Below are positions 1 through 64,000 of a stretch of 64,000 nucleotides of DNA, piece after piece. The stretch lies in assembly GCA_951406725.2 (NCBI GenBank), contig OX597828.1, positions 42,966,001 through 43,030,000 of the forward strand. Reading direction: 5' to 3'. The DNA comes from Octopus vulgaris (lineage: Eukaryota). Under the pieces are notes generated by a model. It ran no database searches and had not been told where the DNA came from. It was given only the letters and a program-made list of their open reading frames with translations. The translations under genes were made by a program, and so were the position numbers. Every line of letters begins with the position of its first letter. The first letter of the stretch is position 1.

Positions 1-23
1 CACTATTAGTATCATTACTATTT

Positions 24-320
<297 letters not shown>

Positions 321-919
321 TCATCGCTGTCGCTGTCATTTGCTTTGTTGTAGTTGCTGCCATCATATTGTTGCTGCTCCTGTTATTTATGTCCCCATTC
401 TCGCCACCTCCCAACGTCACCACCATCACCACCCAAATTTGACTATCCTTCATCCTTCTCTTCTTCCTCTTCCCCTTCCTCCCCTCCTCCTCCTCCTCCT
501 TCTCCTCCTCCTCCACAACCAATTAACAATAAGGTTTCGCATCATTGAGTCCTTTTCCTATGTAAGCCTTTACAGGCACTCACCGTCGTCAACACTGCGT
601 AAATTCGGCTCCTACCTCTGCGTACCACCTCTGTTTTTCCCTTTATACTTTTCCCCATCACCTTCCTATTATTTCTCTTCTGCAACTAGATACCCACATT
701 TAATGGGTCCCATTCTGGAGTCAATTCTTTTTCATGTTTTGTTTTGTCGTATTTCTTTGCGTTGTATCATTACTATTCGTTTCATTCAAATCCATTCTCA
801 CAACTAGTCGACATTCTCTTTTGTTGTTTTACATCCTTTTTGTTTCTCTTTACTATTTTTTTCTCACTCTCTCTACACACGTGTCTGTATATGTGTGTGA
901 GTGTATGTGCATAGATCGA

Positions 920-1085
920 TAGCCACTAAACCTTTTTATTTTCTCTCCTTGTTTATTTCTGTGTTTCTTTCTGTTGAAGAGCGTAGGCTCGAAACGTAAA
1001 GGACTTTCTCACTTCCTGAGCGTTAAACCAAAACATCTCTTTGTTGTTTACACACCCTTCTTCTCTTTTTTTGTAAATTCTTACT
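920..1085 (+). mobile_element. Short PLE-end element (family A) with hammerhead motif at ~967-1002
   Basis: ttt CTGTTGAA gagc-gtag-gctc GAAACGTA aag; 3' end runs into TA repeats. Confidence 0.65.
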
Positions 1086-1114
1086 ATATATATGTATAGT
1101 ATATGTATATATGT

Positions 1115-1277
1115 GAGTGTTTACAAAAAAAAAAATGACGAAGACAGGTGAAAAACAACAAACAGATGTATTAGTTTAACGCTTGAGAAGTGAGAAAGTC
1201 TTTTACGTTTCGAGCCTACGCTCTTCGACAGAAAGGAACACAGAAATAAACAGGGAGAGAAAATAAAAAAGGTTTTG
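1115..1277 (-). mobile_element. Short PLE-end element (family A) with hammerhead motif at ~1200-1235
   Basis: Diverged inverted homologue of 920-1085; minus strand ttt CTGTCGAA gagc-gtag-gctc GAAACGTA aaa. Confidence 0.65.
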
Positions 1278-1284
1278 TGTCATT

Positions 1285-1740
1285 ATGATGATCATCATCA
1301 TCGTCGTTGTCGTTTTCGTAGTCATCGCCGTCGTTGTCGGGGTTGTGGCCATCGTCATCATGATCATCATTACCACCACCATCATCATGATCATCATGAT
1401 CATCATGATCATCATCATGATCATCATCATGATCGTCATCATCATCATGATCATCATCATCATGATGATGATGATGATCATCATCATCATGATCATCATC
1501 ATGATCATCATCATCATCATCATCATGATGATGATCATCATCATCATCATGATCATGATCATGATCATCATGATCATCATCATCATCATGATGATCATCA
1601 TGATCATCATGATCATGATCATGATCATGATCATGATCATCATCATGATCATCATCATCATGATCATCATGATCATCATCATCATCATCATCATCATCAT
1701 GATCATCATCATCATCATCGTCGTCGTCGTCGTCATCATT
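1285..1740. repeat. Mixed (CAT)/(GAT) trinucleotide repeat
   Basis: Direct reading. Confidence 0.95.
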
Positions 1741-2142
1741 ACTACGTCTCCGGGCTAGTCGTCTCATTTATTGCCATTAGTGGACACCTGCCTACATAAT
1801 GTCATTTAGTTGTGAGGTTCCACTCGCCCCGCCCATTTCCCTGCTACGCTACCACCCACCACCACCACCACCACCACCACCACCACCAGAACCACCAAAC
1901 AGCATCACCGCCGCCGCCACCAACAACAACACCAGTGAAGTCACGTGTTTCTGAATGGATGATAGTTGTACCACACAGACGTTTGCTTGTTTATGTTTAT
2001 CTAACCGTGACCTTATAGTCATTATACACACCACGACAAGAGAGAAGGGCACATACATACATACACAAAAACACGCACACACACACTCACACACATACAC
2101 ACACACACATGCACACTGCTATCTAACTATCTATCTATCTAT

Positions 2143-2289
2143 TCCTCTTTCTCTCCTTTTACGATCCCTGTTGATCGAAACTCCCCCTTCCTTTTTTTTT
2201 TTTTTTTTTTTTTAAACCTTCAAAAGAAAAGCTCTACCTTGTAATTTGTTCTATCTGTGTGCAGCCCTGTGTGGCTAATAAAGAAACAT
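2143..2289 (+). mobile_element. Extreme 3'-end copy of the same Tx1-like LINE
   Basis: Near-identical to 4661-4808; flanked by TATC repeats. Confidence 0.85.
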
Positions 2290-2316
2290 ATCTATTTATC
2301 TATCTATCTATCAGTC

Positions 2317-2387
<71 letters not shown>

Positions 2388-2557
2388 ATACACCCACACA
2401 AGCACATTGATGTACATATATATATGTCATACTTTCACACTCTCTCACGCATACACACGGACATATACGCATTGATCACCACTCTTAAAGATACATTGTA
2501 TATATGAATGTATGTATGTATATACACATACAGATATATACACACACACACACACAC

Positions 2558-2600
<43 letters not shown>

Positions 2601-2655
2601 CAGATATATGTATATATACATATATACATAGATACATATATATATGTGTGTATTT

Positions 2656-2721
<66 letters not shown>

Positions 2722-3491
2722 TTATGTATATGTATATAGAGATATACTTATACATGTATATACAAACATACAAACATCTGTATATATATATGTGTGTGTA
2801 TAATATATATAGAGAGAGAGGAAGAGAGAGATAGAGGGTGAGAAAGAGAAAGAGGGATTATGCACATACATACAAATATACATACATATATACATACATA
2901 TATACATACAAACACACGTATACATGCATAGACAGTGTGGCCACACGTGTAAACCCTATCGCTCTAAACCAGTTTCTCCTACAGATATGGGTCACATACT
3001 CTTCATTTACGCACACACACGTGCTCTCATGCGCGCACACACACATACACGCACAGACATACACACATACACACACTCATAGAGCTACAAAGCCATACAA
3101 ACTGTTGTGTATGTGTATTTTTCCGTGTGTATATACCAGAACAGTCCTGAGGACACACAAGAATGCATATGTATATATTCCTCAATGTATGTATGTATGT
3201 ATGTATGTATGTATGTATGTATGTATGTATGTATGTATGTATGTATGTATGTATGTATACATGTATGTATGTATGTATGTATGTATGTATGTATGTATGT
3301 ATGTATGTATGAATGTATGTATGTATGTATGTATGTATGTATGAATGAATGCGTGTATGTGTGTATGTATGTATGTATGTATGCATGTATGTATATATGA
3401 ATGTATGTATGTATGTATGAATGAATGCGTGTATGTGTGTCCGTCCGTCTGTCTTTCTTTGTCTGTTTGTCAATCTATCTACCTCTCTCTT

Positions 3492-3567
<76 letters not shown>

Positions 3568-3585
3568 ACTATCTATCTATCTATT

Positions 3586-4807
3586 TGGCTCTATGTAGAC
3601 GACGGTGAACAGGTGTGGTCGCCGTTTGTGAGGCACGCTTTCCCGCAGCTCGTCTCCATGACCGAACTGCAGTCGTGGATCAAAAAGAGGCCGAGGAAGG
3701 GCGAATGGCACCGCGAGTGTCGCGTTGCTCTCAAGCAACTCTGCCGTCCTGGGTCGACCTTGAGTGACTTCAACACAACCAACGCATTCTATAGGGGTTT
3801 AGTGGAGGGGAGGTACGACGACGAGCTCGGGGCGAACCTGGACGTCGACGAGGAGTACCTGACCCGCCTGTTCAGGACGACTTTCGGGCCAGGGCCCATG
3901 GACAACTTCCAGAGATCCCTGGCCTGGCAGTGCTACCGAGAAGCGCTACCCGTTCGGGATAAGCTCTACAGACACGGCTCGAGAAACACGGGGCCGACCT
4001 GCCCGAGATGCGGTCAGAGCGACGAAACCGTTCTGCACGCACTCGTGCAGTGTCCAACAATTTCCGACCTGTGGGCTTATGTCGAACAACTGCTGTCACG
4101 TGTGGGACGAGTCGGTTTATCAGCTGAGTCTATCGTCAATATTGTCACGCCTCCTTCCTTCAAACGGGAAGGAAGAGCTATTTTCATCATCCTTGTGGCT
4201 ATGGTGAAAGAATGTATCTGGTGGACGCGTCTGAAAGGATTGGAGACAAACACTTTCCTCTCTGGTCAATCTCTCATCAACTTCTTCAAGTACCACTTGA
4301 AAAGGAAAGTGAGAGTAGAGAGGCAAGTTTTGTCTAGCGAATGTTTTAAAAAAAGATGGGTGAATGTAGCAAGAATGGCACGTATGAATGACGAAGCCAC
4401 CTTGAGCATAATCCTATGAACCCAGAAATTGAAAACAGAGAGTTGCTTATTCACAAAAAAAAAAAAAAAAAAAAAGAAATATAACATGTGACTTCATTGA
4501 CCGAGGTTACCGTGGTCTTTTCCGTAGGCTTTTCTTTCCACGGGTAAACCTCACCTGTCCTCCCCTTTACACTTCATATTGACATTTCTGTGATAACGAT
4601 CCCTATTGATCAAATTTTTTTTTTCTTCTCCCCCTTTTTTTTAACCCCCTCTTTTTTTTGTCCTCTTTCTCTCCTTTTACGATCCCTTTTGATCGAAACT
4701 CCCCCCTTCCTTTTTTCTTTTTTTTTTTTTTTAAACCTTCAAAAGAAAAGCTCTACCTTGTAATTTGTTCTATCTGTGTGCAGCCCTGTGTGGCTAATAA
4801 AGAAACA

Positions 4808-4808
<1 letters not shown>
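3586..4808 (+). mobile_element. 5'-truncated Tx1/L1-like LINE (ORF2 C-terminus with zf-RVT-type zinc finger + 3' UTR)
   Basis: AWQCYREALPVRDKLYRHG..CPRCGQSDETVLHALVQCP..W motif, open to the stop at 4419; (TATC)n on both sides. Confidence 0.85.
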
Positions 4809-4885
<77 letters not shown>

Positions 4886-5009
4886 CCTGTCCACTACCTC
4901 TCTTTGCCTCACGTTTATTCCTGATGTCTATTAATACCTCTCCATGTATTTTATTTTCCTGGCTATCTCTGTTTAGAATCTATATATGTGTATGTACTTC
5001 CTTGTTTAA

Positions 5010-5883
5010 TTACAAGTGGCACTCCGGAATTTTTCAGACTTTTTCAGGAGAGACGTTTATCGATGTAAAACAAATACGATACACTAGTCTTCTTCAAAAT
5101 GGGGCCCTTTGACGTGAATGTACTTGTTTCAATGTCCCAGCCACTTCATGAAGGCTTCGTGGATGTCCACCAAAATGAAGGTTTCTAGGGCTCTAGTCAA
5201 AGCCTACTTCATCTTCAAAATAGTTGCCTCTGAGGTTCGCCTTCAGCTTGAGGAGTAACCAAAAGTCACAGAAAGTGAGATGTGCACTTTTAGGAAGGTG
5301 AGGGGCAGTTTTGATGTCCTGCTCCATAAACCAGTTGTTTATCAGCATGCTTTCATTGAGCCCTCTGGAAACAGACCTGGCATGAATTTTGCGCTGGTTC
5401 TGCTCTTCACGAATAATACTCTGTACAGTAGTCACACCAACACCAAATTGTATGCCTGTTGTCTTTATGGACATACGATAGCCCTCATCCAGAAAATTAC
5501 GAGTTTTCTCAACCGTTTCTGTTGATTTGACGCCCCTCTCTCCCATACTGCCTCTCTACCGTCCTCGAACCACTAGTACTAGCGATAAAAGTTAATCCAT
5601 GAGCCGTCTGGATCTTTTCATAAGATTCTGTAGCGTTTCTGGTCAGTTTAACACAAAGCTTAATTGCATAGCGAACTTCCAATCGTCCCGATAAACATTC
5701 TGAAAACTAGTCAGTCGTAGGAAGTGTTCAAAGATCTGTTACAGCCGTTTGCTTCGGTCTGGAATATCACAAGTCGGCAGGTCAGCTAATAATAATGATG
5801 TATGCTAAAATTACAATAATCTAGAATAATTATAATTGTTTCTCCTAATAAAGTCTCACAACTTCTGGAATTGACCTCGCATA
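5010..5883 (-). mobile_element. Degenerate mariner transposon with internal deletions
   Basis: PHLPKSAHLTFCDFWLLLKLK (HPPYSPDLAPCDF motif), ARSVSRGL (WVP-like), HTH region; weak terminal inverted repeats. Confidence 0.75.
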
Positions 5884-6263
5884 ATCCCTCTATCTACCTG
5901 TTTCATGGATTCATTCAGTACTTTTAGCTAATTTATTTGGAGAAAATAAGTGCCTAGAAACAACAATTATTCTATCTTGAAACACTGAAATATTCACTAA
6001 CAATATAGACTGCTTTTCCTACACGTTTACGTAAAATAAAAGATTGATGTTCAAAGTGCTCTTACAACAGTCTCCATCAATCTGGAATAACAATAGTTGC
6101 CAGACCAGTTTATTGTATGGATAGTATAATATAAAAGAAGTCACAACTGCTAGCTACTACTAAAAAAAAAATCAGTCTCACAACTTCTGGAATGCTCTTC
6201 GTAGAATCCGTTTATCTTTACGTTTGATAGTTTCGTTCAGTAATTCTGGCGAATATACTACTA

Positions 6264-6318
<55 letters not shown>

Positions 6319-6333
6319 CACCACCACCACCAA

Positions 6334-6375
<42 letters not shown>

Positions 6376-6430
6376 AACCACCACCACCACCACCACCACC
6401 ACCACCACCACCACCACCACCACCACCACC

Positions 6431-6484
<54 letters not shown>

Positions 6485-6825
6485 GATATCATTACCGTCA
6501 CATGCACACATTCAACGTACGAACGATGCCAGTTTTAAAATATTTCTTTGCTCGAACAATCGCTTCCTACATAAAATTTCAAAAAATTCATAATTACAGA
6601 AGAAAAAGAATAACCATCACTGCCAGTTCTAGTTGAATAAACCTCGTGGGCATGCGTACAGTTGATTATGTAAACCAAGTTCCGGTTTGTGTATAAATTT
6701 TCGTCTTTCATACAATGTCTTTTCTCTTATATGTGTGTGTGTGTGTGTGTGTATTTGTATTCACTTTTTCAAATATATCTATATCTATATCTATATTTAT
6801 ATCTATATCTATATATCTACATCCA

Positions 6826-6971
<146 letters not shown>

Positions 6972-7562
6972 TACAAACACAGACATATGTATATGTACAT
7001 GCATACACCCACATACATATATATATTTCCATTTTTACTTACTCTCAGCTATTTTCCAACATCGCCACCCTTAATGCACTCAACTATCATTATTGTAGTT
7101 TATCCAAATCTTAATTTCATTCTCCGTTTATTTTAAACTTTTGTGCTTATTTTGTTCGTAGTATCATAATTCTTTACCGCCATTTTGTTTATTCAGAAAG
7201 TAAGTGCTATAGTTAGAAATACCCCTTCATACTCATAAATATACATAGATAAAAATACCACACGTTACACTAAGAGCGTCTTCGGTGTTATCCACTCCCT
7301 CAAGTCATACACACATACATATTTATAATATTCAAATAAATGCCCAAATTTTGGTTAAATTATATTTGTCTATTTTACGTTAGTTTATCTATTTCTCGTC
7401 TCCAAACCAATTTATTTCTTTATTTTTATATTTCATTTTATTTATTTATTTATTTATCGATATTTGCTGCTTTTGCTCATTGCATTCAATGGGAGAAACA
7501 TTCAGCATTTTTTCAACAACTTCACGTTTTACTACTGATACTTACTTAATAATATCATCAAT

Positions 7563-7985
7563 AGGCGCAGGAGTGGCTGTGTGGTAAGTAGCTTGCTAAC
7601 CAACCACATAGTTCCGGGTTCAGTCTCACTGCGGGGCACCTTGGGCAAGTGTCTTCTGCTATAGCCCCGGGCCGACCAATGTCTTGTGAGTGGATTTGGT
7701 CGACGGAAACTGAAAGAAACCCGTCGTATATATGTATATATATGTATGTGTGTGTGCGTGTATGTTTGTGTGTTTGTGTTTGTCCCCCTAGCATTGCTTG
7801 ACAACCGATGCTGGTGTGCTTACGTCCCCGTTACTTAGCGGTTCGGCAAAAGAGCACGATAGAATAAGTACTGGGCTTACAAAAGAATAAGTCCCGGGGT
7901 TGAGTTGCTCGATTAAAGGCGGTGCTCCAGCATGGCCGCAGTCAAATGACTGAAACAAGGAAAAGAGTAAAAGAGTAAAAAGAGA
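7563..7985 (+). mobile_element. tRNA-derived SINE family 1, full length, with internal (TA)/(TG) tract
   Basis: A box (tggctgtgtggtaag) and B box (ggttcagtc); gagtaaaa-repeat tail; many copies in the window. Confidence 0.85.
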
Positions 7986-8399
7986 GTAACAAACTACCAG
8001 TCAATAAAAAAAAAGAAAGAAAAAAAGAAAGAAGAGCCTTTCTGCGGTTGCTTCGAACGCTAAGAAATAAAATCCAAATTTCTCACAGCTCACACCCAAT
8101 CACCACTAAATTAGCTAGCACTCATCAGAAAATGTAGTCCTTGATTTTTGATAACGCCAAGTCTGAAAAAAAAGACAGCAACCACGACATTTTTCATGGC
8201 TTCGAAAGGTCGTGGGGCTGGAGACAAATTTCTTTCGGTCGAAGACCTGACACAAATGATCGTATCACGGTGGACTTGAGAACAGTTTTAAGATTGAATA
8301 AAAGACGCGATGGTCATGGATAGGTGGAATATATCTGTTGAGTAGTCAGTTGAATTGGTTTTGACAATTCAAGAATTTCGGTATTAGTCTGCGATCTGA

Positions 8400-9378
8400 C
8401 AATGTTGATAGCCCTATCAAATCCCTAATTGGTAGAACATACCCATTTAGTAGAACCCCCTGTACGGATAGGAACTGTAGTGAGTATAGATATAGCTCAC
8501 AAACAAACTGTAGAACTAAAAATGTAGTCTATAGTATAAGATGTATAGAGGGACGATACAGTAACAAGACAACGACATACGTAGGGGAAACAGCACGGTG
8601 CATAGGAGAGCGGGTAAATGAACATTTGAGAGAACTTAAGGAAGAAAAGAGTTCATCGATTCTGTACCAACACGCCGAACAAGAACACGGAGTCTCACTC
8701 AACAACATAGAAGTTAAAATCTTGTCCACACATAGAACAAACGCAACAATCAAATTACGGAAGCTACACACATAATAGAAGATAAACCTAGCCTGAATAA
8801 GAAACTGGAATGGAACACTAGCACACGCCCCAACACACCACAGCATATGACAGAAGAAGATCCCCATAAACTGGTAACAATATAAACAAAACGAAAAACA
8901 TAATAAAATACATAGATAAATAAATAAATGGAAGTAAATAACTATATACATTAAAAAAAATTAACTAAATACAAAAAAAATAATAAGTAGGTGTAAACAC
9001 ACGAACAAAATAAAAATAAACAAAAACAAATTACACGAACGTGCATAAAGAGGAGTTACAAATATTAGAGGCACTCCCCACCACTGACTAAAAATAGACA
9101 CACATAGAGGTATACGCATGCGCAAATGAAGACACATACAATAGGAATACAAAATACAAAATGGCTGACCGTTAGTAAGGAGAGACACACAAATAAGAAA
9201 GAAGAAAGCAAAGGACCACTGATGAGGTCACAGTAGTGTGACGAAAGAACTCTGGCCGAAATAAGATTAAGATTAATGTAAAAAATAAATAACGCTGAAG
9301 CAAATTAACACCAAATATAGAGTGCGTGTGTTTTTATTGGCTAAACTGCCAAAATGACCATTCCTAAATACAACAACA

Positions 9379-9380
<2 letters not shown>
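8400..9380 (+). mobile_element. Older, degenerate 5'-truncated copy of the same PLE family (GIY-YIG region + 3' UTR)
   Basis: Clear similarity to ~30940-32051 (e.g. gtctatagtataagatgtatagagggac, tcatcgattctgtaccaacacgccgaacaagaacacgg, ttggctaaactg), with frameshifts. Ends in (TA)n. Confidence 0.9.
9213..9257 (+). ncRNA. Minimal type-I hammerhead ribozyme (PLE pLTR)
   Basis: cca CTGATGA g gtcaca-gtag-tgtgac GAAAG aa CTC tgg. Confidence 0.75.
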
Positions 9381-9429
<49 letters not shown>

Positions 9430-9433
<4 letters not shown>

Positions 9434-9610
9434 GAAGAAAAACACAACGCATGGACGTGGTACATGCAAAGTATTAGCAGACGCTCAGGGAAGGAAAGAA
9501 AAGGAGTTTTACGTTTCGAGTAAAGCACTTCTTCAGAAACAGGAGACAGAGGGGAGTCCAAGAGAAAAAGGAAAACGAAGGAAAATAATTGCCAACGATC
9601 CACATGTGGT

Positions 9611-9612
<2 letters not shown>
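9430..9612 (-). mobile_element. Short PLE-end element (family B) with hammerhead motif at 9506-9540
   Basis: Minus strand gttt CTGAAGAA gtgc-ttt-actc GAAACGTA aaac (stem I gttt/aaac, palindromic ACGT helix III); (TA)n on both sides. Confidence 0.65.
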
Positions 9613-9679
<67 letters not shown>

Positions 9680-10059
9680 TATGTATATATGTAAATAAAG
9701 ATGCAGACGATGTGTATAGACTTATATATAAGGAATTACCATTTTTGTGAAACCAGAGGAAGGATACTAATCTGCTCTATTAGACGAACCTGTACACATA
9801 AATGCACAAACAGACACACACATTCACAGAGTCTATCTCCCCCTGTCTCTTTCTCCCTGTAACTGCCTCTCTCTAACATTCGCTCGCGTTGCACACACGC
9901 GCGTATACACATACACACTCAGACGCCTTCAATATGAAGAAATGTCTTCAAGAATTCCGAAATATATTTCATTTCCATGTTGTCTTATCAAGTTTATTAA
10001 AATATTAAATTGTAATCTCTTGTTTGCTCCTTGCGATGTTAATTATTTCAATATGACAC

Positions 10060-10090
<31 letters not shown>

Positions 10091-10094
10091 ATAC

Positions 10095-10153
<59 letters not shown>

Positions 10154-10194
10154 CACTCACTCATACACACACACATGTAAATATATTCTTATTT

Positions 10195-10380
10195 TTTATT
10201 CTTTTTATTTGTTTCAGTCATATAGTCGTACAAATCGACCCCAGGACTTATTCTTTGTAAGCCTAGCACTTATTCTATCGGTCTTTTTTGCCGAACCGCT
10301 AAGTTACGGGGACGTAAACATCGGTTGTCAAGTGATGGTGGGGGTGGGGACAAACACATACACAAACATATACAAACACA
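10195..10380 (-). mobile_element. SINE family 1, 3' half
   Basis: Reverse-complement homology. Confidence 0.75.
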
Positions 10381-10384
10381 TATG

Positions 10385-10427
<43 letters not shown>

Positions 10428-10473
10428 GCATATATTATATATATATATATATGAGTGTGTGTGTATTGTGTAC

Positions 10474-10514
<41 letters not shown>

Positions 10515-10667
10515 TGATCTACTTCTAGCATACGGCTGATCACTTAGTGGTTTTTTAGCTCTTTAAATATACACATGTATTAGAATTTTCTCTGATTTTT
10601 CAGAATTTTGTATGCTAGGCTACTGCTTTTAAATTGATATTAATTAGATATTCAATTTATCTCCCTC

Positions 10668-10706
<39 letters not shown>

Positions 10707-10714
<8 letters not shown>

Positions 10715-10853
10715 ATATTTCGGAATGGTCATATTGCCAGTTTAGCCAATAAAAACACACGCACTATATATTTGGTGTTATTCCGAAATATAACAATATC
10801 TGTTTCAACACACGACTTCACATAAAAAATCTTGCACAACAAATATTTAAACG

Positions 10854-10855
<2 letters not shown>
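10707..10855. mobile_element. 149-bp miniature of the young PLE (inverted pLTR end + forward tail) in (TA)n
   Basis: 10707-10782 is the reverse complement of 31976-32051, and 10780-10855 matches 32032-32107. ATT microhomology at the junction; (TA)n on both sides. Confidence 0.9.
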
Positions 10856-10887
<32 letters not shown>

Positions 10888-10897
10888 CATATATATA

Positions 10898-11258
10898 CAC
10901 TACCGTCAGAAATTAATTAGCACCCTCAAGGTATGTGCTGTCACCTAGTGGCCATATCTCGAACTATTGCTTTGTTGCGAGTTCACTGTTGCGCAGAACG
11001 ATGACGTAACTTTGTTTGCAGAGCAGTTTGAGAGTCTACAGCCTTATGATGTTGACATAGCAGTGCAACAAATTGGAGTGCGGATGCAGACAAATCTTCC
11101 TTTGTTTAATAGATATAGGTAGCGCCTCGCAAGGACCGAAATCACACCATACTAAGTGTTCTCATCGCGTAAGACGTTTTGAACAGCTCATAGGTTAATT
11201 GATTTAACCTATTTAATGTAGAAATTTGAGAAGTGCTAATTAATTTCTGACGCAAGTG
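10898..11258. mobile_element. Tc1/mariner-type MITE
   Basis: ~26-bp TIRs cactaccgtcagaaattaattagcac / gtgctaattaatttctgacgcaagtg with TA on both sides. Confidence 0.8.
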
Positions 11259-11383
11259 TATATGTAATTACACATACTTAGATACATGACTTAAAAATTT
11301 TAAGCAGTTCAAATGATGTCCATATCAATGTCACATACTGTGTTTGGTCCTTGCTCTCATTGGAGTATATTACATGCATGCGC

Positions 11384-12045
11384 AGGCGTGGCTGTGTGGC
11401 AAGAAGCTTGCTTTCCAACCACATGGTTACGAGTTCAGTTTCACTGCGTGGCACCTTGGGCAAGTGTCTTCTACTACAGTCTCGAGCCTACCAAAGCCTT
11501 GTGAGTGGATTTAATTGACGGGAACTGAAAGAAGCCCGTCGTATTAATGTATTTATATACGTATATGTACGTGTGTCTGTGTTTGATCCCTCATAATCGC
11601 TTGAGAACCGCTGGTTTGTTTACGATCCTGTGACTTAGCGGTTCGGCAAAAGAGAACGATAGAATAAGCTCTAGGCTTACGAAGGATAAGTCATGGTGTC
11701 GATTTGTTCGACTAAAGGCGATGCACCACGATGGCCACAGTCAGTTTACTGAAACAAGTAAAAGAATAAAATATACGTGTGACTGTGTGTGTGTGTGTGT
11801 TTGTGTGTGTTTGTGTGTGTGTTTGTGTCTTTGCGTGTGTATGTTCTACCATAACAGCTTGTCAACCGGTATTGGTGTGTTTGCGTCCCCGCAACTTGGC
11901 AGTTCGGTAAAAGAGTCCGATAAGATAAATGCTTGGCTTAACAAAAAAAAAAGTCCTGGGGTCGATTTGCTCGATTAAAACTTTTGAAGGGGGTGCTCCA
12001 GCATGGCCACAAGTACAAAGGAGTAAAAGAATAAAAGAATAAAGA
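11384..12045 (+). mobile_element. SINE family 1 copy plus a second 3'-half copy
   Basis: Homology to 7563-7985. Confidence 0.8.
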
Positions 12046-12489
12046 ATAAATGTATACATACACATACATACATACACGCACATTCACCAACACGCGCACA
12101 CACACATATAATTGCATGTGTGTGTGTGTATGTATATTTTGTAGCTTCCTTTTGTTCTTTAGCTTTTCATGCAAAACGTGGTACCAGATATTTTTGAGAT
12201 ATTTTTGATCCTTATGCCCTAATTTAGGTATCGAGTTGTAATTAGATTAACCGCGCAAATGTATGTTAGATTGTCAAAAATATGATTCCTTTAAAATTTG
12301 AATAATCTCAGACACCAGATTACTTTTATTTCGAATACAATTAATAACACGTACATTTCAAGTGGTTAACTAACTTATTGTTACGTTGCTAGTCACTCGT
12401 TTCGTAACCAGTTGAAATGAGCGAATCATCAAATGCATGGAAAATACCATTGATTGGTTTATACTATCAAAGTGCATTCATACACACAG

Positions 12490-12565
<76 letters not shown>

Positions 12566-12570
12566 AAACA

Positions 12571-12620
<50 letters not shown>

Positions 12621-12753
12621 CTCATACACACACAGACACACAGAAACAGACAGATAGACACACACACAAAAAGCCACCAGTAACATGTTAATTTAATCAA
12701 TAAATCCTTAACGCGTAATGAAAACTATGTTTACACACACACAGACACACACA

Positions 12754-12833
<80 letters not shown>

Positions 12834-12949
12834 TAAGCAAGAATGAAAAAACAAAACACGTGGTATCAATTTAGAGCTTGTAATTCATAATTCTAACATA
12901 ATTACAGAGTTGATAGAGTAAATGAAAGATTAAGAAGTTGTGAATAATG

Positions 12950-13043
12950 TCTCTTACAGCCGTTTCTAAAGTACTATGCATATGGAGTATATCTCATTGG
13001 GCAAATATTTCCGTATAAAAGCCAGCTATACCATCTTTAGAGA
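12950..13043 (-). ncRNA. Degenerate hammerhead-like motif with long stem-II insert (PLE end, ~12835-13080)
   Basis: Minus strand tct CTAAAGA ... GAAAC ggct GTA aga; the element abuts (TA)n. Confidence 0.4.
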
Positions 13044-13153
13044 AAAGAAAAATTAAGGAATGTCCAATGGAGGATATTAGTAGTCACCAGAATATCCTTT
13101 ATTAATTCATCTATTTCTCTGTCTGTCTGTCTGGCTATCTATATATCTATCTA

Positions 13154-13249
<96 letters not shown>

Positions 13250-13345
13250 TTTGTCCGTCTGTCTGTCTTTTTGTCTGATTGTCTGTTGGTGTCTCCTTAT
13301 TTTTTTATTCGTTCGTCTGTCTCTTTATCTATTTGTCTGCCTGTC

Positions 13346-13438
<93 letters not shown>

Positions 13439-13439
13439 T

Positions 13440-13773
13440 TCTCTCGCTCAGAGATTTAAGATTTGTTGTTTTTCTCAATACGTGATCAGTGACTGTGTGT
13501 CAGTTAAATAATATATATATAGTATTTGCGAGTGGAGACAGCTTTCGTCTCTAGCTGGTCATCGTCTCACACTGAGGGCGGATAACATGCAGAAACCTAG
13601 GTCTGTGAGAATCATGTAAGGCTACAGTTGGGAGAGATGGCCTCCCTTGCCAATACTATATACGGACACAGACTTTGTATCGTTAACCAGCCGGAAAAGA
13701 TGTTTTCCTGGGGCTAAAACAACAGTAACATTGTCCTTTTCAGGACTGCCACGTTATGTTCGCATATAAACTT

Positions 13774-13777
<4 letters not shown>
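13440..13777. mobile_element. Family D short element (A-B-C block order) with degenerate minus-strand hammerhead at 13532-13570
   Basis: Block homology to 19936-20310; gaga CGATGA ccagctagagac GAAAGCTGTC tc resembles the 37948 motif. Confidence 0.5.
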
Positions 13778-13826
<49 letters not shown>

Positions 13827-13999
13827 CTAAAGATAAACCCACAATTAGGCAACTCAAGCAGTGATAGACATAAACCAAAACACAAAAAAACCAAATATAA
13901 ATATAATTGACATAATATATTAATTTAATATATATTTATACTATGAAATTTGATTTAATCCTAAATCTAATTTTCCCCTGTAAGTTTGGATATACTCCC

Positions 14000-14111
<112 letters not shown>

Positions 14112-14541
14112 TGTGTGTGTGTGTGTGTGTGTATAATCTAGAGAAAAACCACTATTTAACAAATCAATAAAGTACAATAAATAGGAACTAGTAGTAGTAT
14201 GTATGTATATATGTGTATGTATATATGTATGCATATGTGTATATGTGTGCATATGTGTGTATACATGTATGTATACGTGTGTATTTTTATATATGCGTAT
14301 GTGTTTGGATGCACGTATGTATGATTGATTGTATCGCTATGACTATTTATTGTACTTTATTCATTTAAAATAAGGTTATTTTTATAGAATATGTTTTCTA
14401 TATGGTGTGAATAACATCTTTCTTTATTGAATTGTTTAATAGAGGTTTTTCTCTAAATTATATACATATATTATTAATGTGAAATTTGATTTAAAATTCT
14501 TAAATTGCAGTTTTCCCTGTAAGTTTTGGAATGGTATTCCC

Positions 14542-14620
<79 letters not shown>

Positions 14621-14731
14621 TCTTATTATTATCATTATTATTATTATTATTTGTTAATCATTATTATTATCATTATTATTATCATTATTATTATTTTATT
14701 ATTGTTGTTGCTGTTGTTGTTGTTGTTGTTG

Positions 14732-14771
<40 letters not shown>

Positions 14772-14799
14772 ATTATTACTATTTTATTACTACTTTCAA

Positions 14800-15006
14800 A
14801 ATGTGACCTCGTGTGTACCGTTGGCGATTTTCTTTTCCTCTGTCTTCCCTTCTCTAGATCTTTCCTTCTCCTATGTTTCCGACGAAGAGCTCCGCTCGAA
14901 ACGTAAAATCCTCCTTCTTTCCTTCTTTCCTGAGCGTCCAATAATACTATATTTGTTCCACGTCCTCGCCTTGTTGTGTTTTCTCTTTGTGTTATCTTGC
15001 TTGGAT

Positions 15007-15010
<4 letters not shown>
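14800..15010 (+). mobile_element. Short PLE-end element (family B) with hammerhead motif at ~14875-14909
   Basis: Homologous to 9430-9612; ttt CCGACGAA gagc-tcc-gctc GAAACGTA aaa; ends in (TA)n. Confidence 0.65.
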
Positions 15011-15051
<41 letters not shown>

Positions 15052-15056
<5 letters not shown>

Positions 15057-15387
15057 TAAGGAAAATTTTTTTTAAAAATGCAGAATGCTCAAATGAAAGA
15101 AAATTTTAATAAAATGAGAAATTGATAAAATATATAAATATATATTTATTCAACCGGTTTTCGTCATTGTATGACTTGTCAAGAATATTTATGTTTTAAA
15201 AAGTTTTTTTAAAAATTAGAAAGGGGAAAATAAGAAAATTGCATTGTTTTTTGTAAAAGAATAATGATAAAAATGTACAAAAATTAAAAAATAAGTTCTC
15301 CATTTGAGCATTCTGCATTTTTAAAAAATTTTTTCCTTACTTATCATTTCTCCACGTGCGGTCAACACAACCCCCACCATTTATTGA

Positions 15388-15390
<3 letters not shown>
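15052..15390. mobile_element. Short PLE-end element with 44-bp inverted repeat, tail and degenerate hammerhead
   Basis: 15052-15095 is inverted at 15301-15344. Minus-strand attc TTGACAA gtca..tgac GAAAACCGGTT gaat at 15148-15186. (TA)n on both sides. Confidence 0.6.
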
Positions 15391-15444
<54 letters not shown>

Positions 15445-15865
15445 ACTAATCATAGACACGCAGAGAGTATCAAACGAGAGCATTAAGCGTCGTTCTCTGG
15501 CAATGGATGAGTGGCGTCTTGTACTGGCCTGACCGGTCGGAAGTCCATGCCACGTGGCATCTTTCGTCTATCATCTCTGCTTTATGCCATGCAGTTCTGT
15601 TATGGGACTGAATAGTCATCTGATTGGTCATGGATGGAAAGCTAGAAATGTCATTGACTACAAGAAATCACGAGGAGATGGCAATTGCCATGCATGTATG
15701 TATGTGTGTATATATATGTGTATGTATATATGCATGCATGTATGTGTGTGCATATGTGTGTATGCATGTATTTATATTGAGTTTTGAGTACTGATTGATT
15801 GTATCGCTATGACTAAGCTAAATCATATGGCGCGCGCGCACACACACACATAGTAGACACCTACA

Positions 15866-15924
<59 letters not shown>

Positions 15925-15929
15925 GCATG

Positions 15930-15972
<43 letters not shown>

Positions 15973-15988
15973 TACATATTTACATATA

Positions 15989-16023
<35 letters not shown>

Positions 16024-16130
16024 TTATGTATATACATACACACATATATATATGTATGTATGTGTCTGTTAAGGCAATCTCCATGCGTATATTAAAGAGA
16101 TAGGGTGACAGGAAGACAAAATAAGAGCAG

Positions 16131-16186
<56 letters not shown>

Positions 16187-16354
16187 GGGAAGAGGCTGAG
16201 AGAGAGAAAGACATGTTGGGGAGAGAAAGTAAAAGAAAGAAAGAGAGATAGAGGAAAAGAGAGGGTAAGGGGAGAGAAGGAGAGAGAAGGAGAAGGAAAG
16301 AAAAAGCTTGGTTCAGAAGGGGAGTTTCACACACACACACACACACACGCACAC

Positions 16355-16395
<41 letters not shown>

Positions 16396-16621
16396 GGACA
16401 ATACAGTTCTATCTGTCATTTGAGAAAGACGTGATAAGCGTCACATTTCACAACGTGTTAAATAATGCTCAGAATAGGTAGAAAAATTAAACTACCCGCC
16501 CCTCCCCCCACTGCCCTAGGTACCTATGTGGCCACCCAGTGAGTTAATTTAATATCGACCAGAGAATACACACTACTCTTTCATTTGTAATATTGTGACT
16601 TGTGACACTCCCGTATGTATA

Positions 16622-16680
<59 letters not shown>

Positions 16681-16751
16681 TTATATATATACACATATAT
16701 ATATATACTTACATATATATACACATATATATATACTTATATATATATATA

Positions 16752-17065
16752 TAGATAATTGAGTAGTTGAATGAATTATCTTATTATGGATAATTCGGTT
16801 AACCGATACATGGGTAGCAAATTCACGTCAGAAAAACACGGTTGAAACTACATGCCTAGGGCAGAGATCACGTGCTATCGTGTGGAAATTTGTGTGTTTT
16901 TTTTAATACAAATAAATGAAAGAATGGAGTTGAACGACGAATTAACAAAATTCCTTTATTTTCGACATATGTTTCGAAGGCTGCATAGTTCCTAATTTCG
17001 AAGGAATAAGGGGCTAAGCTGCATTTCTCTGAAATATTTACATTCATTAGTTGAGGTACGATTGA
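16752..17065 (-). mobile_element. Short PLE-end-like element (family C)
   Basis: Homologous in two blocks to 21057-21220; minus strand has GAAACATATGTC (hammerhead 3' half); abuts (TA)n. Confidence 0.5.
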
Positions 17066-17099
17066 ACATACGTTTGTATATGTGTGTGTCTGTGTATGT

Positions 17100-17433
17100 T
17101 GCTGAGAAACCCTTCGGTCATGACTGACCATGGGATTGCACCTAGAAAGTTACCCTCCCAAGCACAAGTCCGGGCAAGGTTGTATATGGAAGACCAGCTG
17201 TCGCCCATGCATACTGTCCTGCCCTCTCCACACCACCTGTGTTATTCAAGGGAAAGGCAACAGCAGATACAGCTTGGCACCTGTGCCGTCGCACCTCATT
17301 TCTGCAGCTGAGTGAATTGGAGCAACGTGAAATAAAGTGCTTTGCTCAAGAACACAACACGCAGCCCGGTCCGGCATTCGAACTCGCAACCTCACGATCG
17401 TAAGCTCGACGCTCTGACCACTGAGCCATGCGC
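17100..17433 (-). mobile_element. tRNA-derived SINE family 3
   Basis: Minus strand gcgcatggctcagtggtcagagcgtcgagcttacgatcgtgaggttgcgagttcgaat; related heads at 61052-61180(+), 33785-34045(-), 50508-50800(+), 61540-61890(-). Confidence 0.75.
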
Positions 17434-17438
17434 CTGTG

Positions 17439-17472
<34 letters not shown>

Positions 17473-17496
17473 TACATACATACGTACACGCACACA

Positions 17497-17551
<55 letters not shown>

Positions 17552-17701
17552 TGGCATGGCTGTATGGTGAGAAGTTTGCTTCCCAACTATATGGCTCCAG
17601 GTTAAATCCCACTGCGTCTTCTGTTATAGCCTCGAGCCGACCAAAACCTTATGGTTTGATTTGAGAGACGGATCCTGAAAGAAGCCCGTCATATATATAT
17701 A

Positions 17702-17965
17702 TCAGGCTGAATAAAAAGTAAGCAACATGAAGTAAGAATCGGCCCTCTTCTGTTGAGCAGTCTGGGACGGAGGAGGAACAGTTTTTCTTTCGTTTTGGCA
17801 ATTTCATGTCATTATGTTTCTGTAGTAGCATTTTTTCCGGGTTTTAAAATGTTTTAGTGGATGAGTGTAGCAGTACACCACCAAACAGTCACCATAAAAT
17901 TCTTATCGAAGAGCTCGGGTTTAGGGAAGGTTTTCAGTGCTTCATTTTGGTCCAACCACTGTGTT
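17702..17965 (-). mobile_element. Mariner fragment
   Basis: Minus strand FPKPEL..K.FMVTVWW motif; TIR-like end after TA. Confidence 0.55.
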
Positions 17966-18105
17966 GGTGTAACACAACCAACGGCAGTGCCCCAGCATGA
18001 CCACAGCTTTAAAGCTGAAACAAATTAAAGATTTTTAAAGATTAAATATTTATTCTTCATGTCTCAGTTTTTGTTCCTGTTCCTGTAACTCGTATTTATT
18101 AATGA

Positions 18106-18572
18106 CTAGCAGCATCGCCCGGCGTTGCCCGGGTATGTAAGAGCCCCTAGTAGGCAACGACTAATCTCAATCTAGTCCTTTCCCTCTAGGGAACGAAGGC
18201 GCATGTGTAGGTTGCAATCGATTTTTTTTCTGATGGTAAGGAATTGCATGGAAAACTAACGTCAGAATTAAGTTCCTTAGGATAACATTAAGCTTCACCG
18301 TGAGTTTGGTGAAAATCGATTGCAAGTTGCGAAAACTACAACAGAAAATGTGTTGCATATAAAAAGCTTAGATTCTCGACCCCATGTCGAATTTATCGCT
18401 TTTTTCAGAACTGGGGGAACTTTGCAAAATGTTCGCTGCGTTAGTTTTGAATTATGACATTGGGCTATGTGTGTGTCAAGTTTCATCAGAATCGGTTGAA
18501 AGCCGTGATCAGGGTGAGAGTACAACCTGACAGACACACATACAGACAAACTGCCGTTTATATAGAGAGAGA
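18106..18572 (-). mobile_element. Non-autonomous Helitron-like element
   Basis: 5' TC, 3' CTAG with GC-rich subterminal hairpin (cccgggcaacgccggg); homologous to 32399-32783. Confidence 0.75.
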
Positions 18573-19074
18573 TACCTTATACAAATCTAAACCGTTCTTG
18601 CACTGTACTTTTCTTATCTGTTTCCCTGTCTTCGTTCGTCAATCACACCAGCTCAGGTTCATAGTCATAACAGCTTTTGTTGCTGACACGCTCAGAAGCA
18701 AAACAATGGCACTTATTTCTAACAAAGTACTCTCAAACAGATGTTTATAATTCTTGGTGGTGGTGGTGGTGGGGCATGTAAATCAGTGGGCCAAAGGTAG
18801 GTGGTCGCCTCCAGTGGCGGAAAACAACATTACTATGATATTTACGTTCTATTCTGCCGAAGCATATTTTGAATTGGTGCATACTTTATGATAGCGTATT
18901 TCACTTGTCTGCAACATGCAATTCCAATTTCGAAAAATATATACGTTTCCAGTTAACAGCAGCAACAATAACAGCATCAACAACTGTATATATATACATA
19001 TATATATGTTACACACACATACACACACACACACACATACACATACATACATGCATGCATGTATGCATGCATAT

Positions 19075-19762
19075 ATCACTTTGATCACTTTGACCGACCA
19101 GTCCGTCAGGCGTCCATTTGACACCGCTGGTCACAGCACACTGTCCACTCCTCCCTGGATCGCGTCTTTCTCATTCACGTGATCCCAATCGTCCTCTTGA
19201 AATCGTCACTCCACTGTCGCGGAGGTCTTCCGGGTTGTCTTTTCCGCTCACGCGGGTACCACTCGACAACTGCGTGCGTCCACCGATTATCGGTGAGCCG
19301 GGCGACGTGTCCAGCCCATCTATACTTACTTGCTGCGAGTATACTCTGCGATGACATCTCTCACACCGGACTTCTTTCTGATGATGTTGCTATTTATGTG
19401 CTCTCACAACGAGATACCAAGCATTGACCTTTCCATGGCTCTTTGAGCCGTTATCAGTCTTTGCTCTTCTCTCTTTGTGGTAGCTCATGTTTCACTACCA
19501 TATAACATTGCAGGCAGAACTGCACTGTTAATGAGGTTGGCGCGGGTGGTCCTGTCCAACCTTCCCTTGAGCACATCCCTTATGCCATTGAATGCCTTCC
19601 ATCCGGCCCTTACTCTCCGTGAGATCTCCTTTTTGATATCCCGGCACATATTTACTTCTTGTCCCAGGTAGACATATTCTCTCACCTCCTCTATTTCATC
19701 ACTGCCGATCACCATTTGACCTGTTGGTACGTTGTGTGACCGCATGAACTTTGTTTTCATGC
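19075..19762 (-). mobile_element. RTE-clade LINE 3' fragment
   Basis: IEEVREYVYLGQ..EISRRVRAGWKAF..VLPAMLYGSET and KYRWAGHVAR..DNRWT..W.PR..KR.PGRPP..W. Confidence 0.85.
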
Positions 19763-19789
19763 ACATATATATATATATATATATATATA

Positions 19790-20310
19790 TGAAGACAAAA
19801 ATAGGTAGTTTTAAATCTCTGAGCGAGAGATATGAAGGAACAGTACCGAATAATAAAGCTTATTTGCCAACAGAATGTGGCAGTCATATACAAAGACGAT
19901 GTTACTATTGTTTAGGCCCAGCTGGAAAAGATTTTGCCTGGGGCTAAACTACAGTAGCATCGTCCTTGTAAAGGACTGTCACATTCTGTTGGCAAATAAA
20001 CTTTACTTTCCAGGACTGTTACTACATGTCTCTCGCTCAGAGATTTAAACTACTTGTTTTCCTCTCTACGAGATCAGCAACTGTGTGTCGCTTAAAAGGT
20101 TTTTAGTAAAAGCAAATTGAGTGAGCCCACCCCCACCCCATCACTAGCCTGTGATTGCCTAGCACCGAGGACGGGAAACAACCCAGAAACCTGAGTCTGT
20201 GAGTTACACGTGGGCTAGGGATGGGAGCGATGAGCTCCCTTGTTCATACTATGCGGACACAAACTGTCGCTAGCCAGGGGCTACACAAAAGTAACATCGT
20301 CCTTGTGTCG
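19790..20310. mobile_element. Family D element with ~118-bp imperfect inverted repeat and permuted block order
   Basis: 19804-19922 is inverted at 19936-20053, followed by C-A-B-C block order. Confidence 0.6.
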
Positions 20311-20366
20311 AAACAATTGACGTGATTAATAATAATTCTCGTATATACCATCTTCCGTCCTTCATT

Positions 20367-20435
<69 letters not shown>

Positions 20436-20509
20436 ATATATATATATATATACATATATATATGCATATATATATATATATATATATATAAATCATATAT
20501 ATAAATATA

Positions 20510-20564
<55 letters not shown>

Positions 20565-20898
20565 CATACATGCACACACACACACATATATATATATCTG
20601 GTAAATGAACGGCATTATATTTTCGATAAAAAATTCTAATACGGTGCCTTTTATTAAAAGTTGATTAAATTTTGAAATTTTTAATAATCCACTCAGATTT
20701 AGTAGAATTTATTAATATTTTAAATTTGATCTCAGCTACGAAAGTCAAAGACTTTTCCTATTATACGTAATGTAATTTTATAACCGTATTGAAAATATTC
20801 GTAACTAAATTATTCTTTGTGTTTGCGTGTCGTGAGCGCACGTGTGTCTGTGTATACGAGCGTGTGTAAACTGGGATCTTTGTATGCATATATATATA

Positions 20899-20940
<42 letters not shown>

Positions 20941-20970
20941 AATATATACATACATATGTACGTATATATG

Positions 20971-21056
<86 letters not shown>

Positions 21057-21216
21057 TAAATGAAAGAATGGAGTCGAACGGCGATTTAACAAAATTCCTT
21101 TATTCTCGACATATGTTCCGAAGACGTAGCTTCAACCGTGCTTTCTGACGTAAATTTGCTACTCGGGTATCGGTTAACCGAATTATCCATACTAGGATAA
21201 TTCATTCAACTACTTA

Positions 21217-21220
<4 letters not shown>
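21057..21220. mobile_element. Family C element with internal inversion
   Basis: 21057-21123 matches ~16911-16980 directly, while 21125-21217 matches ~16757-16851 inverted; TA/GA tracts on both sides. Confidence 0.6.
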
Positions 21221-21299
<79 letters not shown>

Positions 21300-21320
21300 A
21301 ATATATACATACATATATAC

Positions 21321-21358
<38 letters not shown>

Positions 21359-21589
21359 CCTTAAATCCTTAAAAATGTTTTACCCCGAAGGCCGCGGCCA
21401 TGCTGGGCACCACCGCTATATATATTTATATATCCTTACATTTATATATGTTTGTGTATTTTTGGCACAGGGAGGGCAATGCTTCGGGCTTAGGTAAGTG
21501 GATTACGTCGACCCCGAAAGGACGAAATGCAAATTCTACCTCATTGGAATTATAACTCAGAACGTAGTAAAGATGGACGAACTGCCCTA

Positions 21590-21650
<61 letters not shown>

Positions 21651-21862
21651 CTTCCCAACAAGCTAAGAGTAAACAAATGCATCTATTGCCATGAAATCCA
21701 AACTGGAAGGGGAGATGATCTGACGAACCAATAATTCCCTGAAATTCACAAGGTATTTAGAACAAGACTGTCGGATTGTCTGCAGACAACAGAATTATTT
21801 GTGTGTGTGATTCTGCATGTTTGTCATTTATACACACATACACGTGTATATATATATACATG

Positions 21863-21914
<52 letters not shown>

Positions 21915-22062
21915 CATGTATATATATATACATTGAGAGAAGAAAGAGATGGACGCTTCAATTCTATGCTGCTGCCGCATTATGTCGTACGTGGATGAGA
22001 GGATTTGCATCCCCAACCAAGAATTTTTGATGTAACACATGTCCTTGCGGAAGCTGTTGTGC

Positions 22063-22140
22063 GCGGCTGAAGAAGGCCACAGACATACATTATGCTTTGT
22101 TATAAATCTGTCTAATAAAGGCCCGAAACATATGTACCGC
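22063..22140 (+). ncRNA. Type-I hammerhead ribozyme with extended stem II
   Basis: gcgg CTGAAGA aggcc...ggccc GAAAC atat GTA ccgc: canonical core, 4-bp GC stem I, palindromic helix III; lies in a ~240-bp island between TA tracts. Confidence 0.75.
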
Positions 22141-22176
22141 TGAATCCTTCGCATCATGTTTTTATTTTATTTTGAT

Positions 22177-22216
<40 letters not shown>

Positions 22217-22944
22217 GAATATATATATATATGTGTACATAAATGTACAAGCACATATGCACCTATATACTCGCAGGCTTCGCAGTAAAAGGGTATAATT
22301 AAGCAAAATAAAGTTATAGTGAGTAAAGGAACTAAAATTATTCATGAAATAACATACTATTTACTGTCAATAATGGTAGATTATTTCGAGGTTTAGCCAA
22401 TACTGGTTTCGAATCTTCTTCTGTTGTGTCACAATCCCTTGCTGTTGTTAACATTTTCTGGAACTATCCAGGATATCAGACCTAATGCATTTGATTGCTC
22501 AGAAATAGAATTAGTTTGAGGCAAACGCGGTTTAATTTTCAATCGTTGTCGTTGAGAACATATCAAAGACAGTTAATTGTTCAAAGAGCCTTTGAATGTT
22601 GTAAGGTGTTGACTTATCAATGTTAGCCGATTCCCTCTGAGATTTGCATGTCTTTGCTGTGTTTTGAGAGGTCTAAGTACAGATCGAGGTTAAGAAAAAA
22701 AAAAGCGAAGAGATAGACGTTCCATTTGAGCTAAAGTAAACCCTTCATAGTGGTGCCTCAGCATTGCCACAATCCAAAGACTAAAGCCGATAAATAATGA
22801 AAAGCAAGCATATTCTTCCTTGCTTGATATTTATTTTATTTATTTTTCCTTTTATTTTATTTTATCTAGTTTCAGCTCACAAGCTGTGGCCATGCTGGGG
22901 CACCACCATTTGGTGTTGCTACATGATTTTACTTCACAAATGCT

Positions 22945-23285
22945 TTTTAGCAATTGCCCATTTGGTGCATGAGAGAGTTCGATGCAGCTGCCCTCATCTG
23001 CACCTCCTGCTGTGAAGTTGGTTCATCTGGGACACCTGACAAGAAGAGATCCAGTTTTATTTTAAAGACATCTGCATCCACCCCATGCAGGTCTTTCAGG
23101 TCCTTCGGGAGGATATTGAAGAGCTGTGGGGCTCTGAAGCCCAGGCTATCACAGTATCTTGTCCTACATCTTGATGGCAAATTTGGAGTCCTTGGCACTA
23201 TGCAGTGGCGCCCAGTTCTAGTATTTATGTAACTCTCGATGCCAAAGCTTGGGACAAGTCCTTCTAGGATCTTCCAGATGTATAT
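22945..23285 (-). mobile_element. CR1/Jockey-group LINE 3' fragment
   Basis: IYIWKILEGLVP..GRHC..SLGFRAPQLFNILP..FKIKLDLFLSGVPDEP. Confidence 0.8.
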
Positions 23286-23930
23286 GAAAACATTTAGTTC
23301 ATAAATCATGTCAATTTTTTCCTAATCAATAGAATAGACTTAATTAGCAAAAAATTAATGATTTTCTAAATCGTTTCTTTTATTGTCCCTTTCTTTACTA
23401 CTTTTGTGGGTACAGATGCCAGTGTATTTTTCCAGTCATTCTTCTACATTACAGATGATTTGGAATATCATCATCTGAATTTTTAAAAATCCTTGTTTGC
23501 ACTGTATACAGCGTGTCTGGAAAGAATATTTGCATATTTATTCTTAGCACCTCTAGGCAGGTTCAGACTCAAAATATGCTGGTTGCTGTAGTGTATGTCA
23601 CAGGAGAAGAACTCCTTCCTTCTACAACGACAGTGTGTTTAACACACTCGATTCATTGGTGCCCAGCTTTCTGGGTCACCGGCGTTTCGACAGGTGTCGC
23701 GTCAGTCAAAAGCAACCGGAACGCTGAGCCTCAACGAAGCCGATGGTTTTGTTTATACGTTCAACGAACAAATTGATGGCTTTGGTGCTTATATCAGCCA
23801 ACCGTAAAATAAATGGTTGGTTAGATATGGAATTTTAGTGAATTAGCAAACTATATCAATACTCTCACCCTTCCTCCTCGCTTTACCTCCCTTTCTCTCT
23901 CACTCTTTCTCTCTGTCTGTCTCTATGCAA

Positions 23931-23980
<50 letters not shown>

Positions 23981-24472
23981 ACCAAGTTTAAGAAAACAGT
24001 AACTTTGAAATTAGTAATTACGTTCAGTGTAAAAATTGTAATAAATCACAAGGAAGTTAAATAGGTTATTAAAAATGATAAATTTTAATAAAAAGATCCC
24101 ATTTTGTAAATCTTTATCTAAAAATATATTGCTGAAAATTTAATTTAATTTTTATTTTCGATTAAATTTTTTTTTTTTAATTAAGAAAATATATATTTTG
24201 GTAAAATGGAATTACATTGTAGTATTTTAATACAACCATGAGTCTTTCACGAATGGATAAACGGTGTTTTGATTGAGAAAATTGATTTGTAACCACGTAG
24301 ATCCGGGTTCCCTTCTACAAGGGGTTGCTGAAATGTTCTTGGCTTTAAGAGTACTCGAAAGGCCTGGTTGGAGGGCCAACTTTCCAAGTTCTATTGTAGA
24401 GCTTACAAAAACTGAAGGATCGCTGAAAGTGTATGAACCTGAGAAGTGAATATGTTGAATAACATCATAATT

Positions 24473-24638
24473 AGGCGCAGGAGTGGCTGTGTGGTAAGTA
24501 GCTTGCTAACCAACCACATGGTTCCGGGTTCAGTCCCACTGCGTGGCATCTTGGGCAAGTGTCTTCTGCTATAGCCTCGGGCCGACCAAAGCCTTGTGAG
24601 TGGATTTGGTAGACGGAAACTGAAAGAAGCCTGTCGTA

Positions 24639-24695
<57 letters not shown>

Positions 24696-24912
24696 GTATA
24701 TGTTTGTGTGTCTGTGTTTGTCCTCCTAGCATTGCTTGACAACCGATGCTGGTGTGTTTACGTCCCCGTCACTTAGAGGTTCGGCAAAAGAGACCGATAG
24801 AATAAGTACTGGGCTTACAAAGAATAAGTCCCGGGGTTGATTTGCTCGACTAAAGGCGGTGCTCCAGCATGGCCGCAGTCAAATGACTGAAACAAGTAAA
24901 AGAGTAAAGAGT
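24473..24912 (+). mobile_element. SINE family 1, full length
   Basis: High similarity to 7563-7985. Confidence 0.85.
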
Positions 24913-25172
24913 AATTAACTGATCTTCCTGTATTTTCTTTTACCCAAAGCCAGGAACTTTGCAGCAGCCACTCGTATTATGCAACATTTTGAATAAGTGT
25001 CCTCGGTCAGAGCTAAAGTTTATCCAAAGTATTCTGGATGAAATATGTGAGACGGAGTTTGTTTCACGGAGTCGTCGTGAAACTTCCTTTCAAAATGGCT
25101 TTTTACCAAATACTTGCACGCTATTATTTATAAATCTGCTTTCTTCGAGATTCACCGCTGCTAAAAAGAATG

Positions 25173-25203
<31 letters not shown>

Positions 25204-25320
25204 CATACATACATACATACATACATACATACACACATGCATACATACATATATACATACATACATACATACATACATACATACATACATACATACATAC
25301 ATACATACGTACATATATAC

Positions 25321-25384
<64 letters not shown>

Positions 25385-25392
<8 letters not shown>

Positions 25393-27431
25393 ATATTTCG
25401 GAATGGTCATATTGCCAGTTTAGCCAATAAAAACACACGCACTATATATTTGGTGTTATTTTGCTTCAGTGATATTTATTTTTTACATTAATCTTAATCT
25501 TATTTCGGCCAAAGTTCTTTCGTCACACTCCTGTGACCGCATCAGTGGTCCTTTGTTTTCTTCTCACTTACTTGTGTCTCTCCTTACTAACCGTCAGCCA
25601 TTTTGTATTTCTATTGTATGTCTTCATTTGCGCATGCTTATATCTCTATGTGCGTCTATGTTTATTTAGTGTGTGTGTGGGGGGATGCCTGTAATATTTG
25701 TATCTTCTGGTTATATACATTCTTGTAATTTGTATTTTGTTTTTGTTGTTGTTGCTTTTGTTCTAATTTTGTTCATGTGTTTACATCCACCCATTATCAT
25801 CATTACATATGCTTGTATGTATGTATAACAACAATATTAGTAATAATAATAATAAATCTAATCGAAAAAAAAAAAAAAAAAAAAAGAATATACATATACA
25901 CATATATATATACACACACATACATATACATATATATATACATATATACACACATATATACATATACATATATATACACATATACATATATATAGATATT
26001 CATTTCTATTTCTTTAATTACCTGTGTATTTATTATGTTTGCAGGATCCACTATTGTCATATGTTGTGGTGTGCGCTATTGCTCCATTCTAGTTTTCTAT
26101 TCAGGCTAGGTTTATTTTCTATTATATGTGTAGCTTCTGTAATTTGTCTAATTGTTGCATCTGTTCTATGTGTGGACAATATCTTAATCTCTATGTTATT
26201 GATTGATTCCCCGTGTTCTTGTTCGGCGTGTTGGTACAGAATCGATGAGCTTTTACCTTCCTTGAGTTGTCTCCAATGTTCATTCACCCGCTCACCAATG
26301 CTTCTTGCAGTTTCCCCTACGTATGTTACTGTCTTGTTACTGCATTGTCCCTCTATACATCTTATACTATAGACCACATTTCTGGCTTTACAGTTCGTTT
26401 GTGGGCTAAATCTACATACAGTGCAATAGTTATCCGTACAGAGAGTTCTACTAAAAGGATAGCTTCTACCAATTATAGATCTGATAGGGTTGCCTGGCTT
26501 TTCAACAACCTTAATTCTTAGTTTAAGTTTATCTAGGGTCCTTCTAAAGCGGTACGCTAGTTCACCTCCAGGGGTGGTGTCAACGAACATGACACTCTGG
26601 TATTTATGGCTATCATACCAAGAGTTGGCCTTCCCTATTTTCTTTTTTGTCCTTTCTATAGTGTTCCATGACTTGTTCCTATAGAGTGGGCAAATCCCAT
26701 TCCTATCATTACATAATATATTATCAAATTTTTTCATGGCTCCTTTGTATACTCTGATCCTTTCTTTATGGCTGTAACCTGAGAACTGCATGCGGTGAAT
26801 GAAATACTGTATGTGTCTCTTTAATTCTGTAGGCTCGCACATGCGTGACACATTTCTCATTATTCTGACGAGGTCTGCCATCAAAATATTGAATTTGGCA
26901 TTGCCCGCAATGGCTGAGTTCCGGTGGATCAGGTATTTTGAGGCCATAGGTTTTGCATAGTATGAATGAAGGATTTGGGTTTGGGTTTTATTTTTCACAA
27001 TTTCTAGCCAGAGTTCAGTGTCTAGTACTGGTAGTCTATGGTTGGGGTGTTTAGTGGGGTAGTCTATTGTGACCTTAATACTCTGGTGGATGGAGTTAGC
27101 TATTTGCTGGATGCTCTCCATAGTATTAGTTTCTATTACTATATCAACAGTACTCTCTTGTGGGGGTGCCTTTACTACTATATTGATATCATCAACATAG
27201 CGAGAGTACATGTTTACGAGTATGGATTTCTGCAGTAGGCATTCTTTAAGCCTTCTGTCCCACCATACCATGAAGAGGTTGGCCACATCACCAGCGATAC
27301 TAACACCGATGGCTGCCCCCTCGTCCTGGGCATATATTTTATTATTAAATTTAAATGTGTGGCCTTTTAGGGTAATTCTTATACTAGCTCCTAGTGCATG
27401 TGCGATCATTTTCTTTACCTGATGGACATTT
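25385..27431 (-). mobile_element. Inverted 5'-truncated copy of the same PLE (3' half of RT, GIY-YIG, 3' UTR/pLTR)
   Basis: Reverse complement of 30005-32051. ORF 26057..27409(-) equals the last 450 aa of the large ORF except one V/I change. Two 1-nt homopolymer differences are visible. TTT microhomology at the junction (27429-27431). Confidence 0.95.
25507..25551 (-). ncRNA. Hammerhead-like motif, mirror copy in the inverted PLE arm
   Basis: Reverse complement of 31885-31929. Confidence 0.7.
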
Positions 27432-27449
27432 ATTGGCTAAACTGGCAAT

Positions 27450-30400
27450 ATGACCATTCCGAAATATAACAATATCTGTTTCAACACACGACTTCACATA
27501 AAAAATCTTGCACAACAAATATTTAAACGTACTAACGTGAGCCACAGCCAGGCTTGCAAGATGCTGAAGAACACTATATTTTGTTGCCTAAAGAAAACTG
27601 TGACAACGCAACAGCTTCGTTTTATAAAACAATGTGTCTCGTCCAGGATATGTATCAACAAGGTCACAGCCAACGTTAAACGGCTTGACCTCACTAACGG
27701 ACAAGCGGAAAGACTAAAAAGGACGCTAATGGTAAATATTAGAAATAGAATATACAGAGAGCTGAGCGAACAAGAGAAGCGTAAACGTATATTTTTAAAA
27801 GAAATTAAAAGTATCACCACACGAAAGGAGAAAACCTTAATAATGGATATAATATATGAAGAAAACAGACATGTAATACACCAATGCAATATCCATTTTA
27901 AGAGGAAGTTATCGTGGTTGAAACAGAAACGTCAATATGAGCTCGCAAAGGAAAAAAAGCAGAAGTATCCAGATACAATAAATGGAATTATTATGGAAGA
28001 TGTGCTACTACCAGAAGAGTTCAATAAAGACAATGAAGCGAACATCTATGGGGGAGTAACAACGGACCCAGATGAAATATCGATACTTCAACTACCACCA
28101 AAGTATGCAGTGTATAGTAAAGTGAATACCATCAAATGCCTGTCCGAGATTGAAAAGTCGTTCACAAAAATACGTTGGAATTTAAATAGATACTATGACA
28201 ACAACACTTGCGACAACAACAACAACAACGCGAAAAACACTAACCGCAGCAACAACAACACAAACAATAATGACCGCAACAATAACAACCGTAGCAACAA
28301 AAGCAACACGAACCCTAACAGCGGCAACAACAACAACAACCCTAACAGCGACAACAACAATAACAATAGAAAAAATGTATGCATAGACACAAACAATAGA
28401 TACAAAAACAAAAACACAAACAGAGAGAGAAAAATCGTATACAACAGCAACAACAACAACAATTATAGGGAGAACCGACACACAAACACACACACATATA
28501 GCCATAGTCACAAAGACACGAATAAAAGTTGTGTCATAGGGGTCACGATGGAGAATAAAGTTGAATGCAACAGGATCCTTGGACAGGGAGTCAGCGGACT
28601 TGAAACAGATAACAATACTCATAGGAACAAAAATAACGACCGCAACAGGGGGATTGACAGGGACCAACAGACAGACATAAAACCCAACACTAATATAAAC
28701 AACACATATACCAGAAACAGGAACACTGAATATATCACTAGCGATGATAGTAATAATGGCAATGGTAGGAATAAAGGTAATAACAATAATAGTGGTAGTA
28801 GTAGTGGTGATGGTAACAGTAGAAGTAGTAATGAGGATAGTAGTGATAATTGTGGTGGTAATAGGAATACTAGTAGTAGTAGTAGTAGTGGTAATGGTGA
28901 TAATAATAATAGGAAGGCTGATGTTGGAAACAGTAACGATAATGAAGATAACCCTAGAGAGACCATTGACATGTATACCCATCCCTTTGACACTCAATTC
29001 TTCAACGTATGCGACAAAACTTACTGCATGAACCGAATTTATCCAACAACATTACCCTTCAACAAAAGAGTATACATCCCAAGACGTACTAATGACCACA
29101 TGGAAGCACAGTTCACTATAGCTAGGACCAAACTTAGACAGATTTTAGGATTATACATTAAGAGACAGAGACAGAATAAGACAGATGCCCAACAACTAGG
29201 GATTAAACCTGCATGTGGCCTACAGAAGCTCATTCAGCGCACGAGGAACGGAGAGGTGATATGCCTTCCCACGGATAAGTCCGGCAGGATGTCAATAGAC
29301 AGCTTACCGAACTACATCCAGGCAATGCAACCTCATATCGCCAATACAAAAGTAACAACTGTACAGGCGCATGAGGAGAGAGAAAAGGTCCTCAATGCCC
29401 ACATGATGATGTGGACAATTGTTCTGGGACTTCAGAAACGTACTGCAAAGAATTTCCAAGCCTGGAACAATGATATCCCGGCACTGTATGGACTTCGCAA
29501 GGACCATAAAGGTTTTACTGACCCTATAGCAGGACCACCAACAAGACCAGTCTGTGGAGCGAATATCGCTAGCAATTACAGAATCTCCTACTTCCTCTCA
29601 ATGATCATACGCCCTATAATCAGGATGTCACCTGATGTGTGTGACAGCACAGAAGATCTCCTAAGCAGGATCAGTGACTGTAACAAAACTTGTGACTTGA
29701 CAGGATGTATAGTAGGTAGCATGGATGTGGTATCCCTATACCCATCGATTGACGTAGATTTTGCAGTGGAGAAGTGCGTGGAGATGATCAACGAGAGCCA
29801 GGTGGAGTTCTGTAATGTCGACACAGAAGAACTGGGCCTCCTACTTAGACTGACATATAATAGTGAATACTTAGATAAACATAATCTTAGTAGTTTCTGC
29901 CCCAGTAGATGTTTAAGAGGTAGACCGCCTACAATTACTTCTATGGCTAGGAAGACACATATAGAAAGATGGCGCGGATGGACCAGAGCCATACGGAGCC
30001 CCGCAAATGTCCATCAGGTAAAGAAAATGATCGCACATGCACTAGGAGCTAGTATAAGAGTTACCCTAAAAGGCCACACATTTAAATTTAATAATAAAAT
30101 ATATGCCCAGGACGAGGGGGCAGCCATCGGTGTTAGTATCGCTGGTGATGTGGCCAACCTCTTCATGGTATGGTGGGACAGAAGGCTTAAAGAATGCCTA
30201 CTGCAGAAATCCATACTCGTAAACATGTACTCTCGCTATGTTGATGATATCAATATAGTAGTAAAGGCACCCCCACAAGAGAGTACTGTTGATATAGTAA
30301 TAGAAACTAATACTATGGAGAGCATCCAGCAAATAGCTAACTCCATCCACCAGAGTATTAAGGTCACAATAGACTACCCCACTAAACACCCCAACCATAG

Positions 30401-31379
30401 ACTACCAGTACTAGACACTGAACTCTGGCTAGAAATTGTGAAAAATAAAACCCAAACCCAAATCCTTCATTCATACTATGCAAAACCTATGGCCTCAAAA
30501 TACCTGATCCACCGGAACTCAGCCATTGCGGGCAATGCCAAATTCAATATTTTGATGGCAGACCTCGTCAGAATAATGAGAAATGTGTCACGCATGTGCG
30601 AGCCTACAGAATTAAAGAGACACATACAGTATTTCATTCACCGCATGCAGTTCTCAGGTTACAGCCATAAAGAAAGGATCAGAGTATACAAAGGAGCCAT
30701 GAAAAAATTTGATAATATATTATGTAATGATAGGAATGGGATTTGCCCACTCTATAGGAACAAGTCATGGAACACTATAGAAAGGACAAAAAAGAAAATA
30801 GGGAAGGCCAACTCTTGGTATGATAGCCATAAATACCAGAGTGTCATGTTCGTTGACACCACCCCTGGAGGTGAACTAGCGTACCGCTTTAGAAGGACCC
30901 TAGATAAACTTAAACTAAGAATTAAGGTTGTTGAAAAGCCAGGCAACCCTATCAGATCTATAATTGGTAGAAGCTATCCTTTTAGTAGAACTCTCTGTAC
31001 GGATAACTATTGCACTGTATGTAGATTTAGCCCACAAACGAACTGTAAAGCCAGAAATGTGGTCTATAGTATAAGATGTATAGAGGGACAATGCAGTAAC
31101 AAGACAGTAACATACGTAGGGGAAACTGCAAGAAGCATTGGTGAGCGGGTGAATGAACATTGGAGACAACTCAAGGAAGGTAAAAGCTCATCGATTCTGT
31201 ACCAACACGCCGAACAAGAACACGGGGAATCAATCAATAACATAGAGATTAAGATATTGTCCACACATAGAACAGATGCAACAATTAGACAAATTACAGA
31301 AGCTACACATATAATAGAAAATAAACCTAGCCTGAATAGAAAACTAGAATGGAGCAATAGCGCACACCACAACATATGA
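27450..31379 (+). CDS. Penelope-like retroelement polyprotein (reverse transcriptase + C-terminal GIY-YIG endonuclease), probably Naiad clade; intact
   Basis: Uninterrupted 1309-aa ORF. PLE RT motifs: TDKSGR (DKG-equivalent), LYGLRKDHK, PPTRPV, SMDVVSLYPSI, QDEGAAIGVSIAG..A..FM..WD, RYVDD, LPVLD, YYAKP. These are followed by a Cys knuckle (CTDNYCTVC) and a GIY-YIG domain (NVVYSIRC..C..YVGETAR..ER..EH..HAEQEH..E..I..P.LN). Confidence 0.95.
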   Translation: MTIPKYNNICFNTRLHIKNLAQQIFKRTNVSHSQACKMLKNTIFCCLKKTVTTQQLRFIKQCVSSRICINKVTANVKRLDLTNGQAERLKRTLMVNIRNRIYRELSEQEKRKRIFLKEIKSITTRKEKTLIMDIIYEENRHVIHQCNIHFKRKLSWLKQKRQYELAKEKKQKYPDTINGIIMEDVLLPEEFNKDNEANIYGGVTTDPDEISILQLPPKYAVYSKVNTIKCLSEIEKSFTKIRWNLNRYYDNNTCDNNNNNAKNTNRSNNNTNNNDRNNNNRSNKSNTNPNSGNNNNNPNSDNNNNNRKNVCIDTNNRYKNKNTNRERKIVYNSNNNNNYRENRHTNTHTYSHSHKDTNKSCVIGVTMENKVECNRILGQGVSGLETDNNTHRNKNNDRNRGIDRDQQTDIKPNTNINNTYTRNRNTEYITSDDSNNGNGRNKGNNNNSGSSSGDGNSRSSNEDSSDNCGGNRNTSSSSSSGNGDNNNRKADVGNSNDNEDNPRETIDMYTHPFDTQFFNVCDKTYCMNRIYPTTLPFNKRVYIPRRTNDHMEAQFTIARTKLRQILGLYIKRQRQNKTDAQQLGIKPACGLQKLIQRTRNGEVICLPTDKSGRMSIDSLPNYIQAMQPHIANTKVTTVQAHEEREKVLNAHMMMWTIVLGLQKRTAKNFQAWNNDIPALYGLRKDHKGFTDPIAGPPTRPVCGANIASNYRISYFLSMIIRPIIRMSPDVCDSTEDLLSRISDCNKTCDLTGCIVGSMDVVSLYPSIDVDFAVEKCVEMINESQVEFCNVDTEELGLLLRLTYNSEYLDKHNLSSFCPSRCLRGRPPTITSMARKTHIERWRGWTRAIRSPANVHQVKKMIAHALGASIRVTLKGHTFKFNNKIYAQDEGAAIGVSIAGDVANLFMVWWDRRLKECLLQKSILVNMYSRYVDDINIVVKAPPQESTVDIVIETNTMESIQQIANSIHQSIKVTIDYPTKHPNHRLPVLDTELWLEIVKNKTQTQILHSYYAKPMASKYLIHRNSAIAGNAKFNILMADLVRIMRNVSRMCEPTELKRHIQYFIHRMQFSGYSHKERIRVYKGAMKKFDNILCNDRNGICPLYRNKSWNTIERTKKKIGKANSWYDSHKYQSVMFVDTTPGGELAYRFRRTLDKLKLRIKVVEKPGNPIRSIIGRSYPFSRTLCTDNYCTVCRFSPQTNCKARNVVYSIRCIEGQCSNKTVTYVGETARSIGERVNEHWRQLKEGKSSSILYQHAEQEHGESINNIEIKILSTHRTDATIRQITEATHIIENKPSLNRKLEWSNSAHHNI

Positions 31380-31884
31380 CAATAGTGGATCCTGCAAACA
31401 TAATAAATACACAGGTAATTAAAGAAATAGAAATGAATATCTATATATATGTATATGTGTATATATATGTATATGTATATATGTGTGTATATATGTATAT
31501 ATATATGTATATGTATGTGTGTGTATATATATATGTGTATATGTATATTCTTTTTTTTTTTTTTTTTTTTCGATTAGATTTATTATTATTATTACTAATA
31601 TTGTTGTTATACATACATACAAGCATATGTAATGATGATAATGGGTGGATGTAAACACATGAACAAAATTAGAACAAAAGCAACAACAACAAAAACAAAA
31701 TACAAATTACAAGAATGTATATAACCAGAAGATACAAATATTACAGGCATCCCCCCCACACACACACTAAATAAACATAGACGCACATAGAGATATAAGC
31801 ATGCGCAAATGAAGACATACAATAGAAATACAAAATGGCTGACGGTTAGTAAGGAGAGACACAAGTAAGTGAGAAGAAAACAAA

Positions 31885-31929
31885 GGACCACTGATGCGGT
31901 CACAGGAGTGTGACGAAAGAACTTTGGCC
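31885..31929 (+). ncRNA. Minimal type-I hammerhead ribozyme-like motif in PLE 3' pLTR (A9C variant)
   Basis: ggacca CTGATGC g gtcaca-ggag-tgtgac GAAAG aa CTT tggcc: core boxes, 6-bp stem II, stem I cca/tgg. The older copy at 9213 has the canonical CTGATGA. Confidence 0.7.
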
Positions 31930-32220
31930 GAAATAAGATTAAGATTAATGTAAAAAATAAATATCACTGAAGCAAAATAACACCAAATATATAGTGCGTG
32001 TGTTTTTATTGGCTAAACTGGCAATATGACCATTCCGAAATATAACAATATCTGTTTCAACACACGACTTCACATAAAAAATCTTGCACAACAAATATTT
32101 AAACGTACTATATATATATATATATATATATAAAATACAAAATGGGGCAAGACCGGTCTCTCTCTATATGTGTGTGTGTGTGTGTGTGTGTGCGTATATA
32201 TGTGTATTTATAAGTATCTA

Positions 32221-32258
<38 letters not shown>

Positions 32259-32398
32259 TTATATATACATACATATATATATGCTCAGCTATAGAAATGT
32301 ATATATATAATTATTTGAGGGAATATTAATCCTAACTTACAGGGAAAAAATTCAATTTAGAAATACTAAATCAAATTTCACGCAATATAATATATATA

Positions 32399-32783
32399 TC
32401 TCTCTATATATAAACGGCAGTTTGTCTGTGCGTGTTTCTGTGTGTCTGTTTGCTTGTACCCTCACCCTGACCACGGCTTTCAACCGATTCTGATGAAACT
32501 TGACACACACATAGCCCAATGTCATAATTCAAAACTAACGCAGCCAAAATTTTGAAAAGTTCCCCCAGTTCTGAAAAAAATCGATAAATTCGACATGGGG
32601 TCGAGAATTAGAAACACGAACCACAAACTGTCTAGGGGACGCAACTCCATCCTTTTTTAACTCTCAAAAAAAATTTACCATCATTTTTTTCCATTTTTTT
32701 GCTATTTTTTGGCTATAACTCTCTAAAAATGTTTTATAGTTATTTCCCTTACAAACCTGAGCAACGCCGGGCGATACTGCTAG
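32399..32783 (+). mobile_element. Non-autonomous Helitron-like element
   Basis: A|TC...hairpin...CTAG|T termini; homologous to 18106-18572. Confidence 0.75.
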
Positions 32784-33040
32784 TATATATATATATATAT
32801 AATTAGAAAGAACCACCTTTTATCAATTCAAAATGAAGAATTAAATTACACCAACTAGAAAAGTACATATAATAGAAATATTAAAATTAAAATAACAATA
32901 AAATACCAATGATTAAGTAAATTACAAAAAAATAAAAAAAAATTATATATATACATTTCTATAGCTGAGCTTATATATATGTTTGTATATATAAACATAT
33001 ATATATATATATGCAGAGATACTTATAAATACACATACAT

Positions 33041-33089
<49 letters not shown>

Positions 33090-33118
33090 GAGAGAGAGAC
33101 TGTTCTTTTCCCATTTTG

Positions 33119-33150
<32 letters not shown>

Positions 33151-33209
33151 TATATGCTGATCTATATAAATGTATATATATATATACGTATATAGATGCA
33201 TATACATAC

Positions 33210-33244
<35 letters not shown>

Positions 33245-33249
33245 AATGC

Positions 33250-33310
<61 letters not shown>

Positions 33311-34052
33311 CAGATATATATATATACAGATATATAAACAGATAGATATCTGTATATAGTTGTAGATAAATATACGCACGTACATACATAGACGCTTACA
33401 TATTTGTATGATACACTCAGTGCTTATACAATCTTGTTTGGTTACATTATACATATATGAAATACATATGCATGTGTACATCAAGTGATAGACAGCTGTT
33501 ATTAAACAATATAGCCATTCTCTCTTAAAGTATTCCCACGTCAGACATAACCAGATGCCTTAAATATCTAGAGCAGACATAACTAATCTATCACACCAAA
33601 GTCAATGTCACATGACCTGACTTTGTTAATAAATATATTAACTTCTCTTCGTTTTAGATTTGTAGTATATGTCATCGTTACTATGTCATGGCTCTTTTTT
33701 ATCCCAGGTTACTCGTGTTCAGCTAGAAACCAATAAATAGGCGGTCTAAACTTGACAGTGCAGTTATATATATATATATATATATCACGTGATCACATGG
33801 CCGACGACCAGGTTATCAAATGATAGACATCGCTTGTCACAGCGCGCTTTTGCATGGTTTCTGCATTCAAATGACGCCAACCCACTGGCTAGGCGACCAG
33901 ATCAACAATCCACTCTGATCGAATGGGGGACTGGAGCAATGTGAAATGAAGTGTTTTCCTCAAGAACGCAACATGACGCCCAGTAAGGGAATCGAACTCA
34001 CGATCTAGCGATCATGAGTGCAACAGCCTAACGCTAGGCCGCGCGCCTTCAT

Positions 34053-34100
<48 letters not shown>

Positions 34101-35195
34101 CACACACACACACAGAGAATCTCATAAACTTTCGAGAAAACATGAAATACGAATAGCGAGCTGGTTGAATCGTGAGCACGCCGAGAATAAAGCTTAGCGG
34201 CATTTCGTCCGTCTTTACGTTTAGAGTTTAAATTTCGCCATGGTCGACTTTACTTTTCATCCTTTCGGGGTTGATAAAATGAATACCAGTTGCCTACTTG
34301 GGGTCGCTGTAATCGGCTTACCCCCTCGCCAGAATGTGTTGACCTTGTGCCAAAATTCATAATCAATCTTCATCCGAGTGCAAAAGTTTTAACGTCGCAC
34401 ACCATTACCGTACGATACCATAACCATCGGCATATACTTTTCTACTCTACGCACAAGGCCCGAAATTTTTGGGGAGAGGAGACAACTGGTACATAATTTA
34501 TCGAACCTCAAATGATGAAGGGTAAAGTCGGCCTCGGAGGAATCTGAAGTCAGACGAATTACAGCTGAGTATTTCCGCCTGGAGTGCAAACGTTTCTGCC
34601 AGCTCGCCGCCTTATTGCCACTGGCATATAGGTCACACAAATAGACAAGTTCCCAGTTTAAATGTTTCAACATTTTAATAATGAATGCAGAATTTTAATC
34701 CTCCCCACACACCCCAAAAATAAATAAAATCAAAGAACAAAAACAAAACAAATTAAAATTATAGCCGTCACTTTCATGGACAGCTCCTAGACATGTATTG
34801 CCACAATCATAGTAAATGGTACACGCTCTAAAACCTACCTACCTACCCTTTAAAACTACCTACCGACCGGCATTGCAACCTACATACCTTCCGGTAAACC
34901 TACCTATATGCATACCAACATACCACCCCATGTACCTCCTCAAAACTACCCGACTAGTCTTCTAACCCACCTCCAAATCGCATACCTACCTACCTACCTA
35001 CATATTTACATACCTACCCAGCTACTACTTATCTATGTACGTACTTACATACGTACCTATGTACCTACATACCATCTTATATATATATATATATAAATAT
35101 ATGATAGTTAGAATCGACATTTCAACGTATCTACCTATCAGCCTACTGCACGTACATTTCAACATATCTATCTATGTATCTGTCCTCGATATGTC

Positions 35196-35284
<89 letters not shown>

Positions 35285-35479
35285 ACATGCCCTCAAATAC
35301 ATGCCCACACACGCACACTCATACGTTATATGCACATATACATATACATGTAAGTGTATATGTGTGTATGTGACTGTATACGCATATTGACTGTTTAAGT
35401 ATGTACGCGTGAATATACATATATTTAAAAATACTTACTAACATATATATGTATATAAACATGCATACATATATATATG

Positions 35480-35511
<32 letters not shown>

Positions 35512-35537
35512 TGTATGTATGTATGTATGTATGTATG

Positions 35538-35578
<41 letters not shown>

Positions 35579-35679
35579 CTCTGTATATATATACATACAT
35601 ACACATACTGACATGTGTATATCTATCTATCCATATACATATACTTGTGTGTATATGTATGTAGGTATCTATATATAAT

Positions 35680-36445
35680 TTACATAAACGACCTTTCCAG
35701 CGTCGTAAATCACTGCAAAGTGAAAATATTTGCTGATGGCACGAAGCTCCAGAAAATCATCAATGAAGAAGAAGACCGAACTCAACTCCAGTCTGATCTA
35801 GATGCTGTGAGTCAATGGGCAGACAAAAACAAAATGCAACTAACGGAGGGAAAATTTGAGCTGATGCATTTTGGAAGAAAGTCTATACTAAAACAGCCAT
35901 ACTCTCTTCCTTCAAGGGAACCGCTCACAGCATCTAATAATATCAGAGACCTAGGTTTAATTGTTGATAACAATCTCAGTTGGAGTGCCCACATCAACAA
36001 TTAGGTCGATATAGTTCGTAGGATGAGCTCCTGGATCTTAAGAACCCTCCGGTCCAGAGAACAAGGTGTCATCATTCAACTTTTCTCCTCCTATGTACGG
36101 CCAAACCTCGAATACTGCTGCCCCTTGTGGTCTCCCCATACAAAACAAAACATATCTAAAAGTGAATCACCCCAGAGGGTACTCACTAAACGAATTGAAG
36201 GCATGACTAATCTTCATTATTAGGATCGCCTTAAAGCCTTGAAACGCTACTCTCTCCAGCGCCGCCGTAAGCGGTACATCACTTGTTCAATGTGGAGAAT
36301 ATACCGCCAGCATTGCCCAAACGACCTGAACATTAGTTTCGAGGTTCATCCAAGGCTGGAACCACGGGCCATACGTCCCCTGCCCAATTCAAGATCACAA
36401 CATATAGGTATACTGCAACACAATTTCTTTTTTTCAACTGTAACT
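35680..36445 (+). mobile_element. CR1-group LINE RT fragment
   Basis: IIYINDL..KIFADGTKL..LQSDLDAVSQW..IRDLG..YVRPNLEYCCPLWSP..YSLQRRR, with stops. Confidence 0.85.
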
Positions 36446-37869
36446 ATCTGTTACATGTTGGTTTTTATTTGACATCGCTTTCCCTATTGACCTTCACCAT
36501 CCACCACATCACTTTATATACATATGTATATATATGTATATATATGTTTGCTAAATAATTCGAAACCTAGGTATATAACCGTAAAAAAATAAAAAAGGTA
36601 AAAGTTTTTATTTTTCATTCCCTTCGAAAATTGCTGTTAAATGTGGTAGATTCGTAAATAATGGTGCAAAGTAGCACCCGCAATTCCTAGAAATAAGAGC
36701 TAAAAACTATAACTCGAACAGTCACACAAAATCACCAACCTCGTGAGATATTCAAGCAGCAAGCCACAGCATCTTTCTTCGGCGGGATAAGCTCACAGAA
36801 GGAAGTAGTTTGATAAAACTCTGTCACGTGGTTTCGAAATTTAACTAGCATGGTTTTGTTTCTCCTCCGGTGTTTCCATAATTTACTCCGGTTGAAAGAG
36901 ATAGTTTGTTTCACAAATGCTCATAAGGGATACAATCCCCCTACGAACACGCGCACGCACACACGTACACACACATATATACATACATACATAATACAGA
37001 CCTTTAGGAAAAGCAACTTTAGTTGCCAAACCGTGGGTTGTATAGTGACTGTCAGCTTATCGAAATCATTTTTAATTTCAGTATCGGAAGAAATGGGTTA
37101 ATTATGATGTTAATAAACACGTTTTGTCCACCTTTTGTGATTTGTACTAGCTGATGATATGATCAAAGCTTACTAACTTCCTAGTATTGGATCCTGGGAT
37201 TATTCATTTCTACTATATACTCATTTATATATATATGTATATATATAATGACAATAATAATATTAGGGAGTATAACTCCAAACTTACAGGGAAAATTTCA
37301 ATTTAGTATTAGATCAAATTTCGCTATATAAATATATAATGCATAATAGTGTTTTTTCTCTCTAATTTATATATTATATGTGTGTGTATATATGTATATA
37401 TATATATATATATATATTGCTACATCTTGACAGATGATAGCCGTCCCATAAACACACCACATACCATCACATAGTACAATCACTCCGTTGATGAGCCCTT
37501 ATATGACTTTTAAGACCAGCTGCTGACAGAGTTTAAAATACAAGTGACAGCTATTAATCAAGTTTTTTCTATATCTTTTCCCTTTGGTATCTGATTCTGA
37601 AGGAATGTTTTGTGAACTAGCATATGACTTTCAAGTCCAGATATTATCTTACAAGATTTTTATCATATGACACAAGTCGTAAGAAGTAGTTGGTGTCCAA
37701 GATCATTACCTGTCTGGGCATTACGACTTTCATGTGACTTCATATAGTTTACGTATCCTGTTTTGACAACAGAACACGGTCACATATAATACTTATCCAA
37801 TGTTCACTGTTAATTGCAATTCCAATTGTTTCTTTTGCGACTGGTCCTTTTAAACTCACAGTGCATGAA

Positions 37870-38354
37870 TCATCTCTTCCTCCCAGCACCTTTTCTACAG
37901 CACCTTTACAAAGGGGAGACAAGCACCCCCAACGCCTAGGCCTGCATCCAGAGACATGACATGTTTCTGAGTCTAGCTCGTCGTCAGTCTGGAGTAGCAA
38001 GGCCTGCTAGCTGAAGATACCTGTCTAAGCCTTGTAAACATATATATCTATATTTTCAGTGAAGTTTATGCACTGATCACCAAAATTAGAAATATTAAGT
38101 TTCTAAATATCTCAGAGAGATATGAGCGGTGGTGGAATGATAGCGCCTAGCTGTTGGGGGTGTTTGTCTCCCCTTTGTAAACATAACGACACAGGAATTG
38201 TGTCAAGGCCGACAGGAAGCACTGATGCTTCCTAGGGCTAAATAGCGGTGGTGTAATTCCCTCTATTGGAATGTCACGTTAAGTTGGCAGTATACAACCG
38301 CTCTATCGTTCTACCACCGCTCATATCTCTCTGAGATATTTAGAAATTTAATAT
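37870..38354. mobile_element. Family D-related structured element with two inverted repeats and a hammerhead
   Basis: Inverted repeats 38092-38146/38300-38354 and 37905-37941/38145-38180. Confidence 0.55.
37948..37992 (-). ncRNA. Type-I hammerhead motif with a 5-nt duplication at the cleavage site
   Basis: Minus strand ccaga CTGACGA c gag-ctaga-ctc a GAAAC at GTC atgtc tctgg. Confidence 0.6.
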
Positions 38355-38399
38355 ATATATATAAAGCACGGACACACATATAATATATGATTATGTATC

Positions 38400-38772
38400 T
38401 CTTATACTCTTTTACTCTTTTACTTGTTTCAGTTATTTGACTGCGGCCATGCTGGAGCACTACCTTTAGTCGAGCAATTCGACCCCAGGACTTATTCTTT
38501 GTAAGCCTAGTACTTATTATATCGGTCTCTTATGCCGAACCGCTAAGTTACGGGGACGTAAACACACCAGCATCGGTTGTCAAGGGATGTTAGGGGACAC
38601 GCTCAGACACACAAATACACACACACGCACACACACACACACATACACATATGCATATGTATATACGACGGGCTTCTTTCAGTTTCCGTCTACCAAATCC
38701 ACTCACAAGGCTTTGGTCGGCCCGAGGCTATAGTAGAAGACACTTGCCCAAGGTGTCACACAGGGGGACTGA
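38400..38772 (-). mobile_element. SINE family 1
   Basis: Reverse-complement homology. Confidence 0.8.
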
Positions 38773-38829
38773 GCCAGAAACACCTACACACATATGATAT
38801 ATGTTTATGTATATAAATTTTTTAACGAT

Positions 38830-39310
38830 TCAAACCTGATCTGTTTGAGCTAATTTATTAAATTGAAGATATTTTTTCACTTATATTCTTTCGGAGAGGT
38901 TTTAATTTGATGGAAAGGGGTTTAGTAGATTTTTGGGGTTGGCCACACCTAATTCAGATTTTAGACGGCTGACTAGTTGTTGAGCTTGTCTTTGTGGTCT
39001 TTGAATGTAATATATGTTTTTTTTTTTGTTTTTTTGTCAAAACAGTCGCCATTGTGTTCACGTAGTTTGGTTGCTATTTATTTTCCTTAAAGTTCGTGAA
39101 TAGACAGAAAACACATACCAACACAATCTACAGGGATATATAAATACAATAAATACAATAAGCTTTTTCAACAACATGTTCGTATTTGCCGACAAAGGGA
39201 ACAATTTATACGAAAGGAATAACTACCACGTCGTTGGAAAAGCTTATAAAAGTTCAACAATATTAGATAGAAATATATCAATACAAATAATAACGAATAT
39301 TGGAGTGGCG
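38830..39310. pseudogene. Degenerate fragments of a second PLE RT family, in opposite orientations
   Basis: Minus strand near 38980-39015 reads YITFKDHKDKLNN (PLE ITLKDHK motif); plus strand from 39176 reads MFVFADKGNNLYE (PLE ADK motif). Confidence 0.45.
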
Positions 39311-39331
39311 GCAATGATTCATCAGCTGTTT

Positions 39332-39456
<125 letters not shown>

Positions 39457-39498
39457 CATACACACACATACACACACACATACATACACACACACACA

Positions 39499-39545
<47 letters not shown>

Positions 39546-39666
39546 TACACACACACATACACACACGCACACACACATACACACACACATACACACACGC
39601 ACACACGTACACATGATTATTGTGGTTGCATGCGTACACCTTGTAATTGTATACACAATTATGCAT

Positions 39667-39912
39667 AGGCGTTGGAATGGCTGTGTGGTAAGTAACTTGC
39701 TTACGAACCACATGGTTCCGGGTTCAAACCAACTGCGTGGCACCTTGGGCAAGTGTCTTCTACTATAGCCTCGCGCCGACCAAAGCTTGTGAGTGGATTT
39801 GGCAGACGGAAACTGAACGAAGCTCGTCGTATATATGTATATATATGTATGTGTGTATATGTTTGTGTGTCTGTGTTTGTCTCCACAACATCGCTTGACA
39901 ACCGATGCTGGT
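39667..39912 (+). mobile_element. SINE family 1, 5' part
   Basis: Homology to 7563-7815. Confidence 0.8.
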
Positions 39913-40002
39913 GGGGTGGTGAGGGGACAAACACTGACACAAAGACACGCATAAAATACGTACGGCTATCTGTCTACATACATACATACATACATACATA
40001 CA

Positions 40003-40111
<109 letters not shown>

Positions 40112-40498
40112 AAATTATAATTAATCTCCCTCTAATTAATGCTTCGGATTTTACCGAAATAAGCATAGTGTTTGATGATTTTAACCCACGCTGGTGGAAA
40201 GGGGAGAACAGAAATTCTTCGCTTGCTTATTTGGGTTTGTTGGCACTGTTAGTTACGAGCGGATCTTCGAAAGGGTATGTTCTTACTTTCAGTGTTTCCA
40301 AATCCAAACCAAGGAGTAGCTGATGATAGAAATGTTGTTTTGATATAAACGTACGTTCTCAAATAACCTAGCATATTTTTTGATGTCCTTACCCCCAAAC
40401 TAGTTGAATTAAGCAAACACTATATATGAGAGAGATTTTCTTTAAGTATTAGAAATAGCTTTAAAAAAGTTTTTTAGCTGCTATTTCTAATGAGTTCA

Positions 40499-40557
<59 letters not shown>

Positions 40558-40558
<1 letters not shown>

Positions 40559-40702
40559 GGCTGCTTCTTTTCAGTTTCTCGTGTACCAAATCCACTCACA
40601 AGACTATGATCAGCCCCAGGCTATAATAGAAAACTCGCACCCAAGGTACCACGCAGTGGGACTGAACCCGGAACTATGTATCTGGGAAGCAAGCTTCTTA
40701 CA
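40558..40702 (-). mobile_element. SINE family 1, degenerate head
   Basis: Reverse-complement homology. Confidence 0.65.
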
Positions 40703-41402
40703 GCATAGCAGGCACACGCGGACACACCCACACACATATATGCACTACGCGCACACGCACGCACACACATCTCAGCAGCAGAACCACATACTCAAGAGCA
40801 TTCTAACCTACATACACACACACACACACACTGTTTATACGTGTAGACGCACACACCCAACCATAAATATCTAAACATAACTTGTAGATATTCCATGTGT
40901 AAGATATGTGCATATATATTTGTTAGTCATTATCGTTTTATATTTCCGCTTTAGTATTGGACGGAAAAGCTTTATAAAATATTCTTTTGTCCTGCAGAGC
41001 GCGCAAAATCTGTGAATCAAGGGAAAAATTTAATGGGCGCAGTAATCACAAGGGATCCATTTGTCGAGAAAATTCCATCTTGACATTTGCGCAAATGAGA
41101 GATTTATAGCGTTCTACATCCTCAAAATAAAGTTAGTGGTAAAAGTATGGGCGCATGTGCAGTACTAGCGTGTCGCTGCATCTATCATTTTGTAGGTGAT
41201 TTTATACTAGTTCTGGCGTATGATACTTTTGCACCACTCAGGCAACACACTTCCTGCTCGTGGCTTTGTTTGCGTCGGCGTTTCTAGTAAAATGTTTAAG
41301 AAGTCTAAGTGGAAAAAACCTACCTCAACCTCATTTAAACGTCTTATACGACACGCCGTGAAAATGATAGGTCTATTCTTTGACATGCCGGTCCCCACGC
41401 AG

Positions 41403-41478
<76 letters not shown>

Positions 41479-42003
41479 TACACACACACACACAAAGTTA
41501 CTCGATGAAAAAAAATTTCGCAAAGAAAATTTTCACTCTGTAATTAAACCGCAAATTAATAATAAAATCGTCATTTAAGGCAGAATCGTTTGCGGCAGAG
41601 CAAAATGCTTAGCGGCATATCGTCCGTCTTCGCGTTCTGAGTTCAAATTTTGCCGAATTTGACTTTGTATTTCATCCTCGTGGGGTTGATAAAATAAGTA
41701 CCAGTTGAGTACTGGAGTCAGTGTAATCGACTTTTCCCCACCCCCGAAATTGCTGGCCTTGTGCCAAAAGCTGAAAGCAATATTGAAATCATCATCAAAT
41801 AATGTTTAACTCACTGAAAAGGAGAAATGACAACTCAAAGCGTTAACAGATTGCAGTATACAGGACTTGTGAATCTCTCCCCGCCCCTCTCTCTATCTAT
41901 GTTTAAATTTATGAATTTAAGGAAAATACTGTATGTATATTTTTTAGACATATACATTTTTTCAATTCAATACATACAAACATGCATATATACATTACAT
42001 ACA

Positions 42004-42054
<51 letters not shown>

Positions 42055-42077
42055 CATATATACATTACATACATATA

Positions 42078-42159
<82 letters not shown>

Positions 42160-42163
<4 letters not shown>

Positions 42164-42340
42164 GAAGAGTTCATGAAAAAAACAGAAGACGAAGACAAGT
42201 GGTGTACAAAACAAACATATGTATTAGTATAGCGCTCAGGAATAGAAAAAGTCTTTTACGTTTCGAGCCTACGCTCTTCTACAGAAAGGGACACAGAAAA
42301 AAACAAGGAGAGAAACAAGGAGAGAAAAAAAATGTGCGTA
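42160..42340 (-). mobile_element. Short PLE-end element (family A) with hammerhead motif at ~42253-42288
   Basis: Minus strand ttt CTGTAGAA gagc-gtag-gctc GAAACGTA aaa; abuts (TA)n. Confidence 0.65.
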
Positions 42341-42345
42341 TAAAA

Positions 42346-42575
42346 ATACTCTTTTACTCTTTTGCTTGTTTCAGTCATGTGACTGTGGCCATGCTGGAGC
42401 ACCGCCTTTAGTCGAGCAAATCGACCCCAGGACTTATTCTTTGTAAGCCAAGTACTTATCCTATCGGTCGCTTTTGCCCAACCGCTAAGTTACGTGGACG
42501 TAAACACAGCAGCATCGGTTGTCAAGCGATGTTGGGGTAACAAACACAGACATAAAACCATATACACACACATAC
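42346..42575 (-). mobile_element. SINE family 1, 3' half
   Basis: Reverse-complement homology. Confidence 0.8.
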
Positions 42576-42769
42576 CTATGAGGTCGACTTTGCCTTTCAT
42601 CCTCTCGGGGTCGATAAATAAAGTACCAGTTTCGCACTGGGTCGATGTAATCGACTTAATCCCTTTGTCTGTCCTTGTTTTTCCCTTCTATGTTTAGCCC
42701 CTTGTGGGTTGTAAAGAAATATATATGTATATATATATACATATATTATTATTATTATTATTATTATTA

Positions 42770-42827
<58 letters not shown>

Positions 42828-42832
42828 CATTA

Positions 42833-43661
42833 TCTATGTTTGACTTTTGCTTTATGTCTGTACAAGTTGGCTCCAAGTCTCACCCAGAGACCTCAAGAGA
42901 CAACAGGTTGGAAGTTCTGTGCCATATATTTGGTGGGTTTTTTTTGGTGTTGTACTAGTGAATGTCTAATACATAAAAATAAAAAATAAATAAATTTAAA
43001 AAAATAAATAAATAAATAAAAAAAAAAAAGTTTGTTTTAAACCTTGGGATTACATAGAGAGTATTTTGCGTAGGATATGAGCACTATCTTTTGAATTTCT
43101 GCCATTTTGGGGTTTCCTGGTATCTGAGTTAGGTAGCAATCAGTCCCTTTCGCTATCATTCCCAGGGCACCTATGACAACAGGTATTGTTTTAGTCTTCA
43201 GCTTCCACATTTTGCTGATTTCTATTTCAAGATCTTTATATTTTCTCAGTTTTTGGTAGGTCTTGACAGATACGTTTATATCGATTGGGACAGTCATATC
43301 AATGAGGAGGCATGTTCTTTGTCTGAAGTCTTTCAATATAATGTCTGGCCTATTTGCATCTATCTTCCTGTCAGTTTGAATGGTGAAGTTCCAGAGGAGT
43401 GAGATGTGGTCATTTTCAAGCACAGGAGGTGGATTGTGTTCCCACCAGTTTTTTTCATGGGGCAAATCCAGGTTTTTGCAAATTACCCAGTGAATATATT
43501 GTGCTGCTCTATCATGCCTACTCAGGTACTCTGTAGGCGCTAGAAGACTGCATTTGGAGACAACATGGTCAATGGTTTCATTTTGTTGTCGGCATACACG
43601 ACATGTTGGGCTACTGCCGTTCTTTAATATGTTGGCCTGGTAGTTTCTTGTTGGTAGGCAT
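42833..43661 (-). mobile_element. 5'-truncated R4/Dong-like LINE (CCHC knuckle + restriction-like endonuclease + 3' UTR)
   Basis: CRVC..ETIDHVVSKC..RHD..RPDI..LLIDMTVP..K..KYKDL..IPVVIGALG; (TAA)n on both sides. Confidence 0.85.
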
Positions 43662-43856
43662 TGATTATTATTATTATTCAGGTGACTGCTTGGAATCGAA
43701 CTCGGAATCTTGGAGTTAGTATGGTGAAAAGGAGGAGTAACTGTAATATTGAAATTTTTTTTAGTTTTTAATCCACTATATAACTCTTTGTCTACAATAT
43801 ATATAACATAGTCGAACAATTATGCCCCGTTCTTTCGTTTAGTGAACATTAAAATA

Positions 43857-44928
<1,072 letters not shown>

Positions 44929-45348
44929 AAAATATAATTCAATATCGAAAAATAAAGCAACAGTCCTAGTTTTGTAGAGGTCGCAAATAAATATCAGTAC
45001 TTATATTGCAAAATCAAATAGATGCGCCCCACCCCCCACAGACAGGTCTCTATATACAATTAAGAAGAAATAGTTAGTCAATGAAAATAAAAATAAAATT
45101 AGAAGTTTTCCCCAGGTGCGAGATATTAAGCAGGAAATATTTTCACCTTCCTTCCTAAACGAACGGAGCAATAAAAACTAATAGCGTCTCTTACGCTGTA
45201 TAATCGATTCTAAGAATGAAAGGAGTGACCAAAGTTTAATTGTCCGTTGAGGAAAGCAATTCAACCAGTCTGCCACAATATTTAGCCTGTACTCATTCAT
45301 ACAGGCAGACATTCAGCCCAATTTATAAAAAAAAAAAAAAATGATTTA

Positions 45349-45905
45349 ACGCAGGAGTGGCTGTGTGGTAAGTAGCTTGCTAACCAACCACATGGTTCAG
45401 GGTTCAGTCCCCACTGCGTGGCATCTTGGGCAAGTGTCTTCTGCTATAGCCCCGGGCCGACCAATGCCTTGTGAGTGGATTTGGTAGACGGAAACTGAAA
45501 GAAGCCTGTCGTATATATGTATATATATATATATGTGTATGTGTATGTTTGTGTGTCTGTGTTTGTCCCCCTAGCATTGCTTGACAACCGATGCTGGTGT
45601 GTTTACGTCGCCGTCACTTAGTGGTTCGGCAAAATAGACCGATAGAATAGTACTGGGCTTACAAAGAATAAGTTCCGGGGTCGAGTTGCTCGACTAAAGG
45701 CTATGCTCCAGCATTGCTTGACAACCGATGCTGGTGTGTTTATGTCCCCTTTACTTAGCGGTTCGGCAAAAGAGACCGATAGAATAAGTACTGGGCTTAC
45801 AAAGAATAAGTCCCGGGGTAGATTTGCTCGATTAAAGGCGGAGCTCCAGCATGGCCGCAGTCAAATGACTGAAACAAGTACAAGAGTAAAAGAGTAAAGA
45901 GAGTA
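45349..45905 (+). mobile_element. SINE family 1 with internal tandem duplication
   Basis: agcattgcttgacaaccgatgc block at ~45573 and ~45710. Confidence 0.85.
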
Positions 45906-46134
45906 ACCGTTCACTGCAAGTAGTGTCACGTAGGATACAGACCGATTTTTACGACACTAAATGTGTAGTGATTCCTTCATTAGAAAAGGTGACTTTTAAA
46001 ACATCTATTACAATATCCAGTGTAAGCACTTAAATGAGAAACAAGGAGGAAAAATAGTACTCGAATACCAGATGTAGAGTAATATGCTTTATTAAAAAGC
46101 AGCCAAAATATCACAAAAGCTGTTACTTAATAAA

Positions 46135-46188
<54 letters not shown>

Positions 46189-46202
46189 ATAATATATATA
46201 TA

Positions 46203-46325
<123 letters not shown>

Positions 46326-46526
46326 GCAGCACGGACTTTTGTCAGTGAACAGGTCGCGGATTTATAGCGACGAAAATATTTTGACAAATTAAACTTAAAT
46401 GTTGAAGTGGATCGAACGGCTTTTGTGTGTTTCTTAAATGGCTTACAAACAGCTTCCACGCTGCAATTGTTTTCGTTTCAGCACACGATCTCAGATCAAA
46501 TCACTTGCTATGCAATTACATCTCCG

Positions 46527-46602
<76 letters not shown>

Positions 46603-46700
46603 CAATTAAGGACTGAACACGAAAAGTGGACAGTCAACATGGTAGATATAGACGTCAAATCGCCATTCTCCACAAAATGATTATGTTCTCAAATCAAACT

Positions 46701-46778
<78 letters not shown>

Positions 46779-46922
46779 ATATGTATTAATGGAAAACCTC
46801 TATAAATGGCTGATAATTGCTGAACATTTTAAAACTGTTGTAATACTTACAATGCTTAAGAAAATGATGTAGCGTGAAACGATCGTACCAAATTACCGAA
46901 GATATTCTTGTTGTTTATTTTG

Positions 46923-46988
<66 letters not shown>

Positions 46989-46989
<1 letters not shown>

Positions 46990-47190
46990 CTGAAATTTAC
47001 GACAAAACAAAAGACGAAGACAGACAGGTGTATAAACAACAAGAAGGTGTATTAGTTTGACGTTCGGGACGATGAGAAAGTCTTTTACGTTTCGCGCCTA
47101 CGCCCTTCAACAGAAATGAACACGAGGAAATAAACAGAGAGAGAATAAAAAACCTTTGGAGTTGGCGGTCAATCATGGCGACTGACATAG
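46989..47190 (-). mobile_element. Short PLE-end element (family A) with degenerate hammerhead motif at ~47082-47116
   Basis: Minus strand ttt CTGTTGAA gggc-gtag-gcgc GAAACGTA aaa; abuts (TA)n. Confidence 0.6.
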
Positions 47191-47224
47191 ACGCCTTTAA
47201 TTATGAACATGGCAAAAAAATTAC

Positions 47225-48390
<1,166 letters not shown>

Positions 48391-49350
48391 GAAGAGCTTC
48401 TTTCAGTTTCCTTCTACCAAATCCACTTACAAGACTACGGTCAGTCCCTTGGCTATAGCAGACGACATTTGCTTCGCAGATGGAGTGAACGCGCTGCCGG
48501 TGCTGTATGGTTGGGAAGCCAACTTCTTACCACACAGCTACACTTGCAGTATTATATTATTAGTTGGGTGCTGTGGGGCCTGAATTGTTAAGAATCTTGC
48601 TTTACCAGCACGAAGTTATTGATTGGTTTCTAACACATGGCAACAACCTCAGCAATCGATATTTTTTATGACCACGTATTGACCTATAACTTTCAAGTGA
48701 AATTGGGTGGATGGAAACTTGATGGAAGCTCAAAAGATACAGTATTGTATCATACTAAGTCACATAGATTCAAAAGAATGCACGTGTCTACGGAATATTG
48801 TTAATTCAAGAGCAGATAATTCAGGTGGTTTGAGACGGCAAAATTTTTATCTATTGTAAAATTCAAAGCTTCTTAAAAGCACTGTAATCTCTAACTTTAT
48901 TATTATTATTATTATTTAGGAGGCGAGCTTGCAGAATCGTAAGCATGCAGGTCAACACATTCAGCAGTATTTCTTCTGTCTTTATATTTTGAGCCAAAAT
49001 TCCACCAAGGTCAACTTTGCTCTTCGTCATTTCGGGATCGATAAAATAAGTACCAGTTGAGCATTGGGGTCAATGTAATCGATTAGCCCCCCCCCACCTC
49101 CCGCAAAATTTTCTGGCTTTGTGGCAATAGCAGTGAGAAATATTATTAGTATTATTATTTAGGCGGCATACAAGCACAATGATTAGGATACCGATCTACA
49201 TGTTTAGCAGTAGTTTATCCGGTTTACATTCTGAATTAATATTCCGTTCAGGCTGTCATCATCATCATCATCATCATTTTATTATTATTATCATCACCAT
49301 CGTTTTATTATTATTATCATCATCATCATCATCATTATTATTATTACTAT

Positions 49351-49900
49351 TGAGTGAGAGAGCAGTGCATGCCATCAAAGTGACACTGGGGAAAAATATA
49401 CGAAGCCCAATATACCCATCATGACTACCCGTCTGATAAGGGTACACCAGGCACATGCATCACAACCATATGTGCACGACATGATGATCTCATATCAAGA
49501 TAAATAGCACATGACCTTGCAGGTGGGGCCCAGTTAGAATTTTCTTCAGGTTGAGTAGCCCATCCCGCTCAATAGGTCCCTGAATAAGGGTTGTTTAAGG
49601 ATGTTGAAAGAACCACCCATGTTTCCAGAGGTGAATTATTCAAACCCCAAAGAATCCCTCTCAACACATGGCTATGATGCTCCCCCACTACTTCTGCTCG
49701 TGATCAGAGATGCACATATTGTCAGCCACTAAGGGACATGCTCAACTGGTTAAGGTCAAACAACTGACAAGCAAATGTGTGGTATTGAGCAGAATATTTG
49801 CTGTAGCCCATCTTTTATACCAAGACAAAACAATGTACATGATAACACTTCCAATCAGTTAAGATCAGAAGCCATGAGAGCCACTGCCTGGTACTGCATC
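49351..49900. mobile_element. Unclassified ~550-bp non-coding element embedded in (ATT)n/(ATC)n
   Basis: Complex sequence sharply bounded by trinucleotide tracts; no long ORF. Confidence 0.35.
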
Positions 49901-49912
49901 ATCATTATTATG

Positions 49913-50061
<149 letters not shown>

Positions 50062-50844
50062 CATCATTATTATTATTGTGATGATGGTTTTAGTGATGAA
50101 GATTATGATAATATGATGATCATGAGGATGATGATGATGATGATGGTGATAATGGCGATGATGGTAGTGGTGGTAGTGGCTTTGATGATGAAAGACGAAG
50201 ATAATGATGACGACGTCGGCAATAGCAGCGACGGGGACAATGTTAACAAAGATGATGTTAATTACCAGAATGACAATTAGAAAAGCCTACTTTGACACCA
50301 ACGGCAAAAACCTCACCAAAAGCATTTGTAATGAAACAATATAAACGGTAAAAATAAAGCAATAACACAGACACACACACACATATGTATATTTAAATAC
50401 AGACACTCACACACGCATTGAGACATATATATATATATATATATATAAATATATATATTTATACACACACACACACACACACATATATATATGTATATAC
50501 TTGTGTGGAGGCACATGGCCTAGTGGTTAGAGCAGCGGAATAGAGGTCGAGAGATCGTGGGTTCGAATCTCAGACCGAGTGAGGTGTATGTTTATGATTG
50601 AAGCACCTAAGCTCCACGCGGCTCCGGCAGAAGGCAAAGACGAACTTCTGTTGACTCTTTCGCCACAACTTTCTCTCGCTCTTTCCTCCTTCAACTTGCA
50701 GCTCACCTGCGACGGACCGGCGTCCCGTCCAGGTGGGGAACCTATACGCCAAGGAAACCAGGAAACCGGCCCTATGAGCCAAGCATGGCTTGAGAAGGAA
50801 CAAACAATATATATGTATGTATGGTAAGACGTTTGTAGGATTCA

Positions 50845-51247
50845 TAGCAGAATTTGAAGCGGCTCAGAGCTATACATAATGAAGACTGACAGAGCTACAG
50901 TTCTATTCTCTGGAGCAAAGAAGGGATGGGTACGCAGTAATATATGTATGGAAGATACTGGAAGGGCTGGCACCAAACTTTGGAATACCAGACCTCGAAA
51001 TGGCTTCATTGCACTGTTCCCAGCTGTCTCATTTAGGGCGAGGACCATATTCTGCAATAGCTTGGCATTCAAGGGCCTACAGCTAGTTAACTCCCTGCCA
51101 AAAATTCTGAGGGATCTTCATGGAGTGGGAGTAGATGTTTTCAAGAAAAGACTTGACCTCTTACTATCCGAGATCACAGATGAACCAATATCAAGGCAGG
51201 AAACTCAAAAGAGAGCAGCGATATCGAACTCTCTCCTTCACCTGTAG
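50845..51247 (+). mobile_element. CR1-group LINE 3' fragment
   Basis: CNSLAFKGLQLVNSLPKILRDLHGVGVDVFKKRLDLLL..DEP; homologous to 22945-23285. Confidence 0.8.
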
Positions 51248-51324
51248 CCAAACCTATGGCAGTGCCCCAGCATGGCCGCAGCCTCAAGGCTGAAACACAT
51301 AAAAGAATATATATATATATGCGA

Positions 51325-51905
<581 letters not shown>

Positions 51906-52308
51906 AAGATATATGTACAAATATGCATATATAACACATTCACACATATACACACGCACACACACACGCACACACACACACACACACACGCACTAAGACA
52001 CACATACACGTACGCACTTGCGCACACACGTACACACACACACACACTAACACATAAACATACATACGCACACTGACACATACACACAAACACACACATA
52101 CACACAAAGACACACACTAACACACACACACACACACTAACACGCAAACATACATACGCGAACACATACACAAAACACGCAACACACACACACGCACACA
52201 CATACACACAAACACACACATACATACAAAGACACCTACACAAACACACACATACACTGAAAGACACACATACACACAAAACACACATACATACAAAACA
52301 CACCTACA

Positions 52309-52349
<41 letters not shown>

Positions 52350-52430
52350 CACACACACAAAACACACATACACACAAAACACACCTACACATACACGCAA
52401 AACACACCTACAGAAACACACACACCAACA

Positions 52431-52479
<49 letters not shown>

Positions 52480-53498
52480 GCATATACACGCACACACACG
52501 GAGACGCACAGACACTCACGCACATGCATGGAAGGAAAACAAACAACAAGAAAAACACTGAATTTGAAAAAAGAAAAAAACAGAAAAGAACAAATAGGAA
52601 GAGAGACTCATAAGTAACGTGGAATAGAGTTCTGCCTGTGTGAACTTAATAAATATAACACTAGTTCTTCCTATTGATCAAGTTAATCATATATTTATAT
52701 TTATAATTACATGTATATGCATCTACTCATATATTTATATTTATAATTATGTGTCTTTGTGTCTATTTCTATATTTATTTCTTCATTTGTTTATGTTTAT
52801 AACAAAGTCAATCGTCTGAAATTTCATTAAGTTTTGTTTACACTGAGTATAGTTTCTCTTTCAACATCGGTTAGTTAGCCTGGAATTAATTAGTTTAGTC
52901 TCTTCTGGCTTCGCCATTATATGCCGCTCACATACGTGTATTCATTCATATAGGCGTATATAAATGTGTAAAACTTACATGTATACATAGATAAATATAT
53001 ATATATATGTATACGTACGTAGTTCTGCATATATATGTGTGTGTGTGTGTCAGTGAGTGTGTGTGTGTATAGCTATCTCCCTCTTTGTCTATACGTTTGT
53101 GCGAGTGTGATCAGTCAAGAAACCTTTTGTTGTGCAGCTTAATGTCATACATACATACATACATACATACATACATACATACATACATACATACATACAT
53201 ACATACATACATACGTACGTACTTACTTACACACATACATACGCACGGACATACACCACGTCAATATATATATATATAAACATGAATATATACGAATGTA
53301 TACATACGCACATACGCACACACACACACACATATATATATATGTGTATATATATAACATGCACGAATGCCTGACTATATTTAGATATATACATGCATCT
53401 TTCTAAAGCAATAAAATATTTATAAAATACAATAAAATATATCTAAAGAGATATATAAATATTAAAAAATTATGCACATATATGTATGGTTATATACA

Positions 53499-53614
<116 letters not shown>

Positions 53615-53637
53615 ATTCTTAGTATGCTATATATATA

Positions 53638-53709
<72 letters not shown>

Positions 53710-53743
53710 CTATATATATATATGTGTGTATACATATGGAAGC

Positions 53744-53793
<50 letters not shown>

Positions 53794-54494
53794 GTATTTG
53801 ATTTGATACAAATATATACATATAAATTATACGTATATATACTAACACATTCGCTCATATATTCATATGTATACAATCGAGAAGTAAGTCTAATGTTATT
53901 TCCGATGCTATTCTGTATCCTATAAATCAATTTAAGCAACATCCAATACGCCATGTCAAATTCACTAATTAAAGGTGATACGTTGTTAAATATTAGATTT
54001 GCAATATTGAAATTTCTTGAAATTTCTCATTTCATCCAAAACGGTAAACAATTCTTTTTCAGCCTTCTCCCTCATATACATCACCTGATTTTAAGTTGTA
54101 CATACATATGTTGCCTTATTACGTTTATAAATACACACATACACTCATAAATACACACACACACATCTATATGTACATATATATATGTGTGTATATAAGC
54201 GTATATATATATATATATTTCTTTGCGAGGATAAATTTTTTACCTAAACAGGCATCGATAAAAATATTTAATTTAAAGTCAAAAGACACTTGCAGGCATA
54301 ATATCTGCATTCATATACATTTGTGCTTCCTTATGTATAGGGATAAGTATGTATCTATTTACCTCTTTCATTCCTTCTTTTCTCTTTTCCTCCCTCGTCA
54401 CCGCGTCCGTCTCTCATAATTTCTCTTTTTCTCCTTCTATCTCGCTCAATTTCTATCCCTTTTCTTCTACCTATCCATTTACCTATATTCCTAA

Positions 54495-54662
<168 letters not shown>

Positions 54663-54856
54663 CGTATAATTCACACACACACATATGCATCTCTCTCTAT
54701 ATATACATATGCATTTGTGAATTTATATTTAATTATATGTTTACAGCTTTTATATCGAATTATTTTCTGTACAAAACTGTATTACAAATAATTTTTCTTC
54801 TCACTCGAGAGGTATTTCATTAAAAGAAAACTAATTACAGAAATGCACATAGGTAG

Positions 54857-54898
<42 letters not shown>

Positions 54899-55259
54899 GT
54901 GTGAGTGTCTGAATATATGTTAGCGTAAATGTGTTCCTTTGTGCGTGCGTGTGACCGTGTATGTGATTGTGTGTGTATGTGTTTGTATGTGTGTGTGTGT
55001 GTTTTCGAGCATGTATGTGACAACCCGTCGTAACCTTACATACTTCTCTGGAGTATGTAATTATTAAATGATAAAGTCAGTATATGCTCTCGACATAAAT
55101 ATTTCATCAAGATCTTTTAAAAACAAATAAAACGAATGGGAAATGCGATAGGTGTACAATTTATAAGGCGTAGTAGATTCCTCCATACGGGCATGGTGAG
55201 TGATAGAGAGATAAAGAGAGATATACAAATATACATACACACAAATACACACACACACA

Positions 55260-55321
<62 letters not shown>

Positions 55322-55450
55322 CATACGCACACACATATATATGTATTATATATATACGTATATACATACACATAGGCATATGAATTCATATGTGTACATA
55401 TATTTACAAGCATATATATATGTAAATATACATACACACACACAATACAT

Positions 55451-55487
<37 letters not shown>

Positions 55488-55574
55488 CATACGCACACAC
55501 ATATATATGTATTATATATACGTACATACATACACATAGACATATGAATTCATATATATACATATATTTACATG

Positions 55575-55641
<67 letters not shown>

Positions 55642-55747
55642 TTGTAGATCGATAGATAGATGGCTATGCTTATTTCTATCCTTCATTTAGATTCAGCCAG
55701 ATGATGTGCTCATCCTGGGTCACACTCGCATATACGTATTTAAAGCA

Positions 55748-55863
<116 letters not shown>

Positions 55864-56767
55864 TATATACAAACATATATATATATATATATATATATTG
55901 ATATATATGCATATATTTATGTACACACATACATACATAAATATGCATATTCAAACATAAACATACAAGCACATACATACATGCATATGCACATGGATAG
56001 AGATACATAAATATGTACGTATGCACATATTTACATATATTCATAACTTCTGCATGACAGAATAAGTTTTCTTCGGCAAATAGAGAAAAATTCTGTAAAA
56101 AATAAAAATCAATATTGTAAAACTAAAAGAGGGCAAAAGAGGGAAAGAAATTAAATTAATAGACAGAGTTCTAGTCTATGGAATATACATGAACAACAAC
56201 AACAACAGCAAGTGCAATAACAGCAGCAACAACAACAACAACAACAACAACAGTAAAAGTTAGCATGTCTTCAATATTTATGGAGGTTAATAAATGCTAA
56301 GCAGAAAGTATGGCAATGCAATGGAATGAAAAAAGAAATTGTTTAAAAACAAACAAACAAACAAAAAAGCAGATCTCCAGAAATATAAAAATATTCGGGA
56401 GGGATAACCAGAAGAGAAGGGGAGACTTTAAAAAAATAAAAGAGCAACTGCAAACCCATTAGCCATCTTGATAAAAAGAGCAAGCGTTGATTAATATCAA
56501 TTTTAGCGATAATTTTAAATATTTTGGCTTACTCAGTGTTAGGGAATAAAAAGTGTCTTCGGTGTTACAAAGATTTTTTTTTAAGGTTTGTTGAGGAGAT
56601 TTGGGTTATCTGAGAAATTTTATCGAAACTGGCGTTATAAGAGGATGGGGGTAATGTGGTGCTTTTAAATGGTCTCATAAAATGCTAGAAATAGCTGTCA
56701 TACTTCATTCAAATCCATATCTTAACGTTTTAACGTGACATGAGTAGCAAAATGTAATTCAGATACC

Positions 56768-56858
<91 letters not shown>

Positions 56859-56872
56859 AAAAAAAAAAAAAA

Positions 56873-56906
<34 letters not shown>

Positions 56907-57407
56907 GCGGTGGTGGTGATGGTAACGGTAGGTGGTGGTGGTAGTGGTGGTGGATTATCACAGTCGTTCGTAGATGAGAATTCAGAAAGACGGTTGCGAT
57001 GCTATCAGTCCTACAATCACGTGATACTCTGACCTCATGACGAGTTTCAACCAACCAACCAGCCAGCCTGTATCTCAACTGATATTGATTTCAGTTATAA
57101 TTTCTACAAGAAAAAAACAAAAAATCCAGGAAATTTTCAAAATCGTATCAAAATCGAAATGAAGGGCATAGCACCATATCGTCGCGTTTCGTAAAACTTT
57201 TAAAAGTCATAAATTATGAAAGCAGTTAAATAGCAGCGTGGCTGTGCGGTAGGAAGTTTGTTTCTCAACCACAAGGTTCCGGGGTCAGTTCCACTGCGTG
57301 GCAACTTGGATAAGCTTCTTCTACTATATTCTCGGGCCTAACAAAATCTGGAATATGGAAGCTGAAAGCCCTTCGCGCGTGTGTGTGTGTGTATGTACGT
57401 AAGTATA

Positions 57408-57465
<58 letters not shown>

Positions 57466-57577
57466 TATTGATATATGTATATGTATGCATATATATATGT
57501 ATGTATAAGGGTGTGTTGTGTATGAGTAGTGCGTATACATATATATTGATATATGTATATGTATGCATATATATATG

Positions 57578-57619
<42 letters not shown>

Positions 57620-57677
57620 TACATAGATATATGTATGTATGTGTATATATATGTATATGTATGTATATATATATGTA

Positions 57678-57723
<46 letters not shown>

Positions 57724-57815
57724 ATATATAGAAATATGTTAGCTGATGTATGCATGTTTGTGTGTATTCAAAAATTACACACATATATATAGGTATATAT
57801 ATATAATTATTTCTA

Positions 57816-57872
<57 letters not shown>

Positions 57873-57939
57873 TGACATAAATATATACTGACATAATTAA
57901 TGTGAGAGAAGGAAGATGGAAAATGCAAGAATATTTATT

Positions 57940-58047
57940 AATTATTACAATCGTTTCGACCTATCTAGCATCGATCATTCACGGGTGGCATTCTTCACAA
58001 CTGGTTTGGGTGTATCTCTCGTTGTAGATGTGTCTCCTCAGGTGATT
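57940..58047 (-). ncRNA. Type-I hammerhead-like motif with long stem-II insert (PLE end)
   Basis: Minus strand aatcac CTGAGGA gac...(~75 nt)...gtc GAAAC gatt GTA ataatt; the 3' half is homologous to ~20305-20365. Confidence 0.55.
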
Positions 58048-58471
58048 TCCGTCTCTCTCATTAATTGCAAACCCAACGAACAGTAAGTAATATTTACTAC
58101 TTCTGAGGTTCCACTCGCTCTGAAACATGTATTCCGGATCTTAACTACTCCATTCCTTAACTCTTGTATTCTCATTTGCATACCCAGCAACCCTGGTTGT
58201 CTACAGAGAAATATGAAAAAAAACAAAACGTTTTTACAGTTTATCGTTCGTGGAGACGAAAAACATTCACAACCCACCGTCTCAATAAACCACTATTGTC
58301 TCTGAAAGTTGCTGTTTATATTTACTACGGATTGCTTGACACTAACTTCCTTCCTATACTTCGATGTCTGGATCATATATGTATATATACATATACATAT
58401 ATATATATATATATAAAACATAAACATAGTCATGCATACAGGGAAATTCGTATGCTTATATGACGAAAAAC

Positions 58472-58955
58472 AAAGGCGGCGAGCTGGCAGAAACGTTAGC
58501 GCGCCGGGTGAAATACTTTGCGGTATTTCGTCTACCGTTAAGCGCTGAGTTCAAATTCCGCCGAGGTCGACTTTGCCTTTCAACCTTTCGGAGTCGATAA
58601 ATTAAGTATCATTTACGCACTGGGGTCGATGTAATCGACTTAATCCCTTTGTCTGTCTTTGTTTGTCCCCTCTATGTTTAGCCCCTTGTGGGCAATAAAC
58701 AAATATATATGACCCAAAACAAAGGCGGCGAGCTGGCAGAAACGATAGCACGTCAGGCGAAATGCGTAGCCGTATTTAGTCTGCCGCTACGTTCTGAGTT
58801 CAAATTCCGCCGAGGTTGACTTTGTCTTTCATCCTTCCGGGGTCGATAAATTAAGTACCAGTTACGCACTGGGGTCGATGTAATCGACTTAATACCATTG
58901 TCTGTCCTTGTTTGTCCCCTCTATGTTTAGCCCCTTGTGGGTAATAAAGAAATAT
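58472..58955 (+). mobile_element. Two tandem copies of SINE family 2 (Nin/Deu-domain-like core)
   Basis: aaggcggcgagctggcagaa...gagttcaaattcc...gcctttcatcctttcggggtcgataaa..gtaccag; other copies at ~34155-34360, 41575-41780, 42580-42720, 48918-49140. Confidence 0.8.
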
Positions 58956-59878
58956 ATATGTCCAAAGACATACACGAACATCATGTGACAAATTCGAGTA
59001 ATTTTATAGAATTTAGAGGTAATGTTGTTGTTGTTGCCGTTGTTGTTGCTGCTGCTGTTGTTGTTATTATTGTCTCGTTAACTTTTTAGACTTGATTTGT
59101 TTTCGGGTTCAAACCTTAGGGGAACTCCCCTTACGGAAGTTATGTTTCATCTCACTGGATATTTCTTAAAAGCTGGGGGCTACACGAGAGACCGTTAGAA
59201 TGAATGTATATATGTATATATCAATGCATGTATGGAAGCCTATATGCATGTATGTATACATGTATGCATGTGTATATATCTGTATGCATGTATGTACCTA
59301 TGTGTGTGTACATGTATTCATGTGAACGTATACCTAAGTATGTTTGTAAATATGTATACGTCTGTGTACGTACATATATAAATATATACATACATATTTG
59401 TGTGTATGTCTGGATGTTTATATACATATATGTATATGTATATAGACATATGCATGTGCATATACATGTGTATATACACATGTATACGTACGTATGTATT
59501 TATATATGTACATATATATGTTGGTATATATTTATCTCTCTTCTTTCTCGCCCTCTTTCTCTCTATATATATGTACACATACACACAAACTTATGAATAT
59601 CTATCTATCTATATATCTATCTATTTCTCAGATAGACTGTCTACAAACAGACTGTATATGCTGAAATATATTTATATACGCACTCACAAATATATGTGTG
59701 CGTTTGGGTGTGTGTACATACATACACACACATATATATATATGTATATATATGTATATGCATATAAATATAGGAATGTATATAATATTCATCTTTCTCT
59801 CCCTCGCCCCTCTCTCTCTCTCTATATATATATATATATGCATGCATATACGTTTACATACATACAAATATATCTATA

Positions 59879-59973
<95 letters not shown>

Positions 59974-60186
59974 GCGCGCGTACAGTTACTCATAGCCATA
60001 ATTATCCAGAGACATCTGTATAGATACAGGGTGAAATAATAATCATTTCTAAATCACATTATTAACCAACAGCCAAATGTACAGCCAGCGTAACATCAGT
60101 GGTATCATTCTTGATTGAACAGCCCCACCCACCATAGAAACACCTCTGTTACCCCTCCTCCACCATACACTCGTATACATGCATAC

Positions 60187-60217
<31 letters not shown>

Positions 60218-60963
60218 CATACATACATACATACATACATACATACATACATACAGTATATACACGACGGTGTCTAGATCCAGTGAAAACATCTGCTGGT
60301 GGCTTTATAATTAATGCTATGTTTCACACTCTAAATATTTCAGTTACAAATGGATATATTACACCTTTGTATATTGTTCCGTTTGTAAAGTGTCAATACC
60401 ATTGATAGAAGCCATTTTGTTTTCTGTTTTTCTGAACCGCATTTAGCTCTGATCTGCTTCGAACAAGATCAACAACAACGGCAATAGTCAGCGTGGTGGT
60501 CTGGTCATAATTCTGTTTAGGTGATCGAGATAATGTGCAGAGGGTAAAGTAATGGATTTTAGAGGGTTTATGAAAACATAATCGATAATTAGCTTATAGA
60601 TGGTTTTATTATTCATTCCGTGTTGGATTTTGGTGGGGGTGTTTTTAGGTTCAAATCGTGAAAGGATTCTAATTTGTCTTTGTTGTTGTAGTCATGGCTG
60701 GTGGAATTTACTAAATATTTTCTCATTTTGTCTTGTTTGTGTTGTTGTTGTTGCTGCTGTTAATATTCTACAACCTCAGGTCGGCCCTGTTTCAACAGAG
60801 TTGAAATCGTTATCATAATAACCATCTTTATTATCATCGCCACCGTTGATGTCTTTGTTTTCAGACACACACATACCCATATACAAACACACACATACAC
60901 ACACACACATACACACACATATATGGATACACACACACATATATGAACTTGCAAATAATATAT

Positions 60964-61009
<46 letters not shown>

Positions 61010-61051
61010 TATATCTATCTATATATATCCCTATTAGATACATAGTGTGAA

Positions 61052-61180
61052 GTCGCATGGCTCAGTGGTTAGAGCGTCGAGCTTACGATCGTGAGGTTGT
61101 GAGTTCGAATCCTGGACCGGGCTGCGTGTTGTATTCTTGAGCAAGACACTTTATTTCACGTTGCTCCTGTTCACTTACAG
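61052..61180 (+). mobile_element. tRNA-derived SINE family 3 head
   Basis: A box tggctcagtggttag, B box gagttcgaatcc. Confidence 0.75.
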
Positions 61181-61279
61181 CAGAGGGAAGAATATCGATG
61201 TGGCAGTCGGCCTACGGTCACGTGAGAAGAGAAGAGAGAGAAAAGAGGAACATATATATATAATATATATAAAAAGAGG

Positions 61280-61339
<60 letters not shown>

Positions 61340-62904
61340 AGTCAGTAGACAGATAGGTACAAAAATAGGTTGATAGGTATATAGGTAAGAATGTAGTTAG
61401 GTAGGCAAGCAATTAGGTAGTAAAGGTCGATATAAAGCCAGGTGGGCAGGTATAAAGATAGATTCGTAGTTAATTACATGTATAAATAAGTGGCTTAATT
61501 AAGTAGGCAGATAGGTAGGTATAAAAAAAATAAATACGCCCTTTTATAGTTTAGCCAGGTTCATGGGCCCGGTTTCCCGGTTTCAATGGCGTATGTGTTC
61601 TGCAGTTGGACGGGACGTCTGTCCATCGCTACGTTACTTATTTTTGTGGACTGGAGCAACGTCAAATAAAGTGTTTTTCCGGTTCCCGGAATCTGGGGTA
61701 GTATATTACATCCCATGGATAGGACGCTAATCCGTCGTAGGATTACTCCTTTTTTTCCAGCTGAGTGGACAGGAGCAACGTGAAATGAAGTGTTTTACTT
61801 AAGAACACAAAGCGTCTGCCTGTCTAGGAATGGAAACCACAATCTTACGATTATGATACTGACACCCTAACCACTAAGCCACGTGCCTCCACAGGTAGGT
61901 ATAAAGCTAGTTATAAAAGTAATTCATAGGTGGACAGGTATAAAGTTAGGTAGGCTAGCTGGGCCGGAAGATAGGTACCTATGTGTAAAGTTATGTATAG
62001 ATACAAATTCGTTGGTGGGGTGCTACAAAAGCGGAGAGGTAAATAGGTAGGTGTTGGTTGGAAGCAAGGTAAGTAAGTAGGAAGGTAGGTAGGCAGGTAA
62101 GAAGAATGCATGAAGGCATTGGTGTGTAGGTAGTAATTTGCAGGGTAGTTACGTGGTTCTCTAAACACACAACAGCTTCTATAAATCCAAGATCCACATC
62201 ACACATGATGTCATTAACCTTTGCCAAACTTACGTTAACCCCTGACCGCAATTACGTAAGATACACGTTATTAATTCCCTAAGATTTATATCTTCTTCCA
62301 CACTTCATCTTCAGTCTCATTTCTCTTCTTCCTCTTCATATTCTTCTTCCTACTCTTCCTCCTCCTGCTCATCTTCCCCCTCCTCCTCCTCCACCTCATC
62401 TTCCTCCTCCCTTTCCATACACCCCCACGACCATCCTTCTCCGAAATTTTGAATCATTATTTCTTTTCCCATTCTCTCCATCTATCTCCCCCCTATCTCT
62501 CCCTTTCTCTCTCTCCCCCTCTATCGCTCTCATACATAACATACACTAGCACACACAAACACACACACACACATACACACACTTCTTGGCATGTCTTGCT
62601 GTGATCAGTTGAATTATCTGTTGACTTATCGTCATCTTTATCATCATCATCGTCGTCGTTGTCGTCGTCACCGTCATCGTCATCATCATCATCATCAGCA
62701 TCATCATCATCACTGCCGTCAACAACCTCATGGACACGAAGTTCAGTATCACATTAATAACAAGTATCATTATCTCCACATAATATAATAATGAGCATCA
62801 TCATCGACATCTTCATCGTCGTCGTCGTCGTCGTCATCATAATTGCCATCATCGTCATGTTGTCTGGTATGAAAATAAATAATGTTATAAATCAGATATA
62901 ACAT

Positions 62905-63537
<633 letters not shown>

Positions 63538-63828
63538 ATTGGTTCATAGTCGTTCAACTGAAGTCTTCATTTTCAGATTGTGTTTGTTTTTACTCTCGTC
63601 ATTTATCTTCAATCGTTTTTATTCCTTCCTTTGTTTTCAGCCAATGCTGGGGCACCGCCTATTGATTTTTGAATTTTAAATGAAATTTATTAGTCGAGGA
63701 GGGAAGACAGTAACCATGATTCCTTACAAGGGATCTGAGAATTGTAGAGGAGAATGGAGGATATCTTCGAACCAGAAATTCGGCACAAATGTTTGCAATA
63801 GATGCTGATTCTGCTAAAAGAACACAAC

Positions 63829-63932
63829 TGACCAAGTACACAAGGGACCAAGCGCAGAAGGGGCCAAGCGCAGAAGGGACCAAGCGCAGAAGGGACCAAG
63901 CGCAGAAGGGACCAAGCGCACAAAGGACCAAG
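63829..63932. repeat. 16-bp minisatellite (aagggaccaagcgcag), ~6 units
   Basis: Direct reading. Confidence 0.9.
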
Positions 63933-64000
63933 AAGTGGTATTAAAACCGGATATGAAATGGATTGATCTGAACTCAGAACACAAAGATAACTTCTGAAAA

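Follow-up and report, generated by a model that had tools for sequence, protein, structure and literature searches.

The question raised by this locus is what kind of retroelement forms a 6.7-kb fold-back among (TA)n repeats in Octopus vulgaris, and how it acquired that form. The window analysed is the whole 64,000-nucleotide stretch of contig OX597828.1 in which it lies, and all positions refer to this window (Table 1). The reading favoured here, with a probability of roughly 75%, is that it is a Penelope-like element (PLE) with a C-terminal GIY-YIG nuclease, that it arose by a single recent insertion in which two cDNAs were joined, and that its reverse transcriptase (RT) belongs to a deep lineage that is sister to, or an offshoot of, Nematis.

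The inverted arm is the reverse complement of 30005-32051 over 2047 bp, with no extension at either end, and is joined head-to-head to the direct copy through a 3-nt overlap. The two arms differ by one substitution (27376/30060) and two single-base homopolymer differences, giving 99.85% identity. The direct repeat is identical at 106/106 bases, the unit length is 4576 bp, and both outer ends of the element touch (TA)n runs. The arm, the TTT joint, the unit with its repeat and the location in (TA)n had all been described in the original prediction, and the new measurements match it almost to the base. The shape of the fold-back is no special feature but an ordinary Penelope-like insertion footprint: the pseudo-LTR, the inverted 5'-truncated copy and the one-sided tail that make up PLE anatomy are all present. 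As a matter of geometry, the arms could form a predicted dsRNA of about 2 kb.

Table 1 Features of the element and of its relatives within the window
Feature	Position	Strand	Remarks
Older 5'-truncated relative	8412..9379	+	82-83% identical, frameshifted; ends at 32051-equivalent, 4 nt before (TA)n; canonical hammerhead core
Mini copy, 149 bp	10707..10855		76-bp inverted (to 32051) and 76-bp direct (to 32107) parts, ATT overlap, 100% identical, in (TA)n
(TA)n run, left end	25339..25388		Preceded by (TACA)n from 25174
Inverted, 5'-truncated copy	25385..27431	-	Ends at 32051-equivalent, without tail
Mirror of minimal hammerhead	25507..25551	-	Custom descriptor
TTT microhomology	27429..27431		Links inverted arm to direct copy
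5' partial pseudo-LTR, 106 bp	27429..27534	+	Identical to 32005-32110; contains ATG, without hammerhead
Single ORF, 1309 aa	27450..31379	+	N-terminal domain, Asn-rich linker, RT, thumb, Cys linker, C-terminal GIY-YIG
Asn-rich in-frame expansion	28197..28955	+	84 N in 253 aa; linker much shorter in most relatives
RT core	29271..30248	+	TDKS 29271, motif 3 29718, motif 4 with IG 30108, YVDD 30237
Conserved insertion, ~74 aa	29814..30035	+	RT motifs 3-4; site of telomerase insertion-in-fingers domain
Cys linker and nuclease	30996..31343	+	Short CX4CxxC, GIY-YIG, CCHH, catalytic R, H, E, N; compared with Fig. S2 of PMC8557442
Minimal type I hammerhead (predicted)	31885..31929	+	3' UTR, custom descriptor; core position 9 = C; shape as in PMC4209133
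3' pseudo-LTR part repeated at 5' end	32005..32110	+	106/106 bases identical to 27429-27534
56-nt tail	32052..32107	+	Right end only; missing in inverted arm
(TA)n run, right end	32109..32132		Adjoins outer end of element

The mini copy has the same architecture as the large element, with both fixed ends and a 3-nt overlap. All three family insertions within the window adjoin (TA)n, which covers 5.8% of it. The two ends are also found in contigs from public runs, where loose ends lead into TA repeats at 27531 (equivalent to 32107; 21 contigs in run X5) and at 27475 (equivalent to 32051; 12 in X10 and 9 in X7), these counts coming from 24 rows among about 2400. The proposal that this is a multi-copy, (TA)n-associated family is upheld. 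Summed contig depth, which is not a copy number, climbs steeply towards the 3' end, the pattern that 5' truncation should produce. In run X2 a 659-bp 5' unitig has a depth of 599 beside junction contigs at 12-25, no more than a hint that there may be tens of long, nearly identical copies.

The ORF is intact, as had been predicted: the frame 27441-31379 is open from stop to stop (1312 aa, or 1309 aa from the ATG at 27450), with the RT first and the GIY-YIG nuclease last. Both were identified as being of PLE type through profile matches to canonical PLE proteins (E = 1.7e-35 and 3.2e-38). The older copy retains the ATG and the first nine codons, the changes being silent. The nuclease occupies aa 1202-1301 of the 1312-aa frame, with CCHH at aa 1213, 1218, 1256 and 1261, and no GIY-YIG-like pattern was found in the first 1100 aa. 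Over the nuclease, 85 codons are identical between the old and the young copy, 23 differ silently and 32 change the amino acid, a comparison that is confounded by decay and is given no weight on the question of selection. The distance from PPK(F/Y) to TDKS is 393 aa here; it is 129-168 aa in 46 of 51 other scorable proteins, and 222-375 aa in five. The Asn-rich segment is unlikely to be an intron, since it is in frame and A-rich on the sense strand, and shows contig indels of 3 and 6 nt. A PDB sequence search with the ORF protein gave no match, and a search of the ESM Atlas returned only PLE-like clusters, which carry neither name nor function. Pfam finds no family in the protein (P0001), and the O. 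vulgaris gene models hold pieces of the ORF annotated as hypothetical proteins, so that the element matters for annotation.

Hammerhead-bearing ends had also been proposed, and this holds in part. A minimal hammerhead motif, with stems I and II, is predicted near the 3' end of the copy and is mirrored in the inverted arm, but the custom descriptor found none in the 106-bp 5' repeat, and Rfam returned no hammerhead at either gathering or E-value thresholds (its miRNA matches are microsatellite noise). In this copy core position 9 has C in place of A; the core is canonical in the older copy (9213-9257) and in a further relative, L012. Folding energies of the hammerhead and of the terminal stem-loop were no better than those of shuffles (z +0.28 to -1.52; -0.49 for the stem-loop proposed at the start sites). 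These energies are therefore not used as evidence.

The element had been described as very young, which the near-identity of its arms and the Octopus gene models support. One substitution in 2047 bp corresponds to about 0.07 My (0.002-0.38) at a rate of 0.0036 per My (PMC13282606), an age that may be too low because near-identical arms can be homogenised by assembly polishing. Among 26 Octopus gene models, 23 aligned to the element at 89-99.6%, 15 of them at 98% or more. Close O. vulgaris matches are spread over many chromosomes. The copy is intact and was likely inserted recently. An intact ORF does not show activity, given that the copy carries, in its 5' half, four departures from the read majority, all of them amino-acid-changing, that the hammerhead core is non-canonical, and that only 106 bp of upstream pseudo-LTR is present.

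The importance of the locus lies in the lineage of its enzyme, the fold-back being ordinary for PLEs. The RT, with the lineage signatures TDKS, IG in motif 4 and WWD, has a span of 130 aa from motif 3 to motif 4, compared with 59-62 aa in the published C-terminal-nuclease clades. The insertion responsible is 63-83 aa long in all 138 rows of alignment A1, and of its 74 positions 12 reach 80% conservation or more. Of 295 proteins, 161 had both motifs matched and could be scored, and all 161 have a span of 119-143 aa; 35 of 42 weaker loci have 57-71 aa. In the count over family loci 21 of 38 were unscorable, and the span of 52 obtained for L025 is spurious, following a frameshift. The insertion-in-fingers domain of telomerase RT is found in the same place and gives a similar span (112-151 aa, counted on three TERT rows in Fig. 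S1 of PMC8557442); no sequence similarity to the present insertion was found, and the two are likened by position and length only. A PDB profile search gave 10 matches at E up to 10, comprising motifs 4-5 of bacterial RTs and chance matches, with no TERT or PLE chain. By analogy with telomerase, the predicted role of the insertion is to lengthen the fingers and assist in holding the template or primer.

The long-span RTs form a single clade. All 30 that were sampled group together at 100/100 in a 57-row tree from which the insertion columns had been dropped, on a stem of 1.0-1.2 substitutions per site. In a 25-row tree they join the Nematis-type rows weakly, at 85/60; the 57-row tree leaves the sister group open, and the AU test retains Neptune-type (p-AU 0.41) and Poseidon-type (0.24) rows as alternative sisters. 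The reference rows carry motif labels and no names, and include neither Naiad nor Hydra nor nematode Nematis sequences; P0307 and P0308 were left out because their motif was unmatched. Most likely, the lineage is a deep sister or offshoot of Nematis. Like the present element, Nematis (PMC8557442) has an RT followed by a C-terminal GIY-YIG, a short CX2-5CxxC linker and CCHH, and Nematis_Pp has a similar VEKPG stretch before the linker. Unlike it, Nematis has a span of 62 aa, DKG or DKR in place of DKS, and MG in place of IG in motif 4; the 1309-aa ORF with its Asn-rich linker is a further difference. In Neptune about 25-35 aa separate CxxC from the GIY-YIG core (rows of Fig. S2), as against 7 aa here. 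Hydra elements lack CCHH and the insertion, have a CxCX5C linker and DKT, and are under 3 kb, whereas the element has CCHH, CX4CxxC and DKS and is 4.6 kb long. Penelope/Poseidon elements, in contrast to this one, have no Cys-rich linker before the nuclease.

We put forward tentatively, as something a little short of an even chance, that this young, intact copy represents a ninth PLE clade, as yet unnamed, large and widespread in marine animals, in which a C-terminal nuclease is combined with a telomerase-sized fingers insertion. It is also conceivable, if somewhat doubtful, that the long-insertion RTs are a branch of Nematis or Neptune already catalogued in Repbase or in other papers, and that only the family is new. 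The Nematis_Pp-like linker and VEKPG stretch and the lean of the tree towards Nematis-type rows would suit such a branch, as would the paraphyly of Neptune, the smaller insertions that Coprina and Adineta Pen3/Pen5a have at this site, and the 31 Penelope-like families with recent activity that are reported from O. vulgaris without a clade assignment (PMC13282606). On the other hand, Craig et al. (PMC8557442) state that C-terminal-nuclease PLEs are without the insertion and depict none with one, DKS and IG are unlike the three Nematis rows depicted, the stem is as long as noted above, and the papers searched (Repbase being outside the scope) yielded no description of a long-insertion lineage with a C-terminal nuclease.

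How the two arms came to be joined can be considered in the light of a Poseidon PLE studied in vitro, which cleaves AT-rich DNA on both strands, extends both, and begins reverse transcription at two RNA sites bounding the tail (Frangieh et al. 2024, PMC11167929). In the present case, a (TA)n run would be nicked on both strands by the GIY-YIG nuclease, and synthesis of two cDNAs would begin, likely at two fixed RNA sites, 32107 and 32051. The first would have reached 4.68 kb, comprising the whole unit and 106 nt of the preceding pseudo-LTR; the second would have stopped after 2.05 kb, and the two would have been joined head-to-head through TTT. The stretch of RNA represented in one arm is represented in the other too, which would call for two templates or two passes and sets the process apart from twin priming on a single RNA. 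PAc, the Poseidon of Anolis carolinensis (PMC11167929), resembles the element in its single RT-EN ORF starting inside the pseudo-LTR, its hammerhead, its AT-rich targets and its two fixed 3' ends bounding the tail; Poseidon-type elements differ in having no Cys linker, no fingers insertion and a tail usually of 30-40 nt, against 56 here. Pen2a, Pen3 and Pen4 of Adineta vaga (Arkhipova et al. 2013, PMC3846280) share direct and inverted pseudo-LTRs, a tail, microhomology junctions and long in-frame Asn-rich segments (25-30% N). They belong to the Penelope/Poseidon group, and their inserts of 460-554 aa lie between RT and thumb or EN, unlike the 253 aa here, which lie upstream of the RT.

The inverted arm might instead have formed without a second priming on RNA, either by copying back of the cDNA or as a second insertion homogenised by gene conversion, which we consider unlikely. 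The alleles common to both arms at 30704, 30878, 31040, 31090 and 31228 are minority alleles throughout the four runs, which is what one template lineage would give, and these alleles and the near-identity of the arms would suit any single-template origin; moreover, the steps after first-strand synthesis have not been validated even for the single PLE studied in vitro (PMC11167929). Copying back alone gives no reason why independent insertions should have an arm that lacks the last 56 nt and ends at one and the same site, which two RNA start sites explain.

Far less probable is an assembly or chimeric-read fold-back artefact. The arms are near-identical, with homopolymer lengths making up two of their three differences, and both the flanks and the junction at 27430 are known from the assembly; the comparison with public-run contigs started at 27429, with 15 of 127 joints displayed. 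Nevertheless, the arm ends at the second fixed end of the family (32051), which recurs in two other copies in the window and in public contigs, the junction jumps 2 kb into the pseudo-LTR with no folding on itself, the two flanks are unlike each other, and the mini copy is of the same design.

The original assignment to Naiad, to which we give almost no weight, is refuted by domain order: Naiads have an N-terminal GIY-YIG, a CxC motif, DKA and no canonical hammerhead (Craig et al. 2021, PMC8557442), whereas here the nuclease is C-terminal, the first 610 aa contain no CxC, TDKSG gives DKS, and a minimal hammerhead is predicted, with the canonical core in relatives. Only the Penelope-like part of the assignment stands. 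IG in RT4, TDKS and the Cys-rich linker had been taken as marks of Naiad, but all Naiad rows of Fig. S1 (PMC8557442) have MG or QG and never IG, DKS is not DKA, and the linker is short, as in Nematis. Neither of two 15-nt words taken from the 3' end occurs in the supplement of that paper, which holds Naiad, Chlamys and Hydra consensi and in which a line break could mask a match. The Naiad insertion in the fingers is about 20 aa, against about 70 here, with a span of about 86 aa in Naiad-1_Skow against 130. Naiads do share some features with the element: they prefer (TA)n, carry an insertion between motifs 3 and 4, and have a CX2-5CxxC linker, CCHH and tailed inverted 5' copies; families of this clade have also been listed for Octopus.

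Telomerase RT and the PLE RTs are sister groups. Eight clades make up the current PLE scheme, which is still in use in a 2026 preprint and, among nuclease-bearing PLEs, places the fingers insertion, whose role is stated as unknown, only in members with an N-terminal nuclease. A lineage with hundreds of relatives in the databases, combining a conserved insertion of about 70 aa with a C-terminal nuclease, would need a place in this scheme, and would bear on whether the fingers domain is ancestral or was gained repeatedly. Thanks to the intact ORF and the two sharp ends, the two-start-site model could be tested directly in a second clade. A ninth clade, if true, would overturn the rule that C-terminal-nuclease PLEs are without a fingers insertion, and would provide a single-ORF enzyme for testing the role of the fingers domain outside telomerase.

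The feature at 25385–32110 is real, and its shape is ordinary for a Penelope-like element (PLE): such elements typically show pseudo-LTRs, inverted copies truncated at the 5′ end, and a tail on one side only (PMC8557442; PMC3846280). Self-comparison of the window returned the coordinates of the original prediction, and bears out the inverted arm, direct repeat, junction, intact ORF and (TA)n location that it described. All three family insertions in the window adjoin (TA)n, which makes up 5.8% of it.

Features of the element and of its surroundings in the window
Feature	Position (strand)	Description
Inverted arm	25385–27431	Reverse complement of 30005–32051; 1 substitution and 2 single-base homopolymer differences
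Direct repeat	27429–27534	Identical to 32005–32110; unit of 4576 bp
Junction		Overlap between joined pieces is TTT
Outer ends		Both adjoin (TA)n
ORF	27441–31379	Single frame without stops
Predicted minimal hammerhead motif	31885–31929	Mirrored in the inverted arm
Mini family copy	10707–10855	149 bp; same two ends as the element, own 3-nt overlap
Older family relative	8412–9379	82–83% identical
Right flank, past the TA run	32290–32700	Other dispersed repeats; matches at 18372–18574 (91%), 37228, 13928, 14462 (75–78%)
Hammerhead-core-like motifs	9536 (−), 37987 (−)	Not from this family; may mark the ends of other PLEs
Non-LTR retrotransposon fragments	3421–4419 (+), 43037–43819 (−)	zf-RVT Pfam matches

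Translation of the ORF probably begins at the ATG at 27450, because the older relative has the same nine codons (at 9354) with silent changes only. The unexpected feature of the predicted protein lies in its RT, which carries an insertion between motifs 3 and 4, at the site of the insertion-in-fingers domain of telomerase. With its limits set two residues ahead of the first catalytic aspartate and at the motif 4 Q, this span is 130 residues in the element. It is 119–143 in every one of the 161 proteins (the element's own included), out of 295 compared, where motifs 3 and 4 could both be matched, and 126–143 in 16 of 38 family loci, a further 21 being unscorable and one giving a spurious value. 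In 35 of 42 weaker loci it is 57–71. A hand count from Fig. S1 of PMC8557442 gives 59–62 in Penelope, Poseidon, Nematis and Neptune, 86 in Naiad-1_Skow, 121 in Chlamys-1_tObl, and 112, 117 and 151 in three telomerases. The insertion itself is 63–83 residues long in 138 of 138 aligned rows, is mildly basic, and is at least 80% conserved at 12 of 74 positions; its likeness to the telomerase insertion appears to be one of position and length. When the insertion columns are left out, a sample of 30 long-span RTs groups as a single clade (100/100) with a stem of 1.03.

Relatives at E < 1e-30 amount to 318 cluster representatives, for the most part metagenome proteins. Those seen with a named host come from Octopus, Argonauta hians and the jellyfish Sanderia malayensis, the last two through matches that may not reach the insertion. 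Four relatives have terminal direct repeats, with units of 3.4–3.8 kb, and the element is longer because its linker has grown by approximately 250 Asn-rich residues. Asn-rich segments occur in Adineta elements too, at other positions (PMC3846280). Two PLE proteins, P0339 (in the cluster of P0044) and P0305, carry bacterial MAG labels, most likely through eukaryotic contamination of the kind that Craig et al. warn about.

The element had been assigned to Naiad, but it is not one. For Craig et al. (PMC8557442) the hallmarks of that clade are a nuclease at the N-terminus, CxC, DKA and the lack of canonical hammerheads, and none of these four traits is present here. Hydra is ruled out by the CCHH motif, the form of the linker and the size. 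The nuclease side of the element is Nematis-like, both in its short CX4CxxC linker and in the stretch just ahead of it. In a 25-row tree, whose references are labelled by motif only and include no Naiad, Hydra or nematode rows, the long-span clade joins Nematis-type rows (85/60); sisterhood with Neptune-type or Poseidon-type rows is not rejected. The best candidate for a sister group is a 100/100 clade of PLEs (locus L042 and proteins P0297–P0307) that have SDKT, PMG and a short Cys linker, and are without the fingers insertion.

A literature search, with Repbase, Dfam, Arkhipova 2006 and the O. vulgaris repeat library outside its scope, turned up no published clade that combines a C-terminal nuclease with this insertion. 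Eight PLE clades are still given in the accessible part of a 2026 preprint (10.64898/2026.07.22.740005), and that of PMC6515669 has nothing to add on such a clade. Against novelty, smaller inserts are reported at the same site in some Coprina (PMC8557442) and in Adineta Pen3/Pen5a (PMC3846280). On the sequence evidence, the element belongs to a distinct PLE lineage, of which we found no published description.

An Rfam search recognised no ribozyme; the hammerhead motif was found using a custom descriptor, which also identified a version with a canonical core in the older copy. Core position 9 of the element's predicted hammerhead is C. In its short helix I, its long helix II and one additional base ahead of helix II, the element's motif agrees with those that Cervera and de la Pena 2014 (PMC4209133) describe for PLEs.

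The closest protein match to the ORF is an Octopus vulgaris gene model (98%). Of 26 Octopus models compared, 23 align at 89–99.6% over 133–796 residues, 15 of them at 98% or more, and the matching models are spread over at least a dozen contigs; this makes O. vulgaris, or a species close to it, the probable host. Many hypothetical O. vulgaris proteins (P0123–P0125, P0270–P0289) share an internal Met start at residue 511 and leave the element near residue 757, which suggests a recurrent predicted splice donor. Three models named heparan-alpha-glucosaminide N-acetyltransferase (P0288 and P0290, O. vulgaris CAI9741621-2; P0284, O. sinensis XP_029654103) cluster with fragments of the RT, and the start of P0290 matches residues 511–777 at 99.6%; these models are either misannotated or reflect a copy that has been exonised within that gene.

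A tested stretch of the element was found in 20 public runs from ten studies, 19 of which contain half or more of its words. Contigs from four runs cover all 30 bins, depth climbing steeply toward the 3′ end, and among the 24 loose contig ends listed, of approximately 2400, ends pass into TA repeats at the equivalents of 32051 and 32107. Arm-to-arm divergence gives an age of about 0.07 My (0.002–0.38) at the rate quoted in PMC13282606; assembly polishing of the arms could make this age too low. That paper's tally for O. vulgaris already includes 31 Penelope-like families with recent activity, so youth alone is unsurprising. The element reads as a young, intact PLE copy, its activity being open to doubt given four amino-acid changes from the read majority in the 5′ half of the ORF, the altered ribozyme core and an upstream pseudo-LTR of only 106 bp.

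Copy-back synthesis remains a rival source of the inverted arm. Five alleles common to both arms are minority alleles in all four runs; this is consistent with a single event that drew on a single template lineage, although the window may derive from another population than the runs. Frangieh et al. 2024 (PMC11167929) showed for one Poseidon protein that it cuts AT-rich DNA on both strands, extends each of them, and begins reverse transcription at two RNA sites bounding the tail. We propose that here, as in that Poseidon, opposite strands of one (TA)n run would prime two cDNAs, starting at 32107 and 32051 and extending for 4.68 and 2.05 kb, which would then be joined through the TTT at the assembled junction.
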